Virus record (IMG/VR): IMGVR_UViG_3300044475_000054
Span: 1-64,000 of that record
DNA from: a virus
Lineage: Duplodnaviria > Heunggongvirae > Uroviricota > Caudoviricetes
DNA: 64,000 nucleotides
Reading direction: 5' to 3' (one strand)
The notes under the pieces are model-generated. The model was not told the DNA's origin, made no database searches, and worked only from the letters and a program-made list of their open reading frames with translations. Within the stretch, counting starts at the first letter, position 1. Each line of letters begins with the position of its first letter. The translations under genes and the position numbers were made by a program. Below are positions 1 to 64,000 of this stretch, in pieces.

Positions 1-188
1 ATAACTTCTAGTAATACTTAAGGTATATGTATATACACTATTAGAATACTTACAGTATTACATTTAGTATTAATTATATACATACTTGTGTTAGATATAT
101 ATATTAGTTATATAATACATACGAATACATTCCTTTGTGTTATTAATTATAAGTGCATTAAATTCTTTGTTGTTTAATACTTCTAGTG

Positions 189-217
189 TTGACACCATAC
201 TTGTATTTGTGTAATAT
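189..217 (+). promoter_or_regulatory. sigma70-like promoter ttgaca-N17-taatat driving the first early gene block
   Basis: TTGACA at 189-194, 17-nt spacer, TAATAT at 212-217. The same architecture recurs at 10401, 17526 and 21026. Confidence 0.5.
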
Positions 218-256
218 CCAATCATCAAATACAAATGAACAAATAGGAGATGTGTT

Positions 257-472
257 ATGAAAACTGACTACGTGTTTGGTGATCGTGTTAAGGTGTTACC
301 TAAGTTAGATGAAACAACAGACTATTCTAATAAGGTGTATGATGGCGATACTGGTTTTGTATTGGGTAATACTGGAAGCACTTTCCCTGTTGAGGTGCAA
401 TTTGTTGGTTACACAGAAGTGTTTATGTACGAAGAATTGGAGTTCTTAGGCTCGAATATTGAGGATGAATAA
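257..472 (+). CDS. hypothetical early protein
   Basis: ORF with AGGAG RBS (aaataggagatgtgttATG). First gene of a co-directional packed block. Confidence 0.55.
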   Translation: MKTDYVFGDRVKVLPKLDETTDYSNKVYDGDTGFVLGNTGSTFPVEVQFVGYTEVFMYEELEFLGSNIEDE

Positions 473-671
473 TATGAACTTAGATAACTTATCAAAACGA
501 TTCTGGAAAGCTTTAGACTTAATTAGTAAACTACCAGAACATGAACGATTAACTTTGTGTACACTACTAACAACTGTTGATCACAGTAATCCAAAGAGTG
601 AAACAACTTACAAGACAGATAAGTTTTATGATGTTAAGTGTTTCAGTAAGGAATTAGGAGATGAAAAATGA
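459..671 (+). CDS. hypothetical early protein
   Basis: ORF overlapping its neighbours by a few nt, typical of phage operon packing. Confidence 0.5.
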   Translation: MRMNNMNLDNLSKRFWKALDLISKLPEHERLTLCTLLTTVDHSNPKSETTYKTDKFYDVKCFSKELGDEK

Positions 672-904
672 GTAGCGGTATGGAAGCACCTGAATGGAAT
701 GATTTCCTTATGTCACTAGCCAATGATGGACGCTTTGTTGATTTAAAAGAAGTTCAATCTGTTGAGAATCAATTAAAATTTGCTAACTCAAAGTTAGGAG
801 AAATAGCTTTGGTGTTGCAGGAGTATTACACAGGAAGTTATACAACAATTGAAGAATTAGCTGGTGAGATAAGCGTTGTGTTGTATGGTGAAGAAGATGA
901 CTAA
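668..904 (+). CDS. hypothetical early protein
   Basis: ORF whose start overlaps the upstream stop (ATGA). Confidence 0.5.
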   Translation: MSSGMEAPEWNDFLMSLANDGRFVDLKEVQSVENQLKFANSKLGEIALVLQEYYTGSYTTIEELAGEISVVLYGEEDD

Positions 905-1178
905 CCTGATGCAAGATTTAATGTTTTCCATTAAGAAAGAAATTGATTACCAACCAATCTTAGAAGAAGCTTGTAAACGTGTTGTTGAGAAATATAACCC
1001 TTACCCAAGTCAATGTAATTTAGACTACTTCTATGACCATAAACATATGGTCGAAAGTATCAACGTAAAGATTGGTGATGTTGTTCATGCTGTTGTAGTG
1101 TGTGGTAAGTTTATTGAAAATATTGATCCAAACAAACTACAATATACAAAACCATATGTTATTTATTTAGGAGATTAA
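876..1178 (+). CDS. hypothetical early protein (start uncertain, alternative ATGs at 885 and 897)
   Basis: 100-aa ORF. The 5' end overlaps the previous gene by 29 nt, so the true start is probably downstream. Confidence 0.45.
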   Translation: MCCMVKKMTNLMQDLMFSIKKEIDYQPILEEACKRVVEKYNPYPSQCNLDYFYDHKHMVESINVKIGDVVHAVVVCGKFIENIDPNKLQYTKPYVIYLGD

Positions 1179-1179
1179 G

Positions 1180-1695
1180 ATGGGAGTTATACTGTTTTTA
1201 ATTGTGTTGTGTGCGTTGGGTTTTGTAGGATTCCTAATATACAATGCAGATACAAAAGATGATAATCAAGGTGTCGTGTTACCAATTAAGCAAAGGTTTA
1301 AGAACGCTGATGATATGCAGAGACAATTCTTAGAAGCGTACATATGGGCTTGTAATGTATTTGGTGTAAAAAAGAATGTGTACGATACCTTGTATGAAAA
1401 TTGTGTTAAATACCCAAGTTTAGGTGTTGTGTACCACACATATTATGAAGTTTCAACATCAACCTACTCTCACTACCCTAATATTCCTCAAACAAACAAT
1501 AAAGTACGTACTTGGGATAACGTCATACAACAGGAGAAATTTGTCATAGAGTTTCTAGGGATTGTGAATAAACTTCGAAATAGTATAGATGCTGAAGAAG
1601 TTAAATTATTTACAAAATACAATATTCCTTTTAAAAACTTGTTGACAAGAGAGTTTGAAGTGAATACTATGAAACTGTTTTCACTACCTCAATAA
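1180..1695 (+). CDS. membrane-anchored hypothetical protein (N-terminal TM helix)
   Basis: N-terminus MGVILFLIVLCALGFVGFLIY is a hydrophobic helix. RBS ggagattaagATG. Confidence 0.55.
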   Translation: MGVILFLIVLCALGFVGFLIYNADTKDDNQGVVLPIKQRFKNADDMQRQFLEAYIWACNVFGVKKNVYDTLYENCVKYPSLGVVYHTYYEVSTSTYSHYPNIPQTNNKVRTWDNVIQQEKFVIEFLGIVNKLRNSIDAEEVKLFTKYNIPFKNLLTREFEVNTMKLFSLPQ

Positions 1696-1744
1696 ACACT
1701 TAGCTATTTAGCTAACAAATATTTAAACATTAAGGAGCAACAAA

Positions 1745-2413
1745 ATGTCTTGGTTAAAGAAATTATTTACTGTATCAACTAACTCAGTAAACCAAACAAT
1801 GAATAATGCAGTAGAATCACTTGTAGATATTAAACGTGAAGGTAACGCTTTGATTTCACAATTAGACAAAGATATTAATTCACTACATTCTCGTGTTGTT
1901 GAAGCACAGAAAGAAATTCAACTAAGTAGTTTTGAAATTAGTAAGAATGATGAATTAATTTATAACCACACAGAGACAGCTAAACGAGCTATCAAAGCAG
2001 GAAATGATGAAGATGCTACACACGCCCTTAGTCGTGTTGAAGGGTTGGAAATGATCTCTAAGACACACCAACAGACAATTGATATTCTACAACCAATCGT
2101 AGATCAACAGATTGAGCACATAAACAAGATGGTTAGTGAGAAGCAACTACTTAAAGCTGAGATTACTCGTTTAGATTTGGAAGAACGTCAATACAAACTA
2201 CGAGCTTCTTTACTTGGCAACACTGGTGTAGAGAAAGGTGGAATTGACATTAACTACTTACGTGAACGTGTAATGAATGCTCGTGCTACTTGTGAAGCTA
2301 AAGAGATCGTTGCATCTAAAGTTACATCAACACAAGTTGACAATGTTCAAGCAACGCCAAGTAATGTTAAATCACGATTAGAAGCTTTGAAAGAGGAAGT
2401 TAAAAGCTCTTAA
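1745..2413 (+). CDS. PspA/IM30 (phage shock protein A / Vipp1 / ESCRT-III-like) family protein
   Basis: The N-terminus (MSWLKKLFTVSTNSVNQTMNNAVESLVDIKREG) mirrors the PspA start [28 protein letters not shown]. The rest is coiled-coil and 222 aa long. RBS taaggagcaacaaaATG. Confidence 0.5.
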   Translation: MSWLKKLFTVSTNSVNQTMNNAVESLVDIKREGNALISQLDKDINSLHSRVVEAQKEIQLSSFEISKNDELIYNHTETAKRAIKAGNDEDATHALSRVEGLEMISKTHQQTIDILQPIVDQQIEHINKMVSEKQLLKAEITRLDLEERQYKLRASLLGNTGVEKGGIDINYLRERVMNARATCEAKEIVASKVTSTQVDNVQATPSNVKSRLEALKEEVKSS

Positions 2414-2451
2414 TTTGACAAATCTGTGACAGTAGTGTTACTATATGAATA

Positions 2452-2484
2452 GGGAGGCTAAATGCTTCCCTTTTTTATTACCAC
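2452..2484 (+). terminator. rho-independent terminator after the PspA-like gene
   Basis: gggaggc-taaat-gcttccc hairpin followed by a T6 run. Confidence 0.5.
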
Positions 2485-2535
2485 GTTCTTTAGTGGGTTA
2501 TCAAAGATACCCAAGAACAGTTAAATAGGAAAATT

Positions 2536-3045
2536 ATGTTTATATTAAAGAAATTAAGAAAGCTCTCAAAAGTGTTAGCTATATGTCTCGTATTTGGCTC
2601 TTTATCGTCTATTACAGCGACTTTACAAGCTGAGACTAATCCTAAACAGTCTCAAACACAAACGCTCTCAAATAAGCAGATAGAGTGTCTTAAGATCAAC
2701 GCTTACATGGAAGCTCGTAATCAAGGTGTAAAAGGAATGCAAGCTGTTACTTGGGTAGTGCTAAACAGGACTAAGCATCCATCATACCCATCAACCCCTT
2801 GTGCTGTCATATACAGCCCCCTACAGTTTAGCTGGACAAGAGGTGGTACAAAGGTGCAGGTTAAAGAGAAAGACGCTTATATGCAAGCTGAGAGAGTTGT
2901 AGAGGGTGTTCTAAGCGGTAAGCTAAAGGATAATACAAACTCATCTACACACTTCCACTCAACACGTATTAAACCTGTTTGGGCTAATCGACTATCTTAC
3001 ACAACAACGATTGGTAGTCATTGTTTTTACAAGTTGAAGAAATAA
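2536..3045 (+). CDS. secreted cell-wall hydrolase, SleB/CwlJ (Hydrolase_2) family
   Basis: Signal peptide (MFILKKLRKLSKVLAICLVFGSLSSITATLQA). Hydrolase_2 motifs: CLKINAYMEARNQG, AVTWVVLNRTKHPSYP, QFSWTRGG, and a C-terminal IGSHCFYK. Confidence 0.7.
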   Translation: MFILKKLRKLSKVLAICLVFGSLSSITATLQAETNPKQSQTQTLSNKQIECLKINAYMEARNQGVKGMQAVTWVVLNRTKHPSYPSTPCAVIYSPLQFSWTRGGTKVQVKEKDAYMQAERVVEGVLSGKLKDNTNSSTHFHSTRIKPVWANRLSYTTTIGSHCFYKLKK

Positions 3046-3143
3046 TTTAAAATAATCTGATATTCGTATTGCAATTTGAGAATGTTTGTTATATTCTTTG
3101 TTTATCGAAACAAATGTTGTAATACGAATTAAGGAGATATAAA

Positions 3144-3341
3144 ATGAGTAACTTAAAATATGCACCAAATGAGACGGTTATTTTTCTTGAGCGTCAAGGT
3201 TATTGTGGACAAATAGTTGTACACTATTGTTCTGGTGAGGTAGCAAACCGATATGAGAAATTGTCGGACATCCCTGAAAGTTGCGGTGGAATATTTTACC
3301 GAACAAACATATCACAATCTGGAGAATCATTATGTGGATGA
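3144..3341 (+). CDS. hypothetical protein (Cys-rich)
   Basis: RBS aaggagatataaaATG. Confidence 0.5.
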   Translation: MSNLKYAPNETVIFLERQGYCGQIVVHYCSGEVANRYEKLSDIPESCGGIFYRTNISQSGESLCG

Positions 3342-3511
3342 AGATTAACAGTAACTTAACAAACATTGAACATGATAAGTGGTATAAAACTTCTATGTTT
3401 CATAATGATGAATACCAAACTGTTCAAGTTATGAAGTTTTATCGTGGTTTGTGGTGGACATCGGATGATGTATACACATATTATGCACCTTCACATATTT
3501 GGAAAGATTAG
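3332..3511 (+). CDS. hypothetical protein (start moved to ATG 3332 from the track ORF 3281)
   Basis: In-frame ATG preceded by ggaga, and it abuts the upstream gene. Confidence 0.4.
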   Translation: MWMKINSNLTNIEHDKWYKTSMFHNDEYQTVQVMKFYRGLWWTSDDVYTYYAPSHIWKD

Positions 3512-3520
3512 GAGAGAGCG

Positions 3521-3703
3521 ATGAAAACATTAGATGACGTATTATACGGGTTGCGAGTTAAGATAGTTTGTGACGATTATAATGAATGCTTTGGTACAAT
3601 CATAGAGGTTACAGATAACGCAAGACCTTTTACAGTGAATGTTGATTATCTTGGTGTAACTGAGTTCAATACAAGCGAACTTATTATTTTAGAGGATGTA
3701 TAA
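3521..3703 (+). CDS. hypothetical protein
   Basis: RBS aggagagagcgATG. Confidence 0.5.
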   Translation: MKTLDDVLYGLRVKIVCDDYNECFGTIIEVTDNARPFTVNVDYLGVTEFNTSELIILEDV

Positions 3704-4139
3704 TATGGGTAACAACTTAACATTACAACAAATGGAATCTTTAGACATTGGAAAATGGATGTCAGATGTTGAGAAAGAAAAAGCAATTGCTAAAGCTTTA
3801 GAACTGCAAGCTGTGTGCTTAGAAACTTCTAATGAGGTTTTAAAGAAAAAGACTCTTGAAGAAACACTACGAGATGGTGGTCTATTTACTTATACACTTG
3901 GAAAGAAGAAGTACAAGTTGAATGTACTAACCAAAGCCGATCTTGCTTTGTTGGATAACATCGAGAATGATATTGAAGCTGGAATTGAGTATGATATTGT
4001 TAAACCTTTTCGCTACCATGTGTTGACAGCGTTAGATACATATCTTACAATCAAAGCTCAAACATACACAGAAGCACAATCCGTAGTTGATTCAATACTG
4101 GGTGTTGGTCGTTATAGCGTCAGTGCTTCAAATCTTTAA
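3696..4139 (+). CDS. hypothetical protein
   Basis: 147-aa ORF overlapping the previous stop. Confidence 0.5.
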   Translation: MYNMGNNLTLQQMESLDIGKWMSDVEKEKAIAKALELQAVCLETSNEVLKKKTLEETLRDGGLFTYTLGKKKYKLNVLTKADLALLDNIENDIEAGIEYDIVKPFRYHVLTALDTYLTIKAQTYTEAQSVVDSILGVGRYSVSASNL

Positions 4140-4153
4140 TTAAGGAGAAACAA

Positions 4154-4642
4154 ATGAGTAGTTCAGTAACAAGTAAATTTAAGAAAGGTGACAAGGTGAT
4201 TCGTGTAGGTAACACATCAGCGATTGGTGTTGAGTTTGGTGAAGTATACACGGTAAACAATCCAAGTAGTCATAGTGGTCGTTACGAGGGTGAATTACAT
4301 AATCACGTAACATTAGTAGAAGTCAAAAGTACACCTAGTGACAAATACCTTGAGTTATATGTTGAACAACGTAATTATCGTGAAATGAGTCAAAACGATT
4401 TAATTACAATCTCAATTAATGGTGTTGAATCGGAAGTACCTCTTGGTGATATTATCCATGCTGTAGCTATTCTTGGTGTTACGAACGGTTATCATGGTGC
4501 TCGTATTTGGGAAGCTTTACGCAAACCTTTTGACCACGAAGGTTTTGTACAAGATATGGACACAGTAGTTGAGTTTAGAGATAAACAGAAAGAAGCTCTT
4601 GATTATTTCTTTAAACCTTATTATGATAAGCAACAGAAATAG
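4154..4642 (+). CDS. hypothetical protein
   Basis: RBS taaggagaaacaaATG. 162 aa. Confidence 0.55.
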   Translation: MSSSVTSKFKKGDKVIRVGNTSAIGVEFGEVYTVNNPSSHSGRYEGELHNHVTLVEVKSTPSDKYLELYVEQRNYREMSQNDLITISINGVESEVPLGDIIHAVAILGVTNGYHGARIWEALRKPFDHEGFVQDMDTVVEFRDKQKEALDYFFKPYYDKQQK

Positions 4643-4738
4643 AAAGATGAGTTGAAAACTCTTATTGCGTCTAAAATGGAAGAGGTAGATGCTTTGGTTA
4701 AACAGTTAAACCAGTTAAATCAGATGTAGAGAATACAA

Positions 4739-4924
4739 ATGCGTACATACAACAAAGGTAATACACAAAACGTAAAGCAAGCTCGTAAACAGAGTAAAGA
4801 ATTGCGTAAGTTGAAGAGTGGTCGTAATATAAGCTCAGGTATTGAACCTGATGAAGTTGTGAAAGGTCAACAATACAGTTATCATTATGAAGATGATTAT
4901 AATGCTTATGAAGGAGAGTGGTGA
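4739..4924 (+). CDS. hypothetical basic protein
   Basis: Lys/Arg-rich N-terminus. ORF in the co-directional block. Confidence 0.4.
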   Translation: MRTYNKGNTQNVKQARKQSKELRKLKSGRNISSGIEPDEVVKGQQYSYHYEDDYNAYEGEW

Positions 4925-5202
4925 TGGATAAATTGCTTACATCAGAAGAAGCTAAGTTAGCTTGGGCTAAGGGTGAAATTGTACTATACAGTAACAACAA
5001 TACACCGTGGCAATGCTTGAATGACACAGATTTTTATTCTAGTATATTTAAGAATGCGCATTATACTTTTAAATTGAAACCAGCAACCGTGTTGATACAC
5101 GGTAATGAAATGGAGAAAGAGAAGGCGTTTGCTTACTTGTCAGGATTATTTGATGTAGATTGGGAAAAGATTAAAGGAATTTTAAATGAAACTACTCCCT
5201 GA
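4918..5202 (+). CDS. hypothetical protein
   Basis: RBS ggagagtggtgATG, overlapping the upstream stop. Confidence 0.5.
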   Translation: MVMDKLLTSEEAKLAWAKGEIVLYSNNNTPWQCLNDTDFYSSIFKNAHYTFKLKPATVLIHGNEMEKEKAFAYLSGLFDVDWEKIKGILNETTP

Positions 5203-5434
5203 AACACCAACAGAAGATATGTGGGTCGGAACAGCTCGACAACTAGTTAGGTATATGCAGATGAAAGATCGTTATTGTCCTGCTTCATTGAAGAAGCACT
5301 TTGATCGATTTATTGGAGAAATTCCTGATTGGTTAAACGAAGAAGTAAATGATTGGACATCTGAACATGCTTTTGTAACTGCTGATCTTGGTGTATTTAT
5401 TTATAAAGCGATGTATCACGAATATAAAGAGTGA
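5186..5434 (+). CDS. hypothetical protein
   Basis: ORF with overlapping start/stop. Confidence 0.45.
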   Translation: MKLLPETPTEDMWVGTARQLVRYMQMKDRYCPASLKKHFDRFIGEIPDWLNEEVNDWTSEHAFVTADLGVFIYKAMYHEYKE

Positions 5435-5437
5435 AGT

Positions 5438-5647
5438 ATGAAACGTAAATATGATTGGTCAAACGTACCAAAAGAGGTTAAGTACTTAGCCAAAGATTCA
5501 GACGACCCATTCGCTTTTGGGTTTTCAGAAAAACCTACAAAAGATCGAAAGATGTGGTTAGGCATGGTTGTTGATGGGTGTTTAGACCTAAGATTAACTT
5601 GTAATGAAGATTGGGAAAACAGCTTAGAGGAACGACCAAATGAGTAA
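5438..5647 (+). CDS. hypothetical protein
   Basis: RBS gagtgaagtATG. Confidence 0.45.
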   Translation: MKRKYDWSNVPKEVKYLAKDSDDPFAFGFSEKPTKDRKMWLGMVVDGCLDLRLTCNEDWENSLEERPNE

Positions 5648-5846
5648 TTGGATTAGAACCAAAGACAAGTTACCTGAAGACTTAGATAAGGTTGATCTAT
5701 TAATTAACGCAAAGCGAAGATTAATAGGCTGTACCTATACAGATAACAAGTTTTACACTCACCAATTTAAAGATGAATATTGGGCAGAGATTACAAACAA
5801 CGTTACGCATTGGATGTTAATTCCTGAACTACCAAAAGGTGAATAA
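5640..5846 (+). CDS. hypothetical protein
   Basis: ORF overlapping the upstream stop. Confidence 0.45.
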   Translation: MSNWIRTKDKLPEDLDKVDLLINAKRRLIGCTYTDNKFYTHQFKDEYWAEITNNVTHWMLIPELPKGE

Positions 5847-6112
5847 TGAATAATCAATCTTATTTTACAGCATCCTCTATGCAAACAATGCAAGGGTTGC
5901 TTGGGCAGCTTAGAGTTAAAGTAGACTACTCTAAACACAAAGAAGCTAATGTGTTAATCTTATTAGATACAGGTGTTTATTTATTGTCATCTGTTAATGC
6001 ACCAGAACGTAGTTGTAAGACGTATTTAAGTGATAAAGATACCACAATGCAAGTTGATGTAGTGGATATTATGAAAGTTACCCAACAGAGTGTTTGTTGG
6101 TGTGAATTGTAA
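5846..6112 (+). CDS. hypothetical protein
   Basis: RBS aaaggtgaataATG. Confidence 0.45.
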   Translation: MNNQSYFTASSMQTMQGLLGQLRVKVDYSKHKEANVLILLDTGVYLLSSVNAPERSCKTYLSDKDTTMQVDVVDIMKVTQQSVCWCEL

Positions 6113-6132
6113 ATTAATTAAGGAGAAGTAAG

Positions 6133-6819
6133 TTGAAACAAGTTGTATTATTTGACGCACCAGAAAACATTGATCAAAAGGTTGTGTTTTTAGCACGAGT
6201 ATCCAGTGAAAACCAAGATAACCCTAAGTATGAAGGCTTGATGAATTATCTAATTCGAGAAGGACATTGGTCTCCTCTTGACATGGTTAATTTAACCTTT
6301 GAAATTAATACAGAAAAAGATGTAGGTATTCAATTACTACGACATCAGACGCTTAAACCGCAAGAGTGGTCACAACGGTATGCGGATTGTTCAAACATGA
6401 AATCAGAGTTACGCGAGTGTCGTGTACAGGATGAGAAGAACCGTCAGAACAGCTTTGTGTCGGATGATTTAAAATTAATTCAGTGGTGGGTGAACGCTCA
6501 GTTTCAATTACAACACCACGCTTTCAAATTGTATGAGGAGTCTCTGAGTAAAGGGATTGCTAAAGAGTTAGCACGCTCTTTACTCCCAATCGGGCTAACA
6601 TCTACTAAGATGTACTTCAATGCAAGTTTACGATCTTGGTTATTCTACTGTTTATCAAGAACGCACGTAAGTACACAGAAAGAGCATCGAATTGTTGCTC
6701 AACAAGTTTTGGTTGAATTGTTGAATAAAGCCCCTTGCGCTACAAATGCTTTTATTAAGCTGTTTATGCTACCAAAGCAAGATCAATATGATTTTGACTT
6801 TACATTGTTGTGTGAATAA
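6133..6819 (+). CDS. thyX: flavin-dependent thymidylate synthase ThyX-like (divergent, RHQ-x7-SQRY motif), TTG start
   Basis: Signature LLRHQTLKPQEWSQRY matches the ThyX motif RHR-x7-S-x-RY, with Gln replacing the third Arg. It is 228 aa, which is ThyX-sized. RBS aaggag sits 7 nt before TTG. Confidence 0.55.
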   Translation: MKQVVLFDAPENIDQKVVFLARVSSENQDNPKYEGLMNYLIREGHWSPLDMVNLTFEINTEKDVGIQLLRHQTLKPQEWSQRYADCSNMKSELRECRVQDEKNRQNSFVSDDLKLIQWWVNAQFQLQHHAFKLYEESLSKGIAKELARSLLPIGLTSTKMYFNASLRSWLFYCLSRTHVSTQKEHRIVAQQVLVELLNKAPCATNAFIKLFMLPKQDQYDFDFTLLCE

Positions 6820-6972
6820 TTAAAGATGATACTATTTATCCAAAATTTGATGTTAACTGTAATGGCTATTTTACTATCTTACATTTTTAATAGTTGGGTA
6901 ATTAGTATCATTGTCATTATGTTATTTTCATTCATTATTTATTGGTTCACAGAGAGAGTTTAAGGAGAGGTT

Positions 6973-7254
6973 ATGTTTAATTACGCTTTGAGTGTGTTTG
7001 TTGCATTCTTATTTTACGGTGTTATCTTTAACATCTTACAGAAAGTACAACCTGATTGGTACGACACAGATTTAAATGGGGGTTTTGGTTGGTTCGTTGT
7101 TGGAGTATGTGCTTGTCTGTGGTTTATATCGTTGCCAGTATCGTTACTAATTCTTATCTTATTTGTTCTAAAACTGTTGACAGATAAAATTTCAGACCTT
7201 ATACTTAACCACGTTGAAAAACGTAAATTAAAGAAAACAACTGAGGAGATTTAA
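6973..7254 (+). CDS. small integral membrane protein (2 TM helices)
   Basis: Two hydrophobic stretches (VFVAFLFYGVIFNIL and FVVGVCACLWFISLPVSLLILILFVL). RBS aaggagaggttATG. Confidence 0.55.
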   Translation: MFNYALSVFVAFLFYGVIFNILQKVQPDWYDTDLNGGFGWFVVGVCACLWFISLPVSLLILILFVLKLLTDKISDLILNHVEKRKLKKTTEEI

Positions 7255-7255
7255 A

Positions 7256-8062
7256 ATGAAGAAATTATTAGCAGCTATGTTAATCGGTACAACAATGTTA
7301 ACAGCAGCATGTTCAAAAGTAACAGATGCGGATGTTGGTATTCGTCAAACATTCAGTGGTGAAATTGAAGATGTTACACTAAAACAAGGTATCCATCAAA
7401 CTGTTGTCGGTGATGTGATTAAAGTATCAAAGCGTAATCTTGTAATTAACGTAGAAGCACAACCGATTGTTGTTGAGAAAATCCCAATGCAAGCTTTCCA
7501 AATGAAAGTGAACTACGGTATTGTCCCTGAGAACGCTGCTATTGCGTATAAGACAGAGAAAGCGCAGCACATTATTACAGAAGATGGTGATGTCTATTTA
7601 CTTGGTCAGTATGTTCAGTATGTAGCTAACTCTGCTATCAATGATGTTGTAAGTAAATACAAAGCTTTAGAGGTTAACGACAATCGAGCAAAGATTGAGA
7701 CTGAAATTAAGGATACAATTAATGCTAAGTTGAAAGCACAAGGAAAAGATAAATTTGTGCGAGTAAATGAGATTAATATTCTTAAAGTATCTCCACCACA
7801 ATCTATCCTGAACTCATCATTAGCTATTGTTAATAGTGAAAATATGTTGAAAACTAAGAAGAATGAGTTGGAAGTTGCTAAAGTGGAGCAAGAGAAGATG
7901 AAAGTCTTAGCTGAACAAGCAGATACACAGTATGTTAACTTACTTCGTGCTGAGGCAGAGAAAACTAAATCAGAAGCTATGTTAAAAGCTGCTGAGAAAG
8001 GTTCTCTTGTAACTTATGTAGTTCCTGAATCATTTATAAGTTTGGGTAATTTAAACAAATAA
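7256..8062 (+). CDS. predicted lipoprotein with long coiled-coil C-terminal region
   Basis: Lipoprotein signal MKKLLAAMLIGTTMLTAAC with lipobox LTAAC. RBS tgaggagatttaaaATG. Confidence 0.55.
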   Translation: MKKLLAAMLIGTTMLTAACSKVTDADVGIRQTFSGEIEDVTLKQGIHQTVVGDVIKVSKRNLVINVEAQPIVVEKIPMQAFQMKVNYGIVPENAAIAYKTEKAQHIITEDGDVYLLGQYVQYVANSAINDVVSKYKALEVNDNRAKIETEIKDTINAKLKAQGKDKFVRVNEINILKVSPPQSILNSSLAIVNSENMLKTKKNELEVAKVEQEKMKVLAEQADTQYVNLLRAEAEKTKSEAMLKAAEKGSLVTYVVPESFISLGNLNK

Positions 8063-8069
8063 CAAATAT

Positions 8070-8104
8070 AACGCAATGACTTAAATAGTTGTTGCGTTTT
8101 TTAT
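8070..8104 (+). terminator. rho-independent terminator
   Basis: aacgcaa/ttgcgtt stem followed by T6. Confidence 0.5.
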
Positions 8105-8161
8105 TTAATTTGAGTATGATTGGCTTACTTAGAAAGTACGTTTATCAAATAGGGGATACAA

Positions 8162-8410
8162 ATGCACGCTTTAAATATTATGTGGTTATTGAGTGAAGTA
8201 GATTGTAATACAGAGGTTGATATTCGTTGCGTTAAAACGAAATCAGCAGATTGGATTGAAATTTCAACAAAGGATTTAGAGTATTATATTGACGAATACG
8301 GTTCTTGTCGATTAAAATACTTAGATCAACCAGTGAGTCTTGAGAAAGATATTGAATATTGGAATACGGTTAAAGAATGGGTTAAGAAATATTATCAGGA
8401 GAGTTTCTAA
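8162..8410 (+). CDS. hypothetical protein
   Basis: RBS ataggggatacaaATG. Confidence 0.45.
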   Translation: MHALNIMWLLSEVDCNTEVDIRCVKTKSADWIEISTKDLEYYIDEYGSCRLKYLDQPVSLEKDIEYWNTVKEWVKKYYQESF

Positions 8411-8772
8411 TGAAAGGTAAAGTAGAGATGACAATTGATCTAATTGGTTTGTTACACAACGAAGGTTGGTTAAGTGATAAACTGAAACAAGATTATGAAG
8501 AAAACCGTATTGGAGATCAACTCACGTATCAAGATTTAATGATTATTTGTGGAGATTTTGATTTCCTTGATAAGTTGTTTGAAGATAAGATTGAACCAGA
8601 ACAGATTGTGAATATAACTTACAAAGTGTACTGTCAACAGTATGGGCAAAATACTGGTTCACCAGAAGTCTTTAATAACTTGGTTGATGCGATTCAGTGC
8701 CAATACAAGTATAGTAGAAAGACTACACATTTTGGGTACGCTATTGAAGTTGATTATGAGGTGAAGAAATGA
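8410..8772 (+). CDS. hypothetical protein
   Basis: RBS caggagagtttctaATG. Confidence 0.5.
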   Translation: MKGKVEMTIDLIGLLHNEGWLSDKLKQDYEENRIGDQLTYQDLMIICGDFDFLDKLFEDKIEPEQIVNITYKVYCQQYGQNTGSPEVFNNLVDAIQCQYKYSRKTTHFGYAIEVDYEVKK

Positions 8773-9038
8773 AACTAATCAGCGCAATTAAAGTTAAAAC
8801 ACAAGCATTAAAAGACAAACGTAAAAATGTACGTCAGTTATTAGATTGTATTAAAGGGAAATCTTCACCTGATACGTTTTATTTATGCCAACGTATGTGT
8901 TATTACAACAATCTGAGTGATTGGGAGAAGAATCAATACTTTTGTTTGTTATCCGAACAGTACAAGTCTTTAACACAACAAATTGATTCTATTGGAAAGA
9001 CAATACTTTTCTTACGTGATAATAAATGGAGTTTCTAA
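8769..9038 (+). CDS. hypothetical protein
   Basis: ORF with ATGA overlap with the upstream gene. Confidence 0.45.
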   Translation: MKLISAIKVKTQALKDKRKNVRQLLDCIKGKSSPDTFYLCQRMCYYNNLSDWEKNQYFCLLSEQYKSLTQQIDSIGKTILFLRDNKWSF

Positions 9039-9265
9039 TGACAACTAAACAATCACAATACACCATCACATACGATGATTTTAATGATGCTTTCTTATGT
9101 GAGATAAACAACGAAACAATCTCAGCTAACTTTGTTGGAGAGATATTAAGTTATATTGCTAAGTTGTATGATTATGAACCAAAGATTATCTATTCAGAAT
9201 CTCATTTTGTTAAAGTATTAGAAGATGAGTTAAACATATCTATTGTAATGAGCTTTGATTATTGA
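9026..9265 (+). CDS. hypothetical protein
   Basis: ORF in the packed block. Confidence 0.45.
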   Translation: MEFLMTTKQSQYTITYDDFNDAFLCEINNETISANFVGEILSYIAKLYDYEPKIIYSESHFVKVLEDELNISIVMSFDY

Positions 9266-9275
9266 GGAGAAACAA

Positions 9276-9485
9276 ATGAAAACTAAAGTTATTTCAGCAC
9301 ATGGTTGGTTTAATGCTGAGAAAGATGATGTGATTCTTTATGATAAGTGGCAAGCTTATTTAAATTATCCACACAAAGATGATAGTCATGCAGATGACGA
9401 TTTGTGGGAACTAGTTAATGGTTCAATTAAATTTAATGCAGATTTGCACGAACGAGTATTGCTTGAAGGAGAAGAAGATGAGTAA
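9276..9485 (+). CDS. hypothetical acidic protein (start moved to ATG 9276 behind gaggag)
   Basis: An in-frame gaggag RBS lies between the track start 9255 and ATG 9276. Confidence 0.45.
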   Translation: MKTKVISAHGWFNAEKDDVILYDKWQAYLNYPHKDDSHADDDLWELVNGSIKFNADLHERVLLEGEEDE

Positions 9486-9654
9486 TTTTGAAGTTGTATT
9501 TAAGACTTGTTTAGAGTCTATGTACGAAGTAAATGAACAGAAGATGGGTAAAATGATTGCAGATATGATGCAATTAGGTTTTGTTGAGATGAAGCCAGTA
9601 TTTGAGATTTTCTATAATCAAGGTGTTAAAGATGGTAAAGGGGATAAAGAATGA
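9478..9654 (+). CDS. hypothetical protein (start moved to ATG 9478)
   Basis: RBS ggagaagaagATG. This avoids a 67-nt overlap of the track ORF 9418 with the upstream gene. Confidence 0.4.
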   Translation: MSNFEVVFKTCLESMYEVNEQKMGKMIADMMQLGFVEMKPVFEIFYNQGVKDGKGDKE

Positions 9655-9845
9655 ACTTAGGTTTGTATGAATTAATGGATCGTATTTATGTTGTTCAAAA
9701 CACATTACATGATAATGTATACGAACACCAAGAAACAGATGCAGAGTTACAACTTATTCTAGATAATGCTCAAGATGCTTTATCAGAAGCTCACCAATAC
9801 GTAGCTCGTAAATTTGATGAAACCAGCACAACAGAAACTAACTAA
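9651..9845 (+). CDS. hypothetical protein
   Basis: ATGA overlap with the upstream gene. Confidence 0.45.
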   Translation: MNLGLYELMDRIYVVQNTLHDNVYEHQETDAELQLILDNAQDALSEAHQYVARKFDETSTTETN

Positions 9846-9857
9846 AGAGGAAATGAA

Positions 9858-10355
9858 ATGTTAGAAGTGAAAATTAAAAAGTTACATAAAGATGCAGTTA
9901 TTCCAACTTACGCCAAATCAGGTGATGCTGGAATGGATTTAACCGCCGTTACTTGTGAATATGACAATGACGATAATATTTGTTACGACACAGGCTTAGC
10001 TTTTGAAATTCCCGAAGGTTACGTTGGTTTGATTTTCCCACGATCTAGTTTGAGTAAACAAGACTTACTACTTACCAATCACGTTGGCGTTATCGACTCA
10101 GGATACCGAGGTTCTGTTTCTTTTAAATTCAAATATACAAAACCAAGCTACGATTTGAATGAAGATTATGACGGTTTAGATGACGACAAACATTGGAGAG
10201 TAAAGCTTTCTCACAGCACACAGAAAGAGTACAAGGTTGGTGATCGTATCGGTCAGATAATCATTGTGTCTTACCCTAAAGTATCTTTTGTTGAAGTAGA
10301 TGAGTTATCAGATACAGAACGTGGTACAGGTGGTTTTGGTAGCACTAATAAATAA
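9858..10355 (+). CDS. dut: dUTP diphosphatase (dUTPase)
   Basis: Classic dUTPase motifs: AVIPTYAKSGDAGMDL, GLIFPRSSL, HVGVIDSGYRG, IGQIIIV, ERGTGGFGSTN. RBS aagaggaaatgaaATG. Confidence 0.85.
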   Translation: MLEVKIKKLHKDAVIPTYAKSGDAGMDLTAVTCEYDNDDNICYDTGLAFEIPEGYVGLIFPRSSLSKQDLLLTNHVGVIDSGYRGSVSFKFKYTKPSYDLNEDYDGLDDDKHWRVKLSHSTQKEYKVGDRIGQIIIVSYPKVSFVEVDELSDTERGTGGFGSTNK

Positions 10356-10400
10356 TTAGTCAAACAACTAAATAATTCAAAGCATGTTAGCATTAATTTG

Positions 10401-10429
10401 TTGACATGCTTTTTCTATTTGTGTACTAT
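10401..10429 (+). promoter_or_regulatory. sigma70-like promoter ttgaca-N17-tactat
   Basis: TTGACA 10401-10406, 17-nt spacer, TACTAT 10424-10429. Confidence 0.45.
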
Positions 10430-10469
10430 GTATTTATCGAAACGAGATAATGTGTTTAAGGAGAACTTC

Positions 10470-10607
10470 ATGTTTACAAAACTTAAAGTGTGGTGGATGT
10501 TACGTTGTTTTAAGAAGGGTTTAGAAACAAACCCAGAAATGCAAGCTCTAAAGAAAAGAATGGAAAGTTGTATTGAACGTAATAAGGAGAGCAATAATGA
10601 ACATTGA
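10470..10607 (+). CDS. small hypothetical protein (start at ATG 10470 behind aaggagaac)
   Basis: The track ORF 10398 overlaps the promoter. The internal ATG has a good RBS. Confidence 0.35.
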   Translation: MFTKLKVWWMLRCFKKGLETNPEMQALKKRMESCIERNKESNNEH

Positions 10608-10863
10608 ATTACTACGTAAAGAAATCAATAAAACAAATGCTACACTATTCCGTGTAAACTTTGTTAAACAAAACGGTGAACATCGTACAATGTATGCAAA
10701 AATTGGGATTAAACGACACCTCAGCAAAAACCCAAACAAACGTAAAGTATCAAATGTAAATAACGATATTATGCGAGTGTTTGATTGTGAGAGTAAGTCA
10801 TACAAGAGTTTTAAGTTAAGCTCTGTAACTGAATTTAGTTGTCGTAATGTTGTTTTGAAATAG
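10597..10863 (+). CDS. hypothetical basic protein (start at ATG 10597 behind aaggagagc)
   Basis: RBS aataaggagagcaataATG. Lys/Arg-rich. Confidence 0.45.
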   Translation: MNIELLRKEINKTNATLFRVNFVKQNGEHRTMYAKIGIKRHLSKNPNKRKVSNVNNDIMRVFDCESKSYKSFKLSSVTEFSCRNVVLK

Positions 10864-10873
10864 GAGATAAGAG

Positions 10874-11059
10874 ATGAAAGTTTTAGTTGTCGGTGATTTT
10901 AAAAACAAGCAATATTTAATAAATAAGTTAATTGAGCAAAGTGTTGAGGTTATTCAAGATAATGAAAAGACCTTGCGAGGGAAGGTTGCTGATCAACTGT
11001 TCATAGATGAAAGTTGGATTGAGGATAAGTTAAATGAACATCAAATTCCAAAACACTAA
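10874..11059 (+). CDS. hypothetical protein
   Basis: RBS aggagataagagATG. Confidence 0.5.
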   Translation: MKVLVVGDFKNKQYLINKLIEQSVEVIQDNEKTLRGKVADQLFIDESWIEDKLNEHQIPKH

Positions 11060-11264
11060 AGCTAATCGTAAAGCTCTGACTGAAGCAGGTTTTAAGATAC
11101 ACGATCCTCATAAAACATTTAATCGTAAAGCATGGATTATCATTGGAGATGACGGTATGTTATACGGAGTAGATCGAAGAACCTTTGTTGTTGTAACTGT
11201 TGAAGATTACCTTGAAAGTAAAGATTACAAATTTAACATTGAAAATTGGGAAGAATTACGATGA
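11034..11264 (+). CDS. hypothetical protein
   Basis: ORF in the packed block. Confidence 0.45.
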   Translation: MNIKFQNTKANRKALTEAGFKIHDPHKTFNRKAWIIIGDDGMLYGVDRRTFVVVTVEDYLESKDYKFNIENWEELR

Positions 11265-11440
11265 AAACACAACAAGAAGTTGAAAAGCTTCGTGATGAAG
11301 TTTATGCAAAAGCACTAGAATACCAAAGTAAGTCATCAGATGCATATTTTAATGATGACAAACTGGCTATGAACGAATACAACCAAGCTTATGGGAAGTT
11401 TTTAGCCCAATATCAAATTTTACTGAAGGTATTAGAATGA
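11261..11440 (+). CDS. hypothetical protein (start at ATG 11261)
   Basis: In-frame ATG with ATGA overlap with the upstream stop. Confidence 0.4.
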   Translation: MKTQQEVEKLRDEVYAKALEYQSKSSDAYFNDDKLAMNEYNQAYGKFLAQYQILLKVLE

Positions 11441-11703
11441 ATTGTATTAAACTTAGAGAAGAACTTGTACAAGACTTACTTAAAGCTCGAATCTACTACT
11501 CTAACAAAGTTGACACTCTTAAAGAAAAGAAGAAGTGGTGGATGATTGCACCATTCTCTCAAACTGATTTAGATTTAATTAGATACGAGTTTCGAGTAGA
11601 GTATATTGAGAATATGTATCGGATGGTGAGTAAATCTACTGCTAGTACAGTTGCTTTAGATTTATATGAATTTAACCGAATATATGAGTATGAAAATGAT
11701 TAA
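11437..11703 (+). CDS. hypothetical protein
   Basis: ATGA overlap. Confidence 0.45.
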   Translation: MNCIKLREELVQDLLKARIYYSNKVDTLKEKKKWWMIAPFSQTDLDLIRYEFRVEYIENMYRMVSKSTASTVALDLYEFNRIYEYEND

Positions 11704-11872
11704 ATTTGGATTTTATCTGTCCTTAGCACTAACAATATTTGGGCTGTGTTTTATATTAGATGTAACCCACATGTTAGACAATAGAAATTTAGCTATCTTC
11801 GTTGAGTCTGTAGCTTTATATTTATACAGTGTATTTATTGCACACAATGCTAAACATGTGAAGTGGTGGTAA
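11696..11872 (+). CDS. small membrane protein (2 TM)
   Basis: FGFYLSLALTIFGLCFIL and LAIFVESVALYLYSVFIA are hydrophobic. Confidence 0.4.
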   Translation: MIKFGFYLSLALTIFGLCFILDVTHMLDNRNLAIFVESVALYLYSVFIAHNAKHVKWW

Positions 11873-11873
11873 T

Positions 11874-12116
11874 ATGATTAAATTTAACATGAATAATTAC
11901 GTTTGGTTTGAACCTACAGAACTTGGTTTACAAGTATTTATTGACTACTACAAAGCTTATGGTTTTGATCATAAGTTAGAAGTTATTAACGGTAAAGCTG
12001 GGTTACAATTTCACAACTTTATTGATGTGTATGGTGAGTATATTACTACTTACATTTGTAAAGATAGAGAAGTGTTTAAGCATTATGAGTTTTATATTGA
12101 TGAGGAGTTGTTGTGA
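11874..12116 (+). CDS. hypothetical protein
   Basis: ORF following the previous stop by 2 nt. Confidence 0.45.
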   Translation: MIKFNMNNYVWFEPTELGLQVFIDYYKAYGFDHKLEVINGKAGLQFHNFIDVYGEYITTYICKDREVFKHYEFYIDEELL

Positions 12117-12340
12117 TTAAACTTGAAGATGTAGATGGCAATGATATTAAACTACCTCATGGAACAATTGAGTTAGATGTAGAGCAAGGGGGTTGGTGTA
12201 CGAATTATAGTGTAGATATTACTTGGACAGTCGATTATCATCGTCCCGATTTAGAGTTGTATAAGTACGAAATCTGCACTAGTTTAGAGGAAGCTTTAGA
12301 TTGGTACAACAAACAAGATTTAGCTACTAAAGGTGCATAG
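12113..12340 (+). CDS. hypothetical protein
   Basis: GTGA-type overlap. Confidence 0.45.
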   Translation: MIKLEDVDGNDIKLPHGTIELDVEQGGWCTNYSVDITWTVDYHRPDLELYKYEICTSLEEALDWYNKQDLATKGA

Positions 12341-12514
12341 ATGAACATTCTAAAGATTTCAATCATACAAATATTGTTCTTAGTAATTGTAAGTTTAGGT
12401 GCTTTGATGAGTGGAGATAAAATCACCTCATGTATTGCAGGTTTGTATGCAATCCCTTATGTGCTGATGGTAATATCTTTTGCACCAGAAATTATAGAAA
12501 ATGAGAAATATTAA
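12341..12514 (+). CDS. small membrane protein (57 aa, 2 TM), not in the supplied ORF track
   Basis: ATG at 12341 directly after the upstream stop. Translates to MNILKISIIQILFLVIVSLGALMSGDKITSCIAGLYAIPYVLMVISFAPEIIENEKY. A hairpin plus T-run follows. Confidence 0.4.
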   Translation: MNILKISIIQILFLVIVSLGALMSGDKITSCIAGLYAIPYVLMVISFAPEIIENEKY

Positions 12515-12593
12515 TTACAAAAGGAATTGACTTAATAGTTGATTCCTTTCTTGTTTTGTACTACACTAATTTCATAAATTAAGGAGATATGTT

Positions 12594-12833
12594 ATGAAAG
12601 TTAACATGAAAACAACACGTTACTTCTCTTGGTTATTACAAAGTAAGAAGAACCAAAAAGAGTTTAAGAGTTGGTTAACAGATAATGGTTATGACGTGTT
12701 TGAAGGTAACGGATTGGCATTTAATGAAGTCATTAAGTTCAAATATAAAAAGACAGAAGGTGTGTTGTGGGTGACTGGTTATGCGAACCCTGTTTTTATA
12801 ATGTTGATGAAGAAGTTTAAGGATGGTTTATAG
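12594..12833 (+). CDS. hypothetical protein
   Basis: RBS taaggagatatgttATG. Confidence 0.5.
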   Translation: MKVNMKTTRYFSWLLQSKKNQKEFKSWLTDNGYDVFEGNGLAFNEVIKFKYKKTEGVLWVTGYANPVFIMLMKKFKDGL

Positions 12834-13039
12834 TGAAGTATTTTGATGGTGTTAACAATTTGTACAAGGTCGCTGAAATGTCTCTTGAGGACATGAAAGC
12901 GTTTCAGTTACAACAACTCAACAGGCTGGATATACTACGTAAAGAGTTACAGCAAACACGTTTGAAACTAGAGTTAGAGATTGTAGATTTGCAATGTGAT
13001 GTTAATACTGTTCAGAGGTTGATGAGAGGTGTAAAATGA
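12833..13039 (+). CDS. hypothetical coiled-coil protein
   Basis: ORF in the packed block. Confidence 0.45.
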   Translation: MKYFDGVNNLYKVAEMSLEDMKAFQLQQLNRLDILRKELQQTRLKLELEIVDLQCDVNTVQRLMRGVK

Positions 13040-13323
13040 ACATTAAAGAATATAAATCAGAACTTGGTAAACTATATCAATCTAAACGAGAAGAAGCTCC
13101 ATTACAGAAGATTGTATTTGAGATTTATAGTTTGTTTAAGTTTTGGATTGAGAGTGGAGAGATGTTGCCAATTAGCATTTCTGCTAAGGATTATCAACGA
13201 TTAACAGACAATCAAATTGAGTTGGTAATTATTCAATTAGCTGACAAAGGTTGTAAAGTTGAATATGTGATAGAAAAACGTATTAATAGTGAAAACAAGT
13301 TTGTTCTTGTTGATTTAGTTTAG
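13036..13323 (+). CDS. hypothetical protein
   Basis: ATGA overlap. Confidence 0.45.
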   Translation: MNIKEYKSELGKLYQSKREEAPLQKIVFEIYSLFKFWIESGEMLPISISAKDYQRLTDNQIELVIIQLADKGCKVEYVIEKRINSENKFVLVDLV

Positions 13324-13331
13324 GAGTTATT

Positions 13332-13604
13332 ATGAAAACAATTAACTTTTCATTTAGAGACAAAGATGGTGAAGTGTTATTAAACACTCACTTGGTTGTG
13401 CATCAAGGTATGAACTGGATAGGTTTAGAAGAAGCTCTTTCTGATATGATTTCAGATATTACAGGTAAAAGAGAAGACGCTAGTGCTGCTATTTTGTGTG
13501 ATCAGTGGTTAAAGGTTAAAGAATTTCCTAACGGAATGCATTTCTTCATCAATTACAGCAATTATTGGGGTTTTACTTCAGCTTATTTATTTAGAGAAGA
13601 ATGA
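13332..13604 (+). CDS. hypothetical protein
   Basis: RBS taggagttattATG. Confidence 0.5.
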   Translation: MKTINFSFRDKDGEVLLNTHLVVHQGMNWIGLEEALSDMISDITGKREDASAAILCDQWLKVKEFPNGMHFFINYSNYWGFTSAYLFREE

Positions 13605-13900
13605 TTATGAAATTCATATCACAAAACAACACATACGAATTTGACAGTATTGATTTTAAGAACGACTTAGTTGCTCTATATATTGACAATCAGTATACAG
13701 TTTTTAAGTTTGATGGTGATGTAGAGTTCTTCAGGGATGGAGATGGTACTGGAGCAATATGGGTTGATTTCTCACATGATATTACTGTAGAATTAGTACA
13801 TGAATTAAGTGATGATAACTTAGTCCTACTTAACTTTAAAGAAGTATATATTATTGAGTGGATTGCTGAACAAATTTATAAGGAGAAGTGTGATGAGTAA
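13601..13900 (+). CDS. hypothetical protein
   Basis: ATGA overlap. Confidence 0.45.
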   Translation: MIMKFISQNNTYEFDSIDFKNDLVALYIDNQYTVFKFDGDVEFFRDGDGTGAIWVDFSHDITVELVHELSDDNLVLLNFKEVYIIEWIAEQIYKEKCDE

Positions 13901-14135
13901 CTTAGATAAGAGTTTTGACGATTGGTTAAAGGAACAAAACCAACCAGCTAGTAATTTCTTAAGACGAGAGGCTTATGAGGCAGGACAACAATCTAGACAG
14001 AAAGAGATTGATCGACTTAAAGCGATTATTACAGAAGCTTTAGCTGTGTATGATAGACCAATGTGTGATGAAACTGCATTGTATCAAAGAGATGACGATA
14101 TTTACCACATCCTTACGGAAGATAAATTTGTTTAA
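13893..14135 (+). CDS. hypothetical protein (start at ATG 13893 behind aaggagaag)
   Basis: In-frame ATG with a strong RBS. Confidence 0.45.
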   Translation: MSNLDKSFDDWLKEQNQPASNFLRREAYEAGQQSRQKEIDRLKAIITEALAVYDRPMCDETALYQRDDDIYHILTEDKFV

Positions 14136-14219
14136 TTTACACAAAACACTGCAATTAATAGTTGTGGTGTTTTTATTTACCTGTTATATTTACATCATTG
14201 AACAACAAGGTTTAAACAA

Positions 14220-14588
14220 ATGAATATCTTTATCTTAGACACAGATGTTAAGAAGAATGCACAATATCACGCTAACACTCACGTTGTTAAACAGGTGCTT
14301 GAATATTGTCAATTACTCTCAGGAGCTTGTCATTTGCAGGGTGTTGCTGTTGATGGTATGTATAAACTAACTCACAAATCGCATCCAAGTATGAAATGGG
14401 TCTTAGAAAGTAAGCAGAACTTCGACTATTTATTATCTCTTACAGAAGCTTTATTAGAAGAATATACACATCGTTATGGTAAAGTACATGCTTCATCAAG
14501 ATTGATTCCTTTATTTAAATCTGTGCAAAATAACATCCCTAAAGGTTATAATAAACTAACTAAGTTTGCTATTGTAGTGAATAAATAA
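14220..14588 (+). CDS. conserved phage protein of unknown function
   Basis: The N-terminus (MNIFILDTDVKKNAQYHANTHVVKQVLEYCQLLSGA) resembles a recurrent phage-family N-terminal block that I recall but cannot name from sequence alone. Confidence 0.5.
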   Translation: MNIFILDTDVKKNAQYHANTHVVKQVLEYCQLLSGACHLQGVAVDGMYKLTHKSHPSMKWVLESKQNFDYLLSLTEALLEEYTHRYGKVHASSRLIPLFKSVQNNIPKGYNKLTKFAIVVNK

Positions 14589-14708
14589 GTAAGTAATACA
14601 CAAGATGCTGTAACAGATTATCGTAAGTTGTATATGACATCTAAACGTGATTTGTGTAAGTGGAAGAATCGCAATACACCAGAATGGTTTGTTTAAGGAG
14701 GTTATAAA

Positions 14709-15137
14709 ATGATTTTTTACAGAGTTGTGAATCTTGTGACGGGTAGAGGAGCATACTCCCACACTGACTATTGTGATCAAAACAACATAGACTGCAAGTG
14801 GCGACATGAGTTAGTTAATATGAGTTTAAGTCATGGCTCTACTGTAAATTCAAGAAGAACCCCTTGTTTGTATGAGGATGATCTGCTATATAGTGGTTGG
14901 TCACACACCATAAAAGAAAGTACAGAAGGTAACTATCAAATCTTTTGTTTTGAATCTATTAACCATTTTAAGAGTTGGTTTTCACATGAAGAACGTGAAC
15001 TTTTGAATGATGCTGGATTTAAATTAATGTCTTTTGAATGTGAGGTTTATAATCTTTATAGAAAACAGGCGACAGTTCCACTAAATGTGTTTAAACATTG
15101 CAAAGTTTTAGACGTGACAAGTTTATTAGGATATTAA
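14709..15137 (+). CDS. hypothetical protein
   Basis: RBS aaggaggttataaaATG. Confidence 0.55.
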   Translation: MIFYRVVNLVTGRGAYSHTDYCDQNNIDCKWRHELVNMSLSHGSTVNSRRTPCLYEDDLLYSGWSHTIKESTEGNYQIFCFESINHFKSWFSHEERELLNDAGFKLMSFECEVYNLYRKQATVPLNVFKHCKVLDVTSLLGY

Positions 15138-15151
15138 TCAGGAGATTTAAA

Positions 15152-15427
15152 ATGTGGAATGTTATTGATGAACAAGATGATTTATCATTGCCTCAAGTAG
15201 ATTATGGTTACTTCTTAGTGACTTTAGAATATTATGAAGGTGGAGGTGGACGAACAGTAGATAAAAGCTTTTATACGAAAGATAGGGAGTTTGCTAAACA
15301 AACACACGGGTTGTACAGTCGTAAACATCAAGGTAAGCAATCTGTTCATTTTCAAGCTGCTGGTACAACCTACAGAGTATTAGCTTGGATGGGAATCCCT
15401 GAAGCTTACAATGGAGATTTAAAATGA
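15152..15427 (+). CDS. hypothetical protein (start at ATG 15152 behind caggag; the track ORF starts at TTG 15098)
   Basis: RBS caggagatttaaaATG. Confidence 0.45.
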   Translation: MWNVIDEQDDLSLPQVDYGYFLVTLEYYEGGGGRTVDKSFYTKDREFAKQTHGLYSRKHQGKQSVHFQAAGTTYRVLAWMGIPEAYNGDLK

Positions 15428-15582
15428 CGTATGTTAAACAGTTTCGTGGTAAAGAGGATGACATTTTTACAGAAATTAATAATCACGCTTTAGCTTATGG
15501 TGTGCGAATATTAGGGACTGACACAGTGTTCTATAAGAACGACTTTTACACTATCATTGTAACATTTGAGAAAACGGTATGA
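15424..15582 (+). CDS. small hypothetical protein (52 aa), not in the ORF track
   Basis: ATGA overlaps at both ends fill the gap between 15427 and 15579. Confidence 0.35.
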   Translation: MTYVKQFRGKEDDIFTEINNHALAYGVRILGTDTVFYKNDFYTIIVTFEKTV

Positions 15583-15797
15583 GAGATAAAACAGATACAT
15601 ATACACAAGTACGTTATTTCTACAACAAGGAGACAAACGCAGTTTATAGAATTGTTAATAACTTACGTATATCAATGTATTATCGAAGTAAGAAGTCTTT
15701 TGGTGTTTGTAGCAGTAGCGCTAGAGATATATTAGATGCTTACTATCAAGGTAGGTTTGTTCTTGTTAATGAGAGAGATTTGGAGAAGTTTTTATGA
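15579..15797 (+). CDS. hypothetical protein
   Basis: ATGA overlap. Confidence 0.45.
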   Translation: MRDKTDTYTQVRYFYNKETNAVYRIVNNLRISMYYRSKKSFGVCSSSARDILDAYYQGRFVLVNERDLEKFL

Positions 15798-16054
15798 AAT
15801 ATGATAATGGTTTTAAGATTGAAGATTTCACAGATATTAAAGATGGAATGTCTTTTGATAGGAAGGTAACATTTTATCATGATAAGACTGGTGAAATTGA
15901 AGCTGAATATTACTATTCAGAAGGTAAAGTTAATTACTTACAGAGTTGGGGTTTCTCCAAAGATAGTTTAGGTGAGTTACGTAAATCTAAAGCACATAAA
16001 ACTAAGAAGCCTTTCTTTTCATTACAACAAGGTTGGTTTGGGTTTTCCAAATAA
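15794..16054 (+). CDS. hypothetical protein
   Basis: ATGA overlap. Confidence 0.45.
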   Translation: MKYDNGFKIEDFTDIKDGMSFDRKVTFYHDKTGEIEAEYYYSEGKVNYLQSWGFSKDSLGELRKSKAHKTKKPFFSLQQGWFGFSK

Positions 16055-16213
16055 TCATACAAGGTTTTGATATTAAAGTTTGAATTGATGATACTTTAAA
16101 TCATATACGATTTTCATTAGTAATATCAAAACCTTACAATATTTTAATTCATAAATGGAAACAGTTTTACATAGCTGATTTCTGTAGAAAAGTTTAATTA
16201 GAGGAGTAAAGAT

Positions 16214-16994
16214 GTGAAAAGAGAAGAACAATTAGCTTTGAAGAAAGCTGAATACGAAGGTAAGATTTATCCTAGTAATAGTTATGGTGATGTAGTTGTG
16301 TTAGAGTATGTTAACTCCAGAGATGTTACCATTAAATTTTTAAACACAAGAAACATTCGTAAGACAGGAACATCCGAACTAAGGAAAGGTGAGATCAGAG
16401 ACAATGAAGATTTTCCAGTATATAAGGTGGGGGTTATGGATATACCTAACGAACTAAGAAGAGGTCAGCCTGCACCTAAAGAATATAGTATTTGGAATGG
16501 AATAAGACAACGATGTTATAATGAGAATACCAGAGAAACTTCCCTCGTATGAGGGTGTTGAGATGTCGGAGAATTTTAAATTCTATTCTTACTTCAAAGA
16601 ATGGTGCAACAAACAAATAGGTTTTGGTAATGAAGGGTGGCATTTAGATAAAGATATTTTAGTAAAAGGAAATAAAATCTACTCTGAGGAGACGTGTTGT
16701 TTTGTACCTGCTGAGATTAATACTTTGATATTGAGGGCTGATCGAATCAGGGGAAAATACCCTATTGGGGTATACCACGACACTTCTAAAGTTCATAAGA
16801 GGTTTTCGGCAAGAGTAAGTAAGGGCGGAAAATACAAACGTTTTGGAAGTTACTTAACGCCTGAAGAAGCCTTTTATGTGTATAAAAAGGAGAAAGAGTC
16901 TCACATTCAGGAGATAGCTAATAAGTGGAAAGAACAAATTGATCCACGAGTGTATGAAGCGCTAATGAACTGGACAATTGAAATTACAGACTGA
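16214..16994 (+). pseudogene. HNH homing endonuclease (NUMOD4-like N-terminus, HNH, C-terminal AP2 domain) split by a +1 frameshift near 16525-16552
   Basis: Two overlapping ORFs. 16214-16552 ends ...YSIWNGIRQRCYNENTRE. 16521-16994 continues the family signature (SYEGVEM..ENFKFYSYFKEW, HLDKDILVKGNKIYSEETCCFVPAEIN, AP2-like GVYHDTSKVHKRFSARVSKGGKYKRFGSYLTPEEAFYVYKKEKE). GTG start with gaggag RBS. Confidence 0.6.
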
Positions 16995-17022
16995 GGGCTT
17001 CGGCTCTCTTTTTATTTAGATA
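16993..17022 (+). terminator. rho-independent terminator (gagggc-ttcg-gctctc hairpin, then T5)
   Basis: Tetraloop hairpin followed by tttttattt. The same hairpin recurs at 55210. Confidence 0.5.
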
Positions 17023-17525
17023 AACTACCCTAACAACTAACGTTTTTTTTGATATAAAATATCTCCGAGGGGTGAAAGTATTTAGACCTGTTTGTTGGTA
17101 AAAGTTTTGAAAAATAGGTAGTTACATTCGGACGATCAAAAACTAGAAAAGTTTTAGAAAATTTTATCATCTAACCCCAGACCTAGCTTTTGGTAGGTTT
17201 TCAGGTATCAACATTTCAAAACAGATAACTTTAAGTAATGAATAATTAATAAATGTATAACCAATCTAATAATTACAAAAATACTTAAAAAGTTATTGCA
17301 TTTCAAAAATAAATTAATTAAAATCCCGCGCCCGTTTCATCTATATAAACTTGCTTAACTGTTTTAAAATCTTTCGCTACGCACTAATGATAAAACATAA
17401 GGTTCAAAACACTGGCACAGCACCAAAACCAACAATAGAACAGATATACGTTGTCTTTTTTAAATAAAGATTTATTTGATATTCAGACACTTATTAAAAA
17501 CTTTATAATTAATTTAAAATTATTA

Positions 17526-17554
17526 TTGACAGTGTTTTATAAATTTACTAATAT
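17526..17554 (+). promoter_or_regulatory. sigma70-like promoter ttgaca-N17-taatat
   Basis: TTGACA 17526-17531, TAATAT 17549-17554. Sits after a 600-bp ORF-free region. Confidence 0.5.
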
Positions 17555-17604
17555 GAACTCATCGGAAGCAATCAAGCTAAGCCGAACAAATAGGAAATAA
17601 AGAT

Positions 17605-17964
17605 ATGTCAAACTTCACTCTTAACTATGTTTTAGATTCAATCAAATCAGACGTACAAGATGTATTACGTAACTTGTCACAAGATGAATTGAATGAAATG
17701 ACAGCAAAAGACATATGTGACCTTTTAGATGAAAACAATTATGGTGCTCCAGATGTAATTTACTATGCGGACGGTTGGGAGATTGTAGCAGGAAGTTCTT
17801 TTAATGACTATGACGCAGAGTGTTTAGACTTTTCAAACTGTGAAAACTCATTAGATTGTATTATGGAAGAAGCTCGTGGTAAGGTTGATTCAGCATACTA
17901 TACCAATCGTGAAGAGATCGCAGGAGATGTTTTGGATGGTTTACAGAATGAACCACAAGATTAA
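17605..17964 (+). CDS. highly acidic small protein, candidate DNA-mimic (Ocr/ArdA-like) anti-restriction protein
   Basis: 119 aa with about 28 Asp/Glu against 6 Lys/Arg. It is the first gene after a strong promoter. RBS aataggaaataaagatATG. Confidence 0.35.
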   Translation: MSNFTLNYVLDSIKSDVQDVLRNLSQDELNEMTAKDICDLLDENNYGAPDVIYYADGWEIVAGSSFNDYDAECLDFSNCENSLDCIMEEARGKVDSAYYTNREEIAGDVLDGLQNEPQD

Positions 17965-18117
17965 TTAAATAATTTTTAAACTAGGTCAAGATATACGTTT
18001 TATTGATTAACTAAGTTTTATTTTAGATGCAATTTACTCTTACGTGAGTTGCATCACTAAATGAAATATTGTTAAACGACACAAAGTAGCAAGGTAAGCT
18101 TGCAAGGGTAGAGAACT

Positions 18118-18468
18118 ATGAACAAACCAACACAACACGAATTAAACGCATTATTAACGAGTGTGCAAGTCCATTCACATATGGGTGCGTGGGCACGACA
18201 ACAAAGACAACAAAGTTTGTTTATTAAAACTTTGTTTGAAGACGGTACTTTTTTAATTGAAGAGTTCGAGCCAGCACAAAAAGAAGTATTCTATCGTGTT
18301 AAGTGGGAAGATAACGAGCAATATAGTGTAATGGTTGATGTCCCAAACAAATACGATTACCACAAAGAAGCTTCACTTGGTAAAACAAGTATTATTAAGC
18401 GTGAGATTGCTTTCATGAAGGCGCACAGTTTAAGTTTTACTTCTATTGAAGTTGCAGAAGGAGCTTAA
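18118..18468 (+). CDS. hypothetical protein
   Basis: RBS gtagagaactATG. Confidence 0.5.
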   Translation: MNKPTQHELNALLTSVQVHSHMGAWARQQRQQSLFIKTLFEDGTFLIEEFEPAQKEVFYRVKWEDNEQYSVMVDVPNKYDYHKEASLGKTSIIKREIAFMKAHSLSFTSIEVAEGA

Positions 18469-18471
18469 TCA

Positions 18472-18681
18472 ATGCTAATCATCAATCGTTATGAGAATAG
18501 GCAGACTGGTAAAGTGACAATACAAGCGCATGTATTAAAAGGTAAAAAGGTATTAAAGTCATATGCTCCATGTTGTCCCAGTTTAATTGATATGATTGCA
18601 CAGCACTATAGCTTTTATTTGTTGTGTGATGTAGACTACTATAGCAAGTTAGATGTTGTTAATATTGTTAATGTTAAATAA
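18472..18681 (+). CDS. hypothetical protein
   Basis: ORF 4 nt after the upstream stop. Confidence 0.45.
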   Translation: MLIINRYENRQTGKVTIQAHVLKGKKVLKSYAPCCPSLIDMIAQHYSFYLLCDVDYYSKLDVVNIVNVK

Positions 18682-18706
18682 AATTGAGCAAAGCTCACAA
18701 AGGAAA

Positions 18707-18943
18707 ATGAAAATGACTTATAAGATTGAACAAATTGTGTTAGAAAATGATAAAGCTTTTTGTATTGATGGTTTAGACGGTTACTACTACTGTTATGAGA
18801 TTGGTGTAACTCACTCAACACGAAAAGCAACTATATCTAAAACATACGGTTTAGAGTACACAAAAGAAAAACACTTTGTGCCACGTTGGGGAAATCCTAG
18901 CACTACAGATAAAACAATTGATTTAAGTATAGATAAAATTTAA
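18707..18943 (+). CDS. hypothetical protein (start moved to ATG 18707)
   Basis: RBS aaaggaaaATGaaaATG. The track ORF 18653 overlaps the upstream gene. Confidence 0.4.
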   Translation: MKMTYKIEQIVLENDKAFCIDGLDGYYYCYEIGVTHSTRKATISKTYGLEYTKEKHFVPRWGNPSTTDKTIDLSIDKI

Positions 18944-18974
18944 TTGTTTACTTTCAGCATGAATATGTTTTACA

Positions 18975-19202
18975 ATGTGTTCATGCAATAAAGTAAATAT
19001 GAGTAATTACAGGTACATCAAAATGGTATACACAAGTAAAGAAGTCTTAGAACAATACAACAAAGGAAAGTCTATTGTATTGTTTACAAGTAAAGATACT
19101 ATCCTTTTAAAACAAGGTGTATCTTGTTCAGATACGGTAAACGAGATACTAAGCACTGGGTTATATCGTCATAATCAGGTGACACATGGGAGAATCTTGT
19201 AA
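18975..19202 (+). CDS. hypothetical protein
   Basis: ORF. The start may be an internal ATG. Confidence 0.4.
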   Translation: MCSCNKVNMSNYRYIKMVYTSKEVLEQYNKGKSIVLFTSKDTILLKQGVSCSDTVNEILSTGLYRHNQVTHGRIL

Positions 19203-19549
19203 TGAATATCACAAGCGGAACATCGACAAAATACTCTTATTACAACTGGTATAAAACGCATAATTATTGGCATGATGCAAACAAAGAATTGTCTAAGACT
19301 TTAACAGACGCTTTGGTTAAATTTGCTTTAGATCGTTTAGATAGCGATATTGTTGAAATGATAGTAACTAAAGGTTGGATATGTCATATTGATAGACTTT
19401 GTAACGATACCAATGAAACATTGAACGATAGTACATACCAAATTAACTTTACCAACAAAAACGGTGTACGTATTAGTATAGACGGTGTACTATTGAAAAA
19501 GTACAGACCGTTCTTAGATCATGGGTTATCTTTGGATGAAGGACAGTAA
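19202..19549 (+). CDS. hypothetical protein
   Basis: ATGA-type overlap. Confidence 0.45.
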   Translation: MNITSGTSTKYSYYNWYKTHNYWHDANKELSKTLTDALVKFALDRLDSDIVEMIVTKGWICHIDRLCNDTNETLNDSTYQINFTNKNGVRISIDGVLLKKYRPFLDHGLSLDEGQ

Positions 19550-19550
19550 A

Positions 19551-19742
19551 ATGAACATTAAACGAATCAAACAACGTACTAAACTACGTGCACAATACGA
19601 AGTAAAAGACATGTTATCAACTAAAATATTTAGCACAAAACACAACACATATACAGTTGGGGATATGATTACACTTACAAGCTGTATGGTTATACTCACT
19701 TTGTTCGCATATGTATCTTTGATGGTAGGTATTCCAAAATGA
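19551..19742 (+). CDS. hypothetical protein with C-terminal TM helix (start at ATG 19551 behind gaagga)
   Basis: In-frame ATG with RBS. C-terminus ITLTSCMVILTLFAYVSLMVGI is hydrophobic. Confidence 0.4.
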   Translation: MNIKRIKQRTKLRAQYEVKDMLSTKIFSTKHNTYTVGDMITLTSCMVILTLFAYVSLMVGIPK

Positions 19743-19985
19743 GTATTAAATCAAGCGTATTAGAACACGGTACACATACAGACAAAAGTATCCAGTAGTA
19801 AAAACAATGGCAGCACTACAACACGTATGCTTTATTCAGCAAAGAGAATGACGCTGTAATTATTTCAGTAGATGAAGCACATGAACATGATTTTGTTGGT
19901 CAAAAGGTTGAAGATGTACATGCCCCTGAGTGGGTAGTTGTAACAGGTTTTGAAATTGTTATTAAAGGATGATGGGTGAATAGAG

Positions 19986-20141
19986 ATGAATAAAGAACAA
20001 TTGTTAGATAAGTTATTAGATGCAATAGACAGAGATTACAATCAATATTGGGATGAACATATGGTCTTGGGTATGTCTTACAGTGAGTTGATTGAAGCTA
20101 GAGAGCTATTACAACAAATTAGAGATGAGGTGAAGACATGA
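19986..20141 (+). CDS. small hypothetical protein (51 aa), not in the ORF track
   Basis: ATG 19986 reads MNKEQLLDKLLDAIDRDYNQYWDEHMVLGMSYSELIEARELLQQIRDEVKT. Its stop overlaps the next start (ATGA). Confidence 0.35.
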   Translation: MNKEQLLDKLLDAIDRDYNQYWDEHMVLGMSYSELIEARELLQQIRDEVKT

Positions 20142-20356
20142 TAAACGTACAAATTAAAGGTGATGTAATACAAGCTCACAATAGCAAAGGTCAATTGATT
20201 GAAGTATTTATTAATCATTGTTCTACAGAAGATCGTATGTATTGGGTTGTTAAGATAGATCATGTAAAACACACAGAAATAGAGGAACACAAATATATAG
20301 GTACATTATGGGAAGATATGAACACCTTAGAAGGTATCTTCATTTGTTTTAACTAG
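20138..20356 (+). CDS. hypothetical protein
   Basis: ATGA overlap. Confidence 0.45.
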   Translation: MINVQIKGDVIQAHNSKGQLIEVFINHCSTEDRMYWVVKIDHVKHTEIEEHKYIGTLWEDMNTLEGIFICFN

Positions 20357-20366
20357 GGGGCATATA

Positions 20367-20555
20367 GTGACTACAGATAAACTTTTACAGAAGATAGAGG
20401 CTTTATTACATGATAACCCAAACATTAGTCATGTTGAAGTATCTTCATTGATCAAGGATATAAAGATAGGCTTAGATAAAGCTTATGTACAAGGACACTG
20501 TGATGGGTATAACAAAGGTTTTAGAACATGCTTAGATATCTATGCCAGTAAATAA
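20367..20555 (+). CDS. hypothetical protein
   Basis: RBS tagggggcatataGTG/ATG region. Confidence 0.45.
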   Translation: MTTDKLLQKIEALLHDNPNISHVEVSSLIKDIKIGLDKAYVQGHCDGYNKGFRTCLDIYASK

Positions 20556-21025
20556 CACATGTTATATAACACCAATAGGGAGCGATTAGCTCCTTTTATT
20601 TATGCCCTTAGTAACTAATAGTATTAATCGCCAGTACAACAAATAACACCCTACAACATAATAAAACATATGCAATCAGCTAATCTTATAATTAGACTCA
20701 TAGTTATATTCTCAATCGTTTATCTATTATCTAGTTACTTATACGACACCTTCTTAATACATACCCATATGCTGCTCTCTTTTGTCTGTTATGTTAACTT
20801 ACTGGATTATTCTTGTTATCCTTATTACCCTGTAGTACGTGTTGTTTAGCTTGACAACCTCAACCTCCTCTACAACTCTCCTCCCTAATAACCTCTACAT
20901 AAGCTACTAACTTCTAGTAAGTGTATATCTACTGGTAAGCTACTACCTATGTAATAGTATGTTATGAATACATAGATGAATGATAACGTGAGCGTAGTGA
21001 TGACTAAATTAAATGAATAAAGTTA

Positions 21026-21054
21026 TTGACACTGTATGAGTAATTAACGATAAT
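21026..21054 (+). promoter_or_regulatory. sigma70-like promoter ttgaca-N17-gataat
   Basis: TTGACA 21026-21031, GATAAT 21049-21054. Confidence 0.45.
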
Positions 21055-21093
21055 GAATGTATTAGGTAACACACAACATAAGAGAGCAACACT

Positions 21094-21294
21094 GTGAACA
21101 TAGAAGCAACTAAGCTACTGTTAGGTAGCAGAGATAAAGCGGAGTACATACTTAAGCATAAACCTTTTGTAGCTACTCACTTCAACACAATGGATGATTC
21201 ATATATAAACAATGTAGAGCCTGAATATGACAGTATCCTGTACATAGACTTGATTGAACTAAGTAGGTATCTTAGAAGTAATAAAGATTGGTAG
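21094..21294 (+). CDS. hypothetical protein (GTG start)
   Basis: RBS aagagag 8 nt before GTG. Confidence 0.4.
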   Translation: MNIEATKLLLGSRDKAEYILKHKPFVATHFNTMDDSYINNVEPEYDSILYIDLIELSRYLRSNKDW

Positions 21295-21682
21295 AGCTAC
21301 ACATACAGTAGTCTTTAGGATATCAACACATCTTAGGGACTACTTTAGACCACTGAGTTGATAGTACAGAATATTTATCTTTAGATATTTTAGAATCATA
21401 AGGAGGTTTAGATTTGGGGGTGTGGGTGCTGTTAAGCAACACTTCTATGATTCTAAGAAATTAAGGAATACCATAAGAGATATTTCTGTAGGTAGTAAAA
21501 CTAAGAAAGATAACAACACTTCTATGAATACAATATTTTTACAAGAAACCTTACAACCACTAGGGTTTAACAATGGAAAGATAACAATAAAATAACAATG
21601 AAAGAACAATAAGTTTGATAGAGATTTTGATACTAATTTTATTGTTAGTTGATGTAGTGCTAGCGGTGTTCTTAGACTGGTG

Positions 21683-21817
21683 TATTATCTCTATTTATTA
21701 TATTTTAGTATGTTGATATTTTAAGATAGTAACTTCTTAGTATTATCTATTTTATTATATACATATAGATATTTTTATTATTCAGTTTATTATCTTTTAT
21801 AGTGTTCTCTATTATCT
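21683..21817. repeat. AT-rich iteron-like array: four copies of TATTATCT (21683, 21741, 21788, 21810)
   Basis: Direct octamer repeats in a 700-bp ORF-free AT-rich stretch in front of the helicase-like gene. Confidence 0.4.
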
Positions 21818-22002
21818 CAAAATAATTTTTAGTATTATGATAAAAACACCTAATCTCTAGTTGTGTAATCTTAGTTGTTGTGTTAAACTTGAGTTAGTAC
21901 GTGACAAAAATAATCTAGTTTCTCCTAAAGAGAGAATTTAGAAATTCGAAAAATGTCACGTTTTTCTTTAGTGCTTAACTTATAAGGAGTATACATACTT
22001 AC

Positions 22003-23886
22003 ATGAACCAAGTAAAGAGTTTATTAAAAATAAATCCATCCAACCTTACAGAAGATATTTCTACAAACACACAAACCTTAGTTGTACCTACAGGTTTACA
22101 CTACATGAGTGAAGTGCTAGAAGACTTACCCAAAGGAGTATTCATTGATAAACAAGTATGTGGTGTTGGTGGTACTACGTTAGCTATCAAGTCCAACACT
22201 AATTACGTTATCGCTGTACATCGTAAGCTCCTTGTTGAAAACAAACACATCCAACATCCAGATATTTTAGTTAAAGTTCTAGGTGGTGTCAAGGTTGATG
22301 ATATTATTAGTCAAGTTAAATCTGGTAAGAATAAGATCATTACAACTTATGATGGTTTAAAGAAAGTATCAGAAGCTTTAGGTAGTCTTGGTGTGTTAAA
22401 TCATTTCCATCTCTTAGTAGATGAGGTTCAGAATGTTATTCGAGAAGGTGGAGATTTTAGAGATGAGGTGTGTAACTACTTACTGGATAATAGTTGTAAC
22501 TTTGCTTCTGTATCCTACCTAACAGCTACGTCAACAGAACGAAAATATCTTCCAGAACAGATTAGAGATATTCCATACCTAAAGATTGAATGGGAAGATA
22601 GCGTTAACATCAAGGTTAATCAGAAACACATCAAGGGTGATCTTACTCAAGCTATCACAGCTATCGCTTTAGAGCACTTGGATGACTCTAGTAAAGGTGA
22701 AGCTTATTTCTTCTTCAATAGTGTTAGAGGAATCCTGCCTGTTATTAAGAACCTTATTAAGTTGAGAACAGTAACAGAAGAAGACATTAAGATTATTTGT
22801 GCTGATAGTGAAGATAATGAGAAATTGTTAAACTCTCTTGGTGGTGTATGGAAACCTGAGAGACCTTTAGACCAAGATAAGGATGGTAACTTAGTTGTAA
22901 ATAACAAGACGATTACGTTTATCACTAAAACTTGTTTTGAGGGTGTTGACTACTACTCAGATAATCCTGTAACCTACATCGTGTCTGATGCTAGGAATAA
23001 AGAGAAGCACTTCGTTAAGACAGACATTGCTATTGATATTAGACAGATTGCTGGCAGATTTCGTACAGCTAACCCAATGTCTAAACAGGAAGTAGTGTTG
23101 CTTTGGACTGGTCAGTATGAGGGGTTTGGTTTGTCTGAACAAGAGTACGAGGAGCATGTACTGCAAGAGATTGAGAAAGCTAAGAACACGATCAATCTTG
23201 TCAATAGTGGTCAAATCCATTCAACTCTAGAACAGTTAGCTAAGACATCTAAATATTATACAGAACGCGATGGGGTTGTGTGCTTAAACAACCTAGCCTA
23301 CAGTAATATCATGTCTGAGTATCGAACACAGTACGAAGATTTCAAAGTAGTTGTGGATGGTGGTAAGGAGATTAAAGCTTTGGATAACCGTTTGAATAAA
23401 CTTTATGATGTTGACAACTATGTCATACCGAAGCTATCACCTTTAGACAAAACTGGTCTAGGGAAGAAACTGAATTTCGCTGAGGTGTCTTATGATCTAT
23501 ACAACCTACTTTCTTTAGGTGTCGATAATGAGGAGGTTAGAAATATCTACTTAGCTTGTCCTCGACTTAAAGAGTATGTAGATGAGCTTGGTTTTGATAT
23601 TCTTAAAACACTAGGTTATCAAGAAAGTAAGATCAAAGTTAAGTTCAATGAATCTATTGGTTCTAAAGAAACTTCACTAAGACTCAAAGACGTGCAAGAC
23701 TGCTTAAATTTTAGTATTGGTGATAAGTACACTTCTAAGCAGTTGAAAGACTTGTTTGCTGAGTGTTTTGAATCCTTATCTATTAACAAAACAAGTAAAG
23801 CTAGTTGTGTGTTAGACTACTACAGCGTTGGTCGTGCTAACATTAATGGTTGTAGAGGTTATAAGATTCTTGGTAAATTAAGTTAA
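22003..23886 (+). CDS. SF2 helicase-like protein with degenerate motif I (no P-loop lysine)
   Basis: Motif II LLVDEVQN, motif III LTATST, motif VI QIAGRFRT. Where motif I should be there is VPTGLHYMS or CGVGGTT, with no GKT/S. 627 aa. RBS taaggagtatacatacttacATG. Confidence 0.5.
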   Translation: MNQVKSLLKINPSNLTEDISTNTQTLVVPTGLHYMSEVLEDLPKGVFIDKQVCGVGGTTLAIKSNTNYVIAVHRKLLVENKHIQHPDILVKVLGGVKVDDIISQVKSGKNKIITTYDGLKKVSEALGSLGVLNHFHLLVDEVQNVIREGGDFRDEVCNYLLDNSCNFASVSYLTATSTERKYLPEQIRDIPYLKIEWEDSVNIKVNQKHIKGDLTQAITAIALEHLDDSSKGEAYFFFNSVRGILPVIKNLIKLRTVTEEDIKIICADSEDNEKLLNSLGGVWKPERPLDQDKDGNLVVNNKTITFITKTCFEGVDYYSDNPVTYIVSDARNKEKHFVKTDIAIDIRQIAGRFRTANPMSKQEVVLLWTGQYEGFGLSEQEYEEHVLQEIEKAKNTINLVNSGQIHSTLEQLAKTSKYYTERDGVVCLNNLAYSNIMSEYRTQYEDFKVVVDGGKEIKALDNRLNKLYDVDNYVIPKLSPLDKTGLGKKLNFAEVSYDLYNLLSLGVDNEEVRNIYLACPRLKEYVDELGFDILKTLGYQESKIKVKFNESIGSKETSLRLKDVQDCLNFSIGDKYTSKQLKDLFAECFESLSINKTSKASCVLDYYSVGRANINGCRGYKILGKLS

Positions 23887-23893
23887 ATAAAAA

Positions 23894-23926
23894 GGAGACT
23901 ACTGTTTGGTAGTCTCCTTTGTTTTG
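23894..23926. terminator. bidirectional rho-independent terminator between convergent genes
   Basis: ggagactac-tgtttg-gtagtctcc perfect 9-bp stem flanked by A-run and T-run. Confidence 0.65.
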
Positions 23927-23934
23927 TTAAATAG

Positions 23935-24387
23935 TTAACTCATCCACTCTTTAAAAGATAATCTTGTATCGCTAACAAGACACCAGTATAAGAAGAATAC
24001 TGTATTGAAAATCAGCCATGTTCCACTAATTACAAGTGACAGCGAAGAGAACACGATTAAAATAACCTCCCACCAACAAGCACTTCGACTGTTTTCTGTT
24101 TTAACTAAAGTTATATGTTGATCTTCTGTGTAACTGTGAAAAGTAGATGAACTGACAATATGCTCCTTACCATTAACAGATAACATATAGTCTGTACATG
24201 TTGATCTATTTTTACTTGTCCCACACTCGTAGTCGATTGATCTCTTATTATCTACCATACCTTGAGCTGTGATTACCTCTTTACTACCTCCAAAACCGTG
24301 TACTAATGGTTTTAAGGTTAAAGGTGCTAACACTGTTCCAAGTATAATTAGAATTAAAACAACCTTACGTAATAATTTTCTATGCAT
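23935..24387 (-). CDS. membrane-anchored protein (start moved to internal ATG 24387)
   Basis: ATG 24387 has the RBS caggagctatgaaATG and opens with a signal-anchor MHRKLLRKVVLILIILGTVLAPL. A second TM lies near the C-terminus. Confidence 0.45.
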   Translation of the reverse strand: MHRKLLRKVVLILIILGTVLAPLTLKPLVHGFGGSKEVITAQGMVDNKRSIDYECGTSKNRSTCTDYMLSVNGKEHIVSSSTFHSYTEDQHITLVKTENSRSACWWEVILIVFSSLSLVISGTWLIFNTVFFLYWCLVSDTRLSFKEWMS

Positions 24388-24388
24388 T

Positions 24389-24625
24389 TCATAGCTCCTG
24401 TTTTGCAATATCAAATAGTAATTGTATGTTAAAGTATAACTCCATAACTTCTTTAGTTGTCCTATCTGTTTGTGGAATCTTGTCAAATAGTAATTCAAAC
24501 AATCCTGCTTGTAAGTTATCATAGCTGTTACTACAACGTGCTAACCACCCATCAACATATAACTCTATCACACTTGGTTTCTTAAGTGAAACAGAATACC
24601 CACCTATCTTTCTAGTTACTTCCAC
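24389..24625 (-). CDS. hypothetical protein
   Basis: ORF abutting the downstream gene. RBS gagattATG. Confidence 0.45.
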   Translation of the reverse strand: MEVTRKIGGYSVSLKKPSVIELYVDGWLARCSNSYDNLQAGLFELLFDKIPQTDRTTKEVMELYFNIQLLFDIAKQEL

Positions 24626-24737
24626 TCATAATCTCCTTTAATCTAAGATATTAACTATATTACACCACTATTTTCAATAAAGCAATAAAAAGAGGACATA
24701 AAGCCCTCTAATTTTAATTTAATTACGATTAACTGCG

Positions 24738-24998
24738 TTAAAACACTAATTTCCCTGTTTTATGAGATGTTTCTCCGATTAAGTCATAACTTGAATAGTT
24801 TAGTTCGTAAGTTGTCCACACTGAATCAAGATTAGTGGTTAAGATAAACTTACCACCTCCGTAATCATTCTCCTCGAACTCTGATTCATAGTTATAAGTC
24901 TCTTTTAACCATGTAAGTAGTGCTGAAAAAGATGAGAACACACCTTCTATATATTCACGTTCACCATCATCTGAGTTTAAAACATAAACCTTACTCAC
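24738..24998 (-). CDS. hypothetical protein
   Basis: ORF in the leftward block. Confidence 0.45.
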   Translation of the reverse strand: MSKVYVLNSDDGEREYIEGVFSSFSALLTWLKETYNYESEFEENDYGGGKFILTTNLDSVWTTYELNYSSYDLIGETSHKTGKLVF

Positions 24999-25306
24999 TT
25001 CTTCTTACCCTTCCGTTTATTACGATTCTTTAATCGTGTAGATGGATGAGGTAGTGACTTCTTCCACTTCTCTTGTGTCTCGTTTACTTCTCGCTTCATC
25101 ATAGATTCAGCTAAATCCCAAGAGCACGAATAGTTATTTAATTGATCTAATCCAATTTGACTAAATTGTTCCTTCGATATTGAAATCTTTTTACTTAAAG
25201 GAGTCCTTTCTTTACCTTTGTTAATACTCTTACGAATACTCATCACAACAAGTGTAACAACTAAAGCTATAAACGATAAAATAAATAATAACGCAAATAC
25301 ATCCAT
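24995..25306 (-). CDS. membrane-anchored protein with basic C-terminal tail
   Basis: N-terminal TM MDVFALLFILSFIALVVTLVVMSI. C-terminus KNRNKRKGKKK. Confidence 0.45.
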   Translation of the reverse strand: MDVFALLFILSFIALVVTLVVMSIRKSINKGKERTPLSKKISISKEQFSQIGLDQLNNYSCSWDLAESMMKREVNETQEKWKKSLPHPSTRLKNRNKRKGKKK

Positions 25307-25309
25307 TAA

Positions 25310-25564
25310 TTAATTCTCCAGCAAATAAGCAAGATCGTCAATATCTGCTTCCATTAAATCATCAATTGATAAATCTGTTGTAGCGTAGCTATAATATACA
25401 GGCATAGAATTATACCGAAGAGTCACAACCTTAGCATTTTCATAACAGTTAGAACCATCATGAAAATCAAAAGAACTTAACACAGATTTAACATAATCAT
25501 GATGATCTTCGTCTTTAATAAAGAATTTAAACCCTTTATGTTTCATAAGAAATCTCCTAAACAA
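25310..25564 (-). CDS. hypothetical protein
   Basis: RBS ttaggagatttcttATG on the minus strand. Confidence 0.45.
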   Translation of the reverse strand: MFRRFLMKHKGFKFFIKDEDHHDYVKSVLSSFDFHDGSNCYENAKVVTLRYNSMPVYYSYATTDLSIDDLMEADIDDLAYLLEN

Positions 25565-25932
25565 ATCATATAAACTTGTTTACCAAACTCATTACTCAAA
25601 TAAGCTTTACCATATTTACTCTCAGCAATATTTAATTGATAAGCAGCGTATGTAATTTCATCTAAGATAAGTTTAATAGCTTTCTCAGCCTGTGTTGTTG
25701 GTGCAGGAGCTACAGAAATAGCAACTTCATAACTAACTCCATTCTGACGAGCATTAGATACATCTTCTGCAAAATCAGCAATACTCTCACATAACGTCAA
25801 TTCAACACCAACGGGGTTCAACGATGTTTGGTTTAAAGAATTATCTACAATTTGTGCATAAGCTGGTGAGTATTGACAGGATAGAAGTAATACACTAAAG
25901 ATACTTAGTAGTTTATTTTTAAGTTTCATCAT
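25543..25932 (-). CDS. secreted protein (Sec signal peptide)
   Basis: MMKLKNKLLSIFSVLLLSCQYSPAYA, then the mature domain. Confidence 0.5.
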   Translation of the reverse strand: MMKLKNKLLSIFSVLLLSCQYSPAYAQIVDNSLNQTSLNPVGVELTLCESIADFAEDVSNARQNGVSYEVAISVAPAPTTQAEKAIKLILDEITYAAYQLNIAESKYGKAYLSNEFGKQVYMICLGDFL

Positions 25933-26125
25933 CTACTCCTAAAATAACTTCTTCTGTTGGGAACACCTCTATTGTTGTAGACTCATCATCCCAACACCAG
26001 TCATCAAGTGATGAATTATTTACATCTTCTTGGAACATATCAATAATTTCAGAATCAGACATTTCCGATCTGCTACCGCCTAATGTGATTGTTTTTACAA
26101 TTGTTGCTACTACTGTACGACTCAT
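25919..26125 (-). CDS. hypothetical acidic protein (start moved to ATG 26125 behind aggag)
   Basis: RBS aataggagatttaagATG. The longer track ORF would overlap the upstream lipoprotein gene. Confidence 0.4.
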   Translation of the reverse strand: MSRTVVATIVKTITLGGSRSEMSDSEIIDMFQEDVNNSSLDDWCWDDESTTIEVFPTEEVILGVDDET

Positions 26126-26135
26126 CTTAAATCTC

Positions 26136-26333
26136 CTATTTAACACACTTAACAGGTGATCCGTCTTGGTAAACAAGAATACCATTAAATTGTTTTTCAA
26201 CAAGATTGAGTTGTTGTTGAACTTCTTTATATTCGATGTATACAAGTCCATCTTTACACTCTGGAACAATTGTCGTCCGTGTTGTACAAGCTGTCAATGT
26301 TAACCCTAGTAATAAGATTGCTAATAATTTCAT
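26136..26333 (-). CDS. small lipoprotein
   Basis: MKLLAILLLGLTLTAC lipobox. RBS ttaaggagattttaaaATG. Confidence 0.5.
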   Translation of the reverse strand: MKLLAILLLGLTLTACTTRTTIVPECKDGLVYIEYKEVQQQLNLVEKQFNGILVYQDGSPVKCVK

Positions 26334-26382
26334 TTTTAAAATCTCCTTAAATTAATTTGTTCTCTAAATATAATACAACTGA

Positions 26383-26859
26383 CTAAGTGTTGTCAATCAG
26401 TTGTTCAACAATAATGTCATGTTCTTTTAGTAGATTAATCCCTGCTCGATCACGGTATTCTTCTTTGTATACTACTCGTCTAACCCCTGCTTGGGCTATC
26501 ATAGCACTACAAGCTGTGCAGCAACTTAATGTGGTATATAGAGTAGCCCCTTTGATTGAGACTCCTTGCCTCGCTGCGTGTAGTATTGCATTTAATTCAG
26601 CATGGATAACTGTATTTAAAGTTTTTAGTTCTCCTGTCTTCTCAAACCAACTTCCCTTACCAAATTCAGCATGAAGTGCAACTTCTTCGTATTCACAGCG
26701 ATTATCCCAACCACTAGGCGTTCCGTTATAACTTGAAAGCATTACGTTCTCAGGTGTAACTAAAACACAACCTACTTTCTTTCGTACAGCATGAGATAAT
26801 GTAGCGATATTCTCCGCACAAGACATATAAACCTTATCTAAATCTTTTTGACTAGCCAT
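26383..26859 (-). CDS. dCMP (deoxycytidylate) deaminase, CDA zinc-binding family
   Basis: Motifs VGCVLV, HAEFG / HAELNAIL, and a TLSCCTACSAMIAQAGV zinc-ligand region. Confidence 0.8.
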   Translation of the reverse strand: MASQKDLDKVYMSCAENIATLSHAVRKKVGCVLVTPENVMLSSYNGTPSGWDNRCEYEEVALHAEFGKGSWFEKTGELKTLNTVIHAELNAILHAARQGVSIKGATLYTTLSCCTACSAMIAQAGVRRVVYKEEYRDRAGINLLKEHDIIVEQLIDNT

Positions 26860-27101
26860 TATTTTTCCATTCTAATAAGTTTGTCTGAAAAAGGCATACC
26901 AATAATGGTATCGAACTTGATTAAATTTGTGTTTGTGTAAATAGTATGTCCTGACCAAAAACCTTCAACCTCCAAGTAAGCGCGACTTCCTGAAATTTTA
27001 GAAATCTTTGTTTTTACAAGATTAATCTTACTCTTACCTGTCACGTAGATATAGATTACATCGTCACCAACGAACAGTTCATTACCGTATAAATCTTTCA
27101 T
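26859..27101 (-). CDS. hypothetical protein
   Basis: ATGA overlap with the deaminase gene. Confidence 0.45.
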   Translation of the reverse strand: MKDLYGNELFVGDDVIYIYVTGKSKINLVKTKISKISGSRAYLEVEGFWSGHTIYTNTNLIKFDTIIGMPFSDKLIRMEK

Positions 27102-27353
27102 TTACCTCTCCTCAACTTTATTACGACTAACTGTAATCCCTGATAACTTAAAAGAGTCATCATCAACATGAATATAAAACTTAGCTAAACTGCCATTGCC
27201 TGATTCTAATACATTCTTAAAGTAACTGAAATCATATCTTGGTAGAACGATAACAACTTCTTCTGTATTAATACCTAACCTACGACTTGCTCCGTTAATG
27301 GATAATAATGCTTTCTGTAAATCGTGTAAAGCTTGTGTTTTGTTAATGTCCAT
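27102..27353 (-). CDS. hypothetical protein
   Basis: ORF abutting its neighbours. Confidence 0.45.
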   Translation of the reverse strand: MDINKTQALHDLQKALLSINGASRRLGINTEEVVIVLPRYDFSYFKNVLESGNGSLAKFYIHVDDDSFKLSGITVSRNKVEER

Positions 27354-27362
27354 ATCAAGCTC

Positions 27363-27632
27363 CTAGATGCCTTGTGATAACTTACCATCTTCAATTAACC
27401 AAACTTCTTCTGTACTCCACTCACCTTCATGCGAACCGCTTTTAAGCAAGTTTAGTACAAACACTTCATCTAAGTATTCCTCATCTTCGTCATCTTCATT
27501 AGCAAATGCTTCTAACTCCAAAAGACTGTAAGCAATACCAATCCGATCTTGCACAAAAGATTCAATACTATCATAAATCTTAGTCTCTAAACCATTTTCA
27601 TCAAAATCCGCATTAATGTATAAAAGTTGCAT
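27363..27632 (-). CDS. hypothetical very acidic protein
   Basis: Asp/Glu-rich 89 aa. RBS aaggataaggttATG. Confidence 0.45.
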   Translation of the reverse strand: MQLLYINADFDENGLETKIYDSIESFVQDRIGIAYSLLELEAFANEDDEDEEYLDEVFVLNLLKSGSHEGEWSTEEVWLIEDGKLSQGI

Positions 27633-27643
27633 AACCTTATCCT

Positions 27644-27781
27644 TTAAATAATAACTTTCTTAACTTTACGTGTTTTCTCGCAACGTCTACACTCTTCCCA
27701 CCATTCATCATCAAAAGGGCTTAACTCTTGTTCACAATGATGTGGAAAGCAGAATAATTGTTTAAGGAATTTAAGTATCAT
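27644..27781 (-). CDS. small Cys-rich protein (45 aa), not in the ORF track
   Basis: The minus-strand ORF reads MILKFLKQLFCFPHHCEQELSPFDDEWWEECRRCEKTRKVKKVII. ATGA overlap with the upstream stop. Confidence 0.3.
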   Translation of the reverse strand: MILKFLKQLFCFPHHCEQELSPFDDEWWEECRRCEKTRKVKKVII

Positions 27782-28074
27782 TGCTCATCCCTCACATCCG
27801 ATTTTTCATTGCAGTCATAGCAGATATTAATTAAGTCTTGCGAATTAACCATTACTTCTGTGAACTCGCACTCACCATCAACTTTACCACAAAGATCGCA
27901 AACCATCATAAACTCAATATCTTGTTCAGCGTAATCTTGGAATTTACCCCAAGCAAACTTGGTCGCACTCATTGTATATTGATCACCAAGAGTTTCTTTT
28001 AAATGATCAATTGCTTTCTTAAAAGCTTCTTTGATTACTGGTTGACAATCCTCAAAACTGTAAACTTTAGACAT
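27778..28074 (-). CDS. Cys-rich (zinc-binding-like) hypothetical protein
   Basis: CDLCGKVDGECEF...CYDCNEK. RBS aaaggagataaagATG. Confidence 0.5.
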   Translation of the reverse strand: MSKVYSFEDCQPVIKEAFKKAIDHLKETLGDQYTMSATKFAWGKFQDYAEQDIEFMMVCDLCGKVDGECEFTEVMVNSQDLINICYDCNEKSDVRDEQ

Positions 28075-28236
28075 CTTTATCTCCTTTATAAAACAAACTT
28101 AAAACAAACAATATTACTAAGAGTACACTAACCGTAATCAGCACTTGTAAAAAGAATATCACAAGTGTAGGAATTAAGAAAGCAACTCCTGCAATGATTA
28201 GTAGTGTAACGATAAAACGTAGAATATAATCTACCA
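28066..28236 (-). CDS. small membrane protein (56 aa, 2 TM), not in the ORF track
   Basis: RBS caggagattaaagaATG. Hydrophobic MVDYILRFIVTLLIIAGVAFLIPTLVIFFLQVLITVSVLLVILFVLSLFY. Confidence 0.4.
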
Positions 28237-28253
28237 TTCTTTAATCTCCTGTG

Positions 28254-28625
28254 TCAATGATAACATTTAATTAAAATTCCCTCTGAGTTTGGCTCTGATC
28301 TTCGTTTAACCAAGTATCGAGTTGGTTCTATTCTTTGTGAGTCCCATTTCTTAGAAAACCAACTATTATTGTAGTAGTCTAAAGGGCTGTCATAATCGAT
28401 CCACCACAAATAGTACATCTTAGGACAAAGGATATTAGCAACCTTAGACCATCTCGTAAAATAAGATACCCACCAAAAGTAAGGACTCTCAACTTTCTTA
28501 TACTCTTTCCAAAACTTATAACAATCTTTGAGGAATTGTTTTCGTGTTAACTTCTCCTCTCGTTGTTTAATCTTAGCTAAAGAACGTTTATGTCTCTCTT
28601 GCTCAACAATATCTTTAATTTCCAT
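28254..28625 (-). CDS. hypothetical Trp/Tyr-rich protein
   Basis: ORF. ATGA overlap with the upstream gene. Confidence 0.45.
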   Translation of the reverse strand: MEIKDIVEQERHKRSLAKIKQREEKLTRKQFLKDCYKFWKEYKKVESPYFWWVSYFTRWSKVANILCPKMYYLWWIDYDSPLDYYNNSWFSKKWDSQRIEPTRYLVKRRSEPNSEGILIKCYH

Positions 28626-29002
28626 TACTTAGTTTTCCATTTGTTGGCTATTTTCTCCAAATCCTCAAATGTTTCCCAGTTAATACTGAAACTGAACTCT
28701 CCATGTTGTACTGGAATATAACTAATTGGAGGTTTTCGAGTATAAGAAAGTCTGTATTTATTTACGGTCACAGTATTTTTACGAATAGTTAAACTTACCT
28801 CATATCCGTAATCTACATAAAGCACATCATCGTACCACTGACAAGATTCTGATAACATTTTGTTTGGATTGTATAATGAATAACTTTTCTTACTATGTAG
28901 ATTACTTCCAAAAATAGTTTTTATCTTTTGGATTTCTTCCTTTGTAAACTCGTTTGGTATCATATGAAGGGTATGCTTTAAAGCTTCTAAAAGTCTAAAC
29001 AC
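28625..29002 (-). CDS. hypothetical protein
   Basis: ORF. Confidence 0.45.
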   Translation of the reverse strand: MFRLLEALKHTLHMIPNEFTKEEIQKIKTIFGSNLHSKKSYSLYNPNKMLSESCQWYDDVLYVDYGYEVSLTIRKNTVTVNKYRLSYTRKPPISYIPVQHGEFSFSINWETFEDLEKIANKWKTK

Positions 29003-29094
29003 CTAAATGTCCTTTAAACATAAAAATAGGGATACGCAGATTTTACCCCAAACATCCCTATCGTGTCAATATTTATTAACGGTTAGAATAAGCG

Positions 29095-29790
29095 TTAACT
29101 AGGAAGAATTTTCTTCTTTGGCTTCTTAGTTAAACCATCTTCTTGTTCCTTTTGGAAAGCTTCTATTTCAGCTTCAAACTTCTTTTGTTGAAACTCTGCG
29201 AAGTTTTCAAGTCGTTCACTCAACTCATCAGCATCGAAATAGTAATCTTGCCCTTTGAGTACGTTATCAATTTCTTGTTCTGTCAGCAACCCTTCATAAG
29301 CATCACGAACCATCTTATGAACACGTTTACGATCAAACATAATCGAAGCGTAGTTTTCATGCTCTTTCCCAATCGTACCAGATGAAGCGGTGTGCACGAA
29401 AAATTCAGCTCGTGGAGAAATGGAGTACGTGTGACAATTTAGGAAGATGATCGTAGCTGCACTACCGCATCGACTTTCAATATGTCCATGTACACGTGCT
29501 TGTGTATTCTGAATTGCGTTAATGATTACATCTGCTGTACCTAATAAACCCCCGCCTGAATGAATACGAATAATAAACTCATCATCAGGTGAAGCATAGT
29601 TCAGAGCATCAATCAAATCAAAGTAATCATCAACTTCGGTAATTTCACCAAACAACTTATAGTCGTAAGTATTGAATGTTGTTTCCTTAACTTGCAAACG
29701 ACTAGGTTTGTCTAATGGGAACATAGGTAACACATCAAAATCTGAATTACCAGTTGTTTTGTCGACCTTGCCTAAAACTTTGTGTTTCAT
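29095..29790 (-). CDS. ClpP-like serine peptidase (S14 family)
   Basis: FIIRIHSGGGLLGTADVIINAIQNT, HGHIESRCGSAATIIFL (Gly-x-Ser-Ala nucleophile context), and downstream His/Asp candidates. RBS ataaggagatttaaATG. Confidence 0.6.
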   Translation of the reverse strand: MKHKVLGKVDKTTGNSDFDVLPMFPLDKPSRLQVKETTFNTYDYKLFGEITEVDDYFDLIDALNYASPDDEFIIRIHSGGGLLGTADVIINAIQNTQARVHGHIESRCGSAATIIFLNCHTYSISPRAEFFVHTASSGTIGKEHENYASIMFDRKRVHKMVRDAYEGLLTEQEIDNVLKGQDYYFDADELSERLENFAEFQQKKFEAEIEAFQKEQEDGLTKKPKKKILPS

Positions 29791-29800
29791 TTAAATCTCC

Positions 29801-29992
29801 TTATTTATAAAAAGCTAGTAGTGGATATACGAGCACAAACAACCAACCAAATGTTAAACCTCGTAAAACATTACCAATAATTCCACCAACAAGATTTGAT
29901 GAGGTTTTTGATTTAGTTGCTACTCGATAAATACTTGCAATGGTTGTTGTAATGACTAAGAAAGAGCACAACCAAAATAAAACATAAATCAT
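29801..29992 (-). CDS. small membrane protein (2 TM)
   Basis: Hydrophobic 63 aa. RBS aaaggagatttataaATG. Confidence 0.45.
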   Translation of the reverse strand: MIYVLFWLCSFLVITTTIASIYRVATKSKTSSNLVGGIIGNVLRGLTFGWLFVLVYPLLAFYK

Positions 29993-30005
29993 TTATAAAT
30001 CTCCT

Positions 30006-30815
30006 TTATTCCATATTTAAATTATCATAACTTTCTGTAATGAATCGAGAGAAGTCACCACGACGGTTCTCTGAGTGTTCTAAACGCACATAATGGAACA
30101 GATCGTTATTAGATACACGAACACCTTCCTCATTTACTTCTGTTACACGATTAATTAGGTCACTAAACCCGTCTTTACGCCATTTAGTTGAATAACGTTG
30201 TTTAGCATCACCTGCAACAACTACAACGGAGTCATCTGTGATACGTTCCAACACAAGTTTGTTAATATCTGGTGTCATCCACTGGTTTTCATCAACTATG
30301 ATGATTGATTTACTCCAAGTTTCGCCACCACACCAGTTTGGAAATTTAAATTCAATACGACCTAACCGTTCTTCCATCTCAAGTTTTTCTTTTGACATAA
30401 ACGTTTGGAAGATACTTCGCATTGCTTCAAGATGTACATCAAACTTGACTTCATTTGTTGACAACGCACCCAAATCATCTATACCTAAAGTGCTAGGAGT
30501 TTTAATAAAGAGAATCTTATCATATTTACCAGTCTTCATCATTTTCAAAGCTTGGAACACGATAGTAGATGACTTACCACATCCTGACGGAGCTGAAACA
30601 ATAGTACAACGGTGATTGGACATGCCATAAATAATACTCTTTTGAGCTACTGATGGTTTGAACCAACTCAAATCATATTCTTCGTTACACACAACACGTT
30701 CAGAATTTACTTGATTCTCACCACGATTCCTACGTTTCTCATGTTTATCACCAACAGCTTGTCCTTGACTGTAGTACGCTTTTGGTTGTTTGTGCTGTTG
30801 TCTACGTTTACTCAT
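30006..30815 (-). CDS. phoH: PhoH-like ATPase
   Basis: Walker A APSGCGKSST, Walker B IIIVDENQW, and PhoH-like overall layout. RBS gtaggagaatgtagATG. Confidence 0.75.
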   Translation of the reverse strand: MSKRRQQHKQPKAYYSQGQAVGDKHEKRRNRGENQVNSERVVCNEEYDLSWFKPSVAQKSIIYGMSNHRCTIVSAPSGCGKSSTIVFQALKMMKTGKYDKILFIKTPSTLGIDDLGALSTNEVKFDVHLEAMRSIFQTFMSKEKLEMEERLGRIEFKFPNWCGGETWSKSIIIVDENQWMTPDINKLVLERITDDSVVVVAGDAKQRYSTKWRKDGFSDLINRVTEVNEEGVRVSNNDLFHYVRLEHSENRRGDFSRFITESYDNLNME

Positions 30816-30913
30816 CTACATTCTCCTACACCCTTGTTGAAATAATTAAGTTGTTGTGTTGGTTTTAAAGTAACACACCTAAAACAATTAAGCAATAGGT
30901 GTATTAGTATTAT

Positions 30914-31138
30914 TTACCGATTATCTGTAGTACAGCTAGGTGGAGATTCTTTTAGAGCTTGTTTTGCTATCCAAATCTCTTTGCTACATACAGGGCATTT
31001 AATAACATAGCACGTTTCGTTCCTATCATCGACAATCTTTGCTTCATGTTTCATAAACTGGATGTGAGATAAGCAACCCCCACACACAACATCATAGTTT
31101 TTATCTTTGTCAGGAACACCTCTAGATAGAATCTTCAT
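30914..31138 (-). CDS. zinc-ribbon protein
   Basis: Two Cys pairs (CGGC ... CPVC). RBS gtgaggtgttaaATG. Confidence 0.5.
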   Translation of the reverse strand: MKILSRGVPDKDKNYDVVCGGCLSHIQFMKHEAKIVDDRNETCYVIKCPVCSKEIWIAKQALKESPPSCTTDNR

Positions 31139-31149
31139 TTAACACCTCA

Positions 31150-31512
31150 CTAAGTTGTTTTTTTTGTTGGTGTACGTTTAGCTACTGTTTTAGCCTCTGT
31201 TGCAACCACAGGTACGTCAGTACCTCCACTACCACTAACCTCGCTAGAATCGTCTTTTAGAGCACTTTCCTTTGATGTTTCAGCTTCTTGTTTAGGTGCG
31301 TTTACGTGCGTACCGTCCAAACTAATATAATGACTTGTTAAAGGCACTAAGATTGCTTGATATGTAGAACCCATACCACCAGTTGGACAATGACTGTTGA
31401 GCATTGATGGTGTAAATCCTTTACTTCCCAAGTAAGCAATTTCAAATGTAAATTCAGGTAAGCTGTAAGCTGTTACTGTAATACTACCATCGTGATTTAG
31501 TGTTTGTGCCAT
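31150..31512 (-). CDS. hypothetical protein with disordered Lys/Thr-rich C-terminus
   Basis: RBS aagaggaaattaaacATG. Confidence 0.5.
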   Translation of the reverse strand: MAQTLNHDGSITVTAYSLPEFTFEIAYLGSKGFTPSMLNSHCPTGGMGSTYQAILVPLTSHYISLDGTHVNAPKQEAETSKESALKDDSSEVSGSGGTDVPVVATEAKTVAKRTPTKKTT

Positions 31513-31528
31513 GTTTAATTTCCTCTTG

Positions 31529-31957
31529 TTAATAATGTGTGTTTTTAACTATTGTGTTAAGTTTTTGTGCAATCAGAGTATTTTCAACATCTGACAGAAC
31601 TACTGTTTTACTCAATATGAAGCTATGGTTCTCTACACACCAAGCATACAGCTTCTCTTGATTATACGATAAGACTTCGTAGTTGTTTGTTTGAAATACA
31701 GATGTGTATTTACAGTGATTGTAGTTCATCTTAATGTTATGTACTGTAGCAGGTTTTACACCAAGCATTTTTGAAATAATTGGAGCGTTAAAACCTAATA
31801 TTAAAAGACAACGAACTAAGTCAACATCCTTCTTTGAAAGCTTACCTGTGCAAACTTCTAAAGGTTTTGGAATTTTCCTTTCGTGTTTGATAGGTCGTAA
31901 GTTGTTCGCAATACTTCTTGCTGCCCTGTTCAACGGTATTAAATAAAATTGACGCAT
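31529..31957 (-). CDS. helix-turn-helix DNA-binding regulator (possible sigma-region-4-like)
   Basis: HTH-like segment LVRCLLILGFNAPIISKMLGVKPATVHNIK. First gene of the leftward operon, next to a consensus promoter. Confidence 0.4.
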   Translation of the reverse strand: MRQFYLIPLNRAARSIANNLRPIKHERKIPKPLEVCTGKLSKKDVDLVRCLLILGFNAPIISKMLGVKPATVHNIKMNYNHCKYTSVFQTNNYEVLSYNQEKLYAWCVENHSFILSKTVVLSDVENTLIAQKLNTIVKNTHY

Positions 31958-32027
31958 TTAAGCTCCTTAATCCTAATAACCATCTAAAGTTCTCCTACAA
32001 TCTTTAGATTTCTTTGTGTATGTTTAG

Positions 32028-32056
32028 ATTATATAACGACATATCAATATTTGCAA
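32028..32056 (-). promoter_or_regulatory. near-consensus sigma70 promoter (minus strand) TTGCAA-N17-TATAAT for the leftward operon
   Basis: Reverse complement reads ttgcaa atattgatatgtcgtta tataat. Confidence 0.5.
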
Positions 32057-32145
32057 CCCCTAAACACAACAAATTTGGGATATTTATTTTTCTTTGTTTT
32101 ACACACACTTAGATCATTGTTACAAAAATGTTTGGTTTTAGGGTA

Positions 32146-32175
32146 TTGACAAGATCGATGGTGTACCCCTATACT
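32146..32175 (+). promoter_or_regulatory. sigma70-like promoter ttgaca-N18-tatact, divergent from the 32028 promoter
   Basis: TTGACA 32146-32151, TATACT 32170-32175. Confidence 0.4.
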
Positions 32176-32179
32176 GCAA

Positions 32180-32460
32180 GGAAGGGGTTAGGGGTTGAGT
32201 TATATATTTATCTAGTTTAAATAATATTACTATATTGAATACATGAGCTATGTATGATTCAAGAGCTTTTATATAATTATATATATATTAATAAATACTA
32301 AATATAATACTTACTATAATACTTATATTAAATACTAATAATATACTTACAGTAAGTATATCTTATGAATACTTAAAGTATTACATACTGTATTAGATAT
32401 ACCTGTATATGATTTAATAAGAATAAATCTTATTTAGATATAATTATATTTATATACTTG
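32180..32460. repeat. AT-rich repeat region with ATACTTA-type motifs and a 19-nt palindrome (32342-32360), related to window positions 1-250
   Basis: tatacttac-a-gtaagtata palindrome. Motifs aatacttacagta and gtattacat/ttagatata are shared with 40-105 of the window. Confidence 0.4.
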
Positions 32461-32680
32461 TGTTTGGTGTTGTTCTTGTTTGGTGCTAAGAGCGAAGCGA
32501 TAGGTTTGTCATGTTGGTGTTCTAGGTGTTACCTGATTGAGTTAAACACAATAAACCTAATCTTTTGTTGTTTCTTACTAATTTGGTGTAATTTGATTGA
32601 ATTTAACCTGATTTGGTGTAAAAAAGATAAAAATATTTGTGTTTTGATTGTTTTGTGTGCTAATTTGTGTGTTCAAGGGG

Positions 32681-32708
32681 TTGACACTAGAGGAACTTAT
32701 GTTAAACT
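32681..32708 (+). promoter_or_regulatory. sigma70-like promoter ttgaca-N16-taaact reading into the ORF-free structured region
   Basis: TTGACA 32681-32686, TAAACT 32703-32708. Preceded by four tttggtgt direct repeats at 32466, 32483, 32584 and 32615. Confidence 0.4.
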
Positions 32709-32759
32709 TACTCTATACCCACAAGAAAACATGCATTACTTTTTGTGTTGGTTAAGGCG

Positions 32760-33600
32760 GTAGATCGAAGTTCTCCTAACTTCCTTACTATCTGTGGAGA
32801 GTCAACTCCACACTATGAGAGCTTTGGTAAGCACAGATAAGTTAGAGAGTTCGATTCTTCTAAGCGTGAAATACGTTATCGTGGTGAATACGTAATGTGT
32901 GAGTAGGTTCAAATCCTACAGCTCTCCACCAAATATCTCCTATGTCGCTACTCGTTCGTATTAAAGTTCATCTCCTTACTTTGATATGATTGCTAGGTAG
33001 TCCGCATAATCGTAAGCGGAACTAATTTAAATTGAATGGAGTAAGATTATGAAAGATGGTTATGGTTTAGGTAGCGAAGGCTACGGGCTAGGTTGAGTCA
33101 AAATTATGCGGAAACCAAGATGGTGTAGTGAAGTAAACGACTAGTTAAGTTTATGAATCGAGAGTCAGAGCATATCTGATAATTCCGCTCCAAATTAAAC
33201 AACACCAAACAAGCCTAGAATGATGGATTCCATTGTGCTGTATCGGGATGTTAATAAACATGACTTCGGTAGATGCTCAAACTGTTTGGTTGCTTATGGT
33301 GTTATGACCTTCCACCGTACACAAAGGTCGCTTATTTTAGATATATTTGATGAAAACCAGTAACACATAGTTACTAAGGTATTTCAAGTATTCAAAACGG
33401 TGTTGGATGTTGAATGAGCTTCAAATCCCTCAAGACTAATCTGTGAAGTTAGTCAATTTTATTGAGAAGTAATTGGTCAAGAGTATCCTTTCAGTTGTTT
33501 AAAGACTCACCCATGCGCGTGTTAGTTTAGATTGTCTGTGTAACTATTTGCAATGTCGTTACAGATTACTTCATCAATAAAATTATAATAACAAATTAGG
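32760..33600 (+). ncRNA. candidate large structured noncoding RNA (~850 nt, ORF-free, GC-enriched relative to flanks) containing a tRNA-like T-arm (32903-32927)
   Basis: No ORF over 60 aa on either strand. Many local and long-range complementarities: gtggag/ctccac at 32794-32811; tatctgtg/cacagata at 32789/32832; ccgcataat/attatgcgg at 33002/33102; gcggaa/ttccgc at 33017/33184; gtagc-gaagg-gctac at 33071-33086; gactaa...ttagtc at 33443-33466. The T-arm reads gtagg-TTCAAAT-cctac then agctctcc-acca. A strong promoter lies upstream. Confidence 0.3.
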
Positions 33601-33611
33601 ATAATAACCAT

Positions 33612-33839
33612 ATGTCAGGACGTTGCCAGTGTTGTAACAGGATTTTACTTCGACCTACAGGAACTCGTACATTAAGTGACGGGACGAAAGTTGAAGAGAC
33701 ATTCTGTAATGTGTGTAGAAACGAAGTTAATCAAATCTTACGAGATACAGAATATAATAAGAATACAAAGTTTGATGGAATTATAGAACAGCAAATGTTT
33801 TATGGTTGTGTTACTCCTCAGAAAAATCCTATCTATTAA
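33612..33839 (+). CDS. zinc-ribbon small protein
   Basis: CQCC...CNVC Cys pairs. RBS attaggataataaccatATG. Confidence 0.45.
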   Translation: MSGRCQCCNRILLRPTGTRTLSDGTKVEETFCNVCRNEVNQILRDTEYNKNTKFDGIIEQQMFYGCVTPQKNPIY

Positions 33840-34193
33840 TTAAAAAGTTTTGTTGGTTGAATCTGCTAGACGCACAGAAGTCGTAGTTATTGCACACTAC
33901 CAACCAACAATTTAGTTTTGCTGTGTAGATGAGAAGGTGTGGTATCCTCTCGTTAAACTAACAAACCTCAAGATGTACTTAGTGAGTGGGTGTACTCGAA
34001 AGCAGAAATGGTTACACCAACACAGCAATTTAGTTTTATTGGATGAAGCGAAACCTAAGTTTTAATGATGAATTATTTTAAATATTTGTTAATATAATTC
34101 TTGTCAGATAAGGTAGCTTCTGAAAGTCGATTAGTCCTCGATTTCTGACATTTACATTCAGGACTAAATTAATGTTTTTGACTAGAGGTTTAA

Positions 34194-35249
34194 ATGAAAA
34201 CACTCAAATTACGCATAAAAGACAAACACGCAAAGGTGCTAAATCAGATGGCTTCTGAGGTTAATTTTGTCTGGAATTATGTGAACGATTTGGGTTTCAA
34301 GCATCTAAAAAGAAAGGGCGAGTTTCTTTCAGCATACGATATTGCCAAGTATACAAAAGGCGCATCAAAAGAATGCAATCTACATAGCCAAACGATTCAG
34401 GCTGTGACCGAAGAATTAGTCATACGAAGAAAACAGTTCAAGAAAGCAAAGTTGAAATGGCGTGTCAGTAATAAAAAATCAGCTAGGCGTTCATTGGGTT
34501 GGATACCGTTCAAAAAGGTTGCAATCAAATATGCTGATGGCTACGTGCAGTATGGCAAGCATCAATTCAAGCTATGGGATAGCTATGGACTATCAAAATA
34601 CAATGTTAGAACAGGCGCATTTGTAGAGGATAGTCGTGGGCGTTGGTATGTGTGTCTTGTTGTGGATTCACCTAAGCAAGATAAACCAAAGGCAACCAAA
34701 GCAATCGGTATTGATCTAGGCTTGAAAGATGTTGCCACCTGTTCTGATGGTACGGTTGTTTCAAATCCTAAGTTCTATCGTAAATATGAGCAGAAATTAG
34801 GGATTGCTCAAAGAGCAAGAAATAAGGAGCGTGTTCGTGCATTACACGCAAAAATTGCCAATAGTCGTAAAGACCATTTGCATAAAGCAAGTACTATGCT
34901 TGTAAAAAATAATGCTATGATTGTTGTAGGTGACTTGAGTGCTAAAAAACTTGTAAAAACTAAAATGGCGAAATCTGTTTTAGATACAGGATTTTCAGCA
35001 CTCAAAACAATGCTCAAGTACAAATGCGAGAACGCAGGAGTATTGTTTGAAGAAGTCAACGAATCATATACCACCCGAACTTGTAATTTTTGTAGTGGAG
35101 ATACTGGACCACGTGGAATTAACGGTCTTGGAATAAGAGAATGGGAGTGTCGTGACTGCGGTACAGTTCATGATAGAGATGTAAACTCAGCTCTTAACAT
35201 TCTTGCGCTCGGGCATGAGCGTCTAGTAGTAGGAATCCCCTTGCTTTAG
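34194..35249 (+). CDS. tnpB: IS200/IS605-family TnpB (OrfB) RNA-guided nuclease homolog, with an apparent Glu-to-Gly change at RuvC-II
   Basis: OrfB_IS605 layout. RuvC-I AIGIDLGLKD. Central MIVVGDLSAKKL where the family has ivvEdL. Zinc finger CNFCSG...CRDCG. RuvC-III HDRDVNSALNIL. RBS tagaggtttaaATG. Confidence 0.8.
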   Translation: MKTLKLRIKDKHAKVLNQMASEVNFVWNYVNDLGFKHLKRKGEFLSAYDIAKYTKGASKECNLHSQTIQAVTEELVIRRKQFKKAKLKWRVSNKKSARRSLGWIPFKKVAIKYADGYVQYGKHQFKLWDSYGLSKYNVRTGAFVEDSRGRWYVCLVVDSPKQDKPKATKAIGIDLGLKDVATCSDGTVVSNPKFYRKYEQKLGIAQRARNKERVRALHAKIANSRKDHLHKASTMLVKNNAMIVVGDLSAKKLVKTKMAKSVLDTGFSALKTMLKYKCENAGVLFEEVNESYTTRTCNFCSGDTGPRGINGLGIREWECRDCGTVHDRDVNSALNILALGHERLVVGIPLL

Positions 35250-35440
35250 ATTGGGGAGGATGTCAAAACAAGAAAATAACAATAAATAACAATTATTAGG
35301 TTGATAACAAGAAAGAAAATAACAATAAATAAGAACTTAGCAATTAAGTTCAATAAATGTGCCTTACGGCATGTTGCGGAGAGGGGAACAGTTATGTGTT
35401 CTCGGTGTTGAGACAGGTTAGCGTGGTCATCAATACAACA
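35250..35440 (+). ncRNA. candidate omegaRNA scaffold / IS right end downstream of tnpB
   Basis: 18-nt direct repeat gaaaataacaataaataa at 35272 and 35315. GC-rich hairpins tgccttacggca and gcggagaggggaacag...ctcggtgttgagacagg, then an AT-rich run before the next gene. Confidence 0.35.
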
Positions 35441-35472
35441 TATATTAAATAAAACAACAATAAGGTGATAAG

Positions 35473-35724
35473 ATGGCTGCTCAGACATTTGTATTAACAA
35501 CAACTCCTACACTTATTGCAGATGGTACAAAAGCTGCTTATATTCAAGAAATCATCGGAAGTGGTACACGCTTCACTCAATCAGATACTTCCCCAAATAC
35601 TTCAACTACCCCTTATTGTACAATCATTAAAAACGATCTATCAATATCAGCGGGGTTTAAATTATGGGCTTGGTCTCCAACCGCGTCAAACATTACGATC
35701 ACTGTTTTAACATCTGAATACTAA
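35473..35724 (+). CDS. hypothetical small Thr/Ser-rich protein
   Basis: RBS aaggtgataagATG. Confidence 0.5.
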   Translation: MAAQTFVLTTTPTLIADGTKAAYIQEIIGSGTRFTQSDTSPNTSTTPYCTIIKNDLSISAGFKLWAWSPTASNITITVLTSEY

Positions 35725-35763
35725 TTTAAAATAAAGAATAAGAAGTATAATAAGGATAATATA

Positions 35764-37908
35764 ATGATTTCAAATAGTGGAACCACTTCGCTTGGTTTGT
35801 ATGATTTTAAACGTCAGATTGATTCTTTTGGCGGGGTAGATTATTTCCGCCCTAGTCTGGTTGGTGGTTACTTACCTAACGCTCGTGTAATGTTAGCTAA
35901 TGGTGATATTGTCCAGAATAGCACAGATGTTAATTTAACCAATGATCCTAATAGTGATATGACAGGGTGGGAAAACCCCAAAGATAAAATCTTAAATCTT
36001 GATGACTTTAAAACTGGCGCTAACACCGACGCAGATGCTTTCTATGCGATGTTGGCTTACGCTAAAGCAAAAGGTATTAAGTCGCTAAACATTACACGAG
36101 ATATTACGCTTGATCGCAAAATCACAATGACTCAAGATGCTTCGCTGTGGTTAAACTCAATCAATATTGATTTTCACGGGCATAAAGTAAACTGGACAGG
36201 CGTTGGCGCAGATAATCTATCAATAGGTGTTTTTGAAACATTTGGTATTTTGTCGGCAACTACTACTACGGTTACAACAGATTATCCTGAATACACAAGC
36301 GAATTGACCGTTGCGAATGCAGCAGGCTTTGCTGTGGGCGACTGGATTTTGATTGATAGCACATCAGCTTCCAAACCCGACATTTACTTAAACTTTATTG
36401 CAAAAATTGAAGGTATTAGTGGGAATATAATTCAAACCGATACGGTTCGTCGCTTGGCTGTTCGCCCTTCTGTTGCTACCGTGAATATAACAAAGGTAGT
36501 ACCTGTTGATGGGTTTAAAATCACAGGAAACCCCCTTGTTACAGCAACCAATCAAACAGCACGTACCAATGGGATTGGTGCAGTTCAGTATCAATATTGC
36601 GTAAACTCACATGCTTATGTTAAGTCTGAAAAACTATGGTTTAAAACTTTCCGATCGTCTCAGTGTTCACGTTTAACTGTGATTGCGAATGGTGAAAAGC
36701 CTGCGGCAACTGGAGGCGGTGAAGGTTATGTTGTACAGCTTGAATATACAACCCATTCAATCGTTAAGGCGAACGCTGATAATATGCGCCATTGTGTAGA
36801 CCTCACAATGGCGTGGCATAATAATATTATTGATAGTTATGACTTTGAGAGCGCGTCTGCTTCATACGGATGCCATGCTGCATTTGAATACAATAACCAC
36901 TTTTGGCGTTGTGTTTCTATCCGTTCTGCGCAATACGGCTTTCAGGGGGCAGCTTCTACAGGAACTTTTGGGGATACGGTTGATGAGTTGCATCTGCATG
37001 ATTGTCAGGTTCTCGAAAGCACCTTGCAGTGTGTAAGTTTCGCCAATAAGGGGAAAGGGTTGCATGTTAATGGTGGTCGATATGATGGCAAGTCGTATTC
37101 CATCATAACCTCAAATAACGACACTATTATTAATGGCGCAAAACTATATGGTGGCGTTCAAGTCACAAGCTCTGCTGATATGTACACAGGAGGTATTTGT
37201 GAGGTTCGCAATAGTGAGACTGTGATTAAGAGCGGGACTCGTGCTGCTAATATTGTTGCAGATCGTAGTATTAAGTTTGTTGGTGGCTCTGTTAGCGGGT
37301 TAATAGCCGCAGGGTTAAATACAGTAATTGAAACACTCAACACCGAAGTTATTTGTCCATCCAATACAAGTTTGATTGGGAGCTTTAATACTGTTACTTT
37401 AAAAATGAAGGGTGGTAAATTTATCATTCCTAATGGTGCAACAGCAGATCAAACCAACATTTTAAAAGTTGTTGATATGGACGGGGTTGAGTTTGTACAG
37501 ACGGATGTTGCCCGAGGGAACAGCTTGCTTGGCGCTAAGACATCAATCCGAAATTGCACAGGCTCTAGTCGATTTGCTTTTAATGGTTCTAGCGTGTCAG
37601 ATTTGGAGTTAAGAGACAACACTCTATCCGCAGTTACTACAGCACCACTTGTAACGCTTCTAAACTTTACAGGTAAAGTGAAGATAAACAATAATACACT
37701 GTCTGCATCAAATAGCGCTTTTCTTATTGGTACAACCAACACAATCAGTAAACTACAAATGATGGGTAACGACATCACTGGCGCTACAAGCATTCCAGAC
37801 GGCCAAGTCACAAGCGGCATTGTGCAAGGTAATATGTTCGCAGGCACAACAACACTGCCGACAAATGGCGCAAATAAGTTTGTAGATTCAAATATCATTA
37901 CAGCTTAA
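35764..37908 (+). CDS. tailspike / tail fiber protein with predicted right-handed beta-helix (pectate-lyase-like) domain
   Basis: 714 aa. Recurrent Asn/Gly-rich repeats typical of beta-helix depolymerases (ITRDITLDRKITMTQDASLWLNSINIDFHGHKVNWTG, VNGGRYDG, TIINGAKLYGG). RBS ataaggataatataATG. Confidence 0.5.
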   Translation: MISNSGTTSLGLYDFKRQIDSFGGVDYFRPSLVGGYLPNARVMLANGDIVQNSTDVNLTNDPNSDMTGWENPKDKILNLDDFKTGANTDADAFYAMLAYAKAKGIKSLNITRDITLDRKITMTQDASLWLNSINIDFHGHKVNWTGVGADNLSIGVFETFGILSATTTTVTTDYPEYTSELTVANAAGFAVGDWILIDSTSASKPDIYLNFIAKIEGISGNIIQTDTVRRLAVRPSVATVNITKVVPVDGFKITGNPLVTATNQTARTNGIGAVQYQYCVNSHAYVKSEKLWFKTFRSSQCSRLTVIANGEKPAATGGGEGYVVQLEYTTHSIVKANADNMRHCVDLTMAWHNNIIDSYDFESASASYGCHAAFEYNNHFWRCVSIRSAQYGFQGAASTGTFGDTVDELHLHDCQVLESTLQCVSFANKGKGLHVNGGRYDGKSYSIITSNNDTIINGAKLYGGVQVTSSADMYTGGICEVRNSETVIKSGTRAANIVADRSIKFVGGSVSGLIAAGLNTVIETLNTEVICPSNTSLIGSFNTVTLKMKGGKFIIPNGATADQTNILKVVDMDGVEFVQTDVARGNSLLGAKTSIRNCTGSSRFAFNGSSVSDLELRDNTLSAVTTAPLVTLLNFTGKVKINNNTLSASNSAFLIGTTNTISKLQMMGNDITGATSIPDGQVTSGIVQGNMFAGTTTLPTNGANKFVDSNIITA

Positions 37909-37914
37909 TAAAAC

Positions 37915-37950
37915 TAACCCCTCGAAATGGTTTTTTTTTATTTCTCGGTA
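37915..37950 (+). terminator. rho-independent terminator (weak stem, T9 run)
   Basis: aacccctcgaaatggtttttttttattt. Confidence 0.4.
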
Positions 37951-38090
37951 AAAGTGCTATTATCGGTAAAACTTACACGAGTAATCAAAATGCAAGAAAA
38001 CATAATCCATCAAGTAATCAACGATGTCCCTGCTGTAGTTGGTGCAATTTTGTGTTACTTAACGATAATAAATTAAAATGGAGTTAAACT

Positions 38091-38456
38091 ATGCCTTTCA
38101 AACCAAACGACCCAAACATTAATCGTAAGGGTCGTGGTACTGGTGAGAGCTTGGTTAATCCCAAGTCCCTCACTGGAACAGAGTATCGTGAGAAAGAATT
38201 TAAACAAATTCTTAGACGATTGAAACCATTAAACAACAAAGCACTTAAAGTGTTTACAGATATGCTTGAGGATGAAAAGACAACAGAAGCTACGAAAGTA
38301 AAAGTTGCAGTATTCATTATGAAAACATATCAAGACATGATAGATGATTTGTATAAACCAGTAAACGGTGGGAGTTCAGATGGTGATGATCAAGATGATA
38401 AGTCTGACTCAACTCCGTTAATTTCTTTTAAAGTTTTAGAGGGTGGGACTAAGTAA
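38091..38456 (+). CDS. putative terminase small subunit
   Basis: 121-aa protein immediately upstream of TerL, with an acidic C-terminus. RBS aaatggagttaaactATG. Confidence 0.35.
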   Translation: MPFKPNDPNINRKGRGTGESLVNPKSLTGTEYREKEFKQILRRLKPLNNKALKVFTDMLEDEKTTEATKVKVAVFIMKTYQDMIDDLYKPVNGGSSDGDDQDDKSDSTPLISFKVLEGGTK

Positions 38457-38482
38457 GTCCTCCCTTATTTTGTAGGTAAGCA

Positions 38483-39916
38483 ATGCAAGAAGAAAAACAA
38501 AGAGATGTAATTGCTCCTGCCAGTAAACCACAAGAGTTATTCATTAACTCTGATGCTGATATTACTATTGCAAGTGGTAGTGCTGGTAGTAGTAAATCAT
38601 ATTCTATTTTATTACGTTGGTTACGGTTTATTAATTGTCCTTATTCAAGGGGCGTAATCTTCCGTAGAACGTCTACTCAGCTATTGCAACAAGGTGGTCT
38701 CTGGGATGATGCTATTTCGTTATATAGTAGGATTGACCCTAACTTAAAGATTAAGATTAAAGATCGTAAACTAATCTTCTCTACAGGAGCTTCTTTACAG
38801 TTTTCTCACTACGAGAACGAAGCAGCTAAAGAGAAGTTCAAAGGTTTACAAGCTGATTATATTGCTTTCGATGAAGCAACAGAATTTACAGAAGAGATGA
38901 TTACGTATCTCTTATCTCGTAACCGTAACTCAGGTGTTGTTGGTTATCATAAATCAACTATGTGCATGGCTACAAACCCACACTGTGATTCTTTCTTGAA
39001 AGATTGGATATGGTGGTGGTTAGACCCTGATACAGGTATTCCTGATCCTGAGAAGCGTGGAGTAACACGCTACTTCGTTAAACTACGTGATGGTGGTTTT
39101 GATTGGTATGATTCAAGAGAAGAAGCAGAAGTAGTTTATGGGACAGCTAAAGATAACGGTGTTAAGTCGATGTGTGTTATTGGTAGTACGATCTACGATA
39201 ACCCTTACATTGACCCAGCATACATCTCAAGCTTAAAAGCACTATCTCGTGTAGAGCAAGATCGATTACTATTTGGTAGTTGGACAGCTCGTGAAGAATC
39301 TTCAGGATACTTTAAACAAGAGTGGTTAAACAAACCATTAATTATGCCTCCTGCATCTATTATTAAAGTACGTGCTTGGGACTTAGCTGCAACCAAACCA
39401 AGTGAATCTAACAAGAACCCTGACTGGACTGCTGGTGTACTTATGTCGAAAGACAAAGAAAAGATGTACACAATTGAGCACGTAAGTAGATTTCGTGATG
39501 GTTTTAGGGGTGTAGAGAAGAAGATCATTGAACAAGCAGAAGAAGATGGTAGAGACGTTATTATTCTGCTTCCTATGGATGTAGGTTCATCTGCTCAGAG
39601 TTATGCTAAAGGGTTTCAAGGTGAATTAGCTGATTTAGGATTCACTGTTAAATTAATTAAACCTAAAGTAGACAAGGTAACACGTTTCGGGCCTTTCGCA
39701 GCAATCGCTGAAGCACAGAAAGTTCGTTATGTTGAAGGCGCTTGGAACAAACCTTACTTCGATGAACTAGAATCTTTTGATGGCAGTCGAAGAACCAAAA
39801 GGGATCAAGTCGATGCAACTTCTGATGCGTATAACTATCTACGAGTTAGTTTAGTATTACCTTCAATCAGTCTTACATCATTTACACAATCTAACCCATT
39901 CTCAAGAGATTTTTAA
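38483..39916 (+). CDS. terL: terminase large subunit
   Basis: Walker A ITIASGSAGSSKS, Walker B YIAFDEATEF, and C-terminal nuclease-like acidic motifs (LPMDVGSS, DQVDATSDAY). Confidence 0.8.
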   Translation: MQEEKQRDVIAPASKPQELFINSDADITIASGSAGSSKSYSILLRWLRFINCPYSRGVIFRRTSTQLLQQGGLWDDAISLYSRIDPNLKIKIKDRKLIFSTGASLQFSHYENEAAKEKFKGLQADYIAFDEATEFTEEMITYLLSRNRNSGVVGYHKSTMCMATNPHCDSFLKDWIWWWLDPDTGIPDPEKRGVTRYFVKLRDGGFDWYDSREEAEVVYGTAKDNGVKSMCVIGSTIYDNPYIDPAYISSLKALSRVEQDRLLFGSWTAREESSGYFKQEWLNKPLIMPPASIIKVRAWDLAATKPSESNKNPDWTAGVLMSKDKEKMYTIEHVSRFRDGFRGVEKKIIEQAEEDGRDVIILLPMDVGSSAQSYAKGFQGELADLGFTVKLIKPKVDKVTRFGPFAAIAEAQKVRYVEGAWNKPYFDELESFDGSRRTKRDQVDATSDAYNYLRVSLVLPSISLTSFTQSNPFSRDF

Positions 39917-39931
39917 TGCAAGGAACAAAAC

Positions 39932-41389
39932 ATGAGTGATATAGTGGATGTTACCAAAGCATCTAAAGAATCTTTAAGGTTTACAATTGAGCAATTAGGT
40001 TATACTGGTTTAAAAGTAAACAATGGGCAAATCAACGAAGAGATTAAACGAGAGTTACAATTTCCTCAAAGTATCTTAACTTATAAACAGATGGGCTATG
40101 ATTCTACTGTAGCTTCTGCTTTAAATTATTATGAACACATGATGCTTAAAGCTAATGTTGAGGTTAAACCACATCCTAAAGCAAATGAACAAGAGCAAGA
40201 ATATGCTCAGTTCTTCAAAGAATGCTTAGATGATATGGATAACCAATCTTGGCAAGACTTTGTTCAAGAAGTTGCGAGTATGAACCAATACGGGTTCTGT
40301 GTTAATGAGATTGTACTTCGTAAACGACTCTACTCGAAAGGTAGTAAGTATAATGATGGTAAGGTTGGTATTCGTAAGTTACCAATTCGTTCTCAAGATA
40401 GTATCTCTAAATGGAACTACGATGATGAACAAAACCTTATTGGTTTAACACAAACAGTAGCTAAGACAGGTAAGCGTGGGCAAGTATTACTTTCATCTAA
40501 AGGTGAAGAAATTACAATCCCTCGTAACAAGTTCCTATTGTTTCGTCTAGGTAAGAAGAAAGATTCTCCTGTGGGTGATTCCCCATTGAAAGGTTGTTAC
40601 TACCCGTGGAAGTATAAGAGTGCTGTAGAAGAACTTGAAAGCGTGGGGTTAAATCGTGATCTTTCAGGAGTTCCTGTTGCATGGATTCCTCCTCAAGTTA
40701 TGGCAGAAGATGCTGATGAATCTACGAAAGCTCAATACCAAGAGTGGAAGAACATTGTTCGTAACATCCAACAGAACCAACAATCAGGTATGGTACTACC
40801 TCTAGCTTATGATGAGAACACTAAGCAACCTTTGTTTAAGTTTGAATTATTAAAAAACGAAGGTGGTAAAGCTTACGACACTTCGAGTATTAAGCAATAT
40901 TACAGCAATGCTATCTTAACAGCTTTAAGTGCTGATCTTTTAGTCATGGGGCAAGGTAGTACAGGTAGTTATGCTTTAGGTAATATCAAGAACAGTTTAT
41001 CAGCTATTGCTATTGAAGCTAAGTTGAAAGAGATTTGTAACGTAATCAATCAGCATTTGATTCCTATGATTGGTCGAATGAACGGTTGGGACTTAACTCG
41101 TTTACCTTATATTGAGTTTGATGATCTTGAATCTGTTTCATTAGAGGATACGTCAAAATTCCTCCAGAGGGTTGGTAGTATTGGTATCTTACCTAAAACA
41201 CTCCCTGTTGTTAACCGTGTACTTAATTTACTTGGTTTAGATTCCTTGCCTGAAGATACAGACTTAGATGAAATCTTAACAGATAATACAAGTAAGGCTG
41301 GACAAGAGTTAGATAATCCTTTAGAGGGAAGTCGTAGAACAGCTACTACAGGTAGTGACAACGATAATAACTTGGATAATGCAGGGTAA
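39932..41389 (+). CDS. portal protein
   Basis: 485-aa protein directly downstream of TerL with an acidic C-terminus. Position and size fit a portal. Confidence 0.6.
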   Translation: MSDIVDVTKASKESLRFTIEQLGYTGLKVNNGQINEEIKRELQFPQSILTYKQMGYDSTVASALNYYEHMMLKANVEVKPHPKANEQEQEYAQFFKECLDDMDNQSWQDFVQEVASMNQYGFCVNEIVLRKRLYSKGSKYNDGKVGIRKLPIRSQDSISKWNYDDEQNLIGLTQTVAKTGKRGQVLLSSKGEEITIPRNKFLLFRLGKKKDSPVGDSPLKGCYYPWKYKSAVEELESVGLNRDLSGVPVAWIPPQVMAEDADESTKAQYQEWKNIVRNIQQNQQSGMVLPLAYDENTKQPLFKFELLKNEGGKAYDTSSIKQYYSNAILTALSADLLVMGQGSTGSYALGNIKNSLSAIAIEAKLKEICNVINQHLIPMIGRMNGWDLTRLPYIEFDDLESVSLEDTSKFLQRVGSIGILPKTLPVVNRVLNLLGLDSLPEDTDLDEILTDNTSKAGQELDNPLEGSRRTATTGSDNDNNLDNAG

Positions 41390-41565
41390 CTTACCTTTGC
41401 TAAACAATAAACAAAAGTAATGATATAAGCTTATATTTATAAAAATATTTAATTAAAGTATTTACAAATAAAATTCTTGGTTATATAATACAGCTATGAG
41501 CAACACAGATTGCCATACATAATAAATATAAGCTTACTCAAAACTAAAACAATAAGGGTAAGTAT

Positions 41566-41964
41566 ATGCGTCCTAAGAAGACAAACATTCCAATCATTAA
41601 ACAAGCAAACGAAGAATTAAAACAAGCAACATTCCTTGTACTCTCTCCTGATGAAGTTGATCTGCATGGTGATGTATATGATGCTGATGAAGTACGTAAA
41701 GCTTGTCATAACTTCAACGCACATTGTCGTAAAGCAAACCTCCTACACTTAACAGAAACAGACACCTTTTCTATCGCTGAGAGCTATATTGCTCCTGTAG
41801 AGATGAAGATGGGCGAGACAATTATTAAAGCAGGGAGTTGGGTATCAGTTCTTCAGTTTAACGATGATGATATTTGGGAAGGTGTTAAATCTGGCGACTA
41901 CTCAGGAGTTAGTATTGGTGCTACAGCAAATGCAGAAGAATTAGAAGAGGGTCAAGATGACTGA
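41566..41964 (+). CDS. hypothetical head-module protein
   Basis: RBS ataagggtaagtatATG. Lies between portal and scaffold. Confidence 0.45.
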   Translation: MRPKKTNIPIIKQANEELKQATFLVLSPDEVDLHGDVYDADEVRKACHNFNAHCRKANLLHLTETDTFSIAESYIAPVEMKMGETIIKAGSWVSVLQFNDDDIWEGVKSGDYSGVSIGATANAEELEEGQDD

Positions 41965-42988
41965 ACAACGCAAAGCTAAACGAAAGCTTACAGATATTAA
42001 CTTCGAAAAAGAGGGTTCTCATCTAGCTTTGGTTCATAAGGTACAAGGTGGTGCTGCATCAGGCTACTCGACACTTGTAATGAAGGCTACCGACAAATAC
42101 TCAGAAGAGTTTATTAAGAAAGCATCTCAAGTTAAAGTTACATTATCCTTACCAGACTTCTTAGAGAAGTTCTTCCATGTTTGGGGTGAAGATGCTGAGT
42201 TACTGGCTACCATGTTTGGATATGAACCTAGCGAAGATGAAAGTGATGATGAATACTCAACACAAAGCTTTTGGTCTTGGTATCGTGAAAAAGCAATGGA
42301 ACATGGTGCTGTAGATAGTTGGGGTGATCCCCTAACTCGACCAACAAATCAAGATCGTAAAGATTGGATCGAAGACCAATTACAAGGTATTGAGATTCTT
42401 AAATCAGCTACATTATCTAAAGGCAGTGCTGATTTCATTAACTCTCTTACAGAAGAACAATATTTAGGTCTTTTAAAAGATCAACAGTTTATTGAAAAGT
42501 CTTTCAAGTTACAAGAAGTAAAGAAAGACTTAGATGGTGAAAGTGGCGGTAAGCCTACAAAGGGTGTAAATCCTAAACAAACTAAGGCTTCTAAAGCCGA
42601 CACAAAGGAAAATGAAATGGAAACAATTGAAAAAGCTCAGTATGATGCGAAAGAAGTAGAACTTCAAAAAGCTCTAGCTGATATTCAAAAAGCTAAAGAA
42701 GAAATCGAGTTATTCAAAGCTAAAGAAAAAGAAGCTGTTGAGAAAGCTCGTGAAGCTGAAGTAACTGCTGCTGTAGAAGATGTTGAAGCTTCTGCTAAGT
42801 TATTCAAAGCAATTAAAGAATTAGAAGCTGAAGCGTTTAAAGATGTAGTTGAGGTTGTTAAATCTCTTGCTTCTAAAGTAGATGAATCAGAAATGTTTAA
42901 AGAAAAAGGTTCACCTGAAGCTGGTGAGAAAGTTCAGAAGTCAGCGCTTAAAGCAATGATTGACGCTAAATATAATAAAAACAAGTAA
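41957..42988 (+). CDS. scaffolding protein (coiled-coil, Glu/Lys/Ala-rich)
   Basis: Long KAKEEIELFKAKEKEAVEKAREAEV-type heptads. Sits upstream of the capsid gene. Confidence 0.55.
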   Translation: MTEQRKAKRKLTDINFEKEGSHLALVHKVQGGAASGYSTLVMKATDKYSEEFIKKASQVKVTLSLPDFLEKFFHVWGEDAELLATMFGYEPSEDESDDEYSTQSFWSWYREKAMEHGAVDSWGDPLTRPTNQDRKDWIEDQLQGIEILKSATLSKGSADFINSLTEEQYLGLLKDQQFIEKSFKLQEVKKDLDGESGGKPTKGVNPKQTKASKADTKENEMETIEKAQYDAKEVELQKALADIQKAKEEIELFKAKEKEAVEKAREAEVTAAVEDVEASAKLFKAIKELEAEAFKDVVEVVKSLASKVDESEMFKEKGSPEAGEKVQKSALKAMIDAKYNKNK

Positions 42989-43004
42989 TAGAGGATATTA
43001 AGAT

Positions 43005-43418
43005 ATGACAATTATTGCACAGGATAAACCACGTTTCTCAGATGTGGTAAAACATGAATATGAACCATCATTAGCTTATACACGTGAAGTTGTAGTTGTT
43101 AATGATGCAGCTAAGACATTATCTCTTGGTATGCTACTTGGTAAAGTAACTGCTACTGGTAAATATAAAGAATCTGTACAAACTGCTACCGATGGTTCTG
43201 AAGCTCCTGTAGCTGTTGTTGTAGGCAAGGACATCTTCGCGTTAGATGTTACTGTTCCAGCAACTACTGATACTAAGGTGCTTGCTATTGTACGAGGCCC
43301 TGCTATTGTACGTAAAACTGGTTTGAAACCTCACTCGACTTTTAATGATGCAACTAAACTTGCTGCTGCTTATGCTTCTCTTGCAACTGCTTCAATTTTA
43401 GCAAACGATTCAATTTAA
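43005..43418 (+). CDS. head decoration protein (lambda gpD-like position)
   Basis: 137 aa, Ala/Thr/Val-rich, immediately upstream of the MCP. RBS taatagaggatattaagatATG. Confidence 0.4.
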   Translation: MTIIAQDKPRFSDVVKHEYEPSLAYTREVVVVNDAAKTLSLGMLLGKVTATGKYKESVQTATDGSEAPVAVVVGKDIFALDVTVPATTDTKVLAIVRGPAIVRKTGLKPHSTFNDATKLAAAYASLATASILANDSI

Positions 43419-43442
43419 TAAGAATAACGGAGAAATATAAGA

Positions 43443-44462
43443 ATGATTATTCGTGACTATGGTAACGGTTTTAAGGTTACAGATTTAACAGAAGAACTTG
43501 TAGATATTCCTAATGAGTACGGTTTGATTAACCAGCTAGGTATCTTTGAAGTTGAACCAGTAACTCAGCATACGGTTACTTTTGAACACTCAAATCGTGT
43601 AATTGGTTTGATTTCAGATAAGGTTCGTGGTGAACGTAACAACGTTTCTAAAGACCCTTCTCGTGTTATGCGCTCATACGCAATTCCTCACTTCCCTCTT
43701 GATGATTACATTACTCCACAAGATGTACAAGGTCAACGAGCTTATGGTGAAGAACAAGTTGAACGTCTAGCTGCTGTTCAAATGCGTAAACTTGAGACGA
43801 TTCGTAAATCTCACGCTATTACCCTTGAAACTGCTCGTGCTAAGATGCTTACATCTGGTGACATCTATGCTCCAAACGGTACAGTTGTTGGTAACGTCTA
43901 CACAGACTTTGGTGTAACTCGTAAAGAAGTTGCAATGGATTTAACCAACGCAGCAACAGATGTTCTTGGTAAGCAACGTGAAATTGTAGATCATATTCAA
44001 GACACTATCTTGAGTGGTGAAACTCCTACAGATATTATCGCAATCTGTGGCGCTGGTTATTTCGATAAGTATATCGCTCAAGCTGGCGTTAAGGAAGCGT
44101 ACAAGTTCTACACCTCAACACAAGAACCTTTACGTAACGGTAACTGGACTCAATTCCGTCATGGCGATGTGTTGTTACTCCGTTACACTGGAAAGTTCAA
44201 AGATGCAGAAGGGAACACTGTAGAATTGATCCCAACAGAAGAGGCACGATACCTTCCATTAGGTACAATGGATACGTTCAAAACTTACTTCTCTCCTGCT
44301 AACAAGTTCGATCTTGCTAACACACTTGGAGAGCAAGCATACGTATTTGTGTACGAAGACGGCAAAGGTTCTAAGATCGAAATCGAATCTGAATCAAACC
44401 TACTAAATATTATGCGTCGTCCTCAGTGTGTGGTTCGTGCTGTAGCTGGTGCTAGTGTTTAA
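43443..44462 (+). CDS. major capsid protein
   Basis: 339 aa (lambda-gpE-like size), in the canonical slot, followed by a strong hairpin. RBS taacggagaaatataagaATG. Confidence 0.6.
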   Translation: MIIRDYGNGFKVTDLTEELVDIPNEYGLINQLGIFEVEPVTQHTVTFEHSNRVIGLISDKVRGERNNVSKDPSRVMRSYAIPHFPLDDYITPQDVQGQRAYGEEQVERLAAVQMRKLETIRKSHAITLETARAKMLTSGDIYAPNGTVVGNVYTDFGVTRKEVAMDLTNAATDVLGKQREIVDHIQDTILSGETPTDIIAICGAGYFDKYIAQAGVKEAYKFYTSTQEPLRNGNWTQFRHGDVLLLRYTGKFKDAEGNTVELIPTEEARYLPLGTMDTFKTYFSPANKFDLANTLGEQAYVFVYEDGKGSKIEIESESNLLNIMRRPQCVVRAVAGASV

Positions 44463-44553
44463 ATAATACTTTAAAGTATTAATACAGCGTAAATCGGAGC
44501 TTGACTTCGGTTTACGTTAATATTAATATTACTCCTTTTACTAGGAGACGAAT

Positions 44554-45222
44554 GTGAATAAACAAAAAGATTTAACTGGAGAGACTTTTGGAAAACTGTT
44601 GGTTATTGGGTTAACAACATTAAAGAAGTTTAAAGGGAATAGAAACTGGGCTTGTCAGTGTAGTTGTATGAATTTAACTATTTGTAAAACTGAACACCTT
44701 ACGTACTTAGGGAAAGTTGATTGTGGTTGTGGAAACAAACAACGTAAGAGTGATGGAGCAGTTACACACGGATGCAGTATAAAGAATAATAAGCTTTATT
44801 CCATTTACAAAGCTATGATGGATAGATGTTATAACAAATATAACAAAGAATACTCTAACTATGGTGGTCGTGGAATCGAGGTTTGTGAACGTTGGCACGA
44901 TGTTTCACTTTTCTTCGAAGACATGGAAGGCGCTTACTCTAACGATCTTTCATTAGATCGGGAAGATTTTAACGGGAACTACTGTCCTGAGAACTGTTCT
45001 TGGAGAACTCTAGACTGGCAAGCTTATAACAAAAGACAGCATAGTAAGAATACTTCGTCCAAATCAGGGGTATCTTTCGATAAAGATAGAAATAAGTGGG
45101 CCGCATACATTAGTCAAAACAATAAACGGATAGCGTTAGGAAGATTTGAGCTGTTTGAAGACGCTGTAGCAGCTCGTGAACAAGCAGAGTTGAAATACTT
45201 CGGTAGATTGAAAGGCAATTAA
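44554..45222 (+). CDS. HNH homing endonuclease (NUMOD4-like N-terminus, HNH, AP2 domain)
   Basis: GETFGKLLVIG, zinc knuckle CQCSC...CGCGN, MMDRCYNKYNKEYSNYGGRGIEVCERW, LDREDFNGNYCPENCSW, and AP2-like GVSFDKDRNKWAAYISQNNKRIALGRFELFEDAVAAREQAE. RBS ctaggagacgaATGtg (GTG/ATG). Confidence 0.7.
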   Translation: MNKQKDLTGETFGKLLVIGLTTLKKFKGNRNWACQCSCMNLTICKTEHLTYLGKVDCGCGNKQRKSDGAVTHGCSIKNNKLYSIYKAMMDRCYNKYNKEYSNYGGRGIEVCERWHDVSLFFEDMEGAYSNDLSLDREDFNGNYCPENCSWRTLDWQAYNKRQHSKNTSSKSGVSFDKDRNKWAAYISQNNKRIALGRFELFEDAVAAREQAELKYFGRLKGN

Positions 45223-45339
45223 GTCTTTAAACAACTTTAAGTTTTAATACAATGCAACTTCTTCGTGAGGTTGCATCGATATTAGAATTACAAGTAATTA
45301 GAATAGTAAACAAAAGAATTATAAATAAAGGAAATCATA

Positions 45340-45792
45340 ATGGCATTAACATTAGTCCAAGAGGTCAGATTAACCATCGGTTTAATTGGGAATGCCTATG
45401 ACCTCCTATCTGACGATGAAATCACTCATTACCTAACAAAGAATAATAACAACATTCGTAGAACATGCTTAGATTGCGGTAAGACTGTTTTGTTTATCTT
45501 AGCTCAACTAACACACACTAAAGCCGATGTTCTCGAAGAGTGGAGTCATGATTGGTTTAACAACTATTATAAAACTCTGCAAATGTATATGAATGACCCT
45601 AACTTTAGTTTCGCTATCAATGGTGCAATGCCCTACGCTGGTGGTATTAGTATATCAGATATTAGAGCTAATGTAGAGAATTGCGATAACTTCGTTGTTG
45701 ATGTAGATGGTGGTATCCCTACAGATGGTATAGCTTCTTGTTCTACAAATACAAACCAACAAGTGTTCAAGAGATTCCCTGATACTTTCTAA
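45340..45792 (+). CDS. head-tail connector / head completion protein (putative)
   Basis: Position between capsid and tail genes. RBS aaaggaaatcataATG. Confidence 0.4.
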   Translation: MALTLVQEVRLTIGLIGNAYDLLSDDEITHYLTKNNNNIRRTCLDCGKTVLFILAQLTHTKADVLEEWSHDWFNNYYKTLQMYMNDPNFSFAINGAMPYAGGISISDIRANVENCDNFVVDVDGGIPTDGIASCSTNTNQQVFKRFPDTF

Positions 45793-45797
45793 AGGTA

Positions 45798-46184
45798 GTG
45801 ATTATGGATATGCAATCTAACCGCTTCAAATCAGGTGCTAAAAGACTGATCGATAAGCATGGAAAGACAAGAGTGTATGAAGCTATTGGTGAAGAAATTT
45901 ATAACCAAGATACACAAACAGTAGAGACAACTACTACTCTGCACACAATCAAGATGTTTGAGACAGAACCAAAGTATAGAGAAGTTAAATCACCTAACCT
46001 TGTAGGTAAGAAACTAACAGCTTATTTGATAGCAACTTGTGATCTTCCTGTAAGACCTAAAGTTGGCGATAAGATTACTGATATGTTCTTAGGTGTAGAT
46101 GAATCTGTTGAAGTATTAGACTTTACACACTATGAAGGTTTTGGTGAAGTGTGTATGTGGCGTGTTCTCTGTGTGAGTGTGTAA
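45798..46184 (+). CDS. head-tail joining protein (putative)
   Basis: Position. RBS aaggtagtgattATG. Confidence 0.4.
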   Translation: MIMDMQSNRFKSGAKRLIDKHGKTRVYEAIGEEIYNQDTQTVETTTTLHTIKMFETEPKYREVKSPNLVGKKLTAYLIATCDLPVRPKVGDKITDMFLGVDESVEVLDFTHYEGFGEVCMWRVLCVSV

Positions 46185-46659
46185 TATGGCTATATACAAT
46201 GGTTCAAAAGGTATTGCTGCATTAAAGGAAAAGATTGCTCTTAAGTCAAAACTACTTGTTGGTGAATCTGTTGAAAAGATTACGATAACACTAGTTGATG
46301 ATAGCCCTTTGGGTGCTCCGTATTACCAGTCTAAACAAGGTTTAGTTGTCAACGATGTAGGTGACTTTAAGAACTCTTGGAGCGTTGGTTTAGGGTCTAT
46401 TGATCCAACAATACGTCCAGCAGATACAGAGGGTACAGCAGCAGTTGTGGATGCCATAATCAAGGGTAAGTTATACAACCTACAAGATGAAGTATATATC
46501 ACAAACAGTAAAGAATATGCACAACAAGTAGAAGAGGGTTGGGAGGATAAGCCTTACTTCGGTTGGAAAGCGAAAGGTGGTTATCACGTAGTTGGTAATA
46601 ACACAGGAACAGCAGTAGCTATCTTAGAAGCTGTAGCACAAAAGGTTAGTAAACTGTGA
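46177..46659 (+). CDS. tail completion / neck protein (putative)
   Basis: Position. Overlapping start. Confidence 0.4.
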   Translation: MCNMAIYNGSKGIAALKEKIALKSKLLVGESVEKITITLVDDSPLGAPYYQSKQGLVVNDVGDFKNSWSVGLGSIDPTIRPADTEGTAAVVDAIIKGKLYNLQDEVYITNSKEYAQQVEEGWEDKPYFGWKAKGGYHVVGNNTGTAVAILEAVAQKVSKL

Positions 46660-46668
46660 GGTGTTTAG

Positions 46669-47085
46669 ATGTCACAAAAGAATATTAGAAAAGCCTTTCA
46701 AAACAAATTAACTTCAATGCCTTTAGGATTAGGTTCATCTAAAACAGCTTTTGAGAATGTGACATATGCTCCCAAAGTTGGTGAAGCTTATCAACGTACC
46801 GTATTAGCTCCAATTACTCCTGAGAACCCAACTCTGGGTGATGGTTATTTCCGTGAAGTAGGTTTTTATCAAGTTGTCTTATCTTACCCTAAAGGTGAAG
46901 GTGCGGGACGTATTTCCGATATGGCAGAGCTTGTGCAAGATTATTTTAAAAGAGGAACAACGTTAGTTGAAGGTTCAGATAAAATAATAGTAGATAGGAC
47001 TCCGCAAATATCCCCTATCTACATCAACGACAATAGAGCAGAGATTACAATAAGAATTAGATACTACTCAGAGCAGTTTGTTTAG
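46669..47085 (+). CDS. tail terminator-like protein (putative)
   Basis: Position immediately upstream of the major tail protein. RBS gaggtgtttagATG. Confidence 0.4.
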   Translation: MSQKNIRKAFQNKLTSMPLGLGSSKTAFENVTYAPKVGEAYQRTVLAPITPENPTLGDGYFREVGFYQVVLSYPKGEGAGRISDMAELVQDYFKRGTTLVEGSDKIIVDRTPQISPIYINDNRAEITIRIRYYSEQFV

Positions 47086-47162
47086 GCAAACAATTCAATT
47101 AATAATTCAATCTCTAATTTAAAATAATTTTAACAATTACACAATAATTTTTGGAGTAAATA

Positions 47163-48368
47163 ATGGCAACAGCTTCAGGTATTAATAAAATAGTATCTTA
47201 CAAGAAAGAGACTGCTTTTGGCGAATTACCTACAGTAACAACTGGTGGACAAACAATTCGCCGAGTATCGTCTACTTTCAACTTAACAAAAGAAACTTAT
47301 CAATCAGAAGAGATTCGTACAGACTACCAGTTAGTTGATTTCCGTCATGGTGTACGTGCTGTAGAAGGAAGTTTATCAGGTGAGCTTAGTGCTGGTACTT
47401 ATGCAGACTTCTTGGCTTCTGCTCTAGCTCGTAACTGGACAGCAGCTACTCCATCAGCTTTAGGTAGTACAACTATCGCTTCAGTTGGTGGTACATATAC
47501 AATTACTCGTACAACAGGTAGTTGGTTAACTGATGCGGTTCGTGTAGGTAGTGTTATTCGTTTAACAGGTTTCGCTACAGCAAACAACGATGCTAACTTA
47601 CTTGTCATCGCTTTAACAGCAACAGTAGCAACTGTAGTAGCTCTAAACAGCGTAGCACTAACTCCTGAGACAGTAGCTTCTGGTGGTGCATTTACAGCAA
47701 CAGGTAAAACAACTTACGCTCCTACAACTGGTCATACAGATGATTCATACACATTTGAAGAATGGTATGCGGATATTGGTCAGTCAGAAGTAACTGTTGG
47801 TAATAAGGTTAACACTGTTGGTATCGCACTCCCTGCAACTGGTTTAACAACTATTGATCTTGCTTTCATGGGTCAAGATTTAAAACAACGTGGTACATCA
47901 CAATTCTTCACTTCTCCAACTACTCAAAATACTAACGGTATCTTTGCAGCAGTAAATGGTGCTTTGATTGTAAATGGTGCTCCTGTTGCTCTTGTTACTG
48001 GTGCTAACTTTAACATCAACCGTAACATGACTTCTGAAGCAGTTGTTGGTAGTAACATTCGTCCAGAAATCTATGAAGGTCGTATTATTGTAGATGGTGA
48101 TTTCACCACATTATTCCAAGATGGTACATTCGCTGGTTACTTTGATGAAGAGACAGAGATTAGTTTAGTTGTTGCATTAACTGCTAACAGTTTACCAAAC
48201 TCTGAGTTTATGTCTTTCACTATCCCACGTCTTAAACTGTCTACTGACACTAAAGATGATGGTGAGAAAGGTATCGTTTCTTCTAACTCATTCCAAGCAC
48301 TTAAAGGTACTGGAGCGAATGGTTTTGAAGCAACTACTCTAATGATCCAAGATTCTACTCTTGTATAA
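47163..48368 (+). CDS. major tail protein
   Basis: 401 aa, Thr/Ala/Gly-rich. Upstream of the chaperone genes and the tape measure, with a perfect terminator hairpin after it. RBS tggagtaaataATG. Confidence 0.55.
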   Translation: MATASGINKIVSYKKETAFGELPTVTTGGQTIRRVSSTFNLTKETYQSEEIRTDYQLVDFRHGVRAVEGSLSGELSAGTYADFLASALARNWTAATPSALGSTTIASVGGTYTITRTTGSWLTDAVRVGSVIRLTGFATANNDANLLVIALTATVATVVALNSVALTPETVASGGAFTATGKTTYAPTTGHTDDSYTFEEWYADIGQSEVTVGNKVNTVGIALPATGLTTIDLAFMGQDLKQRGTSQFFTSPTTQNTNGIFAAVNGALIVNGAPVALVTGANFNINRNMTSEAVVGSNIRPEIYEGRIIVDGDFTTLFQDGTFAGYFDEETEISLVVALTANSLPNSEFMSFTIPRLKLSTDTKDDGEKGIVSSNSFQALKGTGANGFEATTLMIQDSTLV

Positions 48369-48380
48369 CAAATAACAACA

Positions 48381-48420
48381 GAGGGGTGAAAGTCCCCTCC
48401 TTTGATACTTTTATATTTTA
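48381..48420 (+). terminator. rho-independent terminator gagggg-tgaaagt-cccctc
   Basis: Perfect 6-bp GC stem with a 7-nt loop, then a T-rich tail. Confidence 0.6.
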
Positions 48421-48426
48421 TTTATT

Positions 48427-48846
48427 TTGAGGAAACACAACATGGCTTTTGATATTAAACTAACTAACTTAGCAGAACAAGCTGAAGCTGGTCACGAATT
48501 TGAAGTGAAGCTACCTGATGGTAGTTCAACTGACTTCTTCATTACTGTGCGTGGTAACTTATCACCAAAGATGAAGAAATACAGTAAAGATTTATTTAAT
48601 AAAATGCAGATGAAAGAACTGCAAGCTAAACGTCGAGGTAAAGGTGAACAACCTATCGACTTAGAAGAAGCAGAACAAACTCTTATTGAATCAGCAGTAG
48701 CACGTATCGTTACTTGGAAAGGTTTAGAAGATGGTGGTAAGGTCGTAGAACCTACTCCTGAAAACATTAAACGCATTATGCAAGAACTAGACTGGGTACG
48801 TGGACAAGTTTTAGAAGAAAGTGACAATGCTGCAAATTTCATCTAA
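48427..48846 (+). CDS. tail assembly chaperone (G-like)
   Basis: 139-aa acidic protein directly upstream of the tape measure. Its 3' end carries an A_AAU_UUC slippery heptamer (48834-48840) and overlaps the -1 frame ORF. Confidence 0.5.
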   Translation: MRKHNMAFDIKLTNLAEQAEAGHEFEVKLPDGSSTDFFITVRGNLSPKMKKYSKDLFNKMQMKELQAKRRGKGEQPIDLEEAEQTLIESAVARIVTWKGLEDGGKVVEPTPENIKRIMQELDWVRGQVLEESDNAANFI

Positions 48847-49253
48847 GCAATATTCTTGATGACTGTATTGAGTATTGCCAATATCAGATTGAACACACTC
48901 AGAAAGCATCTGATGGATCAACTGTAAATGAACACTTAGAGGCAGCTAAGGATAACCCTTTCCTTGCCTCAATGGGTGGTCATCAAAAGATATTACAAGA
49001 AGCAACAGAAGAACCTCCATTACTTCCAAGTGCTGCTCAATTTGCATGGACGTATTTCTTACGTTTAAATCAAACGAGGCAGTCAGGAGGTTTTGGAGGT
49101 TTTTGTGCTATCAGCTACCAAGAAATGTTAGCGTTCTTCACCTTAGAAGACGTATCACCTGAACCTTATGAATTAGAGTTGATTAGGGTGTGGGATAGAA
49201 TGTGGTTAGAACACCATAATAAAGAACAAGAAAATCAAAACAAGAAGAATTAA
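48825..49253 (+). CDS. tail assembly chaperone frameshift extension (GT-like T domain, -1 frame)
   Basis: The -1 frame is open from 48825 and overlaps the G stop by 21 nt. Slippery site AAATTTC. Confidence 0.4.
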   Translation, partial: QCCKFHLSNILDDCIEYCQYQIEHTQKASDGSTVNEHLEAAKDNPFLASMGGHQKILQEATEEPPLLPSAAQFAWTYFLRLNQTRQSGGFGGFCAISYQEMLAFFTLEDVSPEPYELELIRVWDRMWLEHHNKEQENQNKKN

Positions 49254-49275
49254 GATTGTTACGTGAGGAAATATT

Positions 49276-52200
49276 ATGGATTTAGTTCACATTGGTTTTA
49301 AGGTAACTCCTGAAGGTTTAAAAGAAGCTAACACACAAGTAAACAAGCTTCTTGATAACGTTGATCAGATTGGTACAAAAGGTAAGAAGTCTTCTTCTGA
49401 GTTTGTAGACGGTCAAAAGAAAGTTAACGATTCATTAGGTAAAACTAAGAAGGGTACTGAGGATGTTCTTGGTGCTCAAAATAAACAGATTGATGCATAC
49501 AAGAAGTTACTTAACTTAGAACAAACTCGTGCTAAATACATCTCACAAGGGTTTGGTAAAACTGACGCTACTCGTATCTCTAGGATGGAAATTAGTGGTG
49601 CAGATACAACAACTTTAAACAATTATAAAAAAGCAATTGAAGAGACTAACAAAGCTGCTCAAGCTCTTAGACCTTCTTTTGAGAAAGTGACAGAAAGTCA
49701 TAACAAGTTTCTAGATTCGGTTAAAGGTATTGCTATTTATGCTGCTCTATCTGCTGCAATCTATGGTGTTATGACAGCAACGACTAACTTAGCAGTAGCT
49801 ACAGTAAAAATGGCAGATGAATATACAGCTATTCAGAACCGTATGAAGCTATACATTAGTGATGCACAAGAACTAAGTAAGGTTAACAGACAATTAGCTC
49901 AATTCTCAACAGAGAATAACGTAGGGTTGAGAGAGACAGCAACTTTATTCTCACGCCTTGCACCATCTATGCAGAAGCTTGGAGCTAACACAGCAGCTAT
50001 TACAACTGTTGTAGATGCTTTTGGTAAGTCTATGCGTATTGGTGGAGCTACAGCAATGGAAGCTGCATCAGCAACTATTCAGTTCTCACAAGCAATGGCA
50101 TCAGGTAAATTAGCTGGTGATGAATTTAGGTCTATCTCAGAAGCATCTCCACGTTTCCTTAAAGCTATTGCTGAAGGTAGTGGTATTGCAGCAGATAAGC
50201 TTAAAGAGATGTCATCTGCTGGTATGTTGACAACTCAAGTTATCTCTAAAGCACTATTAAAAGAATACCCTAAACTAATTGAAGAAAACAAGAAGTTAGG
50301 TGTAACCTTAGAACAAGGCGCTAACGCAATCAAGACAGGGTTCTTAGTCGCTATTGGTGAGTTCAACGAAGGTGCTGGTATTACTAAAGCTCTTGGTGAA
50401 GCTATGATGGATTTAGCTCAAGGGATGTTAGTTGGTGCTCAGAATGCTCGTCAGTTTGGTAAAGACATTAGTTCTTGGTTCTCTGATAATGCAGGGTTAA
50501 TTAATGGTGTAGCAGAGGCATTCAAAGCTCTAGCTGTAATCATTGCAACTCGTTATGTAGTATCTGTTGTATTAGCTACTAAAGAATCTGTTCGCTACCA
50601 ATTAGCTTTACTTGGTATGTCAGCACAACAAGCTAACGTAACTCGTTCAGCTACCATTATGACAACAGCAATCAATGGTGTTAGCGCAGCTATGAAAGGA
50701 GTCTTAGGATTCTTTGGTGGTTGGGCAGGATTAGCTTTAACAGTTGTTGGTGTAGCATCTTCTTATTTATTAATGAGAGATAATGCTGCTCAAGCAAATA
50801 CAAAACTTGTCGAACAATCTGAGTATGCTAATAAAGCCACTTCTGAATTAAGTAAGTTGAATGCTGAACAGAAGAAGAATGCAGGGTTTAAACTAACCTT
50901 AGATATTAGTGAAGCAAATGCTAACTTAGAGAAAGCTCAAAGTAGCTATGTTGCGTTAGTTCAAGTAATGTCTAAAACATCTTGGACAGGTAGATTCTCT
51001 AAAGAAGTTAATAATGTAGCTAAAGCTGTAAATGATGGAACAATGTCATTTGATGCAGCTACACGTAAACTCTTAGAGATGGGTGCAATCAGTGAAGAAC
51101 AAGCGCAGAAATTAAACAAGCAAACTGGTATCTACAATGAAGCTGCTAACAGTGCAGGGTTGTTGAGTAAAGCAGCACAAGCTCTTGGTGTTGATTTTAA
51201 ACTTGGTGGTAATGAGGCACAGAATGCTACTCCTGCTATTACTAGTCTTAAAGATCAAACTAAGCAGTTAGGTGATGAAGCTGTTATCACTGGTAGCAAG
51301 TTTAACAAGATGGCAGATGATTTAAAGAAAGCTGCTGATGATAGTCGTTCAGTTCTTGCTGTAATGAAGCAGTATAACTTAGATGCATCGTTTGCTGAGA
51401 AGTTAGTTAAATCATCACAAGCTCGTTTTAACTCAACTCAAGGTAATATTGATTCAACTTTAGAGAAGATTAAAGCTACAGAGAAATTACTTAGTCGTTT
51501 AGATAAGAATGATCCAGCAAGAGCTAAAGTCGAAGAAACTTTAAAACAAGCAAAAGCTTCATTAAAGGTTGCTCAAGAAGCTGTTAATCTCGGTAAGCAA
51601 GCAGATATGCGTAACTTAGCTCCTTTAGCTTTAGACGCTCAGAATGCAGCACAAGCTGTTTCTGATCTTACAGCATCTCGTAAAGAAGATGATAAGCTAA
51701 CAAACAAAGAGTTAAAGAATCGTGAAAAGATTATCGCAGGATATGAAGATCAAGTTGCTTATGTAGGTCGTATTCAACAACTTCTCGCACAAGGCGTTGA
51801 CTATGAGATCGCTAAAGTTGCAGCTTCTAAAGACTACTTTGAAAATATTCAAGGTACAGCTTTAGCTCAGCAAGTTATTCTCGCACAGCAAACCCAAAAA
51901 CGTCTTGACTATGTTGCAGCATTATCAGAAGAAGAAGACATTCAGAATAGAACTGTCCAACTTCAAATGAAAGGTGCGTCATATGCTCAAGCTCGTGCAA
52001 TAGCTGAGGCAGGATTTAGAAGTGATGCTGAAGGTTTGTACACTTTAGAGAAACAAATCACTAATGAGTTGTTTACAAGAAACTACCAACAAGGTGATGC
52101 TGTTGCCTTACAAGGTGATATAAATAAGCTTTTAAAACAAGGTTTAAGCCTCGAAGAAGCTACATTAGAAGCTACATTCAAACGTCTATCTGAAGTCAGA

Positions 52201-55185
52201 GGTGGTCTATCTGATGAGCAGAAAGGTTTGAAAGATAAGTTGATGCAACAAGGGAAGATTCAGAAAGCGCAAGCTGCTGAGATGCAAACCACTTTGAGTT
52301 TATCTAGCTTAGAGAAACAAAGGCAAGCTTACTTGACTGCTCAAGTTGATGGTTATGTTAAGCTAGCTAAGAATATTGCTATTGCAAATAAGCTTGCTTC
52401 AAATCCTGACTTAACTCCTGCACAAGCTAAGAGATTAGTTGAAGCTGAAGAACTGTTAAGTTTTGAAAAAGACATGGCTTCTCTTAAGATGCAAACTTAT
52501 ATTGCAACTCTTAATGAGAGTGAAGAGGTGAAGCAACTACTTGGCACTTACACATCACTGACAGGCGTACAAATTGGACAATATGATCGTCAACAAAAGA
52601 TTCTTGCGATCAGTAAAGAGTTATCTGCTGAAGCTGAAAAGCAACGTAATAACCCTCTTGGTGATTTTAGCAATATTAGTTTTGATGTGTTTGGTGATAT
52701 TGGTAATCCGTTTGAAGCTGCTCTAAATGGTTTGAATGAGTTCCTTGCAAGAACACAAGAAAGTCGTGGTTTATTAGCTTCTCTTGAGGAAGATATTGTT
52801 AGTGCTAAGCAAGCAGGGTTGGATGTTACTAACTTAGAGTTAGAGAAGAATCAACTCCTTACTAAACAAGAACAAGATCGTAGTAAAGCTGTTGATCAAG
52901 GTATTACAAACGCTTTGTCTTTAACTAAGTCTATGTTCAACGAAGAGAGTAAAGGTTACAAGGTTGTCAGTAAGCTAGAAAAAGCTTACCAAGCATCTAA
53001 GATTGCATTTGCTTTATGGCAGAAGAAAGACGCTATTGCTATGTTAGCTTTAGAGTTGAAAGGTATGTTAACTTCTGCTGCTACATTTGTCACTACTACA
53101 GCAACTAAACTTGCTGCTCAGTTAGGATTTAACGTAGCTAAAGGAACAGAAGCAGTATTAACACAAGGTAGTGGTGATCCGTACACAGCATTCCCTCGTA
53201 TGGCAGCTATGGCTGCTGCTGTAGCTGCATTAGGTGTAGTTATTGGTAGTATCTCTGGTGGAAGTACAGGAAGCTTTACAGCAGCGAATAACGGTACAGG
53301 AACAGTGTTTGGTGATTCAGAGGCACAATCAGCTAGTATTGCTAACTCGATTGATCTGTTATCTGAGAATAGTGATTTAATGCTTCCACTAACTTCTGCA
53401 ATGTTACGTTCTTTGAGAAACATTGAAAGTAGTATTGGTGGCGTTACTAACTTAATTCTTCGTCAAGAAACAGGACAAGGATTTAATATTGTTGAAGGGT
53501 TCAATCAGAACGCTATTGGAGGTTTCCTTGAGAAAGCTGGTAATTCGTTCTTTGCAGGGATTGGCGACTTCTTAGGTGTTAACAAAATGCTTGGTGGTTT
53601 ACTAGGCGGTTTGTTTGGTTCTAAGACAACAGTTAAAGGACAAGGTTTATTTGGTGGAGCACAAAGCTTAGGTGACATCTTATCAGGTGGTTTTGATTTA
53701 CAAGAATATGTAGATGTTCAAGTGAAGAATAAATCATTCGGTGTAACAACTTCAACTAAGAACAAGACGAAGTTTGCTGAAGCAAATAAAGAGCTAGAGA
53801 AACAGTTTACACTAATCTTTGGTGGTTTCTATGATTCTATTCTTTCCGCTACAGATATTCTTGGAGCTAACACTGATGAAGTTAAAACTAAGTTAGAGAA
53901 CGCTATTATCAAGATCGGTAAGATTAACCTTAAAGGTCTTAATGGTGAGCAAATCCAAGAGAAGTTAGAAGCTGTTTTTGGTGCTGCTGCTGATAGTTTA
54001 GCTCAACAAGGCTTTGCTGGTTTAGAAGACTTCCAAACTGTAGGTGAGGGTTACTACGAAACACTGATTAAGGTTGCAACTGGCGTAGAACAAGCTAAAT
54101 ACTTTACAGACCGTTTAAACGTAACAGCTATTGAGTATACAGACATCTTGAATAAACAAGGTGACGTAGCTGCTGAGATTGTCCGTCAATCTGTGTTATT
54201 AAACAACAGTACGAAAGACATCAAAGGTGGTTTCTATGATTTAGTTAATTCGTTTGATGGTACTGCTGAAGAGCTTACAGATTTTGTATTAACGTTACGT
54301 GACCTACAAGATCAACTGTTCATGACAGGTAAGAATGCAGATTACTTAACATCTTCAATGATTTTAGGTGCTGGTGGATTAGATAGTTTAGCTAGTGGTT
54401 TAGATGCTTACTTTGAAATGTTATCTCCTGCTGAACAAGCTGCTGAGTTGACACGTAGATTGACAAATGAGTTTGCTATCTTTGGTAAGGAATTACCAGC
54501 AGATGTAAAAGCATTTAGAAACTTAGTAAGTAGTATCGACATTAGTACGGAAGCTGGTCAAAAGCTTTATGGTCAAATAATTGCATTAGCTCCTGAGTTC
54601 AACGATCTTCAAGATGCTATTAAGAATGCAAATGGTGATGTGAATGCTCTTGTACAATCTCTTCGTGATTTAGCTGAACAAGCTAGAGCTGCTAGAGGTG
54701 AAACAGAACAACCACGTAACCTTGCATACTTGCGCAATGAGTTCAATAAAGCCTCTGAGCTAGCTTTACAGGGCGATACGGAAGCTGCTGCTAGACTTGT
54801 ATCACTTGGTAAAGACTTGATGTCTATGAGTAAGCTATACGCTGTATCAGGTAGTGATTATGCTAGAGACTTAGCTTTCATTCAAGGTATTGCTTCTGCT
54901 GTAGCTGATATGCAAGAGTCTGGATTAGGTACTTCAATTAGTCCTGACCTTAAACCATCGACAACAACAGGAACAACTACACCAACAGTTGAAACAGTGA
55001 ATAACTCGACAGATGCTCGTTTAGACGCTTTATCTGAGAAGTTAGAAGCAGGGTTGTTTGCAATTGCTAAATATGCCCAAGTTACTGCAACTAAGTTGGA
55101 AAACTGGGATGATGGTAATCGTATGATGGTTGGTATTCAACCTGAGAATGGTGATACACCTGTGCCAGTTGTTGTTACACCTTAG
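49276..55185 (+). CDS. tape measure protein (1969 aa)
   Basis: Very long, alpha-helical and Ala/Gln/Lys-rich, with internal Gly-rich segments, in the canonical position. RBS acgtgaggaaatattATG. Confidence 0.8.
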   Translation: MDLVHIGFKVTPEGLKEANTQVNKLLDNVDQIGTKGKKSSSEFVDGQKKVNDSLGKTKKGTEDVLGAQNKQIDAYKKLLNLEQTRAKYISQGFGKTDATRISRMEISGADTTTLNNYKKAIEETNKAAQALRPSFEKVTESHNKFLDSVKGIAIYAALSAAIYGVMTATTNLAVATVKMADEYTAIQNRMKLYISDAQELSKVNRQLAQFSTENNVGLRETATLFSRLAPSMQKLGANTAAITTVVDAFGKSMRIGGATAMEAASATIQFSQAMASGKLAGDEFRSISEASPRFLKAIAEGSGIAADKLKEMSSAGMLTTQVISKALLKEYPKLIEENKKLGVTLEQGANAIKTGFLVAIGEFNEGAGITKALGEAMMDLAQGMLVGAQNARQFGKDISSWFSDNAGLINGVAEAFKALAVIIATRYVVSVVLATKESVRYQLALLGMSAQQANVTRSATIMTTAINGVSAAMKGVLGFFGGWAGLALTVVGVASSYLLMRDNAAQANTKLVEQSEYANKATSELSKLNAEQKKNAGFKLTLDISEANANLEKAQSSYVALVQVMSKTSWTGRFSKEVNNVAKAVNDGTMSFDAATRKLLEMGAISEEQAQKLNKQTGIYNEAANSAGLLSKAAQALGVDFKLGGNEAQNATPAITSLKDQTKQLGDEAVITGSKFNKMADDLKKAADDSRSVLAVMKQYNLDASFAEKLVKSSQARFNSTQGNIDSTLEKIKATEKLLSRLDKNDPARAKVEETLKQAKASLKVAQEAVNLGKQADMRNLAPLALDAQNAAQAVSDLTASRKEDDKLTNKELKNREKIIAGYEDQVAYVGRIQQLLAQGVDYEIAKVAASKDYFENIQGTALAQQVILAQQTQKRLDYVAALSEEEDIQNRTVQLQMKGASYAQARAIAEAGFRSDAEGLYTLEKQITNELFTRNYQQGDAVALQGDINKLLKQGLSLEEATLEATFKRLSEVRGGLSDEQKGLKDKLMQQGKIQKAQAAEMQTTLSLSSLEKQRQAYLTAQVDGYVKLAKNIAIANKLASNPDLTPAQAKRLVEAEELLSFEKDMASLKMQTYIATLNESEEVKQLLGTYTSLTGVQIGQYDRQQKILAISKELSAEAEKQRNNPLGDFSNISFDVFGDIGNPFEAALNGLNEFLARTQESRGLLASLEEDIVSAKQAGLDVTNLELEKNQLLTKQEQDRSKAVDQGITNALSLTKSMFNEESKGYKVVSKLEKAYQASKIAFALWQKKDAIAMLALELKGMLTSAATFVTTTATKLAAQLGFNVAKGTEAVLTQGSGDPYTAFPRMAAMAAAVAALGVVIGSISGGSTGSFTAANNGTGTVFGDSEAQSASIANSIDLLSENSDLMLPLTSAMLRSLRNIESSIGGVTNLILRQETGQGFNIVEGFNQNAIGGFLEKAGNSFFAGIGDFLGVNKMLGGLLGGLFGSKTTVKGQGLFGGAQSLGDILSGGFDLQEYVDVQVKNKSFGVTTSTKNKTKFAEANKELEKQFTLIFGGFYDSILSATDILGANTDEVKTKLENAIIKIGKINLKGLNGEQIQEKLEAVFGAAADSLAQQGFAGLEDFQTVGEGYYETLIKVATGVEQAKYFTDRLNVTAIEYTDILNKQGDVAAEIVRQSVLLNNSTKDIKGGFYDLVNSFDGTAEELTDFVLTLRDLQDQLFMTGKNADYLTSSMILGAGGLDSLASGLDAYFEMLSPAEQAAELTRRLTNEFAIFGKELPADVKAFRNLVSSIDISTEAGQKLYGQIIALAPEFNDLQDAIKNANGDVNALVQSLRDLAEQARAARGETEQPRNLAYLRNEFNKASELALQGDTEAAARLVSLGKDLMSMSKLYAVSGSDYARDLAFIQGIASAVADMQESGLGTSISPDLKPSTTTGTTTPTVETVNNSTDARLDALSEKLEAGLFAIAKYAQVTATKLENWDDGNRMMVGIQPENGDTPVPVVVTP

Positions 55186-55209
55186 CGTGGTTTAAACCTT
55201 AAATGTGGA

Positions 55210-55229
55210 GGGAGGGCTTCGGCTCTCCT
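55210..55229 (+). terminator. hairpin gagggc-ttcg-gctctc (same motif as 16996), weak T-tail
   Basis: ggagggcttcggctctcc. Confidence 0.35.
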
Positions 55230-55272
55230 TACATAGTAAATAAACAGAGCACTTAATATTTGAGGAAATTAG

Positions 55273-56169
55273 ATGAGAGTTATTAAAAGTATAGTGACTA
55301 CGGACACTATTCTAACTTCTAGTAACATCCCAGAGGATGAATACCCTGATTGGGTATCTGGTACAAGTTACACTGCTCTGGACAAGGTTATATACGAACA
55401 CAAGATTTATGAAAGGATTGTGACAGGAGCAGGGACAACACCTCCTGACCTAGATCAAATTAATTGGTTGGATACAGGGTACACCAACCGCTACAGAATG
55501 TTTGATAATATTATTTCAAGTGTTAGTAGTCGAACAGGTGGTATTGAGTTTACCCTTACACCAAACCAAATTGTAAACGGAATTGCTTTATTAAATGTAA
55601 ATGCATCTACCGTCAGAGTTGTGATGACCGATCCTGTAGACGGTGTTGTGTATGATAGAACAAAAGAACTCAGATCATCAAGTAATGTTACTGATTACTT
55701 CTCATACTTCTTTGCTCCACTTGTTAATCTTGGTGATTTAGATACAGCAATATTCTTAGACTTACCAAACAAACCTACAGCAACTATAACAGTATATGTT
55801 AGTTCAGGCGCAGCATTAGTAGAAGTTGGTGAAGTTGTATATGGTGTTCAATCCGTAGTAGGTAGAACAAACTATGGTACAGCGATTGGTATCAAATCAT
55901 ATAGTCGTAAAGAAGTTGATGAGTTTGGTAAAGTAACAGTTATTAAACGTAAGAACTCAAAGTATGCTGATTATGATGTAGATATTGACAACGTGAACCT
56001 AGCAAATGTTCAACGTTTATTTGCAGACATTGATTCAGTACCTTGTGTGTTTATTGGTAATCCTGAGATGGAAGAGTTGATTGTTTATGGATTCTATAGT
56101 GATTTTAAAGCAACTATATCATTCCCAACAGTTAGTAAATGTACATTACGTGTAGAGGGGTTAGTATAA
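55273..56169 (+). CDS. distal tail / tail tip protein (putative)
   Basis: First gene after the tape measure. RBS tttgaggaaattagATG. Confidence 0.4.
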   Translation: MRVIKSIVTTDTILTSSNIPEDEYPDWVSGTSYTALDKVIYEHKIYERIVTGAGTTPPDLDQINWLDTGYTNRYRMFDNIISSVSSRTGGIEFTLTPNQIVNGIALLNVNASTVRVVMTDPVDGVVYDRTKELRSSSNVTDYFSYFFAPLVNLGDLDTAIFLDLPNKPTATITVYVSSGAALVEVGEVVYGVQSVVGRTNYGTAIGIKSYSRKEVDEFGKVTVIKRKNSKYADYDVDIDNVNLANVQRLFADIDSVPCVFIGNPEMEELIVYGFYSDFKATISFPTVSKCTLRVEGLV

Positions 56170-56786
56170 TGCCAACACCAATAGTAGAAACACTACCAAC
56201 CTCCCCTGCTAGATTGAGCAGACCAAATAACTTCGTAACAGAATCGGCAGTATTCTTAGAAGCTCTTCCAGTATTTAGAACACAAGTGAATCAGGTAAGC
56301 TCTTACATAAACTCAAAGATTCCTAATAAGTGGAACTTTGGTAAGTTGAACGGTATTAGAACTTTCCCTGACATCTCTCAAAGTACCTTAACGGATATTG
56401 AGTATACAGGAGATGGCCTAGATTTCACAAGCTCTTTAGATGCGCTGTATGCAACATTAGAAGATTACAGTAATCGTATTAACCTTGCTGGTGATTGGTT
56501 TGACATTGTATTATCGGAAGTTGGTGAAGCTCCTTACGATTTGGATAGAACTCTAATATCGGGTGTAACTTCAGCTATGCTTCGTTCTCAGGAAAGAGAG
56601 GCTTTTAATAGTACCGCAGCATTGTTTAGTGAGACAGCAGTAGATAATATTAATTCCTTGTATCAAAGTATTTGGTATACATACAACACAAGTGCGGGTA
56701 ATCGTAGTTTCGGATCAATAACAGATTCAACAATTATAACAACTATAAATGGTGGAAGTATTACTGATACCAACTTAACTTACTAA
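56169..56786 (+). CDS. tail tip protein (putative); start at ATG 56169 behind gagggg
   Basis: ATGA-type coupling with the upstream gene. The track start 56139 is 30 nt upstream. Confidence 0.4.
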   Translation: MPTPIVETLPTSPARLSRPNNFVTESAVFLEALPVFRTQVNQVSSYINSKIPNKWNFGKLNGIRTFPDISQSTLTDIEYTGDGLDFTSSLDALYATLEDYSNRINLAGDWFDIVLSEVGEAPYDLDRTLISGVTSAMLRSQEREAFNSTAALFSETAVDNINSLYQSIWYTYNTSAGNRSFGSITDSTIITTINGGSITDTNLTY

Positions 56787-56811
56787 TGAGGGTGCTTTGC
56801 ATAAATAAGAT

Positions 56812-57402
56812 ATGGCAATACAAATACAATTAAGACAGGGAACAACAACGGAGCACAATACGTTTACAGGTGTAGTTGGCGAAGTTACTGTTGATACAAC
56901 AAAAGATGTTATTGTTGTTCATGATGGTGTTACAGCAGGAGGACACCCTGTAGCAGCTAGAGCAAATGCTGATGGAACGATTGCATTAATTAAGAAAGAT
57001 GGAACATCTGCTGGTTCAATTAACTCAGTAGGATTGTTTAACAATACATTAACATCTACAAACACAAACCAAGCTCTTACTGCTGCACAAGGTAAAGTTT
57101 TAAAGGACACTTTAAACACTGCGTTCGGTATTGGTCAAAACTATACAGATGTTACAGGGTCAAGATCATTTAGTACAACATATACAAACAGTACGGCACG
57201 AATGATTTTTGTCCTCATCTCAACAGCATATACTTCTGATGTGTCTAGTATGACTATTACTGTAGCAGGGAATGCTATACTACCCATACAGAATGATGCC
57301 GATGGTAGTGTTAACATTTGGACAGTGTTTCCTGTCCCTGCTGGAAATACATACAACGTAACATGTAACCGAGGGTTGCAATCTTGGTGGGAGGTTAGAT
57401 AA
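56812..57402 (+). CDS. tail fiber-associated protein (putative)
   Basis: Thr/Gly/Asn-rich 196 aa. Confidence 0.4.
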   Translation: MAIQIQLRQGTTTEHNTFTGVVGEVTVDTTKDVIVVHDGVTAGGHPVAARANADGTIALIKKDGTSAGSINSVGLFNNTLTSTNTNQALTAAQGKVLKDTLNTAFGIGQNYTDVTGSRSFSTTYTNSTARMIFVLISTAYTSDVSSMTITVAGNAILPIQNDADGSVNIWTVFPVPAGNTYNVTCNRGLQSWWEVR

Positions 57403-57812
57403 TGAAATATTATAAATTAAATAACGAAGTGTTTGCCTTTGAACTAGATGGTAGTCAAGATGAACTTATTACAAAAGACATGATTAAGATGTCTGATGAT
57501 GAAGTTGATCGTCACATCAACCCTTACAAATATTTATCAGCTTCTCAGCAATACCAACTATACCTCTCTTCATTAAGACCGTTATCTCGTAAACAATTTA
57601 AACTTGTTTTACTAGATTCAGGTTTATTAGATGATTTAGAGTTATCTATTTCTAATATTGAAAACACATTAGAAAAGAAACGTATTGAGATTGAGTACAC
57701 AGAGTCAACAGAGTTTGTGCGTACATCAGAAAGTGTTAAGACAATGTTTACTTTAATTAATCAAACAGAAGAACAGATCAACGAATTGTGGGAGAAAGCT
57801 CTTGCATTATAA
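57402..57812 (+). CDS. tail fiber assembly-like protein (putative)
   Basis: ATGA overlap with the upstream gene. 136 aa. Confidence 0.35.
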   Translation: MKYYKLNNEVFAFELDGSQDELITKDMIKMSDDEVDRHINPYKYLSASQQYQLYLSSLRPLSRKQFKLVLLDSGLLDDLELSISNIENTLEKKRIEIEYTESTEFVRTSESVKTMFTLINQTEEQINELWEKALAL

Positions 57813-57834
57813 TTTTATTATTTTGGGGTGAGGT

Positions 57835-58137
57835 ATGCAAGAGAATTTACATGAGATGTGGCAAGCTATTTTAAACTATTGGTTCTTAATTGCAGCTATC
57901 ACAACAACGTTTATCATGGCGCTAATTCGCACAGCGAAGAAGAACGGTAAAATTGATTACCTAGAATCGATAATGTGCGCCCTTTTTACGTACGGTGTTT
58001 GGTTCGTCCTAACTTGGTTGAACCTCCCAGAAGGCATTGGTGTACTTATCGGTGGTCTGATCGGGTACTCTGGAACGCATGTAACAAGTAAGTGGTTGTA
58101 TAAAAAACTTGGTATTGATTTAGAAGAAAAAGAATAA
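57835..58137 (+). CDS. holin-like membrane protein (3 predicted TM helices, charged C-terminus)
   Basis: YWFLIAAITTTFIMALI, IMCALFTYGVWFVLTWL, GIGVLIGGLIGYSG, then KKLGIDLEEKE. RBS tggggtgaggtATG. Confidence 0.4.
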   Translation: MQENLHEMWQAILNYWFLIAAITTTFIMALIRTAKKNGKIDYLESIMCALFTYGVWFVLTWLNLPEGIGVLIGGLIGYSGTHVTSKWLYKKLGIDLEEKE

Positions 58138-58152
58138 TAGAGGAATAATCAA

Positions 58153-58500
58153 ATGTCTTGCACAACAAACAATAAACCTTATTTTAAGATTGGTGATTCA
58201 TTTGATGTCCCTATTCAGATGATTGATGCAACAACAGGTGACGCTGTTGAAATTACAGCAGGAATGACTTTTACAAGTAATATTGTAAACTTAACAGGAG
58301 AGGTTATTGCTTCTCCTACTATCACCCCTTATTCAGATCAAGTTATCAATAAAGGTTACTTACTTCTTAGTGTTCCAACAAGTGTAACATCTACTTGGGA
58401 AGTTGGTAAAGTTAAAACTGATATAAAAATGGAAATCAGTGGTTCTGTTAGACACTCTCAAGAGTTCTCATTTTATATTACGGAGGCTATTACACCATGA
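58153..58500 (+). CDS. hypothetical tail-module protein
   Basis: RBS tagaggaataatcaaATG. Confidence 0.45.
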   Translation: MSCTTNNKPYFKIGDSFDVPIQMIDATTGDAVEITAGMTFTSNIVNLTGEVIASPTITPYSDQVINKGYLLLSVPTSVTSTWEVGKVKTDIKMEISGSVRHSQEFSFYITEAITP

Positions 58501-60005
58501 ATTTAGCTTTCAAAGTGTATTGGAACAACCCTATTGAGATGTCTACACAAGCATCTCTACAACCTTTAGTGTTTGAAGTTCCTCTGGGGGCAATGATTGT
58601 AGATATTGCCAATATAGAGAATTACTACACAAAAACAGAGACAGAAGCTTACGCTGACAATAAAGTACAACAAACAGTAGTCAACGGTGTGACAGATTCA
58701 GCGCCAAGTCAGGATGCTGTGTACGACAGATTGCAAGTTAAACAGAATCTACCAACAGGTTATCTTACTGGTTGGCAATTGAGTATAAACACTTTAGATA
58801 ATACTAAGTTCGATATATCTGCGGGTAGCGGTATCGTCACAGACTTTACTGATCTAACAGGAATACAACCTGAGGTTAAACAAACGTTATCTCCGTTTGT
58901 TGGGTTATCACCTCAGTTCTTATTAACACATCCAGCAAGTTATATTGCTTTTGATAAAGATTTAAATGTTGTTCAATCTAGCTCTCCATTCACTAATGAA
59001 GACAGACGAACACTGATGATCTTAGGAAGTGTGATTCATTCTAACAATATTAATATCAACGTTACGAATGAAATCAAAGCTCCTATCGTAGCTCCAACAA
59101 ATCAATTACACGACTTCATGTTAGCTATTGGGGCTTTAAATCTAATTGGAAATGAGATTGTTCCAAATGGTAGTAACTTATCTATAAACATTACTGCTGG
59201 TACAGTGTGGAAGATGGGTATTAGTGCAAGTAATCAATTAAACCCACACCAATTAAACTTCCCACTACGTACAGCTCCACTGTTTACTTATCGTTTACGT
59301 AACAGTACAGAGTATGTTGCTTCAACCTTATTAGACCCAACACACTACGATTTAAATGGTGTTAGAACAACTTTATCGAATAATAATAGATGGTCAATAC
59401 AACGTTTCTATTTATTCCAATCGGGGTTAGTTAGAGCGCAGTATGGTCAAGCTGAATATTCATCATACCAGAATGCTTTGAATGCTTTATTATCCGAACC
59501 ATTCGCAACAGAACAGAATATTAAAGACAATGGTTTATTGATTGCTCGTGTGGTTATGAAGAAGACTTGTGTTGATTTACAAGCTGATATTTCATTAGGT
59601 ATTGCATCCATACATATTGCAGATAAGTTTGGTAATACAAATGCAATCTCTGCTGTTACTGCTGCATCAATCATTGGAGCTTTAGGTTATACACCAGCAA
59701 GTACACGTAAAACAGTAAATAATCAAGCTGTTAGTTACACATTACAACTTACAGATGCAGCTAACGTAGTACGTACAACAGGAGCAGGAGCTACAAACAT
59801 CACAGTTCCAAATAGTACGACAGTTGCTTTTACCCCACAAGATCGGATTGAGTTGCAATACTACGGTACAGGACAACCAACTGTAGTTCCAGCATCAGGA
59901 GTAGCTATTCGAGTAGTTGGTGGAGGTAGTTTAGCTCTAACACCTCAGTACAGTAGAGTTACTCTTGAGTATGTTGGAAGCAATGAATGGATAATGTTTA
60001 AATAA
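58497..60005 (+). CDS. tail fiber / receptor-binding protein (putative)
   Basis: 502 aa, Asn/Thr/Ser-rich, ATGA-coupled. Last structural gene before the lysis genes. Confidence 0.45.
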   Translation: MNLAFKVYWNNPIEMSTQASLQPLVFEVPLGAMIVDIANIENYYTKTETEAYADNKVQQTVVNGVTDSAPSQDAVYDRLQVKQNLPTGYLTGWQLSINTLDNTKFDISAGSGIVTDFTDLTGIQPEVKQTLSPFVGLSPQFLLTHPASYIAFDKDLNVVQSSSPFTNEDRRTLMILGSVIHSNNININVTNEIKAPIVAPTNQLHDFMLAIGALNLIGNEIVPNGSNLSINITAGTVWKMGISASNQLNPHQLNFPLRTAPLFTYRLRNSTEYVASTLLDPTHYDLNGVRTTLSNNNRWSIQRFYLFQSGLVRAQYGQAEYSSYQNALNALLSEPFATEQNIKDNGLLIARVVMKKTCVDLQADISLGIASIHIADKFGNTNAISAVTAASIIGALGYTPASTRKTVNNQAVSYTLQLTDAANVVRTTGAGATNITVPNSTTVAFTPQDRIELQYYGTGQPTVVPASGVAIRVVGGGSLALTPQYSRVTLEYVGSNEWIMFK

Positions 60006-60022
60006 ATTTAGAGGAAATTAAA

Positions 60023-60586
60023 ATGACAAATAAAACTTATATTATTACAAATACAGCGGGACATTCTGAGAAAGATAGTGGCGCTGTTACTAAGAAAGAC
60101 GGTAAGTTGATTAAAGAGGCAGATTTAGCTGTTAAGTTCCGTAACGCTATTCTGCATTACCTACAACAAGATAAGAGCATTATCACTCGTACAGACGGTT
60201 ATGGTACAACTAACCTAAGTCTTAATGAAGCTGCTAAATTGATTGATGGTGCTGACCTGAGTATTGAATGGCACTTGAATGCGTCTAGTAATTCATCCGC
60301 TACTGGCGTAGAGACAATCGCTTTGCCTAAAGATAAGGTATTAGCTCAGAAGATTTCTGCTGTTGTTGCTGAAGCTTTCGGTTTGAAGTTAAGAGGACGT
60401 GACGGGTGGATAGATCAATCTGAATCTGCTCGTGGTAAATTACTATTTGTTAGTAAAGGTGGATTAATTGGAGAGCTTGGGTTTATCAGTTCAATTAAAG
60501 ACCTAGAAGCTTTTGAAGCTCGTTACTGGGTTGCAGCTAAAGCTGTAGCAGAAGTAATGATTGACTACGTTAAGAATAAGAAGTAA
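60023..60586 (+). CDS. endolysin, N-acetylmuramoyl-L-alanine amidase (Amidase_3 family)
   Basis: Amidase_3 pattern: ITNTAGHSEKDSGAV, SIEWHLNAS, GVETIALP, LLFVSKGGLIGELGFISS. RBS ttagaggaaattaaaATG. Confidence 0.7.
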   Translation: MTNKTYIITNTAGHSEKDSGAVTKKDGKLIKEADLAVKFRNAILHYLQQDKSIITRTDGYGTTNLSLNEAAKLIDGADLSIEWHLNASSNSSATGVETIALPKDKVLAQKISAVVAEAFGLKLRGRDGWIDQSESARGKLLFVSKGGLIGELGFISSIKDLEAFEARYWVAAKAVAEVMIDYVKNKK

Positions 60587-60604
60587 TTGATAAAGGGAAT
60601 AACT

Positions 60605-61171
60605 ATGAATGTATTACTTATACTGAGTGCGTTAAAGAAAGGATGGAGCTACACAAAAGGGTTCTTAGCTTTAGCTTTGAAATACTGGTACATTGTAGTT
60701 ATCATCCTTATGCTTATTATTAACAGTTCTCTTAGAAATGATATTGTTGATTTAAATAAAGAGAAAGACACATTAAATCAGAATATGGTTGCTTTAGTAC
60801 AGAAGAATAAGACTGACCTACTAGAAGCACAAAAGAAAGCTCAAGAGAAAGAGATTGAGATACTAACTAAACAAAAAGAGGTTGAGGTTAAATACAATGA
60901 ACAAATCAAAGCTCTTAGTAATGATGTTGCTATTGCTCGTAATTCCGCTAACAGCTTGCAACAAAAACTTAACACAAACGCAAGTAAATTCAACACCCTT
61001 ACCTACAACCAAGCTGTTGCCTACAACAACACAATCTCAAAGTTATTCTCAGAGAGTATCGAAGAATATCGAGAAATGGGAAGTAGAGCTGATGAGCATC
61101 GATTAGCAGAAGAAAGGTGCATTGGTTTGTACAATTCCCTTGTAGATAGCAATACAGAAGTAAAAGAATAA
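60605..61171 (+). CDS. i-spanin (Rz-like): N-terminal TM, periplasmic coiled coil
   Basis: TM YWYIVVIILMLIINSSL followed by coiled-coil. Immediately downstream of the endolysin. RBS aagggaataactATG at 60605. Confidence 0.55.
   Translation: MNVLLILSALKKGWSYTKGFLALALKYWYIVVIILMLIINSSLRNDIVDLNKEKDTLNQNMVALVQKNKTDLLEAQKKAQEKEIEILTKQKEVEVKYNEQIKALSNDVAIARNSANSLQQKLNTNASKFNTLTYNQAVAYNNTISKLFSESIEEYREMGSRADEHRLAEERCIGLYNSLVDSNTEVKE
60897..61106 (+). CDS. o-spanin (Rz1-like) lipoprotein embedded in the +1 frame of the i-spanin gene
   Basis: MNKSKLLVMMLLLLVIPLTAC lipobox, then a Pro/Thr/Gln-rich mature part. Wholly inside 60605-61171 in another frame. RBS gaggttaaatacaATG. Confidence 0.55.
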   Translation: MNKSKLLVMMLLLLVIPLTACNKNLTQTQVNSTPLPTTKLLPTTTQSQSYSQRVSKNIEKWEVELMSID

Positions 61172-61200
61172 ATAAAGCATTATAATAAGAATAAAATAAA

Positions 61201-61224
61201 AGGAGACTACCCGAAAGTAATCTC
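61201..61224 (-). terminator. terminator hairpin ggaga-ctacccgaaagtaa-tctcc (T-run on the minus strand)
   Basis: On the reverse complement the stem is followed by ttttattttatt. Confidence 0.45.
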
Positions 61225-61282
61225 CTCAATAGTCTTATGACTAATTCCCTCAAGCTGATAATCGAAAGATTGTCGGCTATTT

Positions 61283-61546
61283 TTATGCCCTTTTTCTAAC
61301 CACGTTTTCAAGGTAGAACTCTTTAAATGTTTCGTAGTCATCCCACTTAAAACCAACACCTTCAGTTTCTCCTATAACGTAGTCAAACAATCTATCTAAA
61401 GCAACCAAATAGTTGTAATCAGACATTTCACCATAACAATCATGATCTACTCGTGTTCGCCATTCACTTTCAATTATTCCAACTAACAGTTTCTCTAAAA
61501 CAACCTTGTGGTCAAGTTCATCAAAATACTGTGGTAAACTATTCAT
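61283..61546 (-). CDS. hypothetical protein
   Basis: RBS aaggagaaagggtATG (minus). Confidence 0.5.
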   Translation of the reverse strand: MNSLPQYFDELDHKVVLEKLLVGIIESEWRTRVDHDCYGEMSDYNYLVALDRLFDYVIGETEGVGFKWDDYETFKEFYLENVVRKRA

Positions 61547-61673
61547 ACCCTTTCTCCTTATCTAATTGATCTTCATTCTCTACATCATCCTTTGGTGGTG
61601 GACACAAGTAAGCATATAGCTTCCCACAAACAACAATTAACCAACCCATTAAATATTCAAATACACCAAACAT
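61539..61673 (-). CDS. small hydrophobic protein (44 aa), not in the ORF track
   Basis: RBS cgaggagggaaaagATG. Reads MFGVFEYLMGWLIVVCGKLYAYLCPPPKDD... Confidence 0.35.
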   Translation of the reverse strand: MFGVFEYLMGWLIVVCGKLYAYLCPPPKDDVENEDQLDKEKGYE

Positions 61674-61703
61674 CTTTTCCCTCCTCGTTGTTAAAATTCC
61701 TAT

Positions 61704-61907
61704 TTATCCCATATTAGCTTTAGCTTCACCAATCTCAGCTAAGATACCTAGAATTTCATCTTTAATATCTTTAACTTCTTGTTGGTGTTTACCTAAGTCT
61801 ACTTCAAACACCTCTTTATCTAAGTTAGTTTTATGTAATAACTTATTCAAGTTGTGTAACTTCTCGTGTAATCGAAGTAACTTGTGTGTTTCATCTACAG
61901 TGAACAT
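61704..61907 (-). CDS. hypothetical coiled-coil protein
   Basis: RBS aaggagaagtaATG. Confidence 0.45.
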   Translation of the reverse strand: MFTVDETHKLLRLHEKLHNLNKLLHKTNLDKEVFEVDLGKHQQEVKDIKDEILGILAEIGEAKANMG

Positions 61908-61916
61908 TACTTCTCC

Positions 61917-62261
61917 TTAATAATTTAAAATCCAATAACTATTCACTTCAATATCACCTTTACTAAGTTTGACTAGCTCATTGTAAGAGGTTAGAGACAA
62001 GTGTACCTCACCGTTCTGTTTAATACAATCTTTCAATTGGTTAATAAACTCTTTAACAGAACGTCTATGTTGATATAGAAAGTTAGCTACAGGGAAAGAC
62101 TTAGTTGTCTTAACAAACCAAAACTTCTTCCATGACCAATTGTATTGAGTCTCTTCAACTTTATCCATATCATCTAAAGATAATTTCTCAATAATACTTA
62201 AACACTTGTCCAACATTGCGTGAGAATCTTCTGTATCTTTAATTAGTACATTACCTTTCAT
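61917..62261 (-). CDS. hypothetical protein
   Basis: RBS aaggagtaggtATG. Confidence 0.5.
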   Translation of the reverse strand: MKGNVLIKDTEDSHAMLDKCLSIIEKLSLDDMDKVEETQYNWSWKKFWFVKTTKSFPVANFLYQHRRSVKEFINQLKDCIKQNGEVHLSLTSYNELVKLSKGDIEVNSYWILNY

Positions 62262-62263
62262 AC

Positions 62264-62482
62264 CTACTCCTTATTTAATGATCTAAACAGCTTTCTAATA
62301 CAATACCCTCTAATATACGATGTAACAAAGAAGATAGTTTGTAATGCAACACTCTCTATGAAAGGTAATCCCCATAATGTTAGGATAATAAAAGCAACAA
62401 CCAATCCTACAACATTTTGTGTTAATGTTTCAAGGTGAATCATCCTTTCTTTACTATTTAGTATTTCCTCTATGAAGGTCAT
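62264..62482 (-). CDS. small membrane protein
   Basis: Hydrophobic core LVVAFIILTLWGLPFIESVALQTIFFV. RBS aaaggagaagtattATG. Confidence 0.45.
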   Translation of the reverse strand: MTFIEEILNSKERMIHLETLTQNVVGLVVAFIILTLWGLPFIESVALQTIFFVTSYIRGYCIRKLFRSLNKE

Positions 62483-62496
62483 AATACTTCTCCTTT

Positions 62497-62832
62497 TTAC
62501 AACCTATACCCTACTGCGATTTCTTCGTCTGTGGCGTGCTTTATATATTTAAGATAAGTCCAGCCCCAACCAAGAATATAAATATCATCACTATCTTCTA
62601 CAAGTTTTCTCACCTCATGGATTAATGGTGATCCACTAAATAGAACCTTATCCCCATCCTCAAAAATATTATTTGCGCGGCGGTATTCTAAAAGGTTGCT
62701 TTCAAGGTCATCTGCGATAGGTTTAACAAAATTCCCAGAATTCTTCAAAATTTCTAATTCAACTTTAGCCTTCTCATACCCACCTAACTGTTCAATCAAA
62801 TTCATCAATTCTCTCCTAATACTTCCATCCAC
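62497..62832 (-). CDS. hypothetical protein
   Basis: ORF in the leftward block. Confidence 0.45.
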   Translation of the reverse strand: MDGSIRRELMNLIEQLGGYEKAKVELEILKNSGNFVKPIADDLESNLLEYRRANNIFEDGDKVLFSGSPLIHEVRKLVEDSDDIYILGWGWTYLKYIKHATDEEIAVGYRL

Positions 62833-63077
62833 AAATACAAACTCTCTTTCATCTCCTCAACGGCTAATAAAGTCTGTACAGGGTTAAGAGCGTGATATTG
62901 GTGTTCTAACATCTCTAAATGTGTCATGTACCCAAGTTGTTCAATACTAATATAATGCCCTATATGAATCTCTTTGTAATCTTTACAGTTATCATATAAA
63001 TGAACAGTGAATGGATAATGTTGTTCTTTGTTGTAGAACACTTGTGCTGTGTAATCTAATAGTTTAAATGTTTTCAT
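62805..63077 (-). CDS. hypothetical protein
   Basis: RBS taaggagtgacatATG. Confidence 0.45.
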   Translation of the reverse strand: MKTFKLLDYTAQVFYNKEQHYPFTVHLYDNCKDYKEIHIGHYISIEQLGYMTHLEMLEHQYHALNPVQTLLAVEEMKESLYLWMEVLGEN

Positions 63078-63080
63078 ATG

Positions 63081-63323
63081 TCACTCCTTATCAAATACTA
63101 AACTTTCAATTTTATCAACAAATCTTAACACACAATCTTTGTCACCTTCAACAATTATATGCTGTTCAAAATCAGAGTTAATGGCTAAACAAAAACATTC
63201 TGATTTATATTCCTGATAAATCTCACCAAAGTTAACTTGTTTGTTGTTGATGTCTAGTATCTCTACAACGTGTTCTTTCATATCACACCTCACTACGTAA
63301 AGACTTAACCACTTGTACAACAT
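63081..63323 (-). CDS. hypothetical protein
   Basis: ORF. Confidence 0.45.
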   Translation of the reverse strand: MLYKWLSLYVVRCDMKEHVVEILDINNKQVNFGEIYQEYKSECFCLAINSDFEQHIIVEGDKDCVLRFVDKIESLVFDKE

Positions 63324-63591
63324 TATCGTGTAATAAACTAATGTAAGTTTCTACACTGTTTACGAGCGATTCTAGCGTTGTTTGTTCAGAGATACTTAGT
63401 TGTATCTGTTTATTGATTAAAGCCTTTAATAAGGCTTCTACAGAGCTGTAATAACCGATTACAGAGTAATACTCCTTCCCAAAGTTCTTTGTACCTTCCT
63501 TCTGATTTACTTTACGTTCATGTAGCATGATATTTAAATCATCACAACTAATTGCGTAATCTTCGTTTAGTTGAATCATTTGTTTAGACAT
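63283..63591 (-). CDS. hypothetical protein
   Basis: RBS aggagaaagcaATG. Confidence 0.45.
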   Translation of the reverse strand: MSKQMIQLNEDYAISCDDLNIMLHERKVNQKEGTKNFGKEYYSVIGYYSSVEALLKALINKQIQLSISEQTTLESLVNSVETYISLLHDNVVQVVKSLRSEV

Positions 63592-63832
63592 TGCTTTCTC
63601 CTAGTTCATGTTCTTTAGATGTTAAAGAGTTATCTAATCTATAGTCAATAAGGTCTAAAATACTTTCTAAAGTTTCCTCTACTAATGTAAAGTCAAAAGT
63701 AGAGTGAGCTTCATACTCCGACCACACATACTGACCATAACATTCTTCTCCAATACCCATTACTTGTGAAATTGAATATCCACGATAACATAAGTTCCCA
63801 TTCACGTACTGTAAGTTTCTAACTTTTGACAT
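63584..63832 (-). CDS. hypothetical protein (first gene of the right-hand leftward block)
   Basis: RBS aaaggagatgtgaaATG. Confidence 0.5.
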   Translation of the reverse strand: MSKVRNLQYVNGNLCYRGYSISQVMGIGEECYGQYVWSEYEAHSTFDFTLVEETLESILDLIDYRLDNSLTSKEHELGESNV

Positions 63833-64000
63833 TTCACATCTCCTTTACATCTTTAGTTAATTGTTTCGATAACATATTATTGCTTAACAATAATACTACT
63901 TCACCTTACATCTTCGTGTCAACATATTTAATAAATATTTATTACAGACAATAAAAAGAGACAACTACGAAAGTCATCTCTTTTATTTAATTATTTCTTT

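Follow-up and report, generated by a model that had tools for sequence, protein, structure and literature searches.

What does a phage transcribe from a promoter that reads rightward into ~900 nt almost free of open reading frames (ORFs)? This question is raised by a locus in the IMG/VR virus sequence analysed here, a stretch of 64,000 nt that we call the window. The initial annotation had seen in it one large, highly structured non-coding RNA beside a TnpB island, possibly of the GOLLD or ROOL kind, with an intron-like ribozyme or a degenerate tRNA cluster as fallbacks. The promoter that it reported is present and near-consensus (10 of 12 matches plus TG in the promoter scan), and the same layout, GGTTGACA...TAnAnT, stands upstream of the same leader in six relatives (L003, L008, L009, L011, L012 and L022); transcription would be expected to start at ~32714-32716. 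The claimed lack of a credible ORF was also borne out, the ORF scan finding none longer than 47 aa on either strand within 32764-33611, where one of 15 codons lies at 33049-33096. A coding reading was rejected: besides the shortness of even the longest ORF, homologous blocks show indels of any length and sit between tRNAs. No intrinsic terminator was found between the promoter and the ORF at 33612, which encodes 75 aa. With a GC content of 0.35-0.40 the region is richer than the stretch upstream (19-33%), as had been stated of its flanks, but not richer than the surrounding coding DNA (~0.31-0.45). The locus adjoins a divergent control region of 19-26% GC, in which the motifs ATACTTA and TTGGTG are iterated.

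Known RNA models gave the region no name. At gathering score, Rfam returned zero matches in the whole 64-kb window, and at E<=10 over 32300-33900 nothing but a sub-threshold tRNA match; GOLLD, ROOL, HEARO and the introns were thus all without a match. In 12 related loci, again at gathering score, no GOLLD, ROOL or intron match was found, true tRNAs being present in relatives only, and at E<=10 the search of L008 and BS46 yielded only tRNAs in relatives and chance-level matches. ARAGORN called 0 tRNA genes across the 64-kb window. Nor is the region highly structured as a whole: the minimum free energy of 32710-33600 lies at z = -0.97 relative to shuffles on each strand. Since this fold is no better than that of shuffles, the dense complementarity cited earlier was dropped as evidence. 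All the listed complementary pairs do occur in the sequence, but several long-range ones contradict helices supported by covariation. The ttccgc at 33184 pairs with gcggaa at 33108, as an acceptor stem, and not with the copy at 33017; attatgcgg at 33102, which had been matched with ccgcataat, contains the 5' acceptor strand of the same tRNA-like RNA; and tatctgtg at 32789 lies in helices P2a and P3, while its supposed partner cacagata at 32832 falls in a segment found in the window only. The pair gtggag/ctccac (32794-32811), on the other hand, was confirmed as helix P3, with covariation.

The comparison that resolved the region into parts drew on 12 metagenomic or viral relatives and 10 Acinetobacter phages, whose homology to it is mosaic and modular. 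Most relatives were collected by searching with the tRNA-like core, L022 being the sole independent recovery, so the apparent ubiquity of the tRNA-like RNA is partly circular. In the relatives, modules are reordered, deleted, or split by genuine tRNAs and HNH endonuclease ORFs. The tRNA genes, which carry an encoded CCA, number up to 5 in the relatives (Pro, Leu, Arg, Ser and Ser in L011; Arg in L003, L009 and L022; Tyr and Leu in BS46) and at least 15 in the arrays of AM24-type Acinetobacter phages; homing-endonuclease genes are inserted in the array in L009 and L010. Downstream neighbours vary as well, H and the tRNA-like RNA lying upstream of the endolysin gene in the Acinetobacter phages and the tRNA-like RNA upstream of a spanin-like gene in L013 and L015. 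The proposed link with the TnpB island fell away: the TnpB gene of the window (34194-35249) lies within a ~1.4-kb insertion missing from L022, and because L022, which has no TnpB, retains both the 75-aa ORF and an RNA region 76-98% identical, the association is coincidental; most relatives are likewise without TnpB. A megablast of 20 kb against cultured phages and an IMG/VR search anchored on a 714-aa ORF of the window gave no match, and a literature search found no published description of these RNA elements. Among the modules listed in Table 1, covariation between related phages was found in the tRNA-like RNA, the leader, P4, H and M6.

Table 1. Positions in the window of the promoter and of the RNA modules, with the evidence for each.
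Feature	Position	Strand	Evidence or description
Sigma-70-type promoter	32681-32708	+	TTGACA, 16-nt spacer, TGtTAAACT extended -10; promoter scan
Leader hairpins P2a/P2 and P3	32759-32812	+	RNAalifold on 7 homologous leaders
Second tRNA-shaped element	32845-32931	+	Fold; sub-threshold Rfam tRNA score; window only
Hairpin P4	32956-32989	+	7 homologues, covariation
Hairpin P5, loop AUAAUCGUAA	32998-33024	+	Direct reading of window, L003, L008, L011 and L022 sequences
tRNA-like RNA, 85 nt	33108-33192	+	Covariation, 18 distinct sequences; model R1
Module M6, multi-helix	33205-33289	+	RNAalifold, 5 homologues
Hairpin M7, GACCUU-N12-AAGGUC	33306-33329	+	Sequence conservation
Structured segment, three hairpins including GACUAA-N9-UUAGUC	33340-33456	+	Window only; fold
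Long hairpin H	33457-33582	+	Arms-only alignment, 10 homologues

The tRNA-like RNA occurs as 19 sequence variants in three phage clades. Its acceptor stem consists of 6 bp (GCGGAA/UUCCGC) plus an A-A apposition; a 3-bp D-like hairpin is followed by an elongated arm with an invariant UGAA/GAAU internal loop, and then by a T arm of 5 bp and a 7-nt loop, which is supported by covariation. The T loop reads AGCAUAU in window-type copies, without the UUC of real tRNAs; only the Acinetobacter copies have a canonical-like one (UUAGAAU, UUUGAAU). Across the 18 distinct sequences 95.3% of cells are paired, compared with 35-46% when the partners are slid, and 11 pairs have changed on both sides. The window copy scores 107.9 bits with model R1, and L022, which was left out of model building, 99.9 bits. 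The G-U pairs 27-48 (18 of 18 sequences) and 58-74 (14 of 18) fix the strand as +. U(-1), G1-C72 and the DNA-encoded U73-CCA are invariant or nearly so in the 18 sequences, and together with stacked acceptor and T helices ending in NCCA they are features of a maturation substrate; single mismatches in the acceptor or T stem occur in L015, AM24, Bestia and Ab3. Rfam at E<=10 on 33100-33200 gave no match, tRNA and known tRNA-like families included, and the tRNA-like RNA matches no described RNA family.

In place of an anticodon arm, with its 5-bp stem and a 7-nt loop carrying U33 and an anticodon, this RNA has an arm of ~13 layers with an internal loop and a 10-nt apical loop of the form G-NNNNNN-UAA, without a U33 context. 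The loop is G-ACUAGU-UAA in the window, with its palindrome at 33140-33145, and its variation is that of a palindrome, not of an anticodon. The hexamer is ACUAGU in 13 of the 19 variants, CUUAAG in 3 (L013, L015 and L022) and CUAUAG in 1 (phiAB441); changes on both sides are seen at each of the three symmetric positions, with complementarity in 98% of cells, the exception being AAUAGU in L014 and L016, which form one lineage. That the hexamer stays palindromic while changing in register suggests that the RNA may form kissing-loop dimers. An AU-rich kissing helix of 6 bp would be weak alone. A reading as suppressor tRNA, on account of CUA and UUA triplets, was also considered and set aside: there is no U33, the loop has 10 nt, and long ordinary ORFs in the standard code argue against recoding.

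The tRNA-Gly of AM24-type phages has the same GCG.../...CGC-U-CCA end as the tRNA-like RNA, and its D region, GUGUAGUGGUAAC, resembles GUGUAGUGAAGUAAAC of the latter. The acceptor end also resembles GlyRS identity elements, as judged against what we take to be the E. coli sequences. In AM24, Mithridates and Bestia the RNA lies unannotated between tRNA-Tyr and tRNA-Ile in the arrays of at least 15 tRNAs, and in L003, L011 and L022 directly 3' of tRNA-Arg or tRNA-Ser; the window, B9, phiAB441 and L008 have it without any true tRNA at the locus. The window copy is 76-85% identical in nucleotides to those of the Acinetobacter phages, with TerL at 37% and PhoH at 18% amino acid identity. Two scans of bacterial and archaeal genomes produced 0 matches and then 1, which the covariance model rejected, and a looser tRNA-like pattern located no further loci in IMG/VR. 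On these searches, the RNA seems confined to virulent phages.

Upstream, the leader hairpins share a different type of loop. In P2a/P2 (32759-32792) the loop UCUCCU(A) at 32771-32777 is invariant; P3 (GUGGAG/CUCCAC, 32793-32812) covaries. RNAalifold on the homologous leaders gave 17 pairs, 7 of them with compensatory changes, and the local fold has z = -2.87. P4 carries an invariant 10-nt loop, UCAUCUCCUU, at 32968-32977, on a stem in which 7 of 7 pairs covary (91.8% of cells paired in the 7 homologues, as against 45-57% with partners slid) and whose local fold reaches z = -4.64; where the stem varies freely and the loop does not, a functional loop is indicated and not a spacer. The UCAUCUCCUU loop agrees at 10 of 11 bases with the 3' tail of E. 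coli 16S rRNA, taken as UCACCUCCUUA; on this resemblance P4 would present a mimic of the anti-Shine-Dalgarno tail of 16S rRNA. Another UCUCCU, at 32936-32941, is single-stranded. As its Shine-Dalgarno sequence the phage over-uses AGGAGA (68 sites observed, 24.6 expected), whose reverse complement is TCTCCT. A specific mRNA target of the P4 loop was sought and discarded: its complement, AAGGAGAURA, matches ribosome-binding sites genome-wide and no particular gene. The relatives' counterpart of P5 has the loop AUAAUCCUAA on a different stem (GCUAG/CUAGC), and L009 and L012 match the block 32919-33023 at 93% identity.

Downstream of the tRNA-like RNA, M6 is closed by an 8-bp helix, CCAAACA/UGUUUGG (33205-33211 with 33283-33289) including one flanking A-U pair, above which follow AGC/GCU, CUA/UAG and a variable apex with the hairpin AUGAUGG-AUU-CCAUUGU. 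Its 14 basal pairs show 1 compensatory and 1 wobble change; the apex, 5 nt long in L003 (UACUU), reaches ~75 nt in L008 and the window, and the inner hairpin covaries, by eye, among the window, L022 and L013. Folded alone, M6 is unremarkable (z = -0.74). M7 belongs to a block that is 100% identical to L003 over 33290-33329 and to L014 and L016 over 33298-33329, and 93-98% identical in L011 and L023; no sequence variation bears on the pairs of M7, whose predicted fold has z = -0.13. Hairpin H has a 9-bp lower and a 7-bp upper stem with a conserved G/CA internal loop between them, and a variable apex with a small hairpin of loop CCAUGCGC at ~33505-33530. In its arms, aligned from window-type, BS46-type and AM24-type phages, 99.4% of cells are paired (32-51% when slid) and 8 pairs have changed on both sides. 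H ends ~30 nt upstream of the ATG of the 75-aa ORF, as it does before that ORF in L008, L010 and L022; the block 33456-33838 is 98% identical to L022.

Three segments (32816-32918, 33024-33106 and 33340-33456), for which no homologues were found, are known as predicted folds in the window only. The first of them, flanked by a CTCCAC direct repeat and missing from L009 and L012, contains most of a second tRNA-shaped element, with a 7-bp acceptor stem, a 12-bp long arm replacing the anticodon arm, and a canonical T arm, GGUUCAAAUCC, followed by C-ACCA. The T arm and acceptor-like tail noticed initially (GTAGG-TTCAAAT-CCTAC and the strand after it, 32903-32930) are therefore present as described, in an element that the Rfam tRNA model scores at 17.9 bits over 32845-32927, below its gathering score of 29, that ARAGORN does not call, and whose fold has z = -2.35. 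A search of IMG/VR for homologues of this element gave 0 matches; going by its modelled fold, it may be either a pseudo-tRNA or a second tRNA-like RNA. The segment 33340-33456 (fold z = -2.78) matches no fetched locus and fills the place held in L008, L003, L010 and BS46 by a conserved module, X, which is 84% conserved.

We consider it probable that the region is a phage tRNA/stable-RNA operon from which the canonical tRNAs have been lost and in which conserved structured RNA modules have been kept. A conserved host-type promoter is followed rightward by a string of independent RNA modules, of which at least five, none of them tRNAs, persist without canonical tRNAs and keep their pairs through compensatory changes. 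What had been proposed as a large non-coding RNA is in this respect promoter-driven, non-coding and possessed of conserved, covarying structure on the + strand, but it is not one large RNA. The phage itself appears to be a myovirus of ~90-100 kb, distantly akin to the Acinetobacter phages B9, BS46 and AM24 and to Pseudomonas phages of the PAK_P1/Otagovirus type. Its TerL is encoded at 38483-39916 and the 714-aa ORF is without a Pfam match; ten other window proteins, which include ThyX, dUTPase, dCMP deaminase, an SPFH-domain protein and a cell-wall hydrolase, were found to contain no RNA-handling enzyme.

In such an operon the primary transcript would be processed like a pre-tRNA transcript. 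RNase P would cut at 33107/33108, directly 3' of the invariant U(-1), and a second cut would be likely at 32844/32845; the CCA ends, being encoded, would require no addition; and H, built stem-internal loop-stem as phage RNase III sites are, would part the RNA section from the downstream mRNA. The main product would be the 85-nt non-decoding RNA, derived from a tRNA-Gly-type acceptor/T-arm minihelix and equipped with a long rigid arm. Most likely it acts as a tRNA mimic, whose acceptor end would be recognised by tRNA-handling factors and whose palindromic loop would pair with a second copy as a kissing dimer; its target may be host tRNA-directed enzymes or defence toxins, which it would titrate or divert. 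The UCUCCU loops of the leader and P4, complementary to AGGAGA ribosome-binding sites, would form a separate small RNA or RNA domain that may bind Shine-Dalgarno sequences or decoy a factor recognising the 16S 3' tail.

The degenerate tRNA cluster named as a fallback in the initial annotation came closest, but what survives is no debris: the modules are under selection. In its full form this explanation describes a wreck of a tRNA array eroded by homing endonucleases and insertion sequences, in which the conserved pieces are spacers or processing signals and the tRNA-like RNA is a functionless tRNA-Gly pseudogene. Every canonical tRNA is indeed missing, a tRNA-shaped relic lies at 32845-32931, homing-endonuclease and TnpB insertions occur within or beside the locus, the content is mosaic with window-only segments, and some copies of the tRNA-like RNA have stem mismatches. 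A pseudogene, however, would not hold 76-85% identity across phages whose TerL proteins are 37% identical, nor keep 95% of its pairs through 11 compensatory changes together with an invariant internal loop; moreover, the tRNA-like RNA persists in phages stripped of all true locus tRNAs, the four named above among them, and P4 has its invariant loop on a freely varying stem. We regard decay as unlikely.

A cis-acting role is somewhat less probable still. Here the 0.9 kb would be a long structured 5' untranslated leader controlling the 75-aa zinc-ribbon ORF, the terminase and the structural genes, with anti-Shine-Dalgarno-like loops masking ribosome-binding sites and H as an RNase III or stability element. 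The lack of a terminator before the ORF at 33612, the distance of ~30 nt between H and that ORF in four loci and the complementarity of UCUCCU loops to AGGAGA-type sites are what such a leader would show. The same modules are found, though, in other orders, ahead of other genes and inside large tRNA arrays; the complement of the P4 loop fits ribosome-binding sites generally and no single nearby gene; and the encoded CCA and invariant U(-1) of the tRNA-like RNA point to its excision as a separate RNA.

It is very improbable that the palindromes and hairpins are DNA-level elements, that is, sites in a replication origin or regulatory region where proteins bind or cruciforms form, for all that the locus adjoins the AT-rich control region with its iterated motifs and the loop hexamers are also palindromes in DNA: conservation extends to the G-U pairs 27-48 and 58-74 and to several in H and P2a, which would read C-A on the opposite strand, the elements sit inside tRNA arrays and have tRNA-type ends, and palindromy kept despite sequence change fits base pairing better than a sequence-specific protein site. 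A single ornate RNA of the GOLLD or ROOL kind, or a group I/II intron or other ribozyme, spanning ~32710-33600 is hardly tenable and already contradicted, since the initial argument from a long, ORF-free, promoter-driven and phage-borne region with tRNA-like pieces, as often in GOLLD loci, and the structure of several modules are opposed by the missing Rfam matches at either threshold, by a global fold no better than shuffles without any conserved long-range helix, by conserved blocks that are separable units, shuffled, deleted or parted by tRNAs and protein genes in the relatives, and, for an intron, by the absence of a split gene flanking the region.

Returning to the operon of retained RNA modules, its parts can be set against known systems. 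The RNAs RNAC and RNAD of phage T4, its stable RNAs species 1 and 2, have tRNA-like 3' parts and are matured by tRNA-processing enzymes. These two small RNAs from the T4 tRNA region, of unknown role (PMC3014915; PMC9697503), are by analogy the closest counterparts of the tRNA-like RNA. Common to both is a non-tRNA gene within, and co-oriented with, a phage tRNA array; the RNA described here differs in its four-arm cloverleaf-like plan, elongated arm and palindromic loop, no sequence homology being expected, and also in its carriers, which are unrelated phages (Acinetobacter myoviruses and uncultured relatives), and in surviving tRNA loss. With phage tRNA arrays (AM24, Mithridates and Bestia; T5 and Felix O1-type clusters), which homing endonucleases often invade, the locus shares a promoter-driven polycistronic layout, encoded CCA ends and free-standing HNH endonuclease genes between RNA genes, whereas the window has no gene passing the ARAGORN or Rfam tRNA threshold and only non-decoding modules. 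Like GOLLD and ROOL, these modules are phage-borne, non-coding and often near tRNA genes; unlike them, they have no covariance-model match and no large conserved architecture, the conserved unit here being 25-125 nt. Unlike HEARO/omega RNA, they are neither part of a TnpB element nor co-occurring with one.

Different lineages of the tRNA-like RNA carry different palindromes, as HIV subtypes do in their dimerisation initiation site (DIS). Palindromic-loop RNA dimers, the retroviral DIS included, are among the subjects reviewed in PMC7357161. As in the HIV-1 DIS, the hairpin loop presents 6 self-complementary nucleotides flanked by unpaired bases, mostly purines; in contrast, the palindromes here are AU-rich and lie in the long arm of a tRNA-like RNA and not in a viral genome leader, and the dimer is putative. 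A tRNA-like domain is also found in bacterial Y RNAs (YrlA). Another non-decoding tRNA-like RNA is the Bacillus cereus tRNA-Other (PMC3399842). Both resemble our RNA in being tRNA-shaped outside translation and in recognition by tRNA-binding factors, which for ours is putative; there is no homology, and the Rfam models of known tRNA-like families fail to match it. We know of no counterpart to the combination of an elongated arm with a palindromic loop.

A bolder proposal, which we advance only tentatively, is that the tRNA-like RNA founds a phage-specific class of non-decoding tRNA mimics with a tRNA-Gly-type acceptor, homodimeric through the covarying palindromic kissing loop and retained, even once the real tRNAs have been discarded, for engaging a host tRNA-binding factor, and that beside it lies a second small RNA with three mimics of the 16S anti-Shine-Dalgarno. 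The homodimer would be rod-shaped, each tip bearing a tRNA 'elbow' and a CCA end, and candidate host factors would be a tRNA-directed defence toxin, GlyRS, RNase P or the CCA enzyme.

These results replace an attractive but wrong label, that of a giant ornate RNA next to TnpB. Phage tRNA regions are usually annotated only for the output of tRNA finders, and here the parts between tRNAs are the most conserved DNA among phages whose proteins stand at 18-37% identity. They contain at least three families of RNA without annotation, all suited to modelling and searching: the tRNA-like RNA, hairpin H and the hairpins with anti-Shine-Dalgarno loops. Since the Acinetobacter baumannii phages that carry the tRNA-like RNA are candidates for phage therapy, such unannotated functional RNAs are of practical interest. 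The palindromic loop makes a prediction testable by mutation; if it is true, the RNA would be a small natural homodimer on a tRNA scaffold. T4 RNAC and RNAD have been without a known role for decades, and the locus offers a tractable system for the old question of what the non-tRNA RNAs of phage tRNA clusters do.

The promoter that the initial annotation had placed at the head of this region was present as described, and from it to the ATG at 33612 no ORF on either strand exceeded 47 aa, in agreement with the claimed absence of credible coding sequence. As a whole that observation was confirmed in part. The higher GC content held against the AT-rich upstream control region (0.19-0.33) and failed against the adjacent coding DNA, where the region's 0.35-0.40 is about equal, while an unusual overall fold was not borne out, the MFE of 32710-33600 giving z = -0.97 on each strand. 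No Rfam family matched the window at gathering score, and ARAGORN detected no tRNA gene across the entire 64 kb. The sole relevant Rfam match at E ≤ 10 within 32300-33900 was a tRNA at 32845-32927 (17.9 bits vs a gathering score of 29), inside which lies the T arm noticed earlier.

The window terminase has at most 49% identity to that of any cultured phage, the closest being those of Limnohabitans, Pseudomonas and Acinetobacter myoviruses of 76-102 kb, and no nucleotide-level relative of the window was found among cultured phages. The 714-aa ORF that precedes the actual large-terminase gene had no Pfam match, and an IMG/VR pattern search found no relatives. The ORF-free divergent control region preceding the promoter is very AT-rich (19-26% GC), carries iterated ATACTTA and TTGGTG(T) motifs, is kept in relative loci L003, L008 and L010, and may be an origin or a cluster of early promoters. 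It holds a second, stronger rightward promoter, and the leftward promoter shares an upstream GGGGTTG motif with that of the RNA region.

To find relatives, 32400-33900 was compared by blastn with cultured phages. Only 33105-33196 matched, at 76-85% identity, in Acinetobacter phages B9, BS46, Ab5, Ab7, phiAB441, Phab24 and MD-2021a, where the matching DNA is unannotated and occupies the same syntenic gap, with a PhoH/ClpP block on one side and a lysin/terminase block on the other. A pattern made from this conserved block retrieved metagenomic and IMG/VR loci L003 and L008-L016; locus L022 was retrieved independently, by look-up of the exact 75-aa protein. Set against these loci, the window has a mosaic make-up, with no match in the relatives for 32816-32918, 33024-33105 and 33340-33455. 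Two contigs of the Logan assembly of SRR35899580 match the window at 100% identity and break off at 32295 and 33538. The assembler did not bridge the RNA region of that sample, a result compatible with a heterogeneous population or with mosaic forms of the locus.

Relatives have real tRNA genes with encoded CCA ends downstream of this promoter and leader: tRNA-Pro, Leu, Arg, Ser and Ser in L011, tRNA-Arg(UCU) in L003, L009 and L022, and Tyr and Leu tRNAs in BS46. In phages AM24, Mithridates and Bestia, whose arrays comprise at least 15 tRNAs, the conserved block stands between tRNA-Tyr and tRNA-Ile and is not annotated. The RNA region is a tRNA-array locus without its tRNAs that still holds several conserved small structured RNAs. 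HNH homing-endonuclease genes lie within the array of L009 and L010, one homing-endonuclease insertion having deleted the 5' half of tRNA-Arg in L010, and such insertions likely drive the mosaicism of the locus.

The initial annotation had proposed one large RNA next to TnpB, possibly GOLLD/ROOL-like. Module order changes between relatives: M6 precedes the tRNA-like RNA in L013 and L015, and hairpin H stands immediately before it in BS46 and AM24 types. What is conserved is thus the individual module, not the 0.9 kb as a whole; combined with the Rfam outcome, this excludes one RNA of that kind. TnpB proved irrelevant, since L022 keeps the RNA region and the 75-aa ORF without the insertion: about 150 nt separate the same 75-aa and 83-aa ORFs where the window holds ~1.4 kb. 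The insertion looks like a recent one of IS200/IS605 type, and its exact ends could be mapped by comparing the window with L022.

Features of the RNA region and its surroundings (window coordinates unless a relative locus is named)
Feature	Position	Description
Clp-type protease and PhoH genes	left of RNA region	leftward
Leftward promoter	32056-32028	
Control region	32146-32680	
Second rightward promoter	32146-32175	TTGACA-18-TATACT, 11/12 matches
Promoter of RNA region	32681-32708	+; TTGACA 32681-32686, spacer 16 nt, TGtTAAACT; promoter scan
Blocks common to window and relatives	32300-32815; 32919-33023; 33106-33220; 33263-33339; 33456-33840	
Leader hairpins P2a/P2 and P3	32759-32812	17 pairs, 7 compensatory, seven homologues
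Second tRNA-shaped element	32845-32931	7-bp acceptor stem, 12-bp arm, canonical T arm; z = -2.35
Hairpin P4	32956-32989	all seven stem pairs covary
Hairpin P5	32998-33024	10-nt loop AUAAUC(G/C)UAA kept on differing stems, judged by eye
tRNA-like RNA	33108-33192	+; 85 nt
tRNA-like RNA paralogues	MD-2021a (L006) 2503-2589, 3130-3216	one B9 type, one BS46 type
M6	33205-33289	conserved three-part basal helix; apex 5 to ~75 nt
Hairpin H	33457-33582	9-bp and 7-bp stems flanking conserved G/CA internal loop
CCAUGCGC-loop hairpin	33505-33530; L002 (BS46) ~3735-3765	
75-aa ORF	right of RNA region	first in order
TnpB insertion	33839-35288	TnpB gene 34194-35249
714-aa ORF	35764-37908	unknown
Large terminase	38483-39916	followed by structural genes
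Module X	L002 (BS46) 3815-4003; L008 455-196 (-); L003 3010-2773 (-); L010 5915-5617 (-); L020 2285-2487	
UUUCACCCAUGAUCAGAUUACGGUGGGUA...CUACCAUGUAAGCGAAUG block	L001 (B9) 4096-4166; L002 (BS46) 3442-3512; L020 ~1323-1395; L013 ~190-265; L015 ~14645-14570 (-)	
Homing-endonuclease genes	L009 648-1180; L010 ~7031-6470 (-); L003 2680-1925 (-)	free-standing, HNH or AP2-type, at differing array points
Contigs of SRR35899580	ends at 32295 and 33538	L021, L024

The tRNA-like RNA consists of an acceptor stem, a 3-bp D-like hairpin, an elongated arm and a T arm. In a gap-free alignment of 18 distinct sequences, standard pairs fill 95.3% of cells, vs 35-46% with the 3' partners slid; 11 pairs show changes on both sides, the covariation score was reached by no shuffle, and the G-U pairs kept fix the + strand. 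The elongated arm has an invariant UGAA/GAAU internal loop, whose closing G-C/U-A pair covaries. Searched with a covariance model derived from this alignment, each locus yielded one copy, but MD-2021a two paralogues, and the independently found L022 copy scored 99.9 bits. Between the window and B9 this block is 79% identical, vs 37% for the TerL and 18% for the PhoH proteins.

A decoding tRNA was rejected for this element, whose 'anticodon' arm has ~13 layers and a 10-nt loop; it is detected neither by ARAGORN nor, even at E ≤ 10, by the Rfam tRNA model. All sequences have a U immediately 5' of G1 and all end in U-CCA (L015 and Ab3 with one acceptor-strand substitution each), features that established RNase P biochemistry identifies as substrate determinants of the bacterial enzyme. 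The acceptor end, GCGGA...UCCGC-U-CCA, is of tRNA-Gly type, and the tRNA-Gly(UCC) of Mithridates has a GCG.../...CGC-U-CCA end and a D region, GUGUAGUGGUAAC, resembling GUGUAGUGAAGUAAAC of the tRNA-like RNA. These resemblances make descent from tRNA-Gly plausible without proving it. Just 5' of the element, in a window-only segment, lies a 15-codon ORF, MKDGYGLGSEGYGLG, whose ATG is preceded at 7 nt by GGAG (33038-33096); the ORF may be due to chance because it has no homologue.

The loop of the tRNA-like RNA reads G-NNNNNN-UAA, the hexamer being ACUAGU in most copies, CUUAAG in L013, L015 and L022, and CUAUAG in phiAB441. Compared in register, the three hexamers differ by coupled substitutions at 1+6, 2+5 and 3+4, with both sides altered at all three symmetric positions, so that each is a perfect palindrome; in the L014/L016 lineage (AAUAGU) the palindrome is broken. 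Base pairing inside one molecule is impossible for six neighbouring bases, so the most economical explanation is that two copies pair with each other, as a putative DIS-type dimer. With four hexamer types only, this evidence is suggestive and not conclusive, and we advance a DIS-type kissing-loop dimer as a tentative possibility, slightly short of even odds.

Two further hairpins expose a UCUCCU loop. The loop of P2 is UCUCCU(A) in all seven homologues, and that of P4, U(C/U)AUCUCCUU, is unchanged while its stem covaries (local fold z = -4.64); a third UCUCCU copy, at 32936, is unpaired. TCTCCT is the complement of AGGAGA, a ribosome-binding site overused by the phage (68 sites vs 24.6 expected), and its occurrences are nearly all antisense to genes, the three copies of the RNA region being sense with the transcript. 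The 3' tail of 16S rRNA, presumably UCACCUCCUUA, differs at one position from the P4 loop with its closing base in the window, UCAUCUCCUUA. The complement of the loop fits ribosome-binding sites in general and no single gene, and we take P4 for a probable anti-Shine-Dalgarno mimic, which may bind mRNAs or decoy a factor.

Among the remaining modules, hairpin H is paired in 99.4% of cells and eight of its pairs covary (ten homologues, three clades). It lies at the border with the first downstream ORF or immediately before the tRNA-like RNA, and in build it resembles phage RNase III sites. The inner hairpin of M6 covaries between the window, L022 and L013. The second tRNA-shaped element has the same plan as the conserved tRNA-like RNA and could be either a tRNA in decay or another mimic. 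No homologue was found for it, and the insertion that contains it, bordered by a CTCCAC repeat, is confined to the window. The small CCAUGCGC hairpin is a further case of conserved loop and variable stem, its unrelated stems being ACUCAC/GUG..AGU in the window and AAUAAUC/GAUUAUU in BS46 and Ab3. Immediately 5' of hairpin H, relatives carry an unannotated module X of ~140 nt, containing CACGUACUGA...CCAUAACGUGAUUGGA...UAGGUAAG, with ~84% identity between Acinetobacter phages and uncultured relatives and no Rfam match; the window has unrelated structured sequence in its place. Another non-coding block, UUUCACCCAUGAUCAGAUUACGGUGGGUA...CUACCAUGUAAGCGAAUG, is common to B9, BS46 (93% identical) and Ab3, diverged in L013 and L015, and absent from the window.

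What the analysis establishes is the promoter, the setting in an array and the + strand structures that are conserved. The region would be transcribed by the host RNA polymerase and its modules cut out by the enzymes of tRNA processing, among them RNase P at 33107/33108, and hairpin H would be a site of cleavage or stabilisation. The 85-nt RNA would act as a non-decoding tRNA mimic, probably dimeric, and the targets of the UCUCCU hairpins may be ribosome-binding sites or a factor that specifically recognises the 16S tail.

The conserved small RNAs of the region match no Rfam family, and literature searches found no description of them. The function of RNAC and RNAD, small non-tRNA RNAs from the T4 tRNA region, is still given as unknown (PMC9697503). 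We rate the RNAs described here as belonging with such stable non-tRNA RNAs of phage tRNA regions, and their interest would grow if the palindromic-loop dimer and the tRNA-mimic function are true.
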